DNA of 64,000 nucleotides from an uncultured Phycisphaerales bacterium. Its GTDB lineage: Bacteria > Planctomycetota > Phycisphaerae > Tepidisphaerales > Tepidisphaeraceae. A model generated the notes under the pieces. The model had not been told where the DNA came from, made no database searches, and was given only the letters and a program-made list of their open reading frames with translations. This document shows, one piece after another, positions 1 through 64,000 of this stretch. The stretch is from the NCBI GenBank assembly GCA_963755915.1, contig CAVWLP010000002.1, positions 4,096,001 through 4,160,000 on the forward strand, written 5' to 3'. The translations under genes and the position numbers were made by a program. The first letter of the stretch is position 1. The number at the start of each line of letters is the position of its first letter.

Positions 1-5
1 TTTAT

Positions 6-2681
6 TTATTCTTTCACCAGCATCTCGATAACAGGTGAAGGCACATCAAAGGAGTATCTCCCCGCCCTCACCTCAAATGTCGCCTTTTCGACCAGGCGCA
101 CTCCCTCCGACTGCGTGGCGGGCTTACCGCTTTCCGTAATCCCACCCGTGTCGCTGGTCGGAATGTCCAGGAGCGCCGACGTATTGGCAGGAATCAGAAT
201 CTCCAGCCGCATCCGTCCGTTCTCAATCCACCACTCGCTTTCAATTCTCCCGCTTATCGATTCCAGCGCCCCACGAGCCCAGGATAAACCTCCACCCGGC
301 CTCGGCCGTATCACAATTCGCTTATATCCCGCCTCGCGCACATCAAGATCGATTCCCGCGATCGTTGAATACATCCAATCCCCGATCGCCCCGTACGCAT
401 AATGGTTGAACGAGTTCATCCCCGTATCGTTGAACCCCTTGTCGTGCGTCCAGGCGTCCCATCGCTCCCACATCGTCGTCGCCCCCTGCGTGATCGGATA
501 CAGCCACGACGGAAACGTCCGCTGGTTCAGCAGCGCATATGCGACGTCCATCCGTCCGGCTTTTGCCAGTACGTGATTCAAATACGGCGTCCCCACGAAT
601 CCCGTCGAGAGATGCATCCCCCGCGATTCAATGTCCGCCACCAGCGCCTCAACTATTTTCTCCCTCAGCTCGACCGGCAGCAGATCAAAATGCAGCGCCA
701 GCACAAACGCCGTCTGCGTTTTCACCGTCAGCGCCCCGTCGGATTTTATAAACCGCCCCCGCCAGGCGCTTCGCACCTTTTCAAACAGCGACGAATATTT
801 CTCCGCGTCGTCGTTTTTACCGACAACACGCGCAATCTCCGACATCAGCTGCGCGCGCATGCGCATAAAACGCGGTCCCGATCAGATCCGCCGGCGTCTC
901 CGCGTCGATGTTCAGCCAATCCCCATACCCCTTCCACTTCCAATGCTCGTCGGCACGGATGAAGTTGACGCTCTTCTCCTCCAAAAACTTCATAAACCCG
1001 TGCATCATCGGATACCGCGTCCGCAAAATCCGTTCGTCCCCATAGCAGCGGTAAATCGTCCAAGGGCAGATAATGGCCGCGTCCGCCCACGCCGGCCCTC
1101 CTTCGCCGTAGATGCTTTCGACATGCGGCACCACCGACGGAATTCGCCCATCCTCCCCTTGCGAATCCGCCACGTCCTGCAGCCATTTCGTAAAAAAATT
1201 GGCCACGTCCATGTTGAACGCCGCCGTCCGTATGAACACCTGCGCATCCCCCGTCCATCCCAACCGCTCGTCGCGCTGCGGACAATCCGTAGGAATATCC
1301 AGGAAATTCCCCCGCTGGCTCCAGACGATATTGCTCTGCAGCTTGTTGATCATCGCGTCGGAACATTCGAACAATCCTGTCGCCGCCATGTCCGAGTGCA
1401 GCACAATTCCGGTCACGTCATCAACCGTTGGCGTCCCCGGATAATCTCGTAGCTCCAAATACCGAAACCCATGAAACGTAAATCGCGGCTCGAAAATCTC
1501 GTCGCCGCCCCCCTTGGTCGTGTAATGATCCGTCGCCCGCGCGCTCCGCAGCGCCAGCGTATAAGGCTTCCCATCCTTGTCGAGCATCTCCGTATATCTG
1601 AGATCGATTACCTGTCCGGCCGACCCGCGCACTTTCATCCGCACCCGCCCCACGATGTTCTGCCCGAAATCGAAAAGCCACCGCCTCCCATTTGCCGACT
1701 TGACTGGCGGCGCGATCGGCTTCACCTCCATCACTCGTCGAATCGCCGGCGCCCGTCGCGCCACGATCTCGATTCCCGGATCCTCAAATTCCAGCGCCGC
1801 CTGCCAGCGCGAATCCTCAAATCCAGCCGAACTCCATCCCGCAATTTCCAAGCGCGCGTCGTAATCCTCCCCCATCAGCATGTCCGAAGACCGGATCGGC
1901 CCTTCGGAAGCTTTCCAGCTCTTGTCCGTAACGATCGTCTCCGAAGTTCCATCCGCAAATTGGATTTCCAACTGCCCCAGCAGCCGCGGCCGATCCCCAT
2001 AAGTCTGCCGCGGATCGCTATGAAGATGCCCGCAATACCACCCATCCCCGAGAATCGCCCCGCACGCATTTTTCCCGCTTTTCAGCAGCGCGGTCACATC
2101 ATAAACGTCATACGGCACCCGCTTACGATATTCCGTCCGACCCGGCGCAAAATCGAATCGCCCACGCGCGATCCGTTGATTTCCAATTCATGTATTCCCA
2201 GTGCCGTCACATAAAGCCGCGCCCGCTCCACTGGCTTGGCAATCTCGAATTCCTTCCGCAGATACGGCGCCGGCGGAATCGAATAAGGTCCGCCCGAAAT
2301 CGCCGAACCAATCCACTTTCCCTTCCATCCTTCGCCCCCCAATCCCATTTCCCACCAAGCCGCCTCGCTCCACGCCGATGGTTCGCCCCGCCCATCCCAC
2401 GCGCGAACCTTCCAGAAATACCGCTGCCGCGACCTAAGCGCTTTGCCCCCATATTCCACTTGAATCGATCGATCCGACTCGACCCTCCCCGAATTCCACA
2501 AATCCGGCGAAGAATCCAGCGCCCCAATCGAAGAACCCACCCACACTTCGTAAGCCGATTGCACCGCCCCGCGCCGAGCGTCATTCACCCGCCACGAAAG
2601 CCGCGGCCGTAATTCGTCGATTCCCAGAGGATTATCTTCATATTCACAGCGCAGATGCGTCGGATTCGAGGCGGTATTCAT
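6..2681 (-). CDS. Alpha-L-rhamnosidase, GH78 (split by two frameshifts near 2150 and 855)
   Basis: Three consecutive ORFs join into one GH78: LRCEY-NPLGID-PRLSW N-terminus, PTDCPQRDERLGWTGDAQ, GATTMWERWD, MNSFNHYAYGA. Adding one A to AAAA at 2149-2152 restores FAPGRTEY. Confidence 0.9.
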
Positions 2682-2708
2682 GTGTGACAATGATCTTACC
2701 CTCACCGT

Positions 2709-4412
2709 TCATTGCGCGGCAGGCTGCGTGGTTGCTTGGTTGGAATCCAGAGGATTGACGTCATTCTTCAAATCCTTCCAATCCACCTTCTTCGTCGGGT
2801 CCAGGCCGTCGAGATATTTTTCGATATTCGTATATCCGTCCCCATTGCAATCTTCGCTCGCCAGATTCGGATCATGAATATCCAGTCCATATTTCTTCTT
2901 CCACCAATCCGGAATCCCGTCGTTTTCCGAATAAACGGCGGGGGGGCCGCTCTTATATTGTGGATATCCTCCAACCTGGCTGATATCCGTAATGATCCCC
3001 TTCCCCGCCTCATATTCCACCGTCCCCGTGCGCGTCTGCTTGACCGCGCGCTCATCAACCGGGTCGCGCACCGGCAGCGTCGCCCCCGCCCCGTTCAGCA
3101 CCGACTCATACGCCTCTTGCGCCGGCTGGATTGTCACCGGCGCCATGGGAAACGGATGATCCACCCTGATCTGGGCCATCAGCTTCGCTTGTTCATCCGG
3201 CTCCAGATCATCCGCCGACGTCACGTGCGTCAGCGCGAATTGCACGCCGTCGTCCCAATTGTCCGCATTGATCTTGTCGTATCCAACCACGTAATTCCCC
3301 GCCACATACCATTTTCCAAACCGCGGCGTCATATCCGGATGCCGCTTCCAAGCCTGAATCAGCGCCACGCGATAATGCACCGGATCGTCATGCGTCGCCG
3401 GACCAGGCTTGTAATAGTTCCCAATCACGTTCACCCGCGACGTATCGTCCCCTCCGTCCAGAGTCCGATGCTGCCAGTTGAAAATCACGTTGTTGATGAA
3501 ATTAAAATCATATCCCATCCCGATGCTCGCATTGCGCGCCGTGTTGCAAGCCATCAGGTTGTGATGAAACGTCGAATTGCGCCCGCCCCACGTTCCCCCG
3601 AACGCGTGCCCATATTTATTGATTCCCTCGGTAATGATCGACCACTGGATCGTCAGGTTGAAGGTCGGCAGCTTCAGCCTCGTGTTTCTATCCCCCGGCA
3701 CCACTTCATACATTTGCCGGTACATCGAAAGCGTTTCATCCAATCCCCAACTGCACGAGCAATGATCCACGATCACGTTCCCGATCGGATCGCCCCCCAA
3801 GGCATCGTCCCGGTTGAACACATCCGTAATCCCTCGCCGAAATCGCATATAGCGAATGACTGCATCATGCGTGTTCACCTCTGTCGTCTGCCCCGCCACG
3901 CAAACGCCGTCGCCCGGCGCGGTATGCCCGTCGATCGTGATATACGGTGCCCGGATATCCAGCGGACGCTTCAGATGAATAATCCCCGCCACATTGAACA
4001 CCACGATGCGCGGCCCCGCCGCGTCACACGCCTCCCGAAGCGTCCCCGGCCCGCTGTCCTCAAGGCTCGTCACCACGAAAACTCTGCCGCCACGCCCCCC
4101 AAACGTATACATCCCTCCTCCTTCGGCTCCCGGAAACGCCGGAATGTCCGCCTGCGGCAAATCCTCGCATTGCAACACTTTGGCAACATAGATCTTCCCC
4201 TTCTTCTCCCACGCCTCCAGTTCAGGCTGGATCTTCTGCCAGTTTTCGTCCGACAAACGGTCCCATTCTTCCTCATTGGCCTCGGCTTGCGCCGCGCCCT
4301 GCGGATCCTTCTTGGCCGCGCTGATCGCCAGAGGATCGCTCGCCAGCGTTATCCTGCCCGGAATCCACCACAACACCAACGACGCTATCGCCAACCAGAT
4401 ATGTTTTCGCAT
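2709..4412 (-). CDS. Secreted pectate lyase, PL1-like
   Basis: Signal peptide from ATG 4412. Motifs PAFPGAEGGG, GGRGG-V--VTSLEDSGPGTLREA, IVDHCSCSWGLDE, FHHNL and NYYKPGP, plus a C-terminal DGIPDWW/DGYTNIEKYL. Confidence 0.88.
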   Translation of the reverse strand: MRKHIWLAIASLVLWWIPGRITLASDPLAISAAKKDPQGAAQAEANEEEWDRLSDENWQKIQPELEAWEKKGKIYVAKVLQCEDLPQADIPAFPGAEGGGMYTFGGRGGRVFVVTSLEDSGPGTLREACDAAGPRIVVFNVAGIIHLKRPLDIRAPYITIDGHTAPGDGVCVAGQTTEVNTHDAVIRYMRFRRGITDVFNRDDALGGDPIGNVIVDHCSCSWGLDETLSMYRQMYEVVPGDRNTRLKLPTFNLTIQWSIITEGINKYGHAFGGTWGGRNSTFHHNLMACNTARNASIGMGYDFNFINNVIFNWQHRTLDGGDDTSRVNVIGNYYKPGPATHDDPVHYRVALIQAWKRHPDMTPRFGKWYVAGNYVVGYDKINADNWDDGVQFALTHVTSADDLEPDEQAKLMAQIRVDHPFPMAPVTIQPAQEAYESVLNGAGATLPVRDPVDERAVKQTRTGTVEYEAGKGIITDISQVGGYPQYKSGPPAVYSENDGIPDWWKKKYGLDIHDPNLASEDCNGDGYTNIEKYLDGLDPTKKVDWKDLKNDVNPLDSNQATTQPAAQ

Positions 4413-4422
4413 CGACCCGCCC

Positions 4423-5125
4423 TTATTCGTCTGACGCGCCCGCAGGCTGGGAGGCCGCCCCCGCTTGTTTCGCCTTCTGGGCCGCCCCCCAATCTTTGTA
4501 CGCCTGTGCCACATTATGCCCGTGTGAAGTTAAAAAGATATTGATCCTGCCCTTATATTTTTTGAAGATCGCGATCCGCTCGGTTTTGCTCCCGCTGTCG
4601 ATCGCCTCGTCTCGAGCCTGCTCAAGCATCGTGGCAACCATCGCCTTCTCCTCCTCCGTCAGGTTCGGAACGATCATCGGATAATTCCGCAGCGTTGCCG
4701 TCATCTGCCCGCCTGTCATCTTCTCTTTCACCGTATCGATCTGCTCCGGCGTAAGCTCAGCCGAAAGGGCCGCGATGAAATGGTCATGAAGGCCCTGATA
4801 CGACGCCTGGATTTCTTTCGCCTGCGCCGAATCCGGACGCGTCGTCGAAAGCGCCTTCCTCGCCGCGTCGTTGGCAACGTGCCATGCCCGAATCGCCCGA
4901 TACTGCGCAACCAAAACTCCTTGAACCCGTTCCGTCTTCGCCGCATCGTCCAGATGCAGCGCCGCCACCACCGATGTGGCACGCCTCTGGTACGACGCCT
5001 CAGCCGAATCCACCCCTTCCGATCCGCTTTGAACCGCCGGCTCCGTTGTGGCCGCGCCGCGCGGGTAGCACACTCCACACTGCCCCCGCAAGCAGCGCCG
5101 CAAAAACGACGAACGACCTGGTCAT
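4423..5125 (-). CDS. DUF3826-like secreted protein (signal peptide out of frame, frameshift near 5060)
   Basis: LTPEQID-VKEKMT and FKKYKGRINIFL resemble DUF3826. ATG 5125 gives the signal peptide MTRSFVVFAALLAGAVWSVLPAR in a neighbouring frame. Confidence 0.7.
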
Positions 5126-5220
5126 CTCTTTCTCGAATACACTCTGGTTTGACGCGAATCCCACGCCACTCGCAATTGCCCTGGCTCCTTGAATTTAGCA
5201 GCTTGCCCACCAACCGAGAA

Positions 5221-5247
5221 TTGCAAACGTGCGTAAACATGTTGCAA
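5221..5247. promoter_or_regulatory. Possible LacI-type operator upstream of the DUF3826-PL1-GH78 operon
   Basis: TTGCAAACGTGCGTAAACATGTTGCAA is bounded by palindromic TTGCAA ends and lies about 100 bp upstream of the start codon. Confidence 0.3.
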
Positions 5248-5275
5248 TCTCGCGCAGCAATTCGACTCCCGTCTT

Positions 5276-5329
5276 CGTGTAGCCGGCGAGCTTGCTCGCC
5301 GCGAGCAACGTCGAACGGCTCGCCGATCC
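5276..5329 (+). repeat. GTAG-type REP-like repeat, class A copy 1
   Basis: GTAG followed by the hairpin GGCGAGC-TT-GCTCGCC. 53/54 identical to 6744-6797. Confidence 0.85.
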
Positions 5330-5353
5330 TCCCCAAATCCCGACGAATCGCCC

Positions 5354-6675
5354 CTACCGCCCCTCACCCAAACCCATCCCCTCCACCGTAGAATCAAAAA
5401 TCTCCGGCGCCGCCTCCGATTCCGCACGAATCCTGCAGTTCACAAACCGAATCCCCCGCACCCGAACGATCTGCATCGGATTCTGCGCCGATATCCGCAC
5501 GTTCGTCAAAACCACATCCTCAATCGGCATCTCCGGCAACCCGATGAATCGCCCCGCGTTCACACCGTCTTCCGACACCACATTGCTGATCCGCAGATGC
5601 CGCCAGATCGGCGTCTTGTGCGTGATCGGCTCGCCCGCATCTTGCTGGGGATACTCCGGAACCTGCGGATAATAGCTCACGATATCAATCGCCGTTTTCA
5701 CCCGTTTCATCGACAGGTTTTCGTACGTCAGGTTCTCGACCAATCCTCCCCGGTCGCGATCTGATTTAAGCCGAATTCCCGCATCCGTATCCTCAAACCG
5801 GCAATCCCGAACCACCATGTTGCGCACCCCCCCGTTCGATCCTCCCCCGATCGACATCCCATGCCCATGCAGAAACGCGCAATCCTCGATCAGAATATTC
5901 TCGCACGAAAGATGCTCCAGATCCTCGATCGGCCGCGGCTTGATCGCGATGTCGTCATCCCCCGTGTCGATCGTGCAATTGTCGATCAGAATATCGAAAC
6001 CCGACGGGTCGATCCCGTCCGTATTCGGCGAATCCGCTGGCGATTTGATATGGATCGAATCGATCGTCACCTCCCGGCAAAGCCGCGGCACCAGCGTCAG
6101 CATCGGTGAATTCGCCAGCGTCACCCCCTGAAACATCACCCGCTCGCAGTTCGTCAGCATGATCATCCACGGCCGGTGCGGCGGCGCGATGCCCGTAAGA
6201 CCGTTCTTAAAACCCAGAAACTCCTTCCACCACGACTTCCCTTGTCCGTCAATCGTGCCGCTGCCGGTTATTTCCAGATCGTGACAGTCCGAAGCCGTTA
6301 TGCAGTTTTCAAAACCATCCCCGCTCCGTTTGAAATCCGTCCGCCGATCGCTGATCAGGATCGTCGCCCCCGCCGCCAGATGCAGGTTCAAATTGCTCGC
6401 CAGCGCGAACGGCCCCGTCAGGAACCGTCCTGCCGGCACTTCCACCGTCCCCCCGCCCGCTTCGCTGCATGCTGAAATCGCCTTGGAAATCGCCCCGGTC
6501 GTCAGCGTCTTGCCGTCCCCCACGGCCCCAAAATCCATAATGTTAAATCGCCGGTCCGGAATCTCCGGCTTCACAACCGAAAATCGCTCGGCAACGTCGC
6601 CTGCGCACACACCGACCCCACCAAGGCGAAACTCCACCACATTCCCGCGAAAAGGAAAATTATCCCGCTTCTCAT
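5354..6675 (-). CDS. Polygalacturonase, GH28 (frameshift near 6580 after the signal peptide)
   Basis: GH28 motifs NTDGID, GDDDIAIK, GHGMSIG and GIRLKS. ATG 6675 gives the signal peptide MRSGIIFLFAGMWWSFALVGSVCA. Confidence 0.9.
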
Positions 6676-6743
6676 GGTCCCGAGAAGTCACATACTACCA
6701 CATCCGCCAAAATGGGACCCCGCAATCCGCCCGCGCTTGTCCC

Positions 6744-6797
6744 CGTGTAGCCGGCGAGCTTGCTCGCCGTGAGCAACGTCGAACGGCTCGCCGATCC
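6744..6797 (+). repeat. GTAG-type REP-like repeat, class A copy 2
   Basis: Direct near-identical copy of 5276-5329. Confidence 0.85.
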
Positions 6798-6863
6798 CAC
6801 GCCAAGCACCCTCTCCGCCTCACGGACAGCGCCCAAGATATCCCCACCCCCCCCGCGAAATCC

Positions 6864-9555
6864 CTACGCCTTCCTCGCCTTTCGCGACCTCCGGCCCAGC
6901 AGCGCCGCTCCACACACCGCCAGCGCCCAGGGACGCCGGCTCGGGCACCGAAACCACCGCGAATTGGCTGTCATAATCCACGACCGCCCAGGCTGTATCT
7001 CCGGTCGTATCCACGCCCCAGCTACCCAGGTAAAGGCCCAGGTTCGAGTCCGAAATCCCATTCAACGCCGCGAACGATGCGTAGCTGCTCTGCACATCGG
7101 TCTGGGCATCGGCGCCCGTCGCGAGATCCGAGCTCACCGCGTTGCTGAAAGCGACCGATTCCGCGTTGTTGGTTGACGCCAGGAATATGCTGCCCGCATG
7201 TGAGTTGAGCGCCAAGCTTGGCAAGTATGTCATTTGTATAGCGTATGGATCGGTTTGGCCCGATGACCCGCCGCCGATTGTCAATCCCTTCAGGCCCGCC
7301 ACGTCCGATACAAAGTCCGATTGTACCGCCGGCAGATACAGCAGGTCATTCGCATTGACTATGCGCATTTCCATGCTCACGCCCAGTGCCGCACCATTGG
7401 TGACGTTCGATCCCTGCACCAGGTCGATCTTAGTGCCCAGGCCGCCTAGCTCCGTCGCCCCAAGGCCGGCGTAGCTTCCGCCATTGGCAACCGATCGGAT
7501 GATCAGGTTGTCCTTCGTTCCAAACACCGCCGTGTCGCCCAGGAAAACGCCGCTGGACGAATTGTTCGCGATCGAGCCGGTGACGTTCAAGATCGCGCCG
7601 CTGACTCCATTCACCGTCGTTCCGCCCGTATACGTGCTGGTACCGGTCAGATTCAGCGTTCCCGCGACAACATTCAGGGCGACCGTCTTCGTGCTGCCGT
7701 CCTCAATTGTGCCGCCAAAGGTGCTCGACGCAGGAGTTCCCTCAGGGGACGCATATGTGCCGCCCGTGCTTCCGCCCGAGAAAGTAAGGGTCGAATTGCT
7801 CGTCGTACTGCTGTTCGTGATGATTTGGCTCGACGCCGTGGCGCCCGTGCCAGGGGTCAATGTAACGCCCCCGGATGCGATGTTAACGATTGTCGCCGCG
7901 GGGTCGAACGACAACCCCACCAGCAGCGATGGCGTCGATGCTGCACCCTGATTCGCCAGCGAAATAATCGTTCCGCTCTGTCCGGCAATTGTTACGCCCT
8001 CGCCGATGGCCAGGGGGGCATCATACGGAGCATAATTGGTGATCGTCGCCAACGAACTGTTTCCCGCTGCGTTTGAACTCCCCATCGTCCATGCCGCACT
8101 TGCAAAACTTCCCAAGTTCGCACCGTTGACCCCCGGCGCCGGGGCTGATTGAATCGCAAGCCCGGCAACCGTCTGGTTGAACCCCGCGAGGTCCAGCACG
8201 CCGCCCGCATTCTTCGTCGAATCGGTGTCGCCGAACACGACTAGGCCCGGTGTCCCGCCATTGTCCGCCGTCGGAAGCCCTTGCCCGGTCGGCAGTGCGT
8301 TGTTCGTTCCCAGCTTCACGGTGCCCTGTTCGATGTAGGTCGCTCCTTTATAGGTGTTCGCCGGACTGGTCAACGTCAACGACCCGCTTCCGTTATAAGC
8401 CAGGATGCTGTTCACGTACGTCAAGCCCGACTTGGAGCTGCTCGCATCCTCTATCGCGCTGTTGATCACCGTCGCACCCGAACCGCCGATCGTCACGATA
8501 CGGCCCGCATTCGTGCTGCTCAGTGCAAAGGAAGTCGACGCGTTAGCCTGGCCAAAGGTCAGCGTGCTTCCGGATCCTAAATTGTTCGTCAGGAAATTTC
8601 CCGTATTCGCGCCAGTGAAGGTCAGAACCGGACCCCCGCTGACCCCGTTCGCAACGGTAGTGTTGCCCCCGCTGGCATTGAATCCTATGTTCACGTTCGC
8701 CGAGCCGGAGATTGTCTCTCCGTTCTGGGAGAGATCGCCCAGCCCCTGCTGGCCGCCGCCAGACGTGAGCAGTTCGCCGGCGACGTACAAGGGCTCTGTC
8801 ACTTCCAGGTCACCATTGTATGCCAGATTGAGCTGCGCGCTCGATGTGCCCCAATTCCCTGACCCGGCCGTGCTGGAATAGATTCCCGTCACGATGTTCT
8901 TTTGAGCCACCGCCGCTTCGAACCCGCCGCCTATTGTAATCGACGTGCCGTTGAATTGGCTCATGTCCCCTGTAAACACATAAGCCGCCGTATCCGTCGT
9001 GTTTGCGGCGAAGACGGTCTTCACGCTGGTGCTGGTGGCGAGAATCGTCCCGGAAAAACTCATCGTGCCGTCGACATACCATGTCGACGAAGCCGCGACA
9101 ATCGGCGAATCAAACGCTTCATTGGCATTGACCAGCGTGCCGGTGTCCGCCCCATTGGCTCCGACCGTCAGCGTGTCAGTTCCATTGATCGTATAGCCCG
9201 AAGTGTTGAACGTAATTCCGGTCGCGGTAACGTTTCCATCAACAGTAATGGTCCCGACTGTGCCCCCGATGATCGCCTGATCCGTCGAATAAGCCACGTC
9301 GCCCGGCCCCGTCCCGTTAAACCAAACTGTATTTGTCGCAATTGAATCCCAGTTTCCCGACCCACCGCCCGACTCGGAGCCGCTAAAGCCCGGATCCCAC
9401 CACAAAGTCGCCATGGCTGATTGGGTTCTGGCAATCAACGGCGCAATCGCCGCTGCGCCCACCAGAGCAATCGTTGCCTTGCGGCTCTTAAACAACGATC
9501 CCTTTGAATAACCGCGATTATCTGACGACCCGCCCACAACATGCGACTTGCTCAT
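6864..9555 (-). CDS. PEP-CTERM surface protein with autotransporter-associated beta-strand repeats (frameshift near 6930)
   Basis: G/S/T/N-rich. Repeats GSGSLTLTSPANTYKGATYI and GTLNLTGTSTYTGGTTV. VPEPASL is followed in the adjacent frame by ALAVCGAALLGRRSRKARKA*. Confidence 0.85.
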
Positions 9556-9927
9556 TTTTCCTCTCCGTTTACCAACTAACCCAAACCCTTGACCCTTTTG
9601 TTACTGCCCCCGCTAAAGAGGCGGCAAAGGCCAAAGCCGGTTATTTCGATGTGCAACCGACCTTGCAACCAATATACTAGCCTTTCCTAATAAATCCAGA
9701 GAATTATATTTTTTAACCCTATAATCCAGCGATAATTGCATATTCGCGCCGCGAGATTGCGAAATTGCGCACGCAACCGCTGAGTCGCAAAATCCGCCAC
9801 CTAAATCGCGATTGTAGAGTCCCCTCCAAAACCAATTCACCGCGCTACACCATCCACCAACACTTCGCGGGTCCTTTTCGACGCCATGTTTTTCAATTGA
9901 GTCCCCTGCGATGCGCCAAACTGCCGA

Positions 9928-11688
9928 TTATTTCGTCCCCTCACCCGTCAAAACCTCCCCGGAAACGTGGTCAACATTGTTCCTCGGATCGCTCCAATCC
10001 ACCTTCTGCGTCGGGTCCAAGCCATCCAGGTACTTCTCGATATTCGTATACCCATCCCCATTGCAGTCCTCGTTCGCCAAATTCGGGTCATTTAAATCCA
10101 GCCCATACTTCGTCTTCCACCAATCTGGAATCCCATCCTGCCGCGGGTAATTCTCAGGCCCACCCTTGTACTGCGGGTACCCGCCCACCTGGCTGATGTC
10201 CGTGATGATCCCGTTTCCCGCCGAGCCGATGTTGTTCTTCGCCAGCCCTTTCATCGGCTTTATCGCAATCTCCTCCCCCATTCCCCACGTCCTTCCCGTT
10301 GTCACCTCTTTCACGATCCGATCATCGATCGAATCCCGCCTCGGCAACGTCGCCCCCGCATTCGCCAGCACCGAAGTATACGCATCTTGCGCACTTTGAA
10401 TTCTCACCGGCGCCATCGGAAACGGCTCCTCCACCTTCACCTTGCCGATGATCCCTTTGATCTCCTCCGGATCCTCAATCGCCCCCTTCGCGATCGAACC
10501 ATCCGCGTCCGGGTCCGGAGCCTTGCTGAACTGGATTCCCCCATCCCAATTATCCGCTGTCACCCGCGCGTTTCCCTCCACGTAGTTCCCCGACGCATAC
10601 ACCTTCCCCCACCGGCTCACCGGGTTCGATTTCGACCAGCTCTCCGCCGGCTCCAAAATCCGGTACCGCAGCGGACTATCCGGCGTCACCGGCCCAGGCT
10701 TGTAGTAGTTATTGATCATATTAATCCGGCTATTCTCATCCCCCCCGTCCACCGTTCGGTATCGCCAGTTAAACAGCACATTGTTCACGAAATTAAAGTC
10801 ATAGCTCATCGCGATGCTCGGATTTCGCCCCGTGTTGCACGCAATCAGGTTGTGATGAAACGTCGTATTCCGCCCGCCCCAATCACCCCCAAACGCGTGG
10901 TTCCACGTGTTCAGCGCTTCGCTGGTGATGCACCATTGAATCGTCACGTTCACCGTCGGCAGCTTCAGCGCCGGACCGCCGTTCGGAGGCTGATACATGT
11001 GCCGGTAAGTGTCCAGATTCTGGTCCGATCCCCAGCGCGCGGAAATATGATCCAGCACGATATTCCCAACCGGATTCCCATAGTGCGTCCCATGCCGGTT
11101 GAATATGTCGCTCGTCCCGCGCCGCAAACGCAGATACCGAATCACCACATCATGCGCATTGTCCTCGATTCCCTGATCCGCGATGCAAATCCCATCCCCC
11201 GGCGCCGTTTGTCCCGCGATCGTAATGTACGGCGCCTCGATAAAAACCGGCATCTTCAAATGAATAATCCCCGCCACCGCAAAAACCACGATCCGCGGCC
11301 CGGCCGCCTCGCACGCCTCCCGCAGCGTCCCCGGCCCCGAATCGTCCAAACTCGTCACCACATAAACTTTCCCCCCGCGCCCCCCAAAGCTAAACCGCCC
11401 CCCTCCCTCCGCCCCCGGAAATGCCGGGATCTTCGCCTGTGGCAAATCCTCCGGCTTCGACGCCCACGGAATAAACGGCTTGCCTTTCTTCGCCCAATCC
11501 GCCAGCTCCGGCGCAATCTTCGCCAGCACTTCCTTCTCGTGCTCGTCATAACTCTCCAGCCGCGCCTGCACGTCCGGCGGCGCCACCGGCCAGTTCTCCC
11601 GCGCCAACCCCACCCCCAACCCCAACCACGCCGCCATCGCCATCCCCACAAACACCGCCACTCTCATCAGAAACAATCGCCTGATCAT
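9928..11688 (-). CDS. Secreted pectate lyase, PL1-like (paralog of 2709-4412)
   Basis: Same motif set as the first PL1, including an identical EDCNGDGYTNIEKYLDGLDPT segment. Confidence 0.88.
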   Translation of the reverse strand: MIRRLFLMRVAVFVGMAMAAWLGLGVGLARENWPVAPPDVQARLESYDEHEKEVLAKIAPELADWAKKGKPFIPWASKPEDLPQAKIPAFPGAEGGGRFSFGGRGGKVYVVTSLDDSGPGTLREACEAAGPRIVVFAVAGIIHLKMPVFIEAPYITIAGQTAPGDGICIADQGIEDNAHDVVIRYLRLRRGTSDIFNRHGTHYGNPVGNIVLDHISARWGSDQNLDTYRHMYQPPNGGPALKLPTVNVTIQWCITSEALNTWNHAFGGDWGGRNTTFHHNLIACNTGRNPSIAMSYDFNFVNNVLFNWRYRTVDGGDENSRINMINNYYKPGPVTPDSPLRYRILEPAESWSKSNPVSRWGKVYASGNYVEGNARVTADNWDGGIQFSKAPDPDADGSIAKGAIEDPEEIKGIIGKVKVEEPFPMAPVRIQSAQDAYTSVLANAGATLPRRDSIDDRIVKEVTTGRTWGMGEEIAIKPMKGLAKNNIGSAGNGIITDISQVGGYPQYKGGPENYPRQDGIPDWWKTKYGLDLNDPNLANEDCNGDGYTNIEKYLDGLDPTQKVDWSDPRNNVDHVSGEVLTGEGTK

Positions 11689-11758
11689 TTTTCACTCCGA
11701 AACCGCCCCCTCGTTTCGAGCATATAACTTCGCACCCCTCCGCTGGCAACCTCCAAAT

Positions 11759-13204
11759 TCACCGCGCCCTCAGCGACTCATCGTTCAGCGGGGCAACATA
11801 TCCCTCATCCCCCCCAAGTTTCTTCCAGTCGAGATACACAAGATAAAGCAGCACCATCCCCAGCCCCGAAAACCCCGCCAGCCATGCAAAAATCGCCACG
11901 TTCCCAAAATGATCCGTCGCCAACCCCAATACCGGCGTCAGCAGCATCTGTCCAAAATGAAACACCAGCGCCGATGCCGCGCTGAACTGCGCCAAATGCG
12001 TCACCGGCAGCAATCGCGGCCCCAGCGCCGTCGTCGCCCCCTGGTAAACCGCGATGGCCGCGAAGATCAGCACAATCCAAACTTCAAAGCTCCGCGGACT
12101 ATGGATGAACGCAAACCCGCACACCGCCCCCGCGACCACCAGCAAATAACCCATCAGCCCCGCCCGCAGCGGATGCAACCGGTCCACCAGCGGCCCGAGG
12201 CACAAATAAATCCCCAGTTGCACCCCGCTCTGAATCGCCATGATCCGCCCGTAGCTCCCAAGATCCAGCTTGATCTCTTTCCCGTAAAAAATCAGATACG
12301 TGCTGAACGCCGCGTACCCCACATTGAAGCACAGCAGGCTCAGATAATACTTCCAGTAAAACGCGTGCGAAAAACACTCCCGGAAAAACCGCCTCCCGTA
12401 TTCCACAAACCGCTCAATTCGATCCCCCTCGGCCGCGCGTGGCGGTGGGGGGTATCGCCCTTCCTTCACTTTCACGCACAGCGCCGCGAACGAAACCATG
12501 TAAAGCCCCGCCGCCCCAACACAGATCGCCGCCGGGTGATCCTCGCAATACTTCAGCAGATACTCGTTGAACACCAGCACCCCCAGCGTCGAAAACACCC
12601 GAAAAAGACACGTAAACGTGCCCATCACTTCCGCCGGAATAACATCCGCCCACATCGGGTAGTAAACCGATTGCGGAAAAATATCGCAGAATTTGTACCC
12701 CGCATAAGTCACCGTCAGCAGCGCAATCGTAAGCCCCGCCACTGAAATTCCCCCCAAAAGATGCGGTGAAATCGCCTTCAGCCGCAGCGCCATCGACGGC
12801 GAAAGCCCCACCAGCATCAGAAAACCCGCCAGCACCGGCGTCGCGTACAGCATGAACGGAATTCGCCGCCCCAGCCGCGACCGGTGCCGGTCCGACCACG
12901 TTGAAACGATCGGACACAGAACCACGATCAGCAATTCCACCAGGCTTACGTTGAGCACCCCAATCAACGCATTCGACGCCCCGAATTTTTTCAGTTGCAG
13001 CAGGATCAGGCTCTTCCCCACCCCCGCATCCATGAGGTAAAGACAAAAATCCCCCCAGAGCATCCACGTAAAAACATTGATCAGCCCCCGCCGGTCATAA
13101 ACCAGCGTCCCCACCCGCCACACCCGCCACACCCGCCACACCCGCGCGCCTCCCGCATCGACGCTCAAATCGTTGGATGGCGGCAACCCACTGCTCAACG
13201 GCAA
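11759..13204 (-). CDS. MFS transporter (sugar-related, GPH-like)
   Basis: About 12 hydrophobic segments and the motif SDRHRSRLGRRIPF. Start codon uncertain. Confidence 0.85.
   Translation of the reverse strand: MPLSSGLPPSNDLSVDAGGARVWRVWRVWRVGTLVYDRRGLINVFTWMLWGDFCLYLMDAGVGKSLILLQLKKFGASNALIGVLNVSLVELLIVVLCPIVSTWSDRHRSRLGRRIPFMLYATPVLAGFLMLVGLSPSMALRLKAISPHLLGGISVAGLTIALLTVTYAGYKFCDIFPQSVYYPMWADVIPAEVMGTFTCLFRVFSTLGVLVFNEYLLKYCEDHPAAICVGAAGLYMVSFAALCVKVKEGRYPPPPRAAEGDRIERFVEYGRRFFRECFSHAFYWKYYLSLLCFNVGYAAFSTYLIFYGKEIKLDLGSYGRIMAIQSGVQLGIYLCLGPLVDRLHPLRAGLMGYLLVVAGAVCGFAFIHSPRSFEVWIVLIFAAIAVYQGATTALGPRLLPVTHLAQFSAASALVFHFGQMLLTPVLGLATDHFGNVAIFAWLAGFSGLGMVLLYLVYLDWKKLGGDEGYVAPLNDESLRAR
13112..13145. 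repeat. In-frame 9-bp tandem repeat (CACCCGCCA x3.8)
   Basis: Encodes RVWRVWRVWRV at the MFS N-terminus. Confidence 0.9.
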
Positions 13205-13336
13205 TTCCTCGTCATCGCTCAGAATCTTCCGCGTTTGCCACGCATCTCCACCATGTTTTCACGAAAACTCGCGAAGTTTTGATAATGAGCTTGCGCGCCC
13301 CGAAATGCAAGAAATCCACCGAGAATCGCAATTCCC

Positions 13337-13372
13337 GTAGAAGCGGCGTCCCCGCCGCTTGAGAATTCGCAA
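13337..13372 (+). repeat. GTAG-type REP-like repeat, class B copy 1
   Basis: GTAG followed by AAGCGGCG-TCCC-CGCCGCTT. 34/36 identical to 16010-16045. Confidence 0.85.
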
Positions 13373-13422
13373 ACACCCCGGACAGACCCTCTCTGTCCCT
13401 TTAAATTCCCCCACAACCTCAA

Positions 13423-15967
13423 TCATCTCTGCCAAAGAATCTGCGACGCTTCAATCGGAACCGAAACACCACCAAATTGTGGCACAATCCGCGGCGTGTA
13501 ATCATTCAGCGCTCGATTCGACGCCACCTTCCCCCCATAAACATAGCTGTTCACATTCCCCGCCAGCGGCCGAACCCGCGTCATCTCCTGCCGAACATCC
13601 GCCCCCCCATTCACACCGTTAGCATATATTTCAACCCGCACGGCATTGCCGTCCAATCCACCAAGATAAACCTCCGCCTCAAATGCATAACTTTCGCTGT
13701 TGCTGACGACCTTCACTTCCCCAAACCGCAATGTCCCCCATTTCTCGCGAATCAATCGCTGCCAATCCGCAATCAATTTTCCCTTGGCCCCTTTCTCTCC
13801 CGCCCGAGCGCGAAACGCCGTCGCCCCCGGAAGATAATGTTGCAGCGTATATTCCCGCACCGCCCGATTCGCCGAGAATTGCGGCGTCAGCCGTGCCATG
13901 CTCTCTCGAATTTTCCCAACCCACGCAACCGGAATTCCATTCGCATCGCGCTCATAAAATTGCGGCACCACCTGCCGCTCCAGCAAATCGTAAATCGCCC
14001 CCGCTTCAGCCGCATCCCACCAAGGATCATCTCCATGCTCCTGCCCATCCCCCAGCGCCCACCCAACTTCCGGCGAATACGCCTCCACCCACCATCCATC
14101 CAGTTCCGACAAATTCAGCCCGCCATTGACGAGCACTTTCATCCCGCTCGTCCCACTCGCTTCCCAGGGCCGCCTCGGCGTATTGATCCAAACATCCACC
14201 CCCTGCACCAAATGCTCCGCAAGCTGCATGTCATAGTCGCTCAGGAAAACCACGTGCGGCTGCACTTCCGCCCGGCGCAAACTGAACCCATTCCCAAACC
14301 ATCGCCTGGCCCCCTCCATCGCTCGGATGCGCCTTGCCCGCAACCACAAGCTGCACCGGCCGCTGCGAATTCGACACCAGCCGAAACAGCCGATCGACAT
14401 CGTGCAGCAAAAGCATCGGGCGTTTATACGCCGCGAATCGCCGCGCAAACCCCAGCGTCAGCGCATCGGGATTAAACACGTGTTTCGCACGCTCGATCGC
14501 CTCCGCCGAAGCCCCCGAAACCGCCAAATCGCGCGGCAACCGCTGCCGAACGTACTCCACCAACCCCCGCCGCGCCGCAACGCGCATTTTCCAAAGTTCA
14601 CCATTGGGAATCCGTTGAATCGCCTGCGTCAAGCTTTCTGTCTCCGCCGTCCACCGATCCTTGCCCGCCGCCTTCGTCCAAAGATCATCCGCCTCCGCCG
14701 AATCCCAGGTCGGCGTATGCACGCCATTCGTCACATGCCGAACCGGCACCTCATCCACCGGCCACCGCGGAAACAGCGTCGCAAAAATCCGCCGGCTGAC
14801 CTCCCCATGCAGCCGGCTCACCCCATTCACCGCTCCGCTCCCCCGCAGCGCCAAGTACGCCATATTGAAATATTCCGAAGAATCATTCGGATTTGCCCGC
14901 CCCAATGCCAGCAGCTCATTCAACGAAATGTGCAGCCTCTCCTTCGCATACCACCCAAGATACTTCTCGATGAGCCCTGGACTGAACCGATCGAATCCCG
15001 CCGCCACCGGCGTGTGCGTCGTAAACAAATTCCCCGCCCGCGTCACCGCCAGCGCCACATCGAACGGCTGCCCCGTCTCTTCCATAAAATTTCGCGCCCG
15101 CTCCAGCACCGCGAACGCCGCATGACCCTCATTGAGATGGCAAACCTCCGGCTGAATCCCCAGCGCCCGAAGCAGCCGCCACCCCCCAATCCCCAGCACC
15201 AGTTCCTGATTGATCCGCAATTCCGAGTCGCCGCCATACAGCTCATTGGTAATCCCACGATAAATCGGAAAATTCGCCGCGTCGTTCGAATCCAACAGGT
15301 AAAGGTTCACCCGTCCCACCCTAACCTGCCACACGCGCAGCCAGAGCGAATACCCCGGCAACTTCACTTCCAGTCGCAGCCACTCTCCATTCGGCTGCCG
15401 CAGCGGCGTAATCGGCAATTGACCCGGATCGTTGTACGGCAAAAGCGTCTGCTGCGATCCACCGGCATCGATCGCCTGCCGAAAATATCCCTGCTGATAC
15501 AGCAGCCCAACGCCCACAACCGGCACCCCCAGATCGCCCGCCGCCTTGAGCTGATCCCCCGCCACATTCCCCAGCCCACCCGAATAAATCGGCAGCGCTT
15601 CGCTCAGCATGAATTCCATGCTGAAATACGCCACGCAGCTTAACGCTCCCTTTGCATTCTGCTTCCCGAACCAGCTCGGCGCCTCCGCCGCCACCCGCCT
15701 GGCTTTCCGTATCTCTTCCACCCGAGCCCGGTAAGCCGGATCCTTCAGCGCCCCCTCCAGGCGATCTCGCGCAACGGTTTGCAGCACCACGCAGGGATTA
15801 CGCGTCAAATCCCAAAGCACCGGATCAAGCTGACTCCACAAGGTGTCCGAAGCATGATTCCACGAAGAACGCATATCCAGCGCCAGCTCCGCAAGTAAGT
15901 CGAATCCCTCCACTCCCGCGGCCTGAGACGTATAGATGGAACTTGCGATAGGATTTTGACTATTCAT
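13423..15967 (-). CDS. glgP: Alpha-glucan (glycogen/starch) phosphorylase (frameshift near 14280)
   Basis: Motifs AYFSMEF, YSGGLG, HLNEGH, FARRFAAYKR, AGKAHP and EASGTSGMK. Confidence 0.93.
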
Positions 15968-16009
15968 CTTAGATTGATGAGCGTTGACCACGGACAACAA
16001 TCAGCCCGA

Positions 16010-16067
16010 GTAGAAGCGGCGTCCCCGCCGCTTCAGTATTCGCAAGCCCCGAGAACACCGCCTCCAC
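16010..16067 (+). repeat. GTAG-type REP-like repeat, class B copy 2, with a degenerate inverted mate (REPIN-like)
   Basis: 16010-16045 matches 13337-13372. 16051-16067 (GAGAACACCGCCTCCAC) matches the reverse complement of the first 17 nt at 12/17. Confidence 0.8.
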
Positions 16068-16077
16068 ACCAGAACGA

Positions 16078-17169
16078 TTATCTCACCAGCGTCAGCACCC
16101 CCGGCAGCCACGGAAGTTGGTTGTAGGTAAGCCCCGCCGCATGCGGCCCCAGACCCTGGTAGAGAAACTGCAAATTAGACAGGTCGACGGTCTGCGTTTC
16201 ATCAGGATTGGTCCGAACCAGATCGCCACTGCTGATGTCGCTAGTCCACGCGTTGCCGTCGCCGAAGCTCACATTCGCCTTGCCCGCGAACGGATTGCTC
16301 TCGCTCGCCGCCAGCGGCCTCCACGATCCCGCCAGATCCGTCGCAGTAAACGATCGAAAATACCTCCCCGCGCGCCCCATCGCCTCAACCAGCATGAGGT
16401 ACTGATTCACCCCCTTCACCTTATACACCTGCACCGCCTCAAGCAGCTTCGCCCTGTCGTCGGTCATGATCGTCTTCGGGTTGGTAAATGTCCCCGGGAA
16501 ATCGCCGATCGGCATCGACGCCCGGTAAATATTTCCATTGTCGTTCGCGAAAAAGAGAAAGGCCGTCGTGCCGTTGCAGATGACCGTTTCGTCGATTGAG
16601 CTTCCCCCGTAAAGCTCGTGCGGCCCCGACCACCCCAACGGGTTGGTCGGGTCCGTCGAAGTCATGTAACAGAAAGGCCACGGACCCCACTCGTACATAA
16701 GAACCCAGATCTTCTTCGGGGTGAAATAGATCAACGTCGGTGCAACGCCGCCTGTAGGGATCGAATACTGTTTGGCTGTCGCCATCTCAGACCAATTCGC
16801 GAAGGTCATCATCGCCCCGCCATAGCTCGTCCCAGCATTATTGACCCTCGACATGTAGACAATGTACCGATTGTTATAGAACACGCAGCTAAAGTCCTTG
16901 AGCGAGACCCACCCGGAGGCCGGCTGAGCGAGCGGGCCCGTCGAAGTCCATTTGAAGTTCCTGGGCAGCACCGACCCCGACGAATTCAACGTCGCGTCCG
17001 CCCCGACACTGGGCTGAGTGCCCGCGGCAACGGCATCCCCCGCGAAACAACCGGACAATGTCCAGTAAATTGCCGAAAAACAAACAACCGAAGCAGTCGC
17101 AAAAACGCCTCTCTCCCACAATTTTGCAACAGAATTCTGTCGATCTGATTTAAGGGCCATCCATTTCAT
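16078..17169 (-). CDS. Alpha-L-arabinofuranosidase, GH62
   Basis: Motifs [48 protein letters not shown] and [12 protein letters not shown]. Confidence 0.9.
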
Positions 17170-17217
17170 TTGACATTTCCCATCGGTTTCGCGCCACGAT
17201 CCGCGTGAGCATTGTTC

Positions 17218-17835
17218 TCAATTGCCAACCTCACTGTCCCGGCGGAGGGGGAGGCTGCGGGCGCCCGCATCGTAGGCACTGCTCATGTCCTCGAGCGAAG
17301 CATATTTCCCGTCCGCAATATCTTTCGCGAATTTCTCATCGTATTCACCCACCTGCTTTTCATACCCGATCGTTTTGTCGATCGGATCGTGGGCATGAAG
17401 CCGGATCAGGTCGTACCGCCATTGACCGTCAATCCGCCGGCAGGGGAAGTTCCCGTCGTCGCCGATGTCCGCGCTGTCGCCGTGAATCATGACCTTCCCT
17501 TGGCGGGCCATCTGGACAAGAAACGCATTGGCATCAGCGTCAAGCTTTGCCTTCGCGGGCGCGCCAAAACGGGCGATGGCCGCGTTGACGAAATCCTTGT
17601 GGACGCGATCGGCCGAAAAGCAGGCGTCCAGCAGCCGCCCCGTGGCATCGTCCACCACCGCCGCCGCGCGGGCCGTCTGCTCGTCGTTCGCGCTGGACGC
17701 TTGCAGAAACGCAACCACCGCCGAAACCGGCGTCGAAAGATCAGGCTGCGTCGACGCACCCGCCGGCGCGTCGGAAGCCACCGACAATTGCGGCAAGACA
17801 AGCCATGTGAGAAGCAGGGGGATTGTCAGCCGCAA
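17218..17835 (-). CDS. Hypothetical secreted protein
   Basis: 205-aa ORF with a signal peptide followed by ASTQPDLSTP. Confidence 0.7.
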   Translation of the reverse strand: MRLTIPLLLTWLVLPQLSVASDAPAGASTQPDLSTPVSAVVAFLQASSANDEQTARAAAVVDDATGRLLDACFSADRVHKDFVNAAIARFGAPAKAKLDADANAFLVQMARQGKVMIHGDSADIGDDGNFPCRRIDGQWRYDLIRLHAHDPIDKTIGYEKQVGEYDEKFAKDIADGKYASLEDMSSAYDAGARSLPLRRDSEVGN

Positions 17836-18252
17836 AGTCAGAGCCTCCTCGCCTACGTCCTTCGAGTTTATCCCAGCCTTAAACGACGGCGGGATTGAAT
17901 TATTTCGCGAGCGAAAAGCTTACTCTGAATGCGCGGTGAAAGCGTGGGGCGTGTGGAGGAATTGAAATCCAGGCTCAGCGCCTCCGCGCGAAAATCTCTG
18001 GGTATTCATAGTTCTTCAATCGAAGTCACATACTGTCAAATTAGACGACGGACAATACCCCCAAATTACCCATCTTGCCCAGCTTGTTGCGGACTGTTAC
18101 CTTTTGTACCGTGAGTGCCGAAAACCAAAACGCAATGTGGATCAGCATACACAATTTCCACCTTGGCCAATTCTCACCGGCAGGTTCCAATTGCCAGATC
18201 AGAATGGCGCTCGAGAGTGATTTGAGATATTCACATCAGGAATTGGGCTGAC

Positions 18253-20145
18253 GTGCCCGACCCCTCCCCCCGCACATCGATTGTAAATCTCCTCCTCGGC
18301 CGCCCCCTCGCTTCCGACGAAAAAGAGCGCGTAAAAATCGGCGTCTGGGCCGCCATTCCCGCCATGGGCCTCGACGGCCTCTCCTCTTCCGCCTACGGCC
18401 CCGAAGCCGCCCTCGCCATTCTCCTCCCCGCTGGCGCCGCCGGGCTCAATCTAATCGGCCCCATCACCCTCGTCATCCTCGCCCTCCTGACGATACTCTA
18501 CTTCAGCTATCGTCAGACCATCGCCGCCTATCCCGTCAACGGCGGCTCCTACACCGTCGCCAAAGAAAACCTCGGCGCGTGGCCCGGCCTCCTCGCCGCT
18601 TCGGCTCTCATGATCGATTACATCCTCACCGTCGCCGTCGGAATCTCCGCCGGCGTCGGCGCCCTCGTCTCAGCCGCCCCCAGTCTCGAACGCTTTACCG
18701 TCCCCCTCTGCCTGGGAATTCTCGCCGCAATCACCCTCCTCAACCTGCGCGGAACCGGCGAGGCCGGTTTGGTGTTTGCCCTCCCCACTTACACCTTCAT
18801 CCTCACCATGGCCATCGTCCTGGTGCTGGGCGTCGCCCGCGCGATCACCACCGGCGGTCATCCGCACCCACTGATCACCCCGCCCCCAATCGCCCCCGCC
18901 ACCGCCGGCATCGGCTTGTGGCTCATCCTGCGCACCTTCGCCAGCGGCTGCACCGCAATGACCGGCGTCGAAGCCGTAAGCAACGGCGTAAGCGCCTTCC
19001 GCGATCCCACCGTCAAGAACGCTCACCGAACCCTCACCGCCATCGTCGGAACCCTCGCCCTCCTCCTCGCCGCCATCGCCTACCTCGTGAAGGCCTACCA
19101 CATCGACGCCATGGACCAGACCACCCCCGGATATCAGAGCGTCCTGTCGCAACTTACCTGCGCAATCGTCGGCCGCGGATGGTTCTACTACCTCACCATC
19201 GGCAGCGTCCTGGCAATCCTCTGCCTCTCCGCCAACACCAGCTTCGTCGATTTCCCGCGCCTCAGCCGCCTCATCGCCGACGATGATTTCCTCCCCGCGC
19301 CTTCGCGATGGAGGGCCGCCGGCTCGTCTATTCCGTCGGAATTCTATTCCTCGCCGCAGCTGCGGGTGTCTTGCTCGTCGCCTTCAAAGGGATCACCGAC
19401 AAACTGATCCCTCTCTATGCCGTCGGGGCATTCCTCGCCTTCACGCTTTCCCAGGCGGGGATGGTCATGCACTGGCATAAAAAAGGTGGCGGAGGGCGCA
19501 TCTGGGTGAATGGCCTCGGCGCCATCGCCACCGGTGCCGCGCTGGCGATCATCTTAACCGCCAAGTTTATCGAAGGCGCATGGATCACCGTGCTGGCAAT
19601 TCCCACCATGCTCTTTGTGTTTTACCGCATCCATCGCCACTACCGAAAAATCGATGCCGACACCCGAAAAAGGCAGCCGATGCACATCGACGACAATCCA
19701 CGCCCCGTCGTCCTCGTCCCGATGCGCAGGTGGGACCGGCTCGCGGAAAAAGCCCTGCGATTCTCCATGTGGCTCTCAAGCGACGTCATTGCCGTTCACC
19801 TCAGCAATCTCAGCGGCGACGAAGCGAAAGAGGAAGACCAGCTTGTCAGGGCCGAGTGGGCAAAGGATGTGGAAGCCCCCGCAAAAGCGCACGGCGTAAA
19901 GCCGCCAGAGCTTCTAGTGCTCCAGGCGCCCTACCGCAGCTTTCTCGATCCGCTTCTGAAGGAGATCGATACTTTCAAAGCCAAATATCCCGATCGGTAC
20001 GTGGCCGTGGTTGTCCCGGAGGTGATGGAGACGCAATGGTGGGAGCTGCTTCTGCATGGTCACAAGGCGACCCATCTGCGCCGCTCTGGCGACGCGCTCC
20101 GACAAACGGGTGCTCGTGGTCACGGTACCGTGGTATGTGGAATGA
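18253..20145 (+). CDS. APC-family permease, YdaO/KimA-like (frameshifts near 19295 and 20080)
   Basis: Motifs LDGLSSSAYGPE, SYRQTIAAYP-NGGSY, FASGCTAMTGVEAVSNGV and LIPLYAVGAF. The corrected C-terminus ends RVLVVTVPWYVE* at 20145. Confidence 0.85.
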
Positions 20146-20401
20146 CGAACATTTCGGCACAAGTCGATGGCTGGGCTCGCTCGCTGCCAAACATGGCCGC
20201 TGGCAACAATTTGCCCCCAAATTTCGCCGCAAATCTGCGCAAGGGCAAATAATCACCGCGATCCCCGCAAACGCCCGCTCTCTTTGCAGGCACGCGAAAC
20301 ATGAACAGATGCAATCCCATTCACTTGAAACTTTGGTCATAAAGTGCGCCCGAGGCAAACCGAAACGCCGAGCAGGATTCGCCGTTATCAACGCCTGGAA
20401 C

Positions 20402-22534
20402 ATGGGATTACCCTCCGACACATCCGCGGAAATTTCCTGCGACGCCCGCAGCGCCGAAGCGATGTATCGCGGCATGTTCGAAAACGCTACCGTGGGGATC
20501 TTTCAAACCACCGCCTCCGGCCACTACCTCAACTGCAACGCCGCCCTCGCCCTCATTTACGGATATGCCTCGGCCCAGGAACTGAAAGAAAGCGTGCGCG
20601 ACATCAAGCGGCAGCTTTACGTCGAAGACGAAACCCGTCCAAGATTCATCCGCCTGATGAGCGAAAATGATTTCGTGCGCGAATTCGAAGCGCGAATCTA
20701 CCGCAAGGATGGAAGCATCATCTGGATCACCGAAACCGCCCGGGCCGTTCGCGACGCCCAGGGCCGTTTTCTCTATTACGAGGGGTTCGTCGCCGACATC
20801 ACCGCCCGCAAGCAGACCGAGGAGGCCCTCCGCGATAGCGAAGAGCGCTATGCCCTGGCCATGCGCGGTGCCAGCGACGGAATCTGGGATTGGAATCTTC
20901 GCACCGGACAGATTTATTTTTCCGCACGATGGAAGGAAATGCTCGGCGCCCGCGATCCAGAAATCGGCTCGCTCCCGCAGGAATGGTTCCAGCGCGTCCA
21001 CCCGGACGATCTCGAGAGCGTGCAGGCCGCGATTTCATCTCACCGCGAGGGAATTACGCCGCACTTCCAGATCGAACATCGCATGTGCCACGCCGATGGC
21101 AGATACCTCTGGATGCTCACCCGCGGCGCCGTCACTCGTGACTCCGCCGGCAAGGCAACCCGAATGGCCGGCTCGCAGTCGGACATCACCACCCGCAAGC
21201 AGGCCGAAGAGCAGCTTCTTCGCGACGCCCTTCACGATGGGCTGACTGGATTGCCGAATCGGGTTCTCTTCGCCGACCGCCTGGAGCGCTCGATCGCCCG
21301 AACCGCCCGCGATCAGAGCCACCATTATGCCGTCCTCTTTCTCGACATCGACCGCTTCAAGATCATCAACGACAGCCTCGGTCACGTGGCCGGAGATACG
21401 CTGCTCGTGGAATTCGCCAAGCGGCTCTCTAATTGTCTTCGCCCCAGCGACACCGTTGCCCGCCTCGGGGGCGACGAGTTCACGATTTTGCTCGACGATC
21501 CGAAGGAGCCGGATGACGCCGTCTCCGTCGCCGATCGAATTCTCGAAGGCGTTCGTAAACCGTTCGTCCTGGGCAATCAGGAAGTTTACGTCACCACCAG
21601 CATCGGCATCGCCACCAGCGGCACCGGATACTCGCGCCCGCAGGACGTCCTGCGCGACGCCGACACCGCCATGTATCGCGCCAAGGCCCTGGGCAAATCA
21701 CGCTACCAGATTTTCGACACCGCCATGCACGCCCGGGCCATGAAGGTCTTGCAGATCGAGAACGATCTCCGCCGCGCCATCGACCGCGCGGAATTCGAGC
21801 TCCACTACCAGCCGATCCTCAATGTCGGCACCCGGCGAATCAAGGGCTTCGAGGCTCTCGTTCGCTGGAATCATCCCCATCGCGGACTGATCCCCCCGGC
21901 AGATTTCATTCCCATCGCCGAGGAAACCGGCCTGATTATCCCCATCGGCCGATGGGTCCTCAACCAAGCCTGCACCCAGGCCGCCGCCTGGCAAGCCATG
22001 TTTCCCGCATCGCCCCTCGATATCAGCGTCAATCTCTCCGGCCGCCAATTCTCGCAGGCCGATCTCGTCGAACAGGTCATCGCCGTTCTTCGCCAGACTA
22101 AATTGCCCGCCCACAACCTGATCCTCGAGATCACCGAAAGCGTCGTGATGGAAAATCCCGAATCCACAATCCTGATGCTCGAGCGCCTCAAGGCCCTTGG
22201 CGTCCAGCTCAACATAGACGATTTCGGCACCGGCTACTCCTCCCTCGCCTACCTCCAGCGCTTTCCCGTCGACACCATGAAAATCGACCGCTCATTCATT
22301 TCCAAAATGGGACACAACTCCGAAAACGCCGAAATCGTCAAGACCATCGTAGAACTGGCCCACAACCTCAACATGAAGGTAACCGCCGAGGGAATCGAGA
22401 CCGCCGAGCAGTTCTCCCAATTGGCCGGCCTCCAGTGCGAAAGCGCACAGGGATATTTCCTCTTCCGCCCCCTCGATCAAACCGAGGCGACAAATATTCT
22501 CCGCCAATCGAGCGCCGGCGAAAAGGCCGCCTGA
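20402..22534 (+). CDS. PAS-PAS-GGDEF-EAL diguanylate cyclase/phosphodiesterase
   Basis: Two PAS/PAC domains, then HDGLTGLPNR, RLGGDEF, GFEALVRW and IDDFGTGYSSL. Confidence 0.93.
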   Translation: MGLPSDTSAEISCDARSAEAMYRGMFENATVGIFQTTASGHYLNCNAALALIYGYASAQELKESVRDIKRQLYVEDETRPRFIRLMSENDFVREFEARIYRKDGSIIWITETARAVRDAQGRFLYYEGFVADITARKQTEEALRDSEERYALAMRGASDGIWDWNLRTGQIYFSARWKEMLGARDPEIGSLPQEWFQRVHPDDLESVQAAISSHREGITPHFQIEHRMCHADGRYLWMLTRGAVTRDSAGKATRMAGSQSDITTRKQAEEQLLRDALHDGLTGLPNRVLFADRLERSIARTARDQSHHYAVLFLDIDRFKIINDSLGHVAGDTLLVEFAKRLSNCLRPSDTVARLGGDEFTILLDDPKEPDDAVSVADRILEGVRKPFVLGNQEVYVTTSIGIATSGTGYSRPQDVLRDADTAMYRAKALGKSRYQIFDTAMHARAMKVLQIENDLRRAIDRAEFELHYQPILNVGTRRIKGFEALVRWNHPHRGLIPPADFIPIAEETGLIIPIGRWVLNQACTQAAAWQAMFPASPLDISVNLSGRQFSQADLVEQVIAVLRQTKLPAHNLILEITESVVMENPESTILMLERLKALGVQLNIDDFGTGYSSLAYLQRFPVDTMKIDRSFISKMGHNSENAEIVKTIVELAHNLNMKVTAEGIETAEQFSQLAGLQCESAQGYFLFRPLDQTEATNILRQSSAGEKAA

Positions 22535-22549
22535 CTCGGCTGATACGCA

Positions 22550-25267
22550 TCAAACCCGCCGCACAATCACAATCGTCTGATCGTCGTCCGGCTCCAGTTT
22601 CGCTTGCCATTTCTGCACCGCTGAGCGAATCTTCGCGATAATCGCGTCAATCGGCTCCCCACGCGTATTATCGAGAATCTCTTTGATACGTTCGACCGTG
22701 AACATCTCCCCATTCGGCACATGCGCTTCAAAAATCCCGTCGCTGAAGACGATCAGCGATCCGCCTTTCTCGAGATACGCGGACGGAGCAGGCGGGTCCA
22801 TGAAGCATTCGTGCTGAATGCCCAGCGGCAGACCCGTGGAATCGATCATCACCATCTCCCCGGTGGGGGAGGCGCACCAATACATCGGCCCATGCCCGGC
22901 ACTCGACCAGTCCAGTGTTCCATCAGGACTCAGGAACCCCAGAAACGCCGTCACGAACCGGTTCGGCTCCAGATCATTCGCAAGCCGAGAATTCACCCGG
23001 TCCAGCAGCCCCTGCGGATGGTTTTCAAATTCGCACAGAGATCGGCAAAGCGTGCGAACCTGCGAGACGATCATCGCCGGCGCAAGCCCGTGTCCCGACG
23101 CATCCGCCAGAAGCACCGCCAGTCGTCCGTCCTTGAGTTGCCACAAGTCATAACAGTCGCCCCCCGTCACGCTGGCCGTCAGCGCCCACCCATCCGCTTC
23201 CAGCCCCACGATCGTCGGCGGCTTCCGCGGAATCAGCGCCATCTGCACGTTCCGCGCCAAATCCATCTCCTTGCTGATAACGGCCACTTCCAGCGCGATC
23301 CGATTGCGCTCGATTCCCTCGACGATCACGCGGTCCAGCGTCGCCCCGCCCCAGACCACGACCATCGCCACGCTCGGCGCCGCCAGGCCCACCAGCCATT
23401 TATCCCAGTCGAAGACGATGAAACCATTGATCAGCAGATACCCCAACAAAATCCCCGCGACAATCAGCGCCGCCCGCAGCGGTGGAAACCGCCCCTGAAT
23501 CGCCGCCGCCGACATCCCCAGCACAATTGTCAGCACAACCGTCACCCACGACGGCACAAACCTCCACCACCGGCTGTCCAGCACCGCGTTCACGATCACC
23601 CCATGAACGATCACGCCCGGGCACCGCTGAAAAATGCTCGTGCTCACCTGGTCCTGCAACCCGGTCGCCGTAAAACCGATCAGAACGCCTTTGCCCCCGA
23701 TCTGTTCGCCGAGCCATTGCCGCCGGTCCCGCAGTTGAATATCCAGTTGTGTGCTCTGCGCGATCGCCGGCCGCAACACCGCCAACGCGTCGTTCAGGCC
23801 AAGCTTCTGCTCCCGCTCATCGGCTGAGAGCTGCGACGTCGGCGTCTGCGCATATTGGTCCACCCACGGCTGGGCGTCGCTCAAAACCGTTTCCACCATC
23901 TTTTTCCGCGAAGCGACATCCATCGGATCCGGCAACGAAGCCGCATATTTTTTCGCAAGGTCCGGATCCATTCCCAGCTTGTCCAGGATGTCGGAAATCG
24001 CCTGATCGATCGTCGCACTGTTTCGAACGATTTTTGTCTCCGTCGAGCAAATATCCCACACCGCCGCCATGCTGATGTGCCGGTTGGACACGAGGTGAGC
24101 CGGCCAGTCATAAATCGTCTCCCAGTTCCGACCCCCGAACCAGGGAAGCGCCGCGATCAGCGACACATCGCGGCCAATGGCATTGGAATGGAGAATGTAA
24201 GAGGGAATTCGAATCTCCCCCGAAGAGCAGGGGATGACGATCGTTGTGCCCTCAAAACGTACCCGCTGGATATTGGCGCGGAGCATTTCACAGGCGATCG
24301 CCATCCCAAATTGCGGGAAGAGGCGATTGCCTTGCTGGATGAACATGGGCATGTAGCGGACGGTGGTCGTGTCGAAGATGTCAAAATTTGCGAAGGCGCA
24401 GTCCGCGGCGACGTTGCTGAACATGGCCATTGGAACAACGTTGAAGCTCCCGTGCGCGGGAGGGGGCGAGATGGATGGCATCAGCGCGCCAAACCGGAAA
24501 ACGGCCCGCTCCGCCGTCGCCGCCGCGTATTGCTGCAGAAAAAGCCGGTAGACCGGCGGATCCTCAGATGGATCAGTGTGCGGCAGAATTCGCTTTAAAA
24601 GCTGCGCCTCCGTCGCGGCCCCATCGGCGTCAAGCTCACGGTCTATCCGCTGTCTCATCGCGTCCCGCCGCGCCCGCAGATAAAGATCCTCCATCGACGC
24701 CCCTGCCGCAAACGCCGGATCCGAACGCGCCAGCTTCGCCGCGAAATCGCCTTGTGTCAGCTCCAAATCCGAGGCAAGCAGATTGACCGCCGGAGCGTTT
24801 TGCACCGTCCGCGCCCCGGGCGATTCCAGGAGGAACGAGGTTGCCAGCACGGTATTCCCGCACAGTTTCAGCGCATCCGCCAGTTCCGCGTCATGCTCGA
24901 TTTCGCTCAGTTTCCCGTCCGACCCCCGAATCAGTTCCGGCCTTTGCGGCTCGGAGAAAAAGATATCCAGCCCGATAGCGCTGGGAGCGGCGAAGTGAAT
25001 CTCATCGAGCATCCGCGCAAACGTCGCCCGCGGCCAGGGCCACCTCCCCAGCGCATCCGGTGAAACCGACGCATCATCGATATCCAGATGCACGATCCGA
25101 TCGCTCGGCGCCGGCTCGTCAAGCCGGCAATACGTCGCACGCTGATCGTAAAGCCAGTATTCCAGCGATTCGAGCAACCCCACCCACCACACCACCAAAA
25201 CCGCGGACGTAAGGATCGCCCCAATAATCAGGCTGCGAAGAAATATCCTGCGGGCTAAACCGGACAT
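22550..25267 (-). CDS. CHASE2 sensor with three TM helices and a SpoIIE/PP2C phosphatase
   Basis: CHASE2 motifs IVHLDIDD, LGRWPWPR, IGLDIFFSEP and PGVIVH. PP2C motifs GGDCYD, LADASGHG, SAGH, FSDGIFEA and DDQT. Confidence 0.9.
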   Translation of the reverse strand: MSGLARRIFLRSLIIGAILTSAVLVVWWVGLLESLEYWLYDQRATYCRLDEPAPSDRIVHLDIDDASVSPDALGRWPWPRATFARMLDEIHFAAPSAIGLDIFFSEPQRPELIRGSDGKLSEIEHDAELADALKLCGNTVLATSFLLESPGARTVQNAPAVNLLASDLELTQGDFAAKLARSDPAFAAGASMEDLYLRARRDAMRQRIDRELDADGAATEAQLLKRILPHTDPSEDPPVYRLFLQQYAAATAERAVFRFGALMPSISPPPAHGSFNVVPMAMFSNVAADCAFANFDIFDTTTVRYMPMFIQQGNRLFPQFGMAIACEMLRANIQRVRFEGTTIVIPCSSGEIRIPSYILHSNAIGRDVSLIAALPWFGGRNWETIYDWPAHLVSNRHISMAAVWDICSTETKIVRNSATIDQAISDILDKLGMDPDLAKKYAASLPDPMDVASRKKMVETVLSDAQPWVDQYAQTPTSQLSADEREQKLGLNDALAVLRPAIAQSTQLDIQLRDRRQWLGEQIGGKGVLIGFTATGLQDQVSTSIFQRCPGVIVHGVIVNAVLDSRWWRFVPSWVTVVLTIVLGMSAAAIQGRFPPLRAALIVAGILLGYLLINGFIVFDWDKWLVGLAAPSVAMVVVWGGATLDRVIVEGIERNRIALEVAVISKEMDLARNVQMALIPRKPPTIVGLEADGWALTASVTGGDCYDLWQLKDGRLAVLLADASGHGLAPAMIVSQVRTLCRSLCEFENHPQGLLDRVNSRLANDLEPNRFVTAFLGFLSPDGTLDWSSAGHGPMYWCASPTGEMVMIDSTGLPLGIQHECFMDPPAPSAYLEKGGSLIVFSDGIFEAHVPNGEMFTVERIKEILDNTRGEPIDAIIAKIRSAVQKWQAKLEPDDDQTIVIVRRV

Positions 25268-25442
25268 GCGGTGTGAGGCTGAAGACTAAGGAGTTAAAGA
25301 TTAGAGGGTGGTGGCCCATTTTTCCAGTTTTTGTTGGTTCGGGGAAGCCTGCACATTTTTTCAAGCCACACGCGATTGCCCTTAACCACGGATTTCACGG
25401 ATTGCGCGGATAATAAAAAAGATAGACTTCTCTGCGCTCTGG

Positions 25443-25461
25443 GCGTGCTGCGCGGTGAACA
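25443..25461 (+). repeat. 19-bp direct repeat, copy 1 (GCGTGCTGCGCGGTGAACA)
   Basis: 18/19 identical to 26863-26881. Preceded by the nonamer-type repeats CACGGATTT/CACGGATTG near 25385-25411. Confidence 0.7.
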
Positions 25462-25484
25462 TTTCCGCCTCGGTTCCCACGCGC

Positions 25485-25523
25485 AAAATAAAAGGCCGCG
25501 ATGCTGGTTAGCGCATCGCGGCC
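25485..25523 (-). terminator. Rho-independent terminator after the PEP-CTERM gene
   Basis: Perfect 11-bp stem GGCCGCGATGC/GCATCGCGGCC followed by TTTTATTTT on the minus strand. Confidence 0.8.
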
Positions 25524-25558
25524 GCGTCTTGAGAGAGAGTAAAGATCGTGGAACTTTA

Positions 25559-26362
25559 TTACCGCGCCGCTCGACGCTTCAGCAGCAGCAGCGAAGGAAT
25601 TCCCAGCAGCATCGCCGACGTCGGCTCGGGAACATAGGAAGTGGTGAACGTACCGTTGTCGTCAGTAGTCGTGTCCGTGTTTCCGTTCCCGTCCGAGATC
25701 GTCAGGGCTCCGTCGGCCCCGCCGGAGGCGCTATACAGGTCCGGAACGATAACCGGGTTCCCGGTCAGCGGTACCAGGTTCAGCTCGAAGAAATCCTGGT
25801 CACAGGTGACGGGTTTCGGCTCCGTCGCGGTTTTGTCGCTGGCGATCAGGTAGTAGTTGATGTCGTCCACCTGCCCCGTCTCCATCAATTGATCCGGGCT
25901 TCCAACGTCGGTGATCGTGTCCGCCTCACCGTTGCCCGGCGTCTGTTGCACCAGGATGTAGCTCCCGCGGTTGACCCCGTCCGAATCCAGGCACATGACT
26001 TCAAAACTGCTTACTCCAAACGGATCGACTCCGTCCACGCTGAACCCCAGCCCCAGCGGGGCGCTCGGATCCCCTGCCACCGTGGTCGCGAGGTAGAACG
26101 AGTTAGGATCAAACGTATTATCCAGCACGCCCGAAACCGGATAGAAGTCGCTGAGCGTTTCCCCTTCCGGTATATCCGCCGGCGCGTTCGACGGCGTTAT
26201 CACCGGGTCCGTCTCCAGCTTCCAGGTATTGGCGGCCGTCTTTGCAAGTCCGACACTAGTGTTCACCTCGTGAAGCTCGACCTCCAATGCCGCCTGCGCG
26301 GCCGAACCGAGAAAAAAGCAAGATATAACAATAACTGCCCCCATCCGAGATACGAATCGCAT
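25559..26362 (-). CDS. Small acidic PEP-CTERM protein
   Basis: Signal peptide, and C-terminal VPEPTSAMLLGIPSLLLLKRRAAR. Confidence 0.88.
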   Translation of the reverse strand: MRFVSRMGAVIVISCFFLGSAAQAALEVELHEVNTSVGLAKTAANTWKLETDPVITPSNAPADIPEGETLSDFYPVSGVLDNTFDPNSFYLATTVAGDPSAPLGLGFSVDGVDPFGVSSFEVMCLDSDGVNRGSYILVQQTPGNGEADTITDVGSPDQLMETGQVDDINYYLIASDKTATEPKPVTCDQDFFELNLVPLTGNPVIVPDLYSASGGADGALTISDGNGNTDTTTDDNGTFTTSYVPEPTSAMLLGIPSLLLLKRRAAR

Positions 26363-26756
26363 TGTGCTCTCCCAAGACGTTCAACACACACAAGTCCACA
26401 CCGAACAAGAGTTAATCTACGGGAGAACCCAGGGCGAGCAAGAACAAACTCAACAAAATTTACGGAATTTTGCTTCGTCGTTTACGTCACATCGCTGCTA
26501 GAAAAACGACGACATCCGCCGGCATTGAGAAAGGATGCACTTTCGCTCCAAATCGAAATGACTAGCAACCCCGGACAGCAATATTGTTGAATTGGGCGCG
26601 GTCGAGCCCCCAAAGCTCATCCCACCGCCCGCTTCGCTGGAGAACGCGGAGAAAATTCAAAAGCGTTTCGCGCCGAGCCGCCCAGGCGCGGAGAGAGCCA
26701 GGATTCAAGATTCCTCTCTGTCCACCGGTGGGTCAGTTTGATCCCCGAACGCCCAC

Positions 26757-26782
26757 GGACTTCGGTGAGCTCAGTCGAACCG
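26757..26782 (+). repeat. Short imperfect palindromic repeat GGACTTCGGTGAGCTCAGTCGAACCG
   Basis: 24/26 identical to the reverse complement of 46161-46186. Confidence 0.75.
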
Positions 26783-26862
26783 CGCCGCCGTGGGGAATTG
26801 AAAAGTCGCTACCGCGCCTCCGCGCAAACCAGCGTTTCATCAAAGCTAAATTCTTATCTTCC

Positions 26863-26881
26863 GCGTGCTCCGCGGTGAACA
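26863..26881 (+). repeat. 19-bp direct repeat, copy 2
   Basis: GCGTGCTCCGCGGTGAACA, matching 25443-25461. Confidence 0.7.
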
Positions 26882-26888
26882 ATCCGCC

Positions 26889-28263
26889 CTAGCGCCGAGC
26901 CGACCGCAACCCGATCGCCAGCGCATGTGCCGCCGGAACCAGCGAAGCGTTCACTCCCGGTGGATTGATCCCCGGATTCGGATTACCCGCAGGATCATCC
27001 GGCGTGATCTCATCAAGAATCGGCTGGTCCGGAATCGCCGCCAGCGACCCATAAAACTGGCCAGGCCCAATCGTCCGCGTTTCCTGCGTGCTCTTGATCA
27101 GCGTCACCCCATCGCTCGCGAAATAAAACATCTCGACCGGCTGGCCATTGTCATAAACGTCGAACGTGAACGACGTCGGAACGCCTGAGATAAACTGCGC
27201 CCCGATGCCATACAAACCGTTCGGATGAGACCCAAGCCAATACGCGACTTCCTCGCCCCCAGACGGCCCACCGAGATCCTCATACGGGATATGCCCGCCG
27301 CTCGGCGAATTCTGTAGCCCATATCCTGGGTAAAGGAACTCAACCTTCTGGAATCCATTGAGAATATTCTGCAGCGGATCGCCCGGATCGACGCCCACCT
27401 CCAGGGCAAGCTCCGCATCCCCGGTCCAGCGAAGGACGAAATCGAGCGTGCCCGGCACTGATGCCGGAAGTTCCGAATCGTAAGACGGCCGCCCGCCCGA
27501 AACCGTTGTGATTCCCGCGACCGGGTTGTATCCGATCACCGCCCCGCGCGCCACTTCCGTCTGAAGCAGCGATTGATCGGTCGCATCGAGTGAAGCCGCA
27601 TACTTCGGATCGACCACCGAGTCGTCATACGCCGTCTGCGCGCCCCATCCGTTCCACCATTCGCCTTGACGTACGTTCCCCCTTTGCTGCCCACCGAAAC
27701 CGTGTGATGGTAATTCGTAAATCGCGCCCGGCCCGTGTAGCTGATCGCATACGGCGTAAACGGCGCCTGGTCGTACAACACCACATTCGTCCCGCGCACC
27801 GCCAGCGTGCTGCTCGGGCTTGTAATCGTCGATTCGTGTTCCAGTCCCGCACTCTCAATATCGTAATGCGTCCGCCCGTACGGCATGATCAGATGAGTCG
27901 TAACTTTATTTCCCTCGCGCAGCGCGTCCTGCACCCGGATCGTCCCCAGCCGGTCCAGCGTGAACGTCTGGTCCGGCGGAATCACGCAAGTGATCGCGCT
28001 ATGAGGACCCGTTCGCAACTCCGCCCCCTCGGAAAGAACCATCTGCGGGCGAGCCACAATCCACGGCTGATCGTCGGCCGTGCGAATCTGCACCAATCCC
28101 TTTACTGCAACCACGGTAAGCTCCATCGGCCCATTCCCCCCGGCTGCGAAGCCGCCGGAGATGTAGCCGCGGAATCATCGGCACGCGTATATCCAGCGAA
28201 GCCCAGCGAAACGCACGCGGCAATCAGAAGAGCTCTACCGAAACCGAAGCGATTGGGTGACAT
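26889..28263 (-). CDS. Secreted FecR-domain protein (frameshifts near 28138 and 27642)
   Basis: Signal peptide from ATG 28263. FecR-like VKGLVQIR, LSEGAELRTG and TITSPSSTLAVRGT. The C-terminal domain is unassigned. Confidence 0.75.
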
Positions 28264-28298
28264 GCAAACCTTCCTTCCACATCCCCCATGGATTTGAC

Positions 28299-28850
28299 CT
28301 ATTTAATATATACGTCGGCTGCCACGGGTTGTTGGAAATCATCCATTTTTCCGATGACCCCCACAAATTCCGTCCCGCTGAAGGTTTGCTGCGGGCTGCT
28401 GGGCGGATAAATCCCCATATACACCAGCTCCCGCACCGCATATCTCGGCACAGGGCCGAAGATGTGCATCACCCACCCCCCCTTGATGTCCAGTACCTTG
28501 CAAATAATGACCGCCAGGTCACCTCTGCGGATCGCGTCGTCCGCCGTATGATCAAAGCCGCTGTAAAGCAGTTCCCGCGCCTTAAGTGTCGCCACCCGCT
28601 TGTCATACGTCCCCGCATCGTCGCGCCCATCCGTGTACAGCAGAATCGCATGAAACGCGTCGTCATTGCTGGTCAGCCGGCGGTTCGCCAGCTCGTGCCA
28701 GAAATTCATCTGCGAATCCGCGTCGTTTCCCGAATACTGCGCCAGTACTGGATTATGGACATGCGCCGTCTGGCACCCCGTGCAAAAAAGCGCCAGCGCA
28801 CACAAAGCAAGCGCCCCACATCCGAAGGAAATGGTTGGTTTAGAATGCAA
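28299..28850 (-). CDS. Hypothetical lipoprotein
   Basis: Hydrophobic stretch followed by the lipobox-like FCTGC. Start uncertain (TTG 28850 or 28895). Confidence 0.7.
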   Translation of the reverse strand: MHSKPTISFGCGALALCALALFCTGCQTAHVHNPVLAQYSGNDADSQMNFWHELANRRLTSNDDAFHAILLYTDGRDDAGTYDKRVATLKARELLYSGFDHTADDAIRRGDLAVIICKVLDIKGGWVMHIFGPVPRYAVRELVYMGIYPPSSPQQTFSGTEFVGVIGKMDDFQQPVAADVYIK

Positions 28851-30303
28851 AGACCGCTCCAGTATAAACAAACTGCCGAGCTTCGTCGTCGGCAAACGCC
28901 TTTGAGTTCGGCATGAACACGCCGTACCGGAACGTCAGCGTGATGTCGCTGGCGATTTCGTAGTTAATGTAAAAATCCGGCTCCCACCCAAGATACGTCA
29001 CATTGTTCGTCGGCTCATCGATCGGGGCCTGCGCACTGGTCTTGTTAAACCAGTAAACGTCCATCCCCACCTGCAACTTGCGAAACGTATCAACCTGCGC
29101 CAGCGGAAACGTCGAAGCCCCCACTCGCATAACAGCCAGATTCGACACCGGCGCCCCAAACGCCAGCCCCGTCGATACCAGCCCAAATCCGTTAAACGCC
29201 CGATCGGCCGTAAATGGGGCGATGCCATTGAATGTCGTGTTCGTCAGCCCCCGATTCGGGTCCCCCGTCGCCACGATCCCTTCCAGCGAGATTCGGCTGT
29301 TATGCTCGTCCTGCGCCAGGTAATCCAGCTTCGCATCCCCCGCCCACGCATCGATGTTGTCTTTGAACTGCTCCAACTGGACAAGCTGAAACCCCTGCAC
29401 CTGCGAGCTGTTAGACAGCGTATTCCCGCATTCAAAATCCCCTTCGACGCCGTAGCGAAGATGGTCGCTCAGTGTGCCCGTCGATCCGAACCCGATGTAA
29501 TCGCTGTTATACGCGTAGCGGGTGGCGATCCCGCCGACGACGGAAAGGTTCGAACTGTTGTTGTCGCGCTGCACGATTCCGAAGACGTAGGGGTGATTGG
29601 ACCCGACGGTGGCACTCAGCATGCCCCCGTAGAAGTAGCGCTTGGTGTTATAGTCGTATCCCGGTCGGTCAACCATGATATCGACGGTGCGAAGAGGCGT
29701 GATGCCCGCCACGGTCGAAAGCGTCAGCGGCCCCCACGAAAATGTGGGGGTGATCCCATCCACCACCTCCGCCATCGCCAGCCCGTTCCCCCAATAAACC
29801 AGGTTGCGCCCCCCTTCAAAATTCACGTCGTAATTAACCGTCTTTCCGTCGTACGACTCCAGATATTTCGCCAGGTCGAACCGGTAATACGCTCGATCAA
29901 AATCCGGGTCTATCAGTCGGCTCCCGAACCCGTCAAAGCTCCCGCCCGGATTGTACTGGTTATATTCCGTGCTCACGCGCATGAAGATTTCGTTGGCCGC
30001 ATCCAGATTAACCCGCAGATATCCCACCAACTGATACTGCCACAGCGTGTGATTGACGTTGTTCTCATCATCCACCGAGTAATACTGCGGCGAGAAATAC
30101 CCCCCATAATCGATCAACATCCGCTGATCCGGCGGAATCTCCGTGTTCGCCAAAAATCGGCTATCCAATTCGATTTCCTGGAGCTGCTGCATCTGCTGCT
30201 GGAGCTGCACCTGCCGCGGCGAAACATTCTGCGCAAAGGCTGTGGGGAGAGCGATAAACAGGGCCATCAGGCCCGGCAATAAGATTGATTTCCGCACCGG
30301 CAC
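28840..30303 (-). CDS. Outer-membrane beta-barrel protein (alginate-export-like)
   Basis: Signal peptide, alternating amphipathic strands rich in Y/F/G, LGWEPDFYINY, and a terminal Phe (VYTGAVFAF). Confidence 0.75.
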   Translation of the reverse strand: MPVRKSILLPGLMALFIALPTAFAQNVSPRQVQLQQQMQQLQEIELDSRFLANTEIPPDQRMLIDYGGYFSPQYYSVDDENNVNHTLWQYQLVGYLRVNLDAANEIFMRVSTEYNQYNPGGSFDGFGSRLIDPDFDRAYYRFDLAKYLESYDGKTVNYDVNFEGGRNLVYWGNGLAMAEVVDGITPTFSWGPLTLSTVAGITPLRTVDIMVDRPGYDYNTKRYFYGGMLSATVGSNHPYVFGIVQRDNNSSNLSVVGGIATRYAYNSDYIGFGSTGTLSDHLRYGVEGDFECGNTLSNSSQVQGFQLVQLEQFKDNIDAWAGDAKLDYLAQDEHNSRISLEGIVATGDPNRGLTNTTFNGIAPFTADRAFNGFGLVSTGLAFGAPVSNLAVMRVGASTFPLAQVDTFRKLQVGMDVYWFNKTSAQAPIDEPTNNVTYLGWEPDFYINYEIASDITLTFRYGVFMPNSKAFADDEARQFVYTGAVFAF

Positions 30304-30498
30304 ATCCTCGCGATGTAGAGTGACCGTACAAAGTGAGCGGGAAAACCCGCAGCCCGGTCAGTCTTCAGCCCCTGAAAAACGGCAGTACCTCGGCAAGATA
30401 TCCATATAGTGGAATTCATTGCAAGTTCATGTGGCGCAAGTGTCAGGCGTCGCAAACGAACCACTCGGTTATGATGGTCCGGCAATCGAGACGATCGG

Positions 30499-32376
30499 AT
30501 GGAAACCCCCATCGAACCAACACTGAAATTGGCCATCCAGCACCACAAGGCCGGCCGTCTGGCCGAGGCCGAGAGGCTCTACCGCCACATTCTCGCCCAG
30601 AACCCCAATCACCCCGAAGCCCTGAACCTCCTCGGCGTCATCGCCCAGCAGGTTGGCCAGGTCGACGCGGCCATTCAGCTTTACCAACAGTCAATTCGCG
30701 CCCATCCAACAGCGGCGTGTTTCATCAACCTGGGCGTCGCCCTCTTCTCAACCGGCAAGACGTCCGACGCCATCGCCGCCTATCGCGAGGCCCTCCGCCT
30801 CGAACCGGCAATGGCCGTGGCCCATAACAATCTCTCTATTGCGCTTTGCCAATCCGGCCAGGCCCAGGAAGCCACTGCTGAAGCACGCGAGGCCATTCGC
30901 CTCGATCCACATTACCCTGAAGCGTTCAACAGTCTCGGCAACGCGCTGGAGGAAACCGGCTCCCTCGACGAAGCGATAGCGGCCTATGGTAAGGCGGTCG
31001 AATTACGTCCGGACTACGCCGCGGCACATTGCAATCTAGGTAGCCCATGCAAAGCCGTCGGATTGCTCGACGCCGCGATTGCGGAGTTCCAGGCCGCCAT
31101 CCGAATCGAGCCGCACGTTTCTGGATATCACCATAATTTTCTAAACACCATCCATTTCCACCCGGATTACAGCGCCGGGCAGATTTTGGACGAATGCAGA
31201 AAATGGGCCCGGCAATCTGAAGAGCCGCTGGCGAAGCAGATCGAGCCCTGGACCAATGATCGCTCGCTCAGCCGTCCCCTGCGCATTGGTTATGTCTCCG
31301 CCGATCTTCACGGCAAACATCCCATCGGGCGGATCGTAAATCCGATCTTCGCTTCTCATAACAAACAGGATTTCGAGATTTTTTGCTATTCCGTTGCTTA
31401 CAGAACCGACGAGACAACCGCGAAAATCAAATCATCAGTCATGGCCTGGCGCGACGCGACCGCAATGACCGATGCGCAACTGGCCGGAATGATCCGCCAG
31501 GACCGCATCGATGTCCTGGTGGATTTGTCCCTGCACACGCTGGGAAACCGCCTGCTGGTCTTCGCCCGCCGGCCCGCCCCGGTGCAGGCAACGTGGCTCG
31601 GCTATCCTGGCACCACCGGCCTCAGTTCAATCCAATATCGCCTCACCGATCCCATCCTCGATCCCCCCTTAGATCTCCCCGGATCCGGCGACGAACTGTA
31701 CGCCGAAAAATCCCTCCGCCTCCCGCACTCCTTCTGGTGCTACGCCCCAGCCGGCGAAAACGAACCCATAAATCCCTTGCCGGCCCTCGATGCCGGCTCT
31801 ATCACCTTCGGCTGCTTCAGCAGTTTCGCCAAGGTCACCAAACCCACGATCGCCCTCTGGATCGAAACGCTGAGCGCCGTCCCAAACAGCCGCTTCCTGA
31901 TCCTCTGCCCGCGCGGCAACCACCGCCAGCGACTCCTGAAAACCTTCGCCTCGAGCGGCATTTCCCCCGACCGTGTCGAACTCATCGATTCCGCGCCGCT
32001 TCCCCAGTACATGCGCAATTACCACCGCGTCGATTTCTGCCTCGACACCCACCCCTATCCCGGCCACACCACCACCTGCGACGCTCTCTGGATGGGCGTC
32101 CCGACGGTCACCCTCCGCGGCCAAACCGCCGTCGCCCGCGGCGGAGCAAGTATTCTCACGAACGTCGGTCTGACTGAATGGATCGCGAGTTCGCCTCGTC
32201 AATACGTTGAGATTGCCACCGCCATGGCCGCCGACCCCAACCGCCTCGCGCGCCTGCGCTCCGAATTGCGCCATCGGCTCCGCAATTCTCCGCTGATGAA
32301 CTGGAAACAATTCGCCGCCGATCTCGAGTCGGCCTATCGCCAAATGTGGCAAACCTGGATCGCCCATGCCCATTGA
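30499..32376 (+). CDS. TPR protein with O-GlcNAc transferase (SPINDLY/GT41-like) domain
   Basis: N-terminal TPRs, then LRIGYVSADL, RRPAPVQATWLGYPGTTG and LDTHPYPGHTTTCDALWMGVP. Confidence 0.9.
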   Translation: METPIEPTLKLAIQHHKAGRLAEAERLYRHILAQNPNHPEALNLLGVIAQQVGQVDAAIQLYQQSIRAHPTAACFINLGVALFSTGKTSDAIAAYREALRLEPAMAVAHNNLSIALCQSGQAQEATAEAREAIRLDPHYPEAFNSLGNALEETGSLDEAIAAYGKAVELRPDYAAAHCNLGSPCKAVGLLDAAIAEFQAAIRIEPHVSGYHHNFLNTIHFHPDYSAGQILDECRKWARQSEEPLAKQIEPWTNDRSLSRPLRIGYVSADLHGKHPIGRIVNPIFASHNKQDFEIFCYSVAYRTDETTAKIKSSVMAWRDATAMTDAQLAGMIRQDRIDVLVDLSLHTLGNRLLVFARRPAPVQATWLGYPGTTGLSSIQYRLTDPILDPPLDLPGSGDELYAEKSLRLPHSFWCYAPAGENEPINPLPALDAGSITFGCFSSFAKVTKPTIALWIETLSAVPNSRFLILCPRGNHRQRLLKTFASSGISPDRVELIDSAPLPQYMRNYHRVDFCLDTHPYPGHTTTCDALWMGVPTVTLRGQTAVARGGASILTNVGLTEWIASSPRQYVEIATAMAADPNRLARLRSELRHRLRNSPLMNWKQFAADLESAYRQMWQTWIAHAH

Positions 32377-33256
32377 CCTGGAAATCGACCGCTACTGTAT
32401 CGGCTGCGGCTACAACATCCGCGGCCTCACCAGCGATCGCTGCCCGGAATGCGGTCTCCAAACCGCCGCCGGAGAAGGATCGGCCATCCCCTGGGAGGGG
32501 CGGAAAGACCTTGGCCTGCGACGGGCCTTCGAGCGCACGGCCTGGATAGGCGCGTTTCGAGCAAAGAGATTGGCGGATGCCAGGGCTTTTCCCGTCGATG
32601 CCAAATCCGCCTTTCGGTTTCGATTGCTCGTCGCCACTCTGGCGGCGCTTCCCCCTGCGATTTTGCTCTGGATCGCAATCGCAGTTCAGGGAGGAACGGG
32701 GTTTCTAAGCGTCTGGACGGTAGGGCAGCCAGGCAGGCCTCTCCCGCTCGCGCTCTACGCTGGGGCCTGGGAAGCTCCGGTCCTCTGGTCGGCAGGAGCA
32801 ACCCGGCTCGTGGTCTTGCCGATCGGATTGTTTTTGACCATCTATCTGATAACAGCAGCCCCGCGGCTCTGGTTTGGGTCGGGAAATGATGCCTCCCTGC
32901 GGAAGCGCGCCGCCGATTTGAGTGCATATCTATTCTCCCCGCTGATCGCCCTGATCATTCCGACCCTGGCCGCGGCCCTGGCTTGGCAGACAAACGATCC
33001 GACTTCTTCCAGATATTGGCCGATTCAGTCCACGGCGATTCTCGTCGTCTGGGTGGGCACTTGGCTGATCGTCTTGCTTTGCCTCGTAAATTCCGCGCGA
33101 TTCGTGGCGGCCGTATGCCACTGCGGATCGGCTGGCGCGATTTGGCGAGGCGCCGGAATAGCGCTCGTGTGGTTACTGGCCGTGGCAATCGGGCTGGGAT
33201 TATTTCCGATGCTCGCGGGGTTGATCTGGTTGATGTTCGACAGTCTGCGCTGGTGA
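32366..33256 (+). CDS. Hypothetical membrane protein with N-terminal zinc ribbon
   Basis: CIGCGYNIRGL-x4-CPECG followed by about 5 TM segments. Overlaps the upstream stop codon. Confidence 0.75.
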   Translation: MPIDLEIDRYCIGCGYNIRGLTSDRCPECGLQTAAGEGSAIPWEGRKDLGLRRAFERTAWIGAFRAKRLADARAFPVDAKSAFRFRLLVATLAALPPAILLWIAIAVQGGTGFLSVWTVGQPGRPLPLALYAGAWEAPVLWSAGATRLVVLPIGLFLTIYLITAAPRLWFGSGNDASLRKRAADLSAYLFSPLIALIIPTLAAALAWQTNDPTSSRYWPIQSTAILVVWVGTWLIVLLCLVNSARFVAAVCHCGSAGAIWRGAGIALVWLLAVAIGLGLFPMLAGLIWLMFDSLRW

Positions 33257-34642
33257 GGGCGCGGGCCGGAGCCACCAGTCGGAAATATCTCTCCACTGCC
33301 GAGTGCTCCTGGGGCGCACGGGTTGCCAGCCGAAGCATGGAGTTGCCGGCGCGGTATCGCTAGTTGCGAAGCCGCTGGTTTCGGAGAATAAGAGCGGACG
33401 CTCGACCCCGCCGGGCAATGTAAGCAGCAGATAGCCCATCGGCCGATGGTTCGGACAAAAAGGATCCTCCGGAACACCGGCGAGATACACGGCTACCAGC
33501 GCCTGCAGATTGGGCGGCCAATGGCCATGGTCAAGTCGATAGAGATTGGCAGCGAGGGCAACGGCCGCAACCCGTCGTTCGTAGCTGATCTTGTATTCGA
33601 TCTCCAGATAGCGCGGCGTTGCCCCCATGAATATGCCTGGAAATCGTGAAAACCGCACCGGGTTGGGATCGGCCCCGGTCGAATTGGATTGCACCAGGGC
33701 AATTGAGGAAATCATCGCCTGGGCGTCATAAAAATTAGGATTCTCCGCCGCGCGAAGCACAACGGTGTAATCGTTCAGGTAATGGACCGTCGCCAATTCC
33801 GCCATGGGGCGCAATACGGTGCTCCGAGCGTAAAGATTTCTGGCACTATCCAAAGTGGCCACCCGCTCGGCGAGGAGCGTTTCGTGAGTCCTTTGAATTT
33901 CCTGCGAATCGTCGAGCAGCCGGCGTATCAGGTTCATCACGTCCGCCCGGTTGACGCCAACGCTTGCCCTCGCCTGGCCTTTCAAGTGCAAATCAATCGC
34001 CATTACGTCGATCCGATCGAAGGCCAAGGCTTCGATTCCAATGTCCACCAGGCGGCCGATGAGTAACCCCCGCTTTTGAACGCAGTCCGCCAGATGCAAA
34101 AGGTCGAAAATCCTCTCATAGGCTTCCGCGTCATCGTTGTGAAAATGCGCCGCTAGCGCGCCATCCGCCAGAAGATTCGCCAGGTTGCGGGCCGGGCTCA
34201 AATAGTTCAGTTGAAACCCCGCGTTCCCCCAATCCGTCCGATCGAAGGCCCGCGCCTGTCGCGCAAGCGCCAGGGCCGGCCCGTCGGCGGCCACGGCCTG
34301 GTCCGCCATCTGATGCCATATCGTCGGATAGGGGGGATAACCCGCATAAGAGAGATTGGAAGCCGAGGGGCAAACCGCCGTGCCTGAAATCAGCGGGAAC
34401 GCCAGCTTGTAATAATGCGCGGCGTTCTCCGCATCCGGGGTGGCCGGAACATTTAGATCGCCGGAATAAACCGGCTCATGAGCGGCCGAAATCGAATCAA
34501 GTTCCGCCTCCAGCCGCTGATGGGCAACGTAAGCCCAGAGAATCCAGCAGAGGATCAGCGTCGCGCCGCAAGCCGTGCTCAATTTGAGCCATGTGTTGCG
34601 GGTCGTCGATAACGTAGTGGCGCTGGGAAGCACAGGCGGCAT
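33200..34642 (-). CDS. Hypothetical membrane-anchored helical protein with a pseudopilin-like C-terminal motif
   Basis: One N-terminal TM helix. LYRLDHGHWPPNLQALV-YL-VPEDPF resembles the GspG-type motif common in planctomycete proteins. Confidence 0.65.
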   Translation of the reverse strand: MPPVLPSATTLSTTRNTWLKLSTACGATLILCWILWAYVAHQRLEAELDSISAAHEPVYSGDLNVPATPDAENAAHYYKLAFPLISGTAVCPSASNLSYAGYPPYPTIWHQMADQAVAADGPALALARQARAFDRTDWGNAGFQLNYLSPARNLANLLADGALAAHFHNDDAEAYERIFDLLHLADCVQKRGLLIGRLVDIGIEALAFDRIDVMAIDLHLKGQARASVGVNRADVMNLIRRLLDDSQEIQRTHETLLAERVATLDSARNLYARSTVLRPMAELATVHYLNDYTVVLRAAENPNFYDAQAMISSIALVQSNSTGADPNPVRFSRFPGIFMGATPRYLEIEYKISYERRVAAVALAANLYRLDHGHWPPNLQALVAVYLAGVPEDPFCPNHRPMGYLLLTLPGGVERPLLFSETSGFATSDTAPATPCFGWQPVRPRSTRQWRDISDWWLRPAPSPAQTVEHQPDQPREHRK

Positions 34643-34761
34643 GTATCTTAATGACGGATTCGACCTTGACGACTTCTGCCCTGACCCCGGTAAAGACAAA
34701 CCTCCTTCTCTTTCCTAAGATTACCCGCCGTTGTAAATAAAGCTGACTGGAGAATTTCGAG

Positions 34762-36585
34762 ATGCCCGCTGAAATCACCATGCCGCAGTTGTCCGACACC
34801 ATGACCGAGGGAACCGTTGTCAAATGGCACAAAAAGGTCGGCGACAGCGTCAAAAGCGGCGAAGAGATCGCCGATGTCGAGACCGACAAGGCCACCATGC
34901 CCATGGAATCGTTTGACGCCGGCACCCTCGCCGTGATCCTCGTCGCCGAGGGGCAGAAGGTGAAGGTCGGCCAGCCGATCGGCGTGGTGGCGATCGGGTC
35001 GGAGAATATCGACGATGTAAAGAAGAAATATGCCGCCGGCACCGCCAAAGCCCGAAACGGCCCAAAAAGCTCCGTCGGCACCCCCACGTCGTCACCAGCA
35101 TCGTCGCCCGCTCCCGCATCCTCCAAGCCTGCCCCCGCAAAATCCACTCCGCCAAAACCCGCGAATTATCAATACGACATCGTAGTCATCGGCGGCGGCC
35201 CCGCCGGCTACGCCGCCGCCATCCGCGCCGCCCAGCTCAAGCAGCGCGTCCTCTGCATCGAAAAAGAATCCCTCGGCGGCACCTGCCTCAACTGGGGCTG
35301 CATTCCCACCAAAGCCCTGCTCGACGACGGCGCATTCATCCGCAAGCTTCGCGTCCACGCCGCCGAACATGGCGTGACGTACAAAGATCTGACCATCGAT
35401 TTCAACAAGCTCGTCAGCCGCAGCCGCGGCATCGCCGACAAGCTGAGCAAAGGCATCGAGCATCTCTTCCGCAAATACGAAGTGAAGCGCGAATCCGGCG
35501 TCGGCCAGATTCTCGCCCAGCATCGCGTCAAAATCACCTCCCCGCAGGGAACGAAGGAAATCACCGCCCGGGAAATCATCATCGCCACCGGTTCCCGCGC
35601 GACTCCACTGCCTGGCCTCGCCTTTGACGGCAAAAAAGTCATCACCTCCCGCGAAGCCATGACGCTCCCGACTCAACCAAAGAAAATCGCCATCATCGGC
35701 GCCGGCGCCATCGGCTGCGAATTCGCCGATTTCTTCAACGCCGTCGGCACCGAAGTCGTCATCGTCGAGATGCTCGACCACCTCCTTCCCAACGAGGATG
35801 AAGACGTCTCCATCCTCCTCGAGCGCGTCATGGCCAAGCGCGAAATCGACGTCCGCGTGAAGACCAAAACCGACAAAGTTGAACTCACCCCGACAGGCGT
35901 CAAGCTGACCCTCTCCGGCGCCAAACCCGGCGTCGTCGAAGCGGATGTGGTGCTCGTCGCCATCGGCGTGCGCGGAAACACCGAGGGCCTTCTCGCCCCC
36001 GGCGTCAATCTCGACCTGCTCAAAGGCCGCGTTCGCGTGAATACGCAATATCAGACCAACCTCGAGCACATCTGGGCCGTCGGCGACGTCCTCACCGTCA
36101 GCAACAGCGAACAACCCGAAGGCGAGCGCCACCCCGATCTCGCCCACGTCGCCCATCACGAAGCCATCATGTGCGTCGAGCGCATCGTCGGCTTTTCCGA
36201 GCATGAGGTCGATTACAAGTCGATCCCCGCCTGCACCTACACCCATCCCCAGGTGGCAAGCATGGGACTCACCGAGAAAAAAGCCCGCGCCCTTCACCGC
36301 AAACTTAAAATCGGCAAATTCCCCTTCACCGCCAGCGGCCGCGCCCTTGCCGCCGGTGAACCGGATGGCTTCGTAAAGCTCATCTTCGACGAAACCGACG
36401 GCGAACTCCTCGGCGTCCACATGATCGGCGAAACCGTCACCGAAATGCTTGCCGAGCTCGTCATGGCCAAGAAACTCGAAGCCACCGAGGCTGAGATTAT
36501 CGAAGCCATGCACCCGCATCCCACGTTCAGCGAAGCCGTCATGGAAGCGGCAGGCGTGGCCGACAACCGGGCGATCCATTGGTAA
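34762..36585 (+). CDS. lpdA: Dihydrolipoyl dehydrogenase with N-terminal lipoyl domain
   Basis: Lipoyl motif VETDKATM, Pro/Ala/Ser linker, GGGPAG, GGTCLNWGCIPTK and HPHPTFSE. Confidence 0.95.
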   Translation: MPAEITMPQLSDTMTEGTVVKWHKKVGDSVKSGEEIADVETDKATMPMESFDAGTLAVILVAEGQKVKVGQPIGVVAIGSENIDDVKKKYAAGTAKARNGPKSSVGTPTSSPASSPAPASSKPAPAKSTPPKPANYQYDIVVIGGGPAGYAAAIRAAQLKQRVLCIEKESLGGTCLNWGCIPTKALLDDGAFIRKLRVHAAEHGVTYKDLTIDFNKLVSRSRGIADKLSKGIEHLFRKYEVKRESGVGQILAQHRVKITSPQGTKEITAREIIIATGSRATPLPGLAFDGKKVITSREAMTLPTQPKKIAIIGAGAIGCEFADFFNAVGTEVVIVEMLDHLLPNEDEDVSILLERVMAKREIDVRVKTKTDKVELTPTGVKLTLSGAKPGVVEADVVLVAIGVRGNTEGLLAPGVNLDLLKGRVRVNTQYQTNLEHIWAVGDVLTVSNSEQPEGERHPDLAHVAHHEAIMCVERIVGFSEHEVDYKSIPACTYTHPQVASMGLTEKKARALHRKLKIGKFPFTASGRALAAGEPDGFVKLIFDETDGELLGVHMIGETVTEMLAELVMAKKLEATEAEIIEAMHPHPTFSEAVMEAAGVADNRAIHW

Positions 36586-36602
36586 TTTTGTTGGGAGAAC
36601 CC

Positions 36603-36878
36603 ATGCGAAAAGCTTTTGCCATCTTCATCCTCGCCGTCGCCGCGGCGTGCGCGTCCAATCAGCAGTCGGACCAGAAGACTTTAACCGGCGACGGGAAAAT
36701 CCCCTCCGACGTGCAGGCGGCATTTTTCTCCGAGCATCCCTACGCCAAAATCGACGACGCCAGCCAGCAAAGCAGCCAGCAGGATGGCACCCTCTATACC
36801 GTTGATTACACCCGCACGGACGGCAGCAAAGGCGTCGCTGTCTTTACCTCCATGGGCGTTCTTCGCAGTGATAATTAA
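36603..36878 (+). CDS. Small hypothetical lipoprotein
   Basis: MRKAFAIFILAVAAAC lipobox. Confidence 0.7.
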   Translation: MRKAFAIFILAVAAACASNQQSDQKTLTGDGKIPSDVQAAFFSEHPYAKIDDASQQSSQQDGTLYTVDYTRTDGSKGVAVFTSMGVLRSDN

Positions 36879-36887
36879 GGAGTATTC

Positions 36888-37541
36888 GTGAATCGCAAAG
36901 CACTAATCGTCTGGGGTGGTTGGGACGGTCACCAGCCGCGTGAAGTGGCAGAAATATTCCGCGGCTTACTCGCCAAGGAAGATTTCACCGTCGAAGTCTC
37001 CGACACGCTTGACGCCTTCAAAAACACCGACCTGAATTCGCTGGCCCTCATCGTCCCCGTCTGGACGATGGGCAAGATCGCAAACGAACAGGCAAAACCC
37101 GTCCTCGATGCCGTCGAATCCGGCGTCGGCATCGCCGGCTGTCACGGCGGAATGTGCGATTCGTTCCGCGAAAACACCGAATGGCAGTTCATGACCGGCG
37201 GCCAATGGGTCGCCCATCCGGGCAACGACGGCGTCAAATATCGCGTAAAAATCGGCCCCCACAAAAGCCCCATCACCGAAGGCATAACCGATTTCGACGT
37301 CGCCAGCGAGCAGTATTACATGCACGTCGATCCGGCCGTGAAGGTGTTGGCCACAACCCGCTTCCCCACCGCCCCCGGCCCCCACGAGGGCAACGGACCC
37401 GTCGATATGCCCGTCGTCTGGACCAAAGTCTTCGGCAAAGGCAGGGTCTTCTACAATTCTTTAGGACACCAGGCAAACATCGTAAACATGCCCCCGGTCC
37501 TGGAACTCATGCGGCGCGGGTTCCTATGGGCCGCAAAATAA
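36888..37541 (+). CDS. ThuA-like domain protein
   Basis: Motifs WGGWDGHQP, GGQWVAHPG, SEQYYMH and GKGRVFYNSLGH. SD sequence AAGGAG upstream. Confidence 0.88.
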   Translation: MNRKALIVWGGWDGHQPREVAEIFRGLLAKEDFTVEVSDTLDAFKNTDLNSLALIVPVWTMGKIANEQAKPVLDAVESGVGIAGCHGGMCDSFRENTEWQFMTGGQWVAHPGNDGVKYRVKIGPHKSPITEGITDFDVASEQYYMHVDPAVKVLATTRFPTAPGPHEGNGPVDMPVVWTKVFGKGRVFYNSLGHQANIVNMPPVLELMRRGFLWAAK

Positions 37542-37628
37542 ACCGGCCGGCCTGCCTCCGGCATGCCGACCGGCTTGAGCCTGCGAATCCTTTCGCATCC
37601 TTCCGTGATTCGCTACGTCAGACCCACT

Positions 37629-38488
37629 CTAATTTGTCGTCGCGGAATTCACCGCGATCGCTTCCACCAGCTCCTCCAGAAAAACCGCCAGCCCATCATC
37701 GCGGTTATGCCCGATAATTTTGGCCGCACAATTGCGCACTTCTTCGCACCCATTGCCCATCGCGATTCCCAGCCCCGCATTGCGAATCATCATCACATCG
37801 TTGATGTCGTCACCCACGGCAACGATTTCCTGCGGCTTAATATTCCGCAGCCGCGCCACCTGAAGAATCCCCTGCCACTTATTCACCGATGGATCAAACG
37901 CCTCGACAACCAAAATATCACCCGGCGGGCGAAAGCAGTGATCTACGATCCGGGAGCCAAATTTGCTCCGCATTTCCTTATAAATCGGCTCAGCCCGCAG
38001 CCGCGCCGCGACGATGCTCACCCGCAGCGTATGATCGTGCGGGTCTGCCGCCAGTTCGTTCGTTCGTTGAACGCTGGCTCGCGTCGTTTTGCACCACAAC
38101 TTCGTCGCCGGATTCAGCTCGAAATCGTTGGATATCAGATAATCCACACCAGCCGTACTGACATCCTGAAGCGCCAGCGCCGCATGCCCATGCGATTCAA
38201 AAATGCACAGAGCTCGCGCGCAAGCTGCGGGTCCATCAGCGTCCGCTGGATCGTGCTGCGCTTACCCGTATCGACGATCAGCGCCCCGCCCACAAAAATG
38301 GCGGCGTCGTAATAGCCCACGGAATCAATCACGGCCCGACTCTCGGTAAAACTGCGCCCGGTTGCAAAACAAACCACCAGCCCCGCGCTGGCCGCTCGAT
38401 GGATCGCCGCCTTCGTCCTCGGGGTCACCACGCTGCTCGGCGAGAGCAGCGTCCCATCGAGATCGATAGCAATCATTTTGTACTTCAC
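37629..38488 (-). CDS. Cof-type HAD-IIB hydrolase (frameshift near 38200)
   Basis: Motifs IAIDLDGTLL, ATGR, VNKWQG, VGDDINDV and AMGNG. One missing base in the A-run 38199-38203 joins the two ORFs. Confidence 0.88.
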
Positions 38489-38625
38489 GCCACCAACTTC
38501 ACCGATTTCCCGCACCCTAACAACTTGCACCAAGGACGCAAGCCAAAATCAAGTTTTCGACGGGTTATCCACAAGGGATGGTAGGGGGGATATGACAAGT
38601 TGGCAATTAGTGGGGGGGTCGTGAC

Positions 38626-38707
38626 AATGCCAAATGCCGAATGCCAAATGCCAAATTGATACGCGGCTCTTTCCCATTCGGCATTTGGCATTCGTCATTC
38701 GGCATTC
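38626..38707. repeat. Inverted heptamer tandem arrays
   Basis: Four AATGCC(A/G) units, a spacer, then ATTCGGC ATTTGGC ATTCGTC ATTCGGC. The arrays are complementary and can form a long hairpin. Confidence 0.85.
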
Positions 38708-38756
38708 CCCCCTCCCCCCTTCCCCTTCCCCCCGCCCGCGCGATACAACCCATCCA

Positions 38757-40124
38757 ATGACCCGTGAACGCCTGGCGTGGCTCATCAGCATTATCCTCCT
38801 CGCCATCCTCGCGTTTCAGCTCCCCGGAACCCTCGCCGAGCGCGACGACGAATATTCCTGGGTCCGGACCATCGTCGAGATCCATCGCCAGGTCGTCGAA
38901 AACTATGTCGACCCCGTCAACGACAACGACCTCAAAGAAGGCGCCATCAAGGGAATGCTCGACGAACTCGGCGACCCCTACACCATCTACGTCCCGCCCA
39001 CCGAGCAGGAGGAATTCGACAAGGAGCTCGGAGGATCCTTCAGCGGCGTCGGTATCTCCCTCCGCGCCGTAAACGGCAAAATGGTCGTCATCTCCCCCAT
39101 CGAAGGCGGCCCCGCCGACCAGGCCGGCATCGACGGCAACGACATCATCGTAAAAGTCGACGGCAAACCCATCGCCGGAATGGAAATCGACGACGTCGTA
39201 AAACTCGTCTCCGGCCCCCTCGGCTCGCCCGTCACCCTCACCATCGACCGTGAAGGCAAGCTGATGGACTTCGTCCTTCACCGCCAGCAGATCGTCGTCC
39301 CCACCGTCCTCGGATACCAGCGCAATGCCCAGCAGAAGTGGAACTATTTCGTCTCCCAGAGCCCCAAAATCGCTTACATCCGCGTCACCCAGTTCGACGA
39401 CGGCACCTTCGACGAAATGAAAGACATCCTCGTCGGTGCCGATGGCAACGCCGGCCTCCTGTCCCAGGGCATGCAGGGCCTCGTCATGGACCTCCGCTTC
39501 AACCCCGGCGGCCAGCTTCAGCAGGCCATCAAAATAATCAACCTCTTCATCAAGGATGGCGTCATCGTCAGCACCCACGGCCGAAACTCCCCCGAAGAAA
39601 TCGACCGCGCCAGCCCCGATGCCCTCACCCTCCCCTATTTCCCAATGATCGTGCTGGTCAACGATCACTCCGCCAGCGCCTCCGAAATCGTTGCCGGAAG
39701 TCTCAAGGACAACCACCGTGCCCTGGTCGTAGGCCAGCGAACCTTCGGCAAAGGATCCGTCCAGCGGGTGATTCAACTCGGCCAGGACGATGGAACCCTC
39801 AAGATGACCGTCGCCCACTGGTATCTCCCCAGCGGCCGACTGGTGAGCCGCACCAAAGATTCCAAGGACTGGGGCGTCGATCCTCAGATCGTCGTAACAA
39901 CTGATGAAGCCGGCGAAGACGCCATCGAGGACTTGATGGACCGCCAGGAGGCGATCCGTTTCCATCCCCTCTCCACAACCATGCCGTCGAAGGAACCGAC
40001 CACCCAGCCCATCGATCCGCAATTCCAGCAGGCGATGACGACCATGACCGGATTGATCATCCTCGAAACGAACAAGCACGCATCAACAACAATGCCCGCA
40101 CCCAACGCTATCCCGGCGCAATAG
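38757..40124 (+). CDS. S41 carboxyl-terminal protease with PDZ domain
   Basis: Motifs LGDPYT, FSGVGI, DLRFNPGG, SASASEIVAG and GQRTFGKGSVQ. Confidence 0.93.
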   Translation: MTRERLAWLISIILLAILAFQLPGTLAERDDEYSWVRTIVEIHRQVVENYVDPVNDNDLKEGAIKGMLDELGDPYTIYVPPTEQEEFDKELGGSFSGVGISLRAVNGKMVVISPIEGGPADQAGIDGNDIIVKVDGKPIAGMEIDDVVKLVSGPLGSPVTLTIDREGKLMDFVLHRQQIVVPTVLGYQRNAQQKWNYFVSQSPKIAYIRVTQFDDGTFDEMKDILVGADGNAGLLSQGMQGLVMDLRFNPGGQLQQAIKIINLFIKDGVIVSTHGRNSPEEIDRASPDALTLPYFPMIVLVNDHSASASEIVAGSLKDNHRALVVGQRTFGKGSVQRVIQLGQDDGTLKMTVAHWYLPSGRLVSRTKDSKDWGVDPQIVVTTDEAGEDAIEDLMDRQEAIRFHPLSTTMPSKEPTTQPIDPQFQQAMTTMTGLIILETNKHASTTMPAPNAIPAQ

Positions 40125-40132
40125 AATCCCCC

Positions 40133-41163
40133 ATGAAGATTCTGGGAATCGAATCAACCTGCGACGAGACCGGCGCGGCGGTCGTGGAAAACGACGTGCG
40201 CATCCTCAGCGACGTCGTCTCCAGCCAGGTCGCGCTCCACGCAAAATATCGTGGCGTCGTGCCCGAGATTGCCAGCCGCGCCCACATCGAGAACATTTTG
40301 CCGGTGGTAGGGGAGGCGCTGAAAGACGCGCACATTGAATTGAAAGATATCGATGCGGTAGCCGTCGCCCATCGACCGGGCTTGATCGGATCCCTCCTAA
40401 TTGGCGTGACCGCGGCCAAAACCTTGGCTTGGTCCCTGGGCAAACCCCTCATAGGGGTCGACCACGTCCATGCTCATCTATACAGCGTCCGTTTGACCGA
40501 TGGCCAACCAAGCCCAGAACCACCAATGCCCGCCGTCGGCCTGGTTTGCAGCGGCGGCCACACCGCCCTCTACCAGGTCAATGATTTCCTGAACATCGAA
40601 ATGATCGGCACCACCCTCGACGACGCGGTAGGGGAGGCGTATGACAAAGTCGCCGCGATCCTCGGCCTGGGATACCCCGGCGGCCCCGAAATCGACCGCC
40701 TCGCGCCGAAGGCAATCCTACTGCGATACGTTTTCCCCGCAGCCGCCTCAATCGCCAATCCCTCGATTTTTCCTTCAGCGGCATCAAAACCGCCGTCCTC
40801 TATCACGTCCGCGGTTTTCAGGGCCGCCAGCGCGAAACAAATTTGTCTCCCCAGGAGCTGCGCGACATCGCCGCCTCCTTCCAGGCCGCCTGCATCGACG
40901 TCCTCGTCGAAAAAGTAAAACGTGCCGCCAAACGAATCCGCGCCAAAACCGTCATCATCGGCGGCGGAGTCTCCGCAAACACCGGCCTTCGCGCCGCCAT
41001 GGCAAAATTAGCCATTCCCGTATTCTTCCCGCCGATGCAATATTGCACCGACAATGCCGCCATGACCGCCGGCTTGGCGCATTGGGTCCTCCAGTCCGGA
41101 AAACAAAGCGAGCTCGATTTGGACGCCATCACCAGCAGCCAATTTGCCGATGCCGCGAATTAA
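40133..41163 (+). CDS. tsaD: tRNA N6-threonylcarbamoyladenosine transferase (frameshift near 40705)
   Basis: Motifs ILGIESTCDET, VVPEIASRAH, HVHAH, SGGHT and GEAYDK. After the shift: DFSFSGIKT, GGVSAN and CTDNAAM. Confidence 0.93.
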
Positions 41164-41989
41164 CCGACCACCCTCCCTCCCGCCGCGACCCGTCGATGGC
41201 CACAAGGGCCTCTTCGGCCGCGTCCTGATCGTCGGCGGAAGCGACGAAATGATCGGCGCCCCCGTCCTCGCCGGCGAAGCCGCCCTCCGCACCGGCAGCG
41301 GCCTCGTCCAAGTCGCCATGCCGCGCGAAGTCCTCGCCGCGGGCCTGTCGGTCGTTCCGGAACTGGTAGGGATGTCGCTGGACGAAACCAACGCCTCCAC
41401 CCAAAAACTTCTCGAAGCCGCCGAAAAAGCGGATGTTATTGCCGTCGGCCCCGGTTTGGGCCAGTCCCCATCACTCGGCCCGCGCTTGGACGCTCTCTTT
41501 CGAATCAAAAAGCCCATGGTCGTCGACGCCGACGCCCTGAATTATCTCTCTTCTCTCGGCTCCTGGCCAAAATTCTTTGCCGCGCAAGCAGTCCTCACCC
41601 CGCATCCCGGCGAAATGAAACGCCTCGCAAAACTCTTCGGCCAGGACGAAGTCCCCTCAGACGAGAAAGGCCGCATCGAGATCGCTCTCAAGGCCGCGAA
41701 AACTTTTGGCCAGATCATCCTCCTCAAAGGCCACCGCACCATCGTCACCGATGGCAAAAAACTATACATCAACAAAACCGGCGACAGCTCCCTCTCAAAA
41801 GCCGGCGCCGGAGATGTATTAAGCGGAATCCTCGCCTCCCTGATCGGTCAAAAAATGCCGCCCTTCGACGCCGCCTGCGCCGCCGCACACCTGCACGGAA
41901 AAGCCGGCGAGCTCGCCGGCAAACGCCTCGGACGCCGCAGCGTTCTCGCCCGCGACGTCATCGACGCGATTCCAGACGCGATCGCCTGA
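41150..41989 (+). CDS. nnrD: ADP-dependent NAD(P)H-hydrate dehydratase
   Basis: Motifs HKGLFGRVLIVGGS, GPGLG, VVDADAL, LTPHPGE and AGAGDVLSG. Confidence 0.9.
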   Translation: MPRINRPPSLPPRPVDGHKGLFGRVLIVGGSDEMIGAPVLAGEAALRTGSGLVQVAMPREVLAAGLSVVPELVGMSLDETNASTQKLLEAAEKADVIAVGPGLGQSPSLGPRLDALFRIKKPMVVDADALNYLSSLGSWPKFFAAQAVLTPHPGEMKRLAKLFGQDEVPSDEKGRIEIALKAAKTFGQIILLKGHRTIVTDGKKLYINKTGDSSLSKAGAGDVLSGILASLIGQKMPPFDAACAAAHLHGKAGELAGKRLGRRSVLARDVIDAIPDAIA

Positions 41990-42088
41990 AGCAACCTGCA
42001 ACATCACACCCGTATTTCCCCCTCCCCCCGTAGGCCGCACGTATGTGATGATCGGCCGAGCAACCCACAGGCGAATACTCGGCATTTT

Positions 42089-42532
42089 CCCCCTCTCCTG
42101 GTACCCAGCTTGCCATTACCACATTTATCTGGCAGACCAACCGCCCCCCCGCAAAAAGGGCCAAACAGTGCGCCCTCATCCCGCCGTGTTTCGCCACAAA
42201 TGCCACGAATTGAAAGTATCCACTAGGGAGGTCGGACTAGGCGGGCTGTGAAGGACGGTTGAGGTCGAGCCTGTGCTCGAAACTCCTTAGCGCCCTGCCG
42301 CCGCAGGCGGCGACTCCTTGCCCAACACCTCAAGGCCGCCTTGAACGTCACCGGGGCAGCCGTGTGCCATCGCCGCGGAACCGCCTGTTACATTCGAGCC
42401 GCCGCATTTTCTCGGCACCAAAAACGTAACCGATAATAGTCTTTCTCTTCTATTCGCCTGAAATTACCCGGCTTCCCCACAAAAATGTGAGTAATGACAA
42501 GTGGTACTCCGGGGGAGGGTTGGGATGGGGGG
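42089..42532 (-). repeat. Palindromic PSPGVPG-type repeat split by the 400-bp element
   Basis: 42089-42104 plus 42508-42532 rejoin to CCCCCTCTCCTGGTACTCCGGGGGAGGGTTGGGATGGGGGG, which matches 60454-60494 and 50277-50316. Confidence 0.8.
42105..42504. mobile_element. 400-bp non-autonomous element (MITE-like) inserted in a palindromic repeat
   Basis: Imperfect terminal IRs: CCAGCTTGCCATTACCACATTT on the left, and CCACTTGTCATTACTCACATTT as the reverse complement of the right end. TAC is duplicated on both flanks. No transposase ORF inside. Confidence 0.75.
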
Positions 42533-42607
42533 TTCTGCGGATGCATCCTTGCACAAGTCCCAAGCACCTCCACCAGCCAAAAAACAAAATCCGGTTACAA
42601 TCCCCCC

Positions 42608-43228
42608 ATGCGTCTCCTGATCACCGCCGGCCCCACTCGCGAGCCGATCGACCCCGTGCGCTATATCGGCAATCGCAGCAGCGGCAAAATGGGCGCCGCC
42701 CTCGCACACGCCGCGCTAAAATCCGGCCACCAAACAACGGTAATTCTCGGCCCAATCTCCGTCCCATTCCCCAACGGCGCCCGCAGGATCGACGTAGAAA
42801 CCGCAGCCCAGATGCTCGACGCTGTGCTCAAAGAATTCCCCAACCACGATCTCCTCATCATGGCCGCCGCCGTCGCCGACTATCGCTCCAAAGCCCAAAG
42901 CGCCGCCAAGCTCTCCCGCGAAGGCTCGCGCATCCTCGAATTAGAGCCCACCGAAGACGTTATCGCCGCCGCCGGCCGGATCAAGCGCCCCGACCAGCGC
43001 ACCATCGGCTTCAGCCTCGAAACCACCCCCGACCTCAGTCGCGTCTCCGGCAAGATGCGGCAAAAAAACCTCGACCTCATTATTTACAACCCCGTCGCCA
43101 CCATCGGTGCCGAATCCATCGAACCCTCCCTTCTCTACCCCGATGGCCGCATAGAAAAGGCACCTTACGGCTCCAAAGCCCACTTCGCCGATATGCTCCT
43201 TCAGAGGGCCCATGAACTATTCAAATAA
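42608..43228 (+). CDS. coaB: Stand-alone phosphopantothenate-cysteine ligase (CoaB half of CoaBC/Dfp)
   Basis: Motifs LITAGPTREPIDPVRYIGNRSSGKMG, AAAVADY, IGFSLET and KNLDLI. No CoaC domain. Confidence 0.88.
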   Translation: MRLLITAGPTREPIDPVRYIGNRSSGKMGAALAHAALKSGHQTTVILGPISVPFPNGARRIDVETAAQMLDAVLKEFPNHDLLIMAAAVADYRSKAQSAAKLSREGSRILELEPTEDVIAAAGRIKRPDQRTIGFSLETTPDLSRVSGKMRQKNLDLIIYNPVATIGAESIEPSLLYPDGRIEKAPYGSKAHFADMLLQRAHELFK

Positions 43229-43255
43229 GTTCATGCGTCTTCTGGAGTTCAATGC

Positions 43256-43708
43256 GTGGCTCGTCCGATAACACTAAAGGTGAAACGTCTCGCCCACGGC
43301 CAAGGTCTGCCCCTGCCGACTCGTATGACCGAGCATTCGGCCGGGTTCGACGTCTGCGCCGCCGTCGAGGGCGCGACGAAGATCAAGCCCGGCGAAATCC
43401 GCCTGGTCCCCACGGGATTCGCACTGGCGATCCCCGCCGGTTACGAGGCCCAGATTCGCCCCCGCAGCGGCCTCGCGACGCGCCATGGCATTACCATGAT
43501 CAACACCCCAGGAACCATCGACGCCGACTATCGTGGCGAGCTCCAGGTCCCCCTGATCAATCTCGGAAAATCCGCTTTCACAATCACCCGCGGCATGCGC
43601 ATCGCCCAGATGCTCATCGCGCCTCTGCCGGCCGTCAAACTGATCGAAGTAAAGGAATTGGATGACACCGCCCGCGGAAAGGGCGGCTTCGGGCATACAG
43701 GACACTAA
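43256..43708 (+). CDS. dut: dUTP diphosphatase
   Basis: Motifs SAGFD, QIRPRSGLA, PGTIDADYRGE, RIAQM and RGKGGFGHTG. Confidence 0.96.
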   Translation: MARPITLKVKRLAHGQGLPLPTRMTEHSAGFDVCAAVEGATKIKPGEIRLVPTGFALAIPAGYEAQIRPRSGLATRHGITMINTPGTIDADYRGELQVPLINLGKSAFTITRGMRIAQMLIAPLPAVKLIEVKELDDTARGKGGFGHTGH

Positions 43709-46154
43709 TGGCCAAACGACCCGTCTGGAAATTCGAAATGTTGCAACGAATGCATATCCTCCGGCCGTTGATCCTGTTCGTGCTGACGGCAGTCTGGCTC
43801 TTCCTATTTTTCGCCATCGGAAGCTTTCATCCCACCGACTGGCCCAGCCACGCCGTCTTTCCCTATCCCCCCATCCAAAACGTCTGCGGCCCCGTCGGCG
43901 CATTCATCTCCTACTGGTGCTTCCTCGCCATCGGGCAGGGCGTCTTTCCGCTAATCTTCTTCAGCGGGGTTTGCATCGCTCTGACGTTTTATCACGCCAA
44001 GCTGAGCGATCCCTGGCTGAGAGTCGTCGGCCTGCTGATGATCGCCACTGCCTTCGCCGCCCTCGTGCATCACATCATGCCCGGCTCCGCCTCCGGATTC
44101 CCCGAAGGCCACGGCGGAGTGATCGGAATCGCCACCGCCGCGTTTCTCCAGGAACGCTTTCATTCCGTCGGAACAACCTTGATCCTCCTGGCCGGCATTC
44201 TGATAGGCCTGCTCCTCGCCGCCGATGATCTTGTCCTGCGCACGCCAGGATTCGCCGCCCAGGCATGCACGACCGTCGCAGGGGCCACGCCCAAGGTCAA
44301 ATTCACCTTTCCATCCTTCAATGACATCTTTCGGCGCAAGTCTGTGAAAGCCATCAAGCCGGCGGCATCCCGGTCGTCCTCGCCTCCGAAGTTCGACGAC
44401 GATGACGACGAAGACCTCAAGCCCCCTGTGCTTTTGAAGCCCGACCCCGCAGAAACCAAAGGCGCCAAGGCCGCCCAATTGCAGGCCCTGGATGTCGACG
44501 ACGATGAAACGGAGGAATCGGCGCAGGAAGCGTCCGTTGCCCCGCCGCCGCCCCCGCGTGCCGACATCATCGTCAAGCTCCCCAACATGGTGAAGCCGCG
44601 GCAAACCAGCCCACCGCCGCCACCGCCCAAGGAACTGGGCGAATATCACCTTCCTCAGTGGACGGTCTTGGCTGACGCCGAGCACGGGTTCGCCGAAAGC
44701 CAGGAAAAGTTCGTCCGCGAGAAAGCCGCCATGCTCGAGCAGGCGATGAGGGAATTCAACATCGACGCCCGCGTCGTCGAGATCGACACCGGCCCGGTCA
44801 TCACCATGTATGAGCTCGAGCTGGCGCCCGGAATCAAAGTCTCAGCCATCACCGCCCTCTCAAACGACATCATGCGCGCCTCCGCGCCGAGAGCGTGCGC
44901 ATCGTGGCGCCGGTACCAGGCAAAAATACCGTCGGCATCGAAGCCCCCAACGCCCAAAAGGAAAAAGTCCGCCTGAAGGAATTGATGCAGACCGCCCCGG
45001 ACGCCGCGTCGAAGATGGGCATTCCCCTCTTTCTCGGCAAAGACGCCAGCGGCGAGCCGCTCATCACCGACCTGACTGCCATGCCCCACTGTCTCATCGC
45101 CGGCACCACCGGATCCGGCAAATCGGTTTGCATCAATTCGATCATCATGTCGATTCTCTATCGCCAGCGGCCCGATTACGTGAAGCTGATTCTCGTCGAT
45201 CCGAAAGTCGTGGAAATGGCCCCCTTCAAGGACGTCCCGCACCTCATGTGTCCGATCATCAACGAAGCCGGCCGCGCCACCAGCGTGCTGGAATGGGCCT
45301 GCGAAAAAATGGACGAGCGCTACGAAATCCTAGCCGAAGCCGGCGTGCGGAATCTAAAGGGATACAATGCCCTGACCCGCGAAGAGCTCATCGACCGCTT
45401 CAAACCCGCCTCGCAGGAAGAAGAAGCCAAAATCCCCAAGCACCTGCCCTACATCGTCATCATCATCGACGAGCTGGCCGACCTGATGATGACCAGCGGC
45501 AAGGAAGTGGAAGCATTTATCGTCCGCCTCGCCCAAAAATCGCGCACGGTAGGAATCCACCTGGTCGTCGCAACCCAGCGTCCCCAGGCGAACGTGGTAA
45601 CTGGCCTGATCAAGAGCAACATGCCCAGCCGCATCGCCTTCCGCGTCGCCAGCAAGATGGACAGCCGCATCGTCCTAGATCAAAACGGCGCCGATTTGCT
45701 GCTAGGCCAGGGCGACATGCTATTTTTGCCCCCAGGCAACGGCAAACCAATCCGCGGCCAGGGCACCTTCATCGACGACAAAGAAATGAAGGAGAGCGTG
45801 AAACTGGTCCGCACGCTGGCCGAGGCCCAGTACGAGCCCGAGCTGATGCAAATCCGCGCCGGCACGACAGTGGACGAAGAAGCCGCGAAAGATGACCTCT
45901 TCGATTCAGCGGTCCGCGTAGTCCTGGAAACCAAGCGCGGCAGCGTAAGCCTCCTCCAGCGCCGCCTGACCATAGGCTACAGCCGCGCCAGCCGCCTCAT
46001 CGAAGCGATGGCCGCGTCCGGAATCGTCGGAACCTACAAAGGCAGCCAGGCCCGCGAAGCCCTGATCACGGTAGAAGAATGGGACGCCATGATGGCCGCG
46101 CAAGACGGACGAAGCAACCGGAATGACCGTCTAACCAACCCCCCAATTGTTTAG
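43708..46154 (+). CDS. ftsK: DNA translocase FtsK (frameshift near 44880; possibly another near 46105)
   Basis: 4TM N-terminus, Walker A IAGTTGSGKS, IDELADLMM, ATQRP, LLGQGDML and gamma domain SVSLLQRRLTIGYSRASRLI. Confidence 0.94.
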
Positions 46155-46160
46155 CCGCGA

Positions 46161-46186
46161 CGGCTCGACTGAGCTCGCCGAAGTCC
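46161..46186 (-). repeat. Second copy of the 26757-26782 repeat
   Basis: Reverse complement reads GGACTTCGGCGAGCTCAGTCGAGCCG. Confidence 0.75.
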
Positions 46187-46381
46187 CGCAGGGAAGCGCT
46201 CTTAGACTTTCCCAACCTCTCACTTCCCATGACCAAGAATGAGCCGGGCCGTCCCCGGCTCGAACGATTTCCGGGCGCGCGAAGCACTGATCACGGCCGA
46301 AGAGAGCGGGATTAACGTTTAACAATTAATTGTGACAGAGTGTCGACCTCGGTATAGTCCATTGCGCTTTACCGCGTGGAC

Positions 46382-46981
46382 ATGGAAACGACACTAAGAT
46401 CATTGACGCCGGCCGACGTCCAAAAGCGAGTTGACGAGTTTGAGCAGAGCCAAGCCGATTCCGATGCCGACAGAGTCGTCGGCGCAATCTTCATACAGTG
46501 GCCGGCCAATACAAACCTCTGCGAAATTCTCGCCAAGGTTGTCATTCTTAATCAATTCTACAATACCAACATTCGTAATCCCCTCGCCGTCGCAAAGCAC
46601 ATCTTGGATCTGAAGATCGATCATCAGCTGGAAGAAGGCGAGCCCACGTTGGTTGACGCGGTTGCCCGAGTCAAGTTCAGTGATAAGACACGTCTGTTGT
46701 TTTCATTCGCGACAAAATATTGTGCTTGGCATCAACCCGACAAATTTCAAATCTTCGACCGTTACGTGGCCCGTGTATTGTGGACTTATCGACAGGCACT
46801 CGGCGAATTTCGCCGCGAAGATTTGCGCACCTACACCAAGTTTGCCGAGGTCGTGACGAACTTCTGTAAGTCCTTCAAACTCGAAAGTTGCTCGCGCAAG
46901 AATCTCGATAAATTCCTATGGATTGAAGGCAAGAGCCTCGAAGCAGCGGACGGCTCGACCTATGCTGGCTCCGATGAATGA
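46382..46981 (+). CDS. Hypothetical protein, possibly HhH/DNA-glycosylase-like
   Basis: Lower-GC ORF of about 200 aa with the conserved-looking motifs FYNTNI, FSFATKYCAWH-PD and LDKFLW. The fold assignment is a guess. Confidence 0.65.
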   Translation: METTLRSLTPADVQKRVDEFEQSQADSDADRVVGAIFIQWPANTNLCEILAKVVILNQFYNTNIRNPLAVAKHILDLKIDHQLEEGEPTLVDAVARVKFSDKTRLLFSFATKYCAWHQPDKFQIFDRYVARVLWTYRQALGEFRREDLRTYTKFAEVVTNFCKSFKLESCSRKNLDKFLWIEGKSLEAADGSTYAGSDE

Positions 46982-47310
46982 ACATCCTGAGCAACGGCGT
47001 CCCAAAGTCCTGAGAACCTGTCCTTAACGTAAGCATCAAGGGGTTCACCGAATTCTTTCGGCAACTTTAGTGCTCGAATCAATTCCTGCACATCAGCCAA
47101 ATCCATCAGCCGCCCGGGATTACTCATGCCAGAGGCGAGTTTCAATTCGATCAGTTTTTCGAGTTGCAGATAGCGGACGCCGTCGATCTCGACGGTTGAA
47201 GCCAAGGGGTCGGGAAGGCCACGGGCTTCGGTTTGCCGTCCCCGGGAAATTCCCCGGAGATGAGAAATCTGACCCGCACCCCAGTTTCGGTATGGCGGAA
47301 AGCGCGGCTC
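46960..47310 (-). pseudogene. C-terminal fragment of a nucleotidyltransferase-like protein
   Basis: Joined frames read FRHTETGVRVRFLISGEFPGDGKPKPVAFPDP...LIELKLASG...RLMDLADVQELI. No plausible N-terminal half or start codon is present. Confidence 0.55.
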
Positions 47311-47446
47311 GGAGAAGCTATAGGGCAGTATTCCCACAGCTTCATCGAGGCAAAAGCAGCCTCAAACTCCACCCATCTTACCCCCTCCCCGCCGACCGCG
47401 ACATCCGAGCAGAAGTTAGCAGACACTATCCAAAATCCCAAAAGTG

Positions 47447-48969
47447 CAATATTGTCCGGGACTTCCGCGTCTTAGAGCTGGGATTTTTCGGGTTTTCACT
47501 CGAAAGGCTGCGTTGCCTCGATGGGCAACGGCGTGGAAGGTTCAGCGCTGCTCCTGCAGCGCATGCCGCGGCGTTCACCGGCGGCCGGACAACAAAAACC
47601 CCCGGTGACTTACTTGACGATTTTTTCAGCCTTCTTCCGTGCCACACGCTGACGCTGCAGCTCGCATTCCCGTTCTCGGCGCTGCAGGATGGGAATAATC
47701 TCTTGCAACGTGGCCCCTCCCGCGGCGACCAGGCTCAGCATCGCGTAGGCATATTTGCTCACCGGACGCTGCGTGTGCAGATAGATCAACAGCACCCCGA
47801 TGACCGCGATGTAGAACCCGGTGGTGACGCCGTTTTTGCTGTGGCTGGTGAGATGGCGGAAGTGGGCGTGCACTTTCAGCCAGCGGAAAAACAGCTCGAT
47901 CTTCCATCGCCAGCGGTAGAGCAGACCGATGACATGGGCGGGAATGTTAAGAAGATTGGTCAGCAGCCGCAGGGGCCTGTCGGGTTTGTCCGGGTCGAAG
48001 ATCGTCACTTCCCGAAGCCATTTTCCCGCCGGAGGAGCAAAGCGTGGCCCTTCTGAGCCCAGGTATCCGATCCGGTCGCTGAGAATGCCGGCAGCGCGGT
48101 CTTCATCGCTCAGCGGCAGGGACTTGGGGGTCAAGTCATTGTTTTCGATGGGAATGAAATAGTTGTTTGACTTGAGCCGGAGCACAAAATCGCTGCAGGC
48201 ATGTACGATCCGCTCCAGCAGCTCAAAACAGACGTAGCCGCGGTCCATGACGTAAATCTGTCCCGGCTCCAGGGACTGCATCAGCGCCTGCGCCTCGGAG
48301 CATCCCGCGCCGCTGATCGTCACTCCCTCGGGAACCCCCACGCCCGCCGCCCATTGAAGATTCAGGCGAATCGTGTCCATGGGCTTTCCGTTGGGTCGAC
48401 TTTGATGCAGCGCCCAGGCCACGTCGGCGGCAACGGTGAACAGCGACCCATCCACCACCCGTACCCGCTCGGTCAACTCCGCCAGCTTCGGATCGCCGTG
48501 ACGCAGGTGCGGCAGCCGCGCCCGCAACTCCTCGATGATCGGCTCCAGCAGCGTCGGATCGAACAGGGCGTTGGCATCGGAAAGCGTGGAACGCGGCAGG
48601 CGATCGACCGAAAGCTGCTCCTGCATCTGCTCGGTCTGGCTGAAATCCTCCATCGTCCGCAGGCTGCGAATCGCCGGCGTGAAAAACGCCAGCAGATAGG
48701 CAAGGGTCACATCGTCATAAAAAAGCGTGCGATTGGGGTGGGGATGCGCCGCCCGCAGGCGGGCCAGATGATCCTGCAAAATACCGACGTACTTGCCGCC
48801 GAACAAATCCTCCCCCCGCACCGCCGGCCGCGGCTTTCGTCCCGGCTTGGCGGGCAATCCAGAAGCTGGGCAAAGGTCCGCGTGCACGTGGCGGCAGTGA
48901 ACCACAAAACGCTGCTTCGCGCAAGCGCAAGATTGTGTTATTTGTGAGCCTGCGTTCCGGACACTATTG
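47447..48969 (-). mobile_element. Complete IS4-family insertion sequence (1523 bp)
   Basis: 16-bp IRs CAATATTGTCCGGGAC / CAATAGTGTCCGGAAC (14/16). Perfect 9-bp target duplication CCAAAAGTG at 47438-47446 and 48970-48978. Confidence 0.93.
47610..48905 (-). CDS. IS4-family DDE transposase
   Basis: Motifs STLSDAN, VVDGS, VMDRGY and the YREK signature LYRWRWKIELFFRWLK. Start codon uncertain. Confidence 0.93.
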   Translation of the reverse strand: MVHCRHVHADLCPASGLPAKPGRKPRPAVRGEDLFGGKYVGILQDHLARLRAAHPHPNRTLFYDDVTLAYLLAFFTPAIRSLRTMEDFSQTEQMQEQLSVDRLPRSTLSDANALFDPTLLEPIIEELRARLPHLRHGDPKLAELTERVRVVDGSLFTVAADVAWALHQSRPNGKPMDTIRLNLQWAAGVGVPEGVTISGAGCSEAQALMQSLEPGQIYVMDRGYVCFELLERIVHACSDFVLRLKSNNYFIPIENNDLTPKSLPLSDEDRAAGILSDRIGYLGSEGPRFAPPAGKWLREVTIFDPDKPDRPLRLLTNLLNIPAHVIGLLYRWRWKIELFFRWLKVHAHFRHLTSHSKNGVTTGFYIAVIGVLLIYLHTQRPVSKYAYAMLSLVAAGGATLQEIIPILQRRERECELQRQRVARKKAEKIVK

Positions 48970-48976
48970 CCAAAAG

Positions 48977-49006
48977 TGTCAGATTTTGTCAGATTCTGTC
49001 AGATCC
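48977..49006. repeat. Three tandem 10-bp repeats TGTCAGAT(TT/TC/CC)
   Basis: Read directly between the IS4 end and aroB. Confidence 0.85.
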
Positions 49007-49063
49007 GCCCCCAAAATGAACCCCCAAATGACGAATTCACCCCATCCCATTACAATTCCCCTC

Positions 49064-50143
49064 ATGCCCTCCGTCCCCGTCCAGCTTTCCAGCGGCTCGT
49101 ACCGCATCACCATTGAACCAGGCCTTCTGGCCCGCCTGGGCCAGGAATTGCGAGTCCTCAGCAAATCACCCAAAGCCTGCATCATCACCGAATCCCACGT
49201 CGCCGAATTGCACCTTGGGGGGATGGAACGATCCCTCCAATCCGCCGGTTTCGAGACAATCTCCGCGACCCTGCCCGCTGGCGAGCAGCACAAGACCCTT
49301 CCGATGCTCCTCCCGGTCTACGATCGCTTCCTCTCAGCCAAGATCGAGCGATCGACCCCAATCGTCGCCTTCGGTGGGGGGGTCGTTGGCGACATGGCAG
49401 GCTTTCTCGCGGCCACGATTCTGCGCGGCGTGCCGTTCGTCCAGGCCCCCACGACCCTGCTCGCAATGGTCGACGCCAGCGTCGGCGGGAAGACGGGGGT
49501 GGATCATGCCATGGGGAAAAATCTCATCGGCGCCTTTCATCAGCCGATCGCCGTGCTGGCCGATCCGGAGCTTCTGCGGACGCTGCCCAAAAAGGAACTG
49601 CAGGGCGGACTCGCCGAATGCATCAAGCATGATCTGATCCGTGACGCGGCGGCCGTCGAGAAACTGCCCGAGATGATCGACAAGGCCCTGAAGCTCGAAA
49701 TGTCGGCGCTGACGGAACTGGTCGCCCACAACGTCGCCATCAAGGCCCGCATCGTCGAAGCCGATCCATTCGAAAAGGGAGAGCGAGCGCATTTGAATTT
49801 CGGCCACACCTTCGGCCACGCGATCGAATCGGTTTCCGGCTTCGCCTATTCCCACGGCCAGTCCGTCGCCCTGGGAATGTGCGCCGCCTCGTTCGTCTCC
49901 CACAAGCTCGGGAATATCTCGGAAAACGACTACCGGCGCATCGTTTCAACAATCGCCGCCGCGGGATTGCCGACAGGTGGAATGACCCTGGACGCGCAGA
50001 AAGTATTTGATGCAATGGCATTCGATAAAAAGGTCAAAGAGGGTCGCATCTGGCTCGTGCTTCTTGAGCGCATTGGCAGGGCGATGGTGCGGGACGACGT
50101 GAAATCCGAAATGATCCTCGAAGCGATCAACACTCTGCGCTGA
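49064..50143 (+). CDS. aroB: 3-dehydroquinate synthase
   Basis: Motifs GEQHK, GGGVVGDMAGF, PTTLLAMVDASVGGKTG, KNLIGAFHQP and LNFGHTFGHAIE. Confidence 0.96.
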   Translation: MPSVPVQLSSGSYRITIEPGLLARLGQELRVLSKSPKACIITESHVAELHLGGMERSLQSAGFETISATLPAGEQHKTLPMLLPVYDRFLSAKIERSTPIVAFGGGVVGDMAGFLAATILRGVPFVQAPTTLLAMVDASVGGKTGVDHAMGKNLIGAFHQPIAVLADPELLRTLPKKELQGGLAECIKHDLIRDAAAVEKLPEMIDKALKLEMSALTELVAHNVAIKARIVEADPFEKGERAHLNFGHTFGHAIESVSGFAYSHGQSVALGMCAASFVSHKLGNISENDYRRIVSTIAAAGLPTGGMTLDAQKVFDAMAFDKKVKEGRIWLVLLERIGRAMVRDDVKSEMILEAINTLR

Positions 50144-50276
50144 CATGTCTGAGGCAACCGCGACGACAATATCCAATGTAAAACCCCGGCGATGGCGGCT
50201 TCGCCGATGGGTGGGCTTGGTGCGAATCTGCTCCGGTTGGAATAGCCCATGTACGTGATTTAAATATCTTTCGAGG

Positions 50277-50316
50277 CCCTCACCCCAACCCTCTCCCGGA
50301 ATACCGGGAGAGGGGG
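50277..50316 (+). repeat. Intact intergenic palindromic repeat (PSPGVPG family)
   Basis: CCCTCACCCCAA leader followed by the hairpin CCCTCTCCCGG-AATA-CCGGGAGAGGG. Confidence 0.85.
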
Positions 50317-50342
50317 TAAAAGGGCTGCAGAGGAAAAGTCTT

Positions 50343-51506
50343 GTGGCGCTGAAACATTGGCTTCAACTCGCCCTCACCGACGGCATCGGACCGATCCTCA
50401 CTTCGCGGCTAGTTGCGCTTGCAGGCAGCGCCGAGGCCGCATGCGGCGCGGACCTCGCCATGCTTCGCGCGGTCGATGGCATCGACTCAAAGTCGCAGAA
50501 GATTCTCGAATCCCTGCGCCACGCGGCAGGTGAAGTTGACGCCGAACTCCAGCGAGCGAAAGAAGCCGGCGTTTCGCTGATATCGTTGGATGACGAAAAC
50601 TATCCGATCATTTTGAAGGCGATTTCCGACCCGCCGACTGTGCTCTGGGTGCGCGGCAATTTCGAGCCCCGGGATTTGAACGGCGTCGCGATCGTCGGCA
50701 GCCGCCGGTGCTCGCATTATGGAAGGGAGCAGGCCGAACGCTTCGGCGGGCTGCTCGCGCAAGCAGGATTCACCATCGTCAGCGGCGGCGCCAGAGGGAT
50801 CGATTCGGCCGCGCATCGCGGCGCGCTGGCATTGCCCACTGGCCGAACGATCGCGGTGCTAGGATGCGGGGTCGATGTCGCCTATCCGCCGGAAAATGAC
50901 GCGCTCTTTGGCCAGATCGCCGGAAGGGGGGCGGTGGTCAGCGAGTTTCCGCTTTCCACGCCGCCGGCGCGCGAAAATTTTCCGCGCAGGAACCGGATCA
51001 TCAGCGGATTGTCGCGCGGCGTTTTGGTCGTGGAGGCCGATGTGGCCAGCGGAGCGCTGATTACCGCGCGGCTGGCGTGCGATTCGCATAATCGCCCGGT
51101 GATGGCCATTCCGGGGCGCATCGACAATGCGATGTCAGCGGGGCCGCATGCGCTGATTCGCGATGGGGCGGTGCTTGTGAGCGGGATTACCGATGTGGTG
51201 GAGAATTTGGGGCCGCTGCCGGAGGGAGTAGCGGCGCCAATCGAGATTCTACCCCTTCCCCAGCCCTCCCCCGGATTACCAGGGGCGGCGGGAGATACCG
51301 GAAATACCGCACTGGGCGAGCGTCAGCGGCGCATTCTTGAGGGGATTGGGGATGAGCCAACCGCATTGGACGTGATTATCGAGCGATGCGATTTGCCGGC
51401 GGAGCTCGTCATGCAGGAATTGACCATGCTGAGTCTTCGCGGCCTGGTGAAGCGCCTGGAAGGCCAGGTGTATGTATGCAGCGGAGGCGCAAAAACTCGT
51501 GTATAA
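50343..51506 (+). CDS. dprA: DNA-processing protein DprA
   Basis: Motifs VAIVGSR, IVSGGARGIDSAAH, FPRRNRIISG and SGALITA, plus a C-terminal winged helix. Confidence 0.95.
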   Translation: MALKHWLQLALTDGIGPILTSRLVALAGSAEAACGADLAMLRAVDGIDSKSQKILESLRHAAGEVDAELQRAKEAGVSLISLDDENYPIILKAISDPPTVLWVRGNFEPRDLNGVAIVGSRRCSHYGREQAERFGGLLAQAGFTIVSGGARGIDSAAHRGALALPTGRTIAVLGCGVDVAYPPENDALFGQIAGRGAVVSEFPLSTPPARENFPRRNRIISGLSRGVLVVEADVASGALITARLACDSHNRPVMAIPGRIDNAMSAGPHALIRDGAVLVSGITDVVENLGPLPEGVAAPIEILPLPQPSPGLPGAAGDTGNTALGERQRRILEGIGDEPTALDVIIERCDLPAELVMQELTMLSLRGLVKRLEGQVYVCSGGAKTRV

Positions 51507-51611
51507 TCCGCGGCCATGAACAGCCCGGTGCGGTTGTCCCGGAGGACGGGGGCATCACAAAAAAAGGGAAAAGCGAAAGTCAGATCCGAACGCAACGGGG
51601 AGGCCGGTTCG

Positions 51612-52661
51612 ATGCGCGCGGTAGATCCGCTGCGCGTCGGCTTGTGTGGAATCGGGCGAGCGGGATTGGGAATGGTCCATCGCGATTTTTTGCGGATGCC
51701 CTATGTGAAGGTGGTCGCCGCGTATGACCTGCTGGGGGAGCGCCGCCAGGAACTTTCGCATTTATGCGGTTCGAAATGTTGCGAAAGTTTTGCGCAGTTA
51801 TTGAGAGAACGGGACGTGGAACTCGTGATCGTCGCAACGCGGTCGAGCGAGCACGTCGCGATGGCAATTGAGGCGATGAAGGCCGGCAAGGACGTCCTGA
51901 TCGAGAAGCCGATGGCCATCGATCTGCGGGGCGCGGACCAGTTGATCTCGGCGGCCAAGAAATTGAAACGGCGGCTATACGTCCGGCAAAACCGTCGCTT
52001 CGATCTACCCTTTCTCCAAGCCATGGAAATCGTCGCCAGCGGAAAACTGGGACAACTTTTCGCGGTCCAGCTTCGCCAGGGGAATTATCAACGCCGGGCG
52101 GATTGGCAAACCCTCAAAAAATTCGGCGGCGGACAACTGCTGAACTGGGGCCCGCATCTCGTGGACTGGGCGATGCAACTGGTCGGCGGAAAGGCGCAGG
52201 ATGTATGGGCGGAGCTAAATCGCATCACCTCAGCCGGGGATGCTGAAGATTACGTGAAGTTGATGATCCGCGGTGCCGGCGGCATCGTGGCCGATATTGA
52301 GATATGCGGGGCCGCCAGTATCTCTCAGCCGGCGTGGATTCTGATGGGAACCCAGGGAACGCTGGTTATCGATCGCCAAAACCAGTGTCACCTGAGGTAT
52401 TTCGATTCCCGGAAGTTGCGGAAGATTCAGGCCAGCGACCGGACCCCAAGCGGGTCAAACCGGATGCGATACACGGTAAGCGATGAAATCGAGTGGATCG
52501 ACGAAAAATTTCTCGCCGCCCCGGCGCAGCCCCGCAACTTCTGGCAGGAATTGCACGCGTCGGTTCGGCGGGGGAAGGCGTTTGAGGTAACGCTGGAGCA
52601 GGTTCGCGAGAATATGCGGGTGATCGACTTGGCAAAGAAACAGTCGGGATTTTATAGTTGA
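51612..52661 (+). CDS. Gfo/Idh/MocA-family oxidoreductase
   Basis: Motifs GLCGIGRAG, VLIEKPM, QNRRF and GGGQLLNWGPHLVD. Start is 51612 or 51516. Confidence 0.9.
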   Translation: MRAVDPLRVGLCGIGRAGLGMVHRDFLRMPYVKVVAAYDLLGERRQELSHLCGSKCCESFAQLLRERDVELVIVATRSSEHVAMAIEAMKAGKDVLIEKPMAIDLRGADQLISAAKKLKRRLYVRQNRRFDLPFLQAMEIVASGKLGQLFAVQLRQGNYQRRADWQTLKKFGGGQLLNWGPHLVDWAMQLVGGKAQDVWAELNRITSAGDAEDYVKLMIRGAGGIVADIEICGAASISQPAWILMGTQGTLVIDRQNQCHLRYFDSRKLRKIQASDRTPSGSNRMRYTVSDEIEWIDEKFLAAPAQPRNFWQELHASVRRGKAFEVTLEQVRENMRVIDLAKKQSGFYS

Positions 52662-52797
52662 GCCTGCATAAATCGACAAAAGGTAAGGATTTTTGTGCTA
52701 ACCAAATCGGTTTGAGTGGAACTAATATTGATGGGGACGCCCCTGGGGGGCTGGTTCCCGAGGCTCCTTTTCAGGTTGCGTGTTTTGGAGTGTGAAT

Positions 52798-53379
52798 ATG
52801 ATTCGAATACTTGGCGTGCTGGTTGGGGCGTTTTGCCTGATGGGGGTGATCGGGTGCTCGCAATATGTGGATGGGTATGAGTACACCCCGCGGCCGGCAC
52901 TGGCGCAAATCCCCGCGACCCAGCCCAACCAGAGTCCGCCGGTAACGGCCAACGTCTATGTCGCGGGGGTAAGGTACGAGGATCAGGACAACCAGATTCC
53001 CCCATCGATCGAGATTCGGATGAGCGTCGATAACACCGGGTCCGATCCGGTTTGGCTCAATCCGCAGGATTTGAATCTGACCAATGCGCAGATGCTCCAG
53101 TTCATGCCCGCGATTGTCCGCCCGCCGACGACCATCACTGTTGGCCCCATGCAGTCGGCCTACATCACGGCCTACTTTCCGTTTCCGCCCGGCGCATCAT
53201 GGGACAACACCGACCTGAGCACACTAAGGCTTCGCTGGCGGATGCAGATCGGATCCCGCCCAGTGGCGCAAATCGTGTATTTCAATCGGGTTCCAACCGC
53301 TTATTACGATCCATACTGGTATGCACCCGGCCCGCCCTGGGGGTATTATGGCGGGGTTGTGATCGTACACCGCTGGTAA
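52798..53379 (+). CDS. Hypothetical lipoprotein
   Basis: Signal peptide ending VIGC, a beta-rich body and a Tyr/Trp/Pro-rich tail. Confidence 0.75.
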   Translation: MIRILGVLVGAFCLMGVIGCSQYVDGYEYTPRPALAQIPATQPNQSPPVTANVYVAGVRYEDQDNQIPPSIEIRMSVDNTGSDPVWLNPQDLNLTNAQMLQFMPAIVRPPTTITVGPMQSAYITAYFPFPPGASWDNTDLSTLRLRWRMQIGSRPVAQIVYFNRVPTAYYDPYWYAPGPPWGYYGGVVIVHRW

Positions 53380-53772
53380 ACCCGGATTGCAGCATTTCAA
53401 AATCCTGTCGCAGGTCAGCGGGCAATCTTTGCGCCTTTTGTAGCATGGATGCGCTATCCACCCCGACTTTTCGTCCCTTCTTTACACAACATTTACGTGA
53501 ACATCTCTGTTTGCGAGCGCGATCTTAAGGTGGCATGGTTAAATTTTGTATGAAAGCGCTGATGTTGGTGCATGTGGTTTGATTTCGAGATAGCTGGATT
53601 TATTGAATCCTTAGTGGTTCTTCAGGTCAAACCCTAGCGCTCAGCGACGAAACTGTTCAAGTCTTGATGCTTTACCGCAGGCGATTCAGGGAACGCCTGT
53701 GGCAATAGTAAGGCTCTGTAAATCAATAGCGGCCAGTTTTGGGCCGAATGGGTGCGTACAGAAGGAGCAGAC

Positions 53773-54894
53773 ATGCACCGGATGCGGTTGAAAGGTTTCA
53801 CACTCGTCGAACTTCTTGTTGTAATTGGGATTATAGCAGTTTTGATTGGCATTTTGCTGCCGGCGCTTCAGAGGGCGCGGGAGTCAGCCAATCAAGTCAA
53901 ATGCATGAGCAACCTGCGGTCGATCGGGCAGGGGCTGGCTCAGTATCTGGATGATTACAACCAGTTTTACCCCTTGTCCTATGACTATAACCGCCCACAG
54001 GGTCTGCCCAACACGTCATTGAATATCACGGCCGGGATCGAACAGCCAGCTTACGCACAGTACGGGTATGTGAATTGGTCCAGCTTCGTTTACGGCCGGA
54101 AGGACCTGGGAAATAATTATCCGCAGATGTACTACAGCACGATTGGATGGGAGGCGTTCCAATGTCCCTCCATCAACAATGGAGGGCTGCCTGCGGATGA
54201 TCCGAGCCCTGGGAATCAGGAACCAGACCAGACGAACGGAGATGAAGGGCCGGTTCCCATGGTTCCGCCCGCATACGTCGACTATCAAGCACCACGTATG
54301 GCGTATACAGCGAACGAAGCCATCATGGGCCGGAACAAGTTCGTTCTCGATTTTCAGGGCAATGCGCGTACGTATCAGTGGGTCAGGGCGACGATGATTC
54401 AGCACTCGGCCAATACGATTTTGGTTACGGAATTCAACCAGGATTGGCATGTAGTAAATGATGTCCCCGATAATGGTTCAGGGCCTCCTGTCTGCAAAAG
54501 CCATCGTCCGGTGAACGCCTATGAAGCGATCGTAGGTTTCGGGGCCGCGGGAGCCTATAAGCTGGATCTATACGGTCCGACTGGCTCGGGAGCGCCGGCA
54601 CTAATCCGCGTCGCACCGGAAGATATGATCCCGTATCCGCGCATAAACTCCCCCGCCATGGGTCAGACGGTGACCTCGCTGGATTGGGTGGGGAGAAATC
54701 ACGGCAGCTTCAAGCTTGGAACAGTCAAAGCGCCGGATGGGACAGTGATCCAAGGCTGGGACTTGCGCACGACAAATTTTCTCTACTGCGACGGCCACGT
54801 GGAGAATAAGAACATTATCGATACGTTCTCACCCTGGCAGTGGGGCGATTACATGTACAGCCTGGTGCCAGGGAAAGACATAAAAATTCAGTGA
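53773..54894 (+). CDS. DUF1559-type prepilin-cleavage protein with H-X9-DG-like C-terminus
   Basis: KGFTLVELLVVIGIIAVLIGILLPALQRARE, CMSNLRSIG and NFLYCDGHVE. SD sequence AAGGAG upstream. Confidence 0.92.
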   Translation: MHRMRLKGFTLVELLVVIGIIAVLIGILLPALQRARESANQVKCMSNLRSIGQGLAQYLDDYNQFYPLSYDYNRPQGLPNTSLNITAGIEQPAYAQYGYVNWSSFVYGRKDLGNNYPQMYYSTIGWEAFQCPSINNGGLPADDPSPGNQEPDQTNGDEGPVPMVPPAYVDYQAPRMAYTANEAIMGRNKFVLDFQGNARTYQWVRATMIQHSANTILVTEFNQDWHVVNDVPDNGSGPPVCKSHRPVNAYEAIVGFGAAGAYKLDLYGPTGSGAPALIRVAPEDMIPYPRINSPAMGQTVTSLDWVGRNHGSFKLGTVKAPDGTVIQGWDLRTTNFLYCDGHVENKNIIDTFSPWQWGDYMYSLVPGKDIKIQ

Positions 54895-55035
54895 TCGATG
54901 TTGATCAGTGGGAGTGATTCGTCGGAGGCGCACGCCTCCGCGGACAGGGATCGTCTTGCCTTAAAAAACGCCATGAGGCGGCACGATCAGGCACAGTTCC
55001 CCACAAACCGGGGACATACCAGAGAGGAGAAAGCA

Positions 55036-58000
55036 ATGCGTTCAAATCGTTCGAAGACAATTCGTTGCCAAATGATGGCTGCCGCGGCGGTGGCAGGATT
55101 GAGCGTCGTTTCCAGCGCTTTGGCCCAGTCGGATGTCGGGTCTAACCAGGTGGTCATATCTGTCGCCGGATCGACTGCCCTCAAAAATTGGCTGGTCTCC
55201 AAGACCACCACTTTCACAGACGTTCAACCAGGCAGCACGCTATCGATCGATGGCACCACCTATCCCCCGGGGGGACGAGCTACTGGACGAATGGCGTGGG
55301 ATACCAGCTTGCGCCTTCCAACAACGCCAGCAATTCCTCCACCGTGTTTGGAGCCACCAATCAGCTTCAATTCATCTATCATGAATCCGGATCGGTCGAA
55401 GGAATTCTGGAATTGGCCAACGACCAGATTTACACGAACTCCGATTATGCGGCTTCAAACGCCAACGGCTCGACCGACATTCCCTCGACCTCGGTTCCGT
55501 ATGTAACTGCAAACGTTGACCGAAATCCCGACAGCGGCAATGCGGTTTGGCTCAACTACAACCAGATCGGCAACAGCGGCACGACGGGAGGAACGGCATG
55601 GACCCCCTCGGGTGGGGCGACGGTCGGCTCGACCGGTTTGACTCTGGGGAACTTTTACGGCAGCGGCATAGGCCAGGGCTCCGGGTGGACCGCGGGAAAC
55701 GCCAATAATCCGACCCCCACTTTTAACCAGCAGGGCGTAAACGCGAACGGTGGCCAGAATGCTGTCCAGGTTGCGATGTCCGACGCCATACCGCAGCAGG
55801 TGTTTGCGAATAACTATGGGAATACTTCCAATACTTACACCCCCGCGGGCAGCAGCAGCGCGGTCACGGTGAACGGTACTGCCGATTCGTCGTGGAACGC
55901 GAATCCGCTCGACCTTGGATATGGTTCGGGAAATTCAGCCCTGGCGAGCGGATCGCTGGGAACGGCGGGATCCAAGGCGGTTTACCAATCGCCCAGTTAT
56001 CTTAACATGCCCGCGAACGCCCAAAATCCGCGAGCAGCTGCGGGGACAACCTTTGGCGTTGGGGCGTGGAACAACGCAACGAATGGCGGCTTGGGAAATC
56101 TGAACAGCCAGTTGACTGCGGTCACCGCGACGGCGTTCGTCTCCAATCCCGGTACCGGGCTTGCAGAGCTGAATCGCACCGACTCCGATTGGCTGGAAAT
56201 GAACGGCCGGCTTTCCAACGGCGCTACATTTAATATGACGACGCGCGATGTGAACTCCGGCACCCGCGACGTTTCGGCGCTGGACACCGGCGTCGATCCA
56301 ACCTGGGCGTCGGGTAAGGATGACAACGGCAACGGCAACCTCGCCAACGGTGCAACGAACACCGGATTCAGCCAGACCTCAATCGGTCCGGATATGCGGT
56401 TCTCGAACAAGACCGCCGGTGGCGCCCAGTTGCGTCCGACCGTGCAGGACAACCGCATGGCCGTGGGAACGCTGTCGATCAATGACGCGGGCGGCAATGA
56501 CTTGCAGACCAAGGCGAATGCCCTCCAGGTGCTGTCGTACGCGGACACCGCTTCGGGCTATTCGAATGCTGTCAGCCCCAACTACCAGACGATCAGCAAC
56601 GGCACTTACGTCATTTACCAGAACGAGCAGGTGGTGACCCTCAAAACGCCCGGCGCGGATTATGGAAGCGAGGGTGTGACCACCAACAGCAACGGTGCCG
56701 AGATCCTTAATGGCCCGGTCCAGGGCGATGATGCCGATGGAGATGTGGTCGCTCTGCTCAACAACACGTCGGAATCGGTGGCGTCGGGAACAAATCCGAC
56801 CTCTCCCGCCGATCCCGCGGATGGCCTGGAACAGCAGGGCTATCTGGTTCCAACGCTCATGGCGGTCGAAAAGAACTTCAACGGCCAGGGATTGATTCAG
56901 GAAAATGGAGCGGTCGATCAGGGAAATATCGTCAGCCAGACGAATCCCAGCTACAACGCCGCTGCTTTCGCCGCGTATTCCCAGGCCGGGGGTTATGGGC
57001 AGACTGCACTGCCCGTGCTTGGAACGGTGACCACCGGTACCGGCAGCACCTACGGCGGCGCCGGAAGCAGCCAGGCTTTGGGCGCGGGTGTCATCAATGG
57101 CGACACCAACAGCAGCTCGACCGGGATTGGCATCGACTCGACCAACTACATCTTCGGCAACTTCAATCAGAACGGCATCCGTGACTTCTCCGCGGTCAAA
57201 TCCGCGGTGGCCGCGGATCAGGCGCTGATCGGGGCTGACATCACCGCCGGCGCCACCGTGCCCGGCAGCGAGTTCACCGCCACCGCCGATGGCGACGCCA
57301 GCGGAACCAGCGGCCTGGTCAACTCCACGCTGATCGCCTACACCTCCCAGGACGGTCCGCAGAGCCTGCAAAAGGGCGATCTCATCGTCATGGGCGACTA
57401 CAACGGCGACGGGCACTTCGACGGCGCCGATCTCGTCGCCATGGCCGAAGGCGTTGCCCTTTCCGACAACTCCTCCGTCGCCACGCTGACAAACAGCGCA
57501 ACCATGTATCAGACCGGCGTTCTGGATAAGAACCAGGCGTTTGATTACGTGAATTCGACCATCGGAGACATCACGCCGGCCGATCAGTACATCCGTAAAA
57601 CCGGCGCTGCCGTACTTGAGGGGACTGCGATCCCCGCCGGCGCCACGCCCGTCTACGTTCCCGGCAGCTCGTCAGTCGTGCAGACAGATCCGATCGCGAC
57701 GGCCGAGCAGGGAACGAACGTCTATGAATACAGCTACGATCCGACCGGCGTGAATACATTCAACAAGAGCGACGTGAACCGCGACGGCACCATCGACTTC
57801 AACGACGCCGTCATCGTCGATAACGACAACGGCCAGGATTATACCAGCCTCGCGGACCAGACTGCGGCGACCATCCAGTCGCCCGTGACAGGAACGCCCG
57901 AGCCGTTCAACCTGGTCATGGCCAAGCAGAGCGACGGTTCGTCGGTGATCGGCGCCAGCGACGTTTCGGTGGTCAACACCCAACTCACCGGCACCGGAAC

Positions 58001-58886
58001 CACGAACTGGTATGGCTATAACCTCCAGAAGAATGGCCCGAGCACGATTACCTGGGAACGCACCGGTGGCCAGGTTAACGTCTATCCCAACGCCAGCTTC
58101 GAAATTTCCAGCGGAACGGTCCAGGTCGGCAGTCCATCGGTTTCGGGCACGATCGATCCCTTCAGCGGGACCGGGCCGACGGCGGGGAATCACGTCTCTG
58201 TGACGCTCGATCATGGCGGGCAGTTGGTGCTGGCTTCCGATCCGGTCACCTACACCGTCGGCGGCTTGTCCATCGATCCGACGACCGGCAGTGCCATGGA
58301 CCTCGGCGACAACACCGTCATCGTCAACAGCGCGTCGATCTCCACGATCCGGGGATATCTCATCGCCGGATACAACGGCGGAAGCTGGAACGGCCCGGGA
58401 ATCTTCTCCTCCGCGGTCGCTTCCCAAAATGCTTTGGGCGGCTTCCAGTACGGCATCGGCTGGGCAAGCGGTAGCGACGGGACAAACGCCGTCTCCACCC
58501 TCTCCAGCGGTCAGGTTGAATTGAGGTACACGCTGCTTGGCGATGCCAATCTCGACGGTACCGTCAACGGCTCCGACTTCAGCATCCTCGCCGCGAATTT
58601 CGGCCTCGGCGTCACCAACTGGGACCAGGGAAATTTCCTCTATGGCTCGTCGGTCAACGGCTCCGACTTCAGCGCCCTCGCCGCCAACTTCGGGCAGGGC
58701 GACAGCTATCCCGGCGTTGCCGGGAGTTCATCGGAGGTAACTCCGGCGGATATTGCCGCACTGGACGCATTCGCGGCAGCGAATGGTTTGACCATACCGA
58801 CGGTCGCGGCGGTTCCGGAACCGGCCACGATTTCAGTCGTAGCGCTGGCGGGAGCAGGTCTGCTCGCGCGGCGGCGACGCAGGTAG
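55036..58886 (+). CDS. Giant PEP-CTERM protein with a PstS-like N-terminal region and dockerin-like repeats (frameshift near 55270)
   Basis: Signal peptide. Motifs AGSTAL, YHESGSVEG, AMSD and RDVNSGTR. Repeats GDYNGDGHFDGAD, DVNRDGTIDFND and GDANLDGTVNGSD. C-terminal VPEP-TM-RRRRR. Confidence 0.85.
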
Positions 58887-58915
58887 GGGAGATCGCATAG
58901 CCGCCAAGACCGCCA

Positions 58916-58950
58916 GAAGCCCTCGGCGCCATGCCGGGGGCTTCTTTCTT
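58916..58950 (+). terminator. Rho-independent terminator
   Basis: GAAGCCCTCGGC-GCCAT-GCCGGGGGCTTC followed by TTTCTT. Confidence 0.75.
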
Positions 58951-58973
58951 GAAAGAAAAGGGCGGGGTCGAAA

Positions 58974-61265
58974 TCAGTTCCCGTCAATTGCGTCGCCATA
59001 GACGATGCCTCGGCCATTGGTGCCGAGGTAAACTCGGCCGAAGATTCTGGGGTCGCCGGTAATGGAGTGGGGCCAGCCGTAGCCGTGGGCGTCGTCGTTG
59101 ATGCGAACCCAGGATTTGCCCGAATCGGTGGAACGGAAGACGCCGTAGATGCTCTGGATTTCGCCGCTGAGATAGATCGTCGGGTTGGTCTGGTTCGGGG
59201 CGGGGGCGCCAAAGCCGACGGCGTTAGCTTGCTGGATTTGCGGCCAGAGGACGAAATGATGGCCGGTGTCGGTGGAATAGAGGAGGCCTTCGTCTTCAGC
59301 GGGGAGAAAGATAATATCTCCAGACGGCAAGACGGGCAGAACGCGCAGCCGGCTGACGGGGTGCGGAAGATTGTTGGCCGTTTGGGTGAAAGATTTGCCG
59401 GCATCGGTGCTGACGAAGAACCGGCCGCCGGCTTGTTCGATGGCGTAGAAACGGGTCGCGTCCGCCCGATCGGAGACGATCATGACGTTTTCCGGCAGGC
59501 CGCGACAAATCTTCCAGGTTTTACCGCCGTCGGTCGTGAGATAGGCGGTCGATTGATCGGGGGCCCAGAGGATGGTGGAAGCATCCGCGGAGATAGCAAC
59601 GTCGCCGCCGCGGGAGTCGGGCGCGGGGAGCGACGCGAATGGGGTCCAGGTGGCCCCGATGTCCGTGGAGATCGCGCCGGTGGGAGTTGCATGAGATGTG
59701 TCGGCATACCCGACGCGGACGAAAACATTCGGCTTCTTTGCGGCTTCGTCAATTCCCGTGGTGGTGCTGAAGATAGGGTTGGAGAACATTCCAGCCGGCG
59801 GGGAAACGTTCAAATCGTCGTGCCGGAACCCGCCGAGATCGCCCAGGGCGCTGATGAGACGCGGACCGGTGGGGGGGCTGATCAGATCGATCACGGCAGT
59901 TTGCTCAATCCCGCGCGCGGCGACCGACCATCGCACAACTGGCTGCGGCTTATCCGAAGCGGAATCCATCGCGGCAATGTCGTCGGTGCCCCAGACGGTT
60001 GCGCCGGTCACGTAAAGGACGTGGTTGGAATCAAACGGGTCGATTTCGACGCTACCGATCCACCAGCCGAACCGTGGCTGCGGGTTGCCCCATTTGAGGA
60101 ACGGAGAGAGGGACGGATCGAGCGTTGACCAGGCGCTGACCGATTTCCAGCTTCGGCCGCCGTCGGTGGAACGGAAAATGTCGTCGCCGGGCATCCAGCG
60201 GTCGAGGGTGCCGACCATGACCGTGCGCGGGTGCTGCGCATCGACACAAAGGCCGGCGTAGCCAAAGGCTTCGGCGGACGTCGGTTTTTCCGGCGTAATG
60301 TCGGTCCAGGTTTCGGCCGCGGGGTCATAGCGGTAGACCGCGCCGTTTTTGACGTTGTTGGGGCCGGGGGCGTTGGAGTAGCTGATATAGATCTGGCCAT
60401 CGGGGGCGAGGACGATGTGCTGGGGCATCAGGCGATTTTCTCCCACGCTTTTTCCTCCCGCCCCCGGTACTCCGGGGGAGGGCAGGGGAGGGGGTTGGCC
60501 CGCCAAGGACGTCCACGTTTTCCCCCCATCCCCGCTACGATAAATGCAGTGCGGCCCATCCTCCACGGCCGCATAAATCCCCGGTGTGGGTTTACCAGCT
60601 CTTCCGCTTCGCGCATCAAACAGAACTTCGCCAATACCAATCCCGCCCGGCGATCCGCGCACCGGAAAGCTGACGACCTGCGACCAACTCGCCCCGCGAT
60701 CGCGGCTGCTCCACAGCCCGTTGTGACGTGACCCGAAGAAGAGAATTCTTCCGTCGTGCGGATCGACGGCAAGACGTTCGCCCATCGAGCGACCGTCCTC
60801 GTTGCCCCCCATCTTGAACGGCATGTCCACGGATTTCCAGGTCCGGCCCTGATCGCTGGACCGAAGCATCCGGCTCCCGCTCGACCATTGGTTGGTGTAG
60901 GTTCCGGCGGCAAGATAGACGCGATTGAAATCGGAGGGATCGACCGCAAGGCTTTCAATCCCGTAGTTGTTCCAGTCCGCGATGCCGGAAAAATCGAGCA
61001 GCGGGATCCAGATCTTTTGACTGGCATCCCAGCGATAGGCGCCGCCCATGTCCGCCCGGGCGTAGGCCAGCCCGGCCTTTGCGGGATCGAATTCGATTCC
61101 CGGCATGAACCCCCCGGCGACGATGGCGACGCTCCGCCAGGCGTAAGGCTGGGATGACGCGGGAGGAGACGGCGCGTCGGCGCAAGCGCGATTGGCGCGG
61201 AATGGAAAGACCGCTGCCAAAAGCGCAATTATGCCAGAGAAAATCAGGGCTGATCGGGTTCGCAT
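58974..61265 (-). CDS. Secreted GH74 xyloglucanase-like BNR-repeat hydrolase
   Basis: Motifs AYARADMGGAYRW, GGNEDGRSMGERLAVDP, several S-D-G-TW repeats, ALGDLGGF and RVYLGTNGRGIVYGD. Confidence 0.9.
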   Translation of the reverse strand: MRTRSALIFSGIIALLAAVFPFRANRACADAPSPPASSQPYAWRSVAIVAGGFMPGIEFDPAKAGLAYARADMGGAYRWDASQKIWIPLLDFSGIADWNNYGIESLAVDPSDFNRVYLAAGTYTNQWSSGSRMLRSSDQGRTWKSVDMPFKMGGNEDGRSMGERLAVDPHDGRILFFGSRHNGLWSSRDRGASWSQVVSFPVRGSPGGIGIGEVLFDARSGRAGKPTPGIYAAVEDGPHCIYRSGDGGKTWTSLAGQPPPLPSPGVPGAGGKSVGENRLMPQHIVLAPDGQIYISYSNAPGPNNVKNGAVYRYDPAAETWTDITPEKPTSAEAFGYAGLCVDAQHPRTVMVGTLDRWMPGDDIFRSTDGGRSWKSVSAWSTLDPSLSPFLKWGNPQPRFGWWIGSVEIDPFDSNHVLYVTGATVWGTDDIAAMDSASDKPQPVVRWSVAARGIEQTAVIDLISPPTGPRLISALGDLGGFRHDDLNVSPPAGMFSNPIFSTTTGIDEAAKKPNVFVRVGYADTSHATPTGAISTDIGATWTPFASLPAPDSRGGDVAISADASTILWAPDQSTAYLTTDGGKTWKICRGLPENVMIVSDRADATRFYAIEQAGGRFFVSTDAGKSFTQTANNLPHPVSRLRVLPVLPSGDIIFLPAEDEGLLYSTDTGHHFVLWPQIQQANAVGFGAPAPNQTNPTIYLSGEIQSIYGVFRSTDSGKSWVRINDDAHGYGWPHSITGDPRIFGRVYLGTNGRGIVYGDAIDGN

Positions 61266-61406
61266 CGTTGTTGAATCCGCTCGATCAGCTCATTCCGCAA
61301 TGACCAGATCCGAGCGGAATTGAAATGACCCGGTTGCTGCAACCGAAAGCGGATGTCCCAGTGCAGTAAACCGGCAAAGCCATCGAGATTCAGTCTCCAT
61401 GAATGA

Positions 61407-62888
61407 TTATATCCCCCGGAATGTCGCCAATGCCTCGCGCACCGAAGCGGCACGGTCCGCCCGACCGGCGATCTGCCGCTTGTGCTCTCGCCAGCGATGC
61501 CACTCCTCATCGCTCGGCTGATACACCCGCTCATAGGGAACCGCCATCCCAACAAGCAAGGCCAGATGTCCGTCCAACCCAAACAGATTGTTCTCCCTCA
61601 ACATTACGCCCCGCGGCAGGCGGCTCGGACCGTGCACCCGATAGAAATCCACCAGCTCTGTCACCCCATGCAGGGGAACATTCGCGCGGCAATGGTTCCA
61701 AAACGGCGTCTCGACGCGCGCATTGAAGCGGTAGTGCATCGCCAAAAAATTCCGCGTGTCGTCCCAGTTCTCCGTCATGAACCGGTTGTGCAGCCCGCGC
61801 ATCGATTCGGTCATCATCAGTTCACAGTCGATAAGGTTTTGCACCATCGCCCGGCACTGCACCGCCAGGAGCATCAGCGCTGTCGCCTCCAGCGGCTCCA
61901 CGAATCCCCCGGCGTTGCCAAGTGCGACCACGTTTCCCACCCATAGACGCCTCCGGCGCCCCGTCCGAAAGCGCACCAGGAAGGATTCGCCCATCGTCTT
62001 GTTTTTTCTTCGGAATTCCGCTTCTGCTTCGTCATCCGAGACAAAACGCGAGCAATACACGTAGCCTCGATTGCTGCGATCATCGTGGTCGATTCGCCAG
62101 CACCACCCGTTGTCGTACGTTTCAGCCGTTGTGAACGGATCGATCGTTTCCCCCGCTTCGTAGCCGCGTGACGCAACCACTGCGCGGTCGCAAAGCAATG
62201 CATCGGAATAGTCGATAAACGGCTCATGAAGCGCCCGGCCGATCAATTCCCCCGCGAACCCAGACGCGTCCACATACAAATCGGCGGACATCCGCTTGCC
62301 CGACTTGAGGTCGATGTGAGAAATGGTCTCGCCGTTTGACGCCGCACATTCCAGCGTGTCGTCGATCAATTCAATACCCAACTCAGTCGCCTGCCATTCC
62401 AGGAATTCTACCAGCTTCACATTTTCGATGTGGTATGCAGGCACAAGGGCGTCCGTGCGCATCCGTCCGCTGGCGTCTATCGGGAAGATCTTTCGGCGCG
62501 ACATCATCGCCGATGTCAGATTGACGTCGTCGAAATCTTCCCCGCAGTAATATCCATTCGATCGAGCCAGGTCCGGCCATTGCCTGTCGACCTGCGTCGC
62601 GAACGTATAATTGAATTCACTTCTTCGCCCCCACAAAAACCGGATCCCCAGCTTCCATGTCGGTCTCACCCGCTCAAAAAAAATCTGCTGCGAAAGCCCC
62701 AGAACCTGGTGCAAAAACCACGGAAGGGTCGGCGTGGTGCTCTCCCCCACTCGAATCACCCCAATTTGCCGGCTCCGTACTACCTTCACCTCCGAGGCCG
62801 CAAACCCCTGCTTCAGCGAAATCGCCGCCAGCAGGCCTGCCGTCCCACCGCCCAGCACCAGGCTTTTGAATGTTTGCGGATTAAGCAT
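61407..62888 (-). CDS. Flavin-dependent (tryptophan-halogenase-family) halogenase
   Basis: Motifs GGGTAG, VGESTTP, WKLGIRF (catalytic Lys equivalent), DASGF, GWCWRI and FVEPLEAT. Confidence 0.9.
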   Translation of the reverse strand: MLNPQTFKSLVLGGGTAGLLAAISLKQGFAASEVKVVRSRQIGVIRVGESTTPTLPWFLHQVLGLSQQIFFERVRPTWKLGIRFLWGRRSEFNYTFATQVDRQWPDLARSNGYYCGEDFDDVNLTSAMMSRRKIFPIDASGRMRTDALVPAYHIENVKLVEFLEWQATELGIELIDDTLECAASNGETISHIDLKSGKRMSADLYVDASGFAGELIGRALHEPFIDYSDALLCDRAVVASRGYEAGETIDPFTTAETYDNGWCWRIDHDDRSNRGYVYCSRFVSDDEAEAEFRRKNKTMGESFLVRFRTGRRRRLWVGNVVALGNAGGFVEPLEATALMLLAVQCRAMVQNLIDCELMMTESMRGLHNRFMTENWDDTRNFLAMHYRFNARVETPFWNHCRANVPLHGVTELVDFYRVHGPSRLPRGVMLRENNLFGLDGHLALLVGMAVPYERVYQPSDEEWHRWREHKRQIAGRADRAASVREALATFRGI

Positions 62889-62993
62889 ACATCCTCCGCG
62901 CCTCAGCCTCGCAACCGCCCCACGTCATCGGCGTGTTCCCGATTGAAAAAACGGCCTTTCGCGCGCCGAAATGGGTTGGGCGGAGCCACAAGA

Positions 62994-63518
62994 TCAATCC
63001 GGAATGACCAAATCTGACGAACTGTCGGCATGGGCGGAGATGCCCGTATTCATGATTTGAGCGCCATCCTGTGAGTCTTGCAACGCCCACTTATTGCCTG
63101 GGCCGGGAAGCTTTACCTCGACGCCGTTGGAGTTCAAGTCGCGATCCGAAAACAAGGCGACGGTTCCAGGGCTCTTGCCCTGTCGGCCTGCGTCGGCGAT
63201 GGCGTCGTCCAGGCGTTTTTTGGCTGAATCCGTGTACCGCATCAAGTATGCACAGTAGGTCTGATTCCCCTGGTCGTAGGAATAGATGATAGCGCGTACC
63301 GCCGTGGCGCCGTTTTCATCAAAAGGCGGCGTGCTGTAAACGGAGTCCATAAACCACGTCTTGCCATCATCGGTGGTGAAAAAAGTCTTGTCGCCTTTGA
63401 TCTTGTGTTGCGGCAACTGGGTGTAAACCAGTATCGCCACGGCCAAAGCCAGGAAGGCAATTCCGATTCCAATCCCAATGGATTTTTTGGGGGCGTTGAG
63501 GGCTTCGCGAACCGACAT
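62994..63518 (-). CDS. Hypothetical single-TM protein
   Basis: N-terminal TM helix followed by FFTTDDGKTWF. Lies directly downstream of a DUF1559-type gene. Confidence 0.75.
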   Translation of the reverse strand: MSVREALNAPKKSIGIGIGIAFLALAVAILVYTQLPQHKIKGDKTFFTTDDGKTWFMDSVYSTPPFDENGATAVRAIIYSYDQGNQTYCAYLMRYTDSAKKRLDDAIADAGRQGKSPGTVALFSDRDLNSNGVEVKLPGPGNKWALQDSQDGAQIMNTGISAHADSSSDLVIPD

Positions 63519-63588
63519 TAGAACCGCTCCCAGGGAGAATTGTGCGAAGCCGGCGATACTTCTCGGCCAGTTTCAAGGTCGAAATTCG

Positions 63589-64000
63589 TCAGTCGGTCCC
63601 ATCAGGGTAGTGGACGTAGGCACAAAGCATCTTCGCCGTGACTTGGCCGATCGCGTAAGGCGTGACATGGCCATCCATGAACAGGATATTGCATGTAGTG
63701 TTATTCAAATGTCTGAACCGCATTTCGCATTGATACTGTCCGCCACCATCCGACGTGCCCCAGGTGGGGTTAGTGAAATCGACGTTGTCGTATTTTTCTC
63801 CCGCGAGTGTTGCTCCGTTTGGAATCAAACTGCTGGTAATGGAGCCATCGGTCGGATTCCCTCCACCAAGCAGGATGCGTCGTCCGTAGCCAGTGTAGAG
63901 GTGGAACCAGGGCGTAGGATATGAAAAACCTGACGAGGTGCTCTGAGGATAGTCGTTTGTCCAATCTTCCATTGATAAATTCAGCGGATAGAGGTTGGCG
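63589..64000 (-). CDS. DUF1559/H-X9-DG protein, C-terminal part (runs off the window)
   Basis: RFRHLNNTTCNILFMDGHV motif near the C-terminus. Confidence 0.8.
   Translation of the reverse strand, partial: ANLYPLNLSMEDWTNDYPQSTSSGFSYPTPWFHLYTGYGRRILLGGGNPTDGSITSSLIPNGATLAGEKYDNVDFTNPTWGTSDGGGQYQCEMRFRHLNNTTCNILFMDGHVTPYAIGQVTAKMLCAYVHYPDGTD

Follow-up and report, generated by a model that had tools for sequence, protein, structure and literature searches.

The survey of Tobes and Pareja (2006; PMC1525189) recognizes, in the portions considered here, REP-targeting ISs in five families, and describes IS1397 and ISKpn1 (IS3 family) and IS621, ISPpu9, and ISPpu10 (IS110 family) as inserting specifically in REP/BIME palindromes. 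For the IS4 family, the same portions of the survey give ISRm22 of Sinorhizobium meliloti, for which 10 of 10 copies lie in REPs, at palindromic insertion sites whose direct repeats end in GC pairs, and they state that the targets of Tn5 are often palindromic (PMC1525189). Here we describe a locus from a window (the whole stretch of DNA that was analyzed, 64,000 nt) in the genome of an uncultured Phycisphaerales bacterium, referred to below as G000; protein matches to its CoaB put the organism among Tepidisphaeraceae-like Phycisphaerae. Small size, the absence of genes, bounding TIRs, an intergenic position, and multiple copies mark bacterial MITEs such as Correia, RUP, and Nezha, some of which hold passenger sequence. 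We conclude, with a probability that we place at roughly 85%, that positions 42109–42501 of the window are a MITE descended from an IS4-family lineage resembling Tn5/IS50, one that is present in Tepidisphaeraceae and inserts at REP hairpin loops.

The nnrD–coaB spacer and its empty counterpart

The spacer between nnrD (41144–41989, product NnrD-like) and coaB (42608–43228, product CoaB-like) runs from 41990 to 42607 and is 618 nt long. An earlier note, made from the sequence alone, had picked out within it a 400-bp element without open reading frames at 42105–42504. The element is real, but its boundaries required correction: comparison with other copies sets the ends at 42109 (CTTG...) and 42501 (...CAAG), giving a MITE of 393 bp without genes, with 106 nt separating it from the coaB start downstream. 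The longest ORF wholly within it is 56 aa, in line with the original description, and a 68-aa ORF at 42045–42251 overlaps its left end. The imperfect terminal IRs reported before are likewise genuine (CTTGCCATTAC-CACATTT / CTTGTCATTACTCACATTT): by hand count, IR-L (42109–42132, plus strand, CTTGCCATTACCACATTTATCTGG) and IR-R (42477–42501, minus strand, reverse complement CTTGTCATTACTCACATTTTTGTGG) are identical in 21 of 25 columns, with one 1-nt gap. IR-L is short by one base, for which reason an ungapped repeat finder detects just a 13-nt piece of the IR. What had been read as a duplicated TAC proves to be a target duplication of 10 bp, with a left copy at 42099–42108 (TGGTACCCAG) that has 2 changes relative to the right copy at 42502–42511 (TGGTACTCCG; 8/10 identical); TAC (42102–42104 and 42505–42507) and TGGTAC, which does occur on both sides as the note had seen, are its surviving identical part.

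The duplication lies in a split hairpin of the type that we call REP1, with a left, C-rich arm at 42089–42101 (plus strand, CCCCCTCTCCTGG) and a right, G-rich arm with a G-rich tail at 42509–42532 (plus strand, CCGGGGGAGGGTTGGGATGGGGGG). About 230 stretches similar to the latter occur in the genome, and a simple regular expression finds 244 REP1-type hairpins in the 6.63 Mb of G000. The proposal that the interrupted repeat corresponds to the copies at 50277, 51252, and 60454, with the break at the loop, is borne out, and its left arm also matches an intact hairpin in a relative (below). Inward from IR-L, the MITE consists of a left arm (42133–42225, plus strand) that is specific to this MITE subfamily and common only to G000 C2:350076–350313 and a copy on G001:C3; a cargo unit made up of a module (42226–42316, plus strand, starting GGAGGTCGGAC) and a core of 125–130 nt (42320–42450, plus strand); and a right arm from the core to IR-R (42451–42476, plus strand). 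Two hairpins lie within the module, H4 at 42265–42280 (TCGAGC/GCTCGA) and H3 at 42297–42311 (GCCGCC/GGCGGC). A 151-nt soil-metagenome contig is an exact match to 42387–42537 and spans the right junction; among the short soil-metagenome contigs, which cover parts only, none joins across the whole MITE. The public runs listed for the stretch include no RNA data set.

Relatives were gathered by a CoaB protein search, with one genome taken per species. The closest relative, locus L001, has a CoaB with 93% and, directly upstream, an NnrD with 92% amino acid identity, and its nnrD–coaB spacer measures 256 nt versus 618 nt in the window. L001 is identical (100%) to G001:C3:204912–206012, and we therefore assign this site to G001, a genome of the same genus. 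The G001 spacer is without the MITE and holds a single intact hairpin (CCCCTCCCCTGGTACTCCGGGGGAGGG) at the point where the window copy is split; in the L001 alignment the hairpin of this empty site reads TTTTCCCCCTCCCCTGGTACTCCGGGGGAGGGTTGG and contains one TGGTACTCCG. The empty nnrD–coaB site anticipated by the earlier note thus exists in a relative, and the filled/empty pair shows directly that the window MITE is an insertion.

Other copies, hairpin loops, and the transposase lineage

A second full-length copy, at G001:C3:612562–612979, aligns at 75% identity over 394 of the 397 bases of a query covering window positions 42105–42501. It has perfect IRs starting from CTTG and a perfect 10/10 duplication, reading with its flanks ...CCCCTCCCC TGGTACTCCG / CTTGCCATTACCCACATC ... 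GTGGGTAATGACAAG / TGGTACTCCG GGGGAG... (slashes mark the ends of the element), and it occupies another REP1 hairpin at the same position as in the window. A reciprocal empty site for this copy was sought in G000, where the region is rearranged (2.9 kb vs 1.8 kb) and unreadable. Within G000, a 250-bp variant at C2:2240680 splits a REP1 hairpin in the same manner, with a duplication of 8/10 (CTGGGTACAG / CTGGGTAGAA), a degenerate left IR, and the IR-R of the window copy; this variant and the window MITE are the only two G000 copies with a duplication and two recognizable ends. Four further loci have IR-R only (C2:1286248, C3:316482, C2:1216091, and, weakly, C2:4368241), and one, C2:350276, has only the left IR and left arm; searches reaching 700 nt or 2.6 kb turned up no left end or duplication for the former and no right end for the latter. 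The empty site, together with copies that have the same ends in the same hairpin type and at the same hairpin position (G001:C3 and C2:2240680), upholds the earlier reading of the element as a non-autonomous, repeat-targeting MITE.

In a scan of 101 family genomes with the IR pattern CTTGYCATTACYCACAT (at most 2 mismatches, with the reversed pattern as control), 62 genomes contained at least one match. The richest picture comes from G015, with 59 matches (27 forward, 32 reverse) versus 0 for the reversed pattern; many of these pair in inverted orientation 124–204 bp apart, and the genome has MITEs of about 125 bp. All seven G015 elements that were read, in six loci, have CTTGTCATTACCCACAA ends with the C-rich arm on the left and the G-rich arm on the right, and their duplications are 9–10 bp long, one of them a perfect 9/9 (CGATGGGAG). 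The end of IR-L recurs in G001, in the G015 MITEs, and in an autonomous IS of G041 described below, and the duplication is 9–10 bp long in 12 elements of the lineage. Full-length copies number one in G000 and one in G001, and high copy number with the same IRs is seen only in G015.

To characterize the insertion sites, reconstructed empty sites were folded and their stability was compared with that of composition-matched shuffles. In 9 of 10 CTTG-type elements (the window copy, C2:2240680, G001:C3, and six in G015) the duplication stretches across the predicted hairpin loop; the tenth, from G041, has it next to the predicted hairpin instead. The hairpin of the window's empty site is no stabler than shuffles (z −1.4). 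Empty sites of the autonomous ISs from the same genus (CTTTCAATTAC / CATTCAATTAC) are not hairpins (z 1.1 and 0.1 against shuffles), and since ISs of the CTTTCAATTAC type do not sit in hairpins, we regard hairpin targeting as something that characterizes the CTTG-type branch but not all of its relatives.

Autonomous elements with similar ends point to the enzyme lineage. The G041 IS (L147:587–2110) is 1,524 bp long, has an 18/18 IR (CTTGCTGTTACCCACATC), and is flanked by a 10/10 duplication (CCGCGTAGGG) in or beside a GC-rich palindromic hairpin. Its 462-aa product matches the Pfam family Tnp_DNA_bind, the Tn5 N-terminal domain (63.7 bits, cut-off 24), the NCBIfam IS4-family transposase NF033590 (250.7 bits vs a cut-off of 160), and also DDE_Tnp_1 and the IS4/Tn5 N-terminal model. 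Across the autonomous relatives, PF14706 scores 63.7 and 77.7 bits and NF033590 scores 250.7 and 331 bits (cut-off 160), and the relative in G090 contains the Tn5 dimerization domain with a PF02281 match. Two 1.68-kb ISs from the same genus as the window, in G011 (L162:1417–3094) and G005 (L164:1244–2925), have the ends CATTCAATTACCCACATCTT and CTTTCAATTACCCACATCTT, perfect 9-bp duplications, and Tn5-like transposases. By our own count, the IRs match those of the window at 15/17 positions in G041 and at 14–15/17 in G005 and G011. Among the genomes searched, no transposase gene was bounded by the exact window IRs (CTTGCCATTACCCACAT, no mismatch). A Tn5-like IS present in four identical copies in G001 was considered as a partner and set aside, as its ends (TAGCCACATCTTT) differ.

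Within G000 itself, tblastn with the G041 and G090 proteins returned nothing at E 1e-3, a whole-genome search for Tn5-like transposases gave 0 matches with 11 candidates scored, and PF14706, the Tn5 N-terminal family, had 0 matches where control genomes respond; the 59 DDE_Tnp_1 matches in G000 are of other kinds. The window's own IS (47446–48970) is 1,525 bp long and occurs in at least 12 near-identical copies; its IR, GCAATAKTGTCCGG, is unrelated to that of the MITE, as the earlier note had stated. That note had also found no parent for the element, which remains true of G000, but autonomous Tn5-like ISs with related ends are present in G041, G005, and G011. A transposase of this kind may have escaped assembly in G000, as the genome is rated 81% complete. 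Given that the assembled genome has no Tn5-like transposase, that IR-L is damaged, and that the duplication has decayed (2 mismatches), the window copy is now an immobile fossil in G000.

We infer that a Tn5-like transposase moved the window copy. Supplied in trans, it would have bound both ~19–25-bp IRs (CTTGYCATTACYCACAT...), excised the element, and reinserted it through staggered cuts 9–10 bp apart centered on a REP hairpin loop, and repair of the stagger would have duplicated TGGTACTCCG. The target may have been chosen through recognition of the palindromic hairpin stem by a transposase dimer.

The cargo unit and rival readings

The interior of the MITE is not derived from an IS; it is one passenger unit of a separate, genus-wide repeat family. 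About 45 copies of the core are present in G000, where BLAST aligns 38 of them over at least 100 nt (the window's own counted) and a further 4 are split by an insertion sequence. Copies are 73–89% identical, with near-invariant blocks at GAACGTCACC, AGCCATGTGC, GCGGAACCGC, CGAG...CTCGTCAC, and AAACCGTAACCGAAAA, and all of them are intergenic by crude gene calls. Elsewhere in the genus the module matches more often than the core: it is found in all 12 of the remaining genomes, and in many copies at 80–90% identity. Module and core form a unit of ~225–235 nt that is present in all 13 genus genomes searched, mostly as head-to-head inverted pairs with 30–90 nt between module ends. In G012 and G004, unit pairs lie within elements of 672–737 bp ending in GGCAACCGCATTCT, and the same ends bound elements of 146–148 bp whose interior consists of two REP1 hairpins. 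Homology between the GGCAACCGCATTCT ends and the IS4-type IRs was considered and rejected, with tail alignments that did not outscore shuffles (z −1.3 to 2.0). The unit therefore appears to be interchangeable content of two unrelated MITE shells, and in G000 it appears mostly as a solo core. Since a right arm clearly homologous to that of the window copy is present in only 6 of 37 G000 cores, the window's own counted, and an IR-R-like end in 5, the core family is not simply a set of decayed copies of the window MITE.

The core also serves as a target in its own right. Four near-identical IS110-family elements of 1.47 kb lie inside G000 cores (C2:1052291–1053897, C2:348374–349975, C2:2992720–2994331, and C3:899473–901074), each between GCGTTTTATA and ATTCGAG. 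Their 399-aa transposase matches the Pfam families DEDD_Tnp_IS110 and Transposase_20 and the NCBIfam model NF033542 (161.5 bits vs a cut-off of 140). The site type, CGCGTTTTATATTCGAG, occurs in 4 occupied and 3 unoccupied cores (the 3 by eye), and the gap between the two modules of a unit pair holds IS110-family elements in G004 and G007. The IS110 family is thus present in G000, with the cargo repeat, not the REP hairpin, as its target.

This distinction bears on the identity of the enzyme. The earlier note had taken its precedents from the IS3 family (IS1397) and the IS110 family (IS621 and ISPpu10), whereas the lineage identified here is Tn5/IS50-like within IS4, with duplications of 9–10 bp. 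Movement of the MITE by an IS3-type (IS1397-like) or an IS110-type (IS621/ISPpu10-like, bridge-RNA-guided) enzyme would suit the presence of the four IS110-family elements in G000 and the standing of IS110 and IS3 members as classical REP-targeters in the cited parts of the survey (PMC1525189). However, elements with the ends of the window MITE encode Tn5-like DDE transposases, and the G000 IS110 copies enter the core repeat at GTTTTATA/ATTCGAG and not REP1 loops. IS110 elements have no terminal IRs, no long duplication, and a DEDD transposase, and IS3 elements have 3–4-bp duplications and TG...CA ends; the 24–25-bp terminal IRs, 10-bp duplication, and CTTG...CAAG ends of the window MITE fit neither, making an IS3- or IS110-type mover highly improbable. 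The cargo unit might instead be the mobile agent, with a mechanism of its own and the IS4-like ends incidental. The abundance of the core in G000 would agree with this, as would the differences in core presence between G000 and G001, which run both ways over a syntenic 20 kb, and the occurrence of units in another MITE shell type. Yet it is precisely at the IS4-type IRs that the hairpin is broken, and not at the ends of the unit, which begins 117 nt in from the left end of the element and finishes 51 nt short of its right end; the same IRs enclose the same composite architecture in the G001 copy; and solo cores showed no clean boundary or duplication in G000/G001 synteny, where divergence of the intergenic DNA is too great for clean boundaries to be read. 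Self-propelled cargo is therefore scarcely credible. The history of the site admits a further alternative, in which the MITE is ancestral and the G001 site was restored by precise deletion between the 10-bp direct repeats. By tblastn, nnrD adjoins coaB in 1 of 11 relatives' loci and not in the other 10, and with no nnrD–coaB outgroup the polarity (insertion in G000 vs precise loss in G001) is judged by the anatomy of the element. The decay in G000 (the 8/10 duplication and the indel in IR-L) shows that the insertion is old, the intergenic DNA of G000 and G001 turns over rapidly, and the ~75% identity of the full-length copies makes the family older than the G000/G001 split, so that either history is possible. 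Precise loss that restores a perfect hairpin is nonetheless rarer than simple absence, and we consider it unlikely here; it would alter the timing only, and the element would still be a MITE.

A different question is whether co-option has turned the element or its cargo into a small-RNA gene or into a promoter or regulatory cassette acting on coaB or nnrD, which would be compatible with a MITE origin. Points in favor are block-wise conservation in 42 units (drawn from 13 genomes, namely G014 and 12 members of genus g1, among them G000), a sigma-70-like −35/−10 arrangement seen by eye on the minus strand of many copies, and the nearness of the coaB start, 106 nt downstream. So do the two hairpins with compensatory changes: in the 42-unit alignment, positions 195/199 pair as CG in 30 units and GC in 11, positions 224/233 as AU in 24, CG in 11, and GC in 5, and positions 225/232 as GC in 33 and AU in 4. 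The consensus fold of that alignment is weak, however (12 pairs, −6.98 kcal/mol), and covariation is limited to H3 and H4, for which reasons we do not claim a structured RNA. RNAalifold gave weak folds on both strands for the 38 G000 cores (−3.8 and −4.4) and, for 20 units, a long minus-strand helix rich in G.U pairs. A search of 41900–42700 against Rfam at E up to 10 returned one chance hit (E 2.4, 12.8 bits vs a gathering threshold of 80), a promoter and terminator scan of 41950–42650 found 0 sites, and the promoter-like hexamers, judged by eye, are not kept in every copy. The orientation of the core relative to neighboring genes is spread over four classes (10, 12, 9, and 7 of 38). Small minus-strand ORFs (ATGGCTGG or ATGATCGG) were rejected by eye as candidates, with starts and frames not kept across copies and variable positions that are not third codon positions. 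Co-option at coaB or nnrD thus seems improbable, and we treat the cargo unit as a conserved non-coding repeat. It is a doubtful but distinct suggestion that the unit is functional more generally, as a small-RNA gene or protein-binding cassette that hitch-hikes in unrelated MITE shells and offers a dedicated landing pad to IS110. If this were true, the result would be a self-reinforcing network, in which mobile elements disperse sequences that they and others insert into. MITEs in G015 and G012 carry REP1 hairpins inside them, and in G015 REP1 is the MITE's own target.

Comparison with described systems

In our literature search, no relevant paper on MITEs or REPs in planctomycetes was among the 12 listed of 880, which is a weak negative. 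To our knowledge, Correia, RUP, Nezha, and ERIC share no sequence with the window element; the cargo unit, as we take it, resembles conserved intergenic repeats of the ERIC type. In practice, the results suggest an annotation rule for these MAGs, by which CTTGYCATTAC...GTAATGRCAAG in a swollen spacer should be read as an insertion, not as native regulatory DNA. They also outline a layered arrangement, in which REP hairpins receive IS4-type MITEs, the MITE shells have exchangeable interiors, and the conserved unit in turn receives IS110, and this picture may help in work on the spread of intergenic repeats and on the choice of multicopy targets by RNA-guided IS110 elements.

The likeness to IS50/Tn5 lies in the autonomous relatives, with PF14706, DDE_Tnp_1, and, in G090, the Tn5 dimerization domain, and in short IRs beginning with CT and duplications of 9–10 bp in the window lineage, compared with the 9-bp duplication of Tn5. 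The two differ in that the target preference of Tn5 is loose, whereas the window lineage strongly prefers REP hairpin loops (9 of 10 across the loop, 1 beside the hairpin), and the IRs of the window lineage are presumably unrelated to the OE/IE ends of Tn5. IS1397/ISKpn1, IS621, ISPpu9, and ISPpu10 differ from the window MITE in both enzyme family and end anatomy. The resemblance to ISRm22, an IS4-family element with all copies in REPs, lies in family and target as described in the parts of the survey cited above; ISRm22 is autonomous and alphaproteobacterial, whereas the element in the window is a non-autonomous derivative of 393 bp and its host is a planctomycete. Because ISRm22 and the other REP-targeting ISs are already in print, as the cited parts of that survey attest (PMC1525189), hairpin targeting of this kind was known beforehand, and our findings do not overturn current understanding: this is a clear but fairly ordinary case of it. 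The novelty lies in the lineage, the host group (soil Phycisphaerae), and the MITE derivative. The filled/empty pair and the identified enzyme lineage document hairpin-loop targeting by a Tn5-like branch of IS4 in soil Phycisphaerae, and they place a second IS4-family lineage beside ISRm22, the sole case in print as far as those parts of the survey go.

IS110-family elements at the core repeat

Outside the window, its own genome carries four near-identical IS110-family elements of 1.47 kb each (C2:1052291-1053897, C2:348374-349975, C2:2992720-2994331 and C3:899473-901074), with a long non-coding part 3' of the transposase gene. Each of the four interrupts its own copy of the 125-nt core at the identical point, GCGTTTTATA / ATTCGAG, and the same site is present in three empty cores of this genome, as read by eye. 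In two related genomes, the two inverted modules (the stretches to the left of the core) of a unit pair are separated by a short spacer that harbours an IS110-family element (L111, G004:C19; L112, G007:C3).

MITEs with hairpins in their interior

A second MITE shell, with ends GGCAACCGCATTCT / AGAATGCGGTTGCC, was observed in two related genomes (L083, L085 and L099 in G012 and G004; L180-L182 in G012). The interior of its 146-148-bp forms consists of two hairpins of the palindromic C-rich/G-rich repeat REP1, which are replaced in the 672-737-bp forms by module-plus-core units arranged as an inverted pair. In G015, another genome of the family, CTTGTCATTACCCACAA MITEs of approximately 125 bp (L148-L151, L156 and L157) likewise hold a REP1-type hairpin within their own interior, the same kind of sequence as their insertion target; at L149, two of them form a nested or tandem pair.

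IS copies in the window and in relatives

The window's own IS (47446-48970; 1,525 bp, IRs GCAATAKTGTCCGG) encodes a DDE_Tnp_1 transposase, is flanked on both sides by CAAAAGT, and is multicopy, with at least 12 near-identical copies genome-wide. The Tn5-like ISs of two different genomes, G011 (L162:1417-3094) and G005 (L164:1244-2925), have closely similar target sequences, ..ATG(T/G)GGT(C/T)GAC(C/G)GA / GCG(C/A)TTAC.., and the left flank is similar to the end of the IS itself.

Further hairpin repeats and a possible origin of the REP hairpins

To the left of the window MITE, TTTCCCCCTCCCCCCGTA (42015-42032) and TTTCCCCCTCTCCTGGTA (42086-42103) form a direct repeat with a spacing of 71 nt, the former looking like the solitary left arm of a hairpin repeat. 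About 12 core copies of the window's genome (e.g., C2:2954356 and C3:186590) are accompanied by a second hairpin repeat, CCCCGTGTAGCCGCCGTGC..GCACGGCGCTTTCCC; many cores have it immediately to their left, and its loop is either short (TT) or 25 nt longer. It is also found in the nnrD-coaB spacer of G001, a same-genus genome (L001:2780-2840), where the window sequence is unrelated. Because the window's genome contains two matches to Y1_Tnp, the IS200/RAYT-type transposase (C3:1125127-1125471 and C3:576500-576694), the REP hairpins may be of RAYT-type origin.
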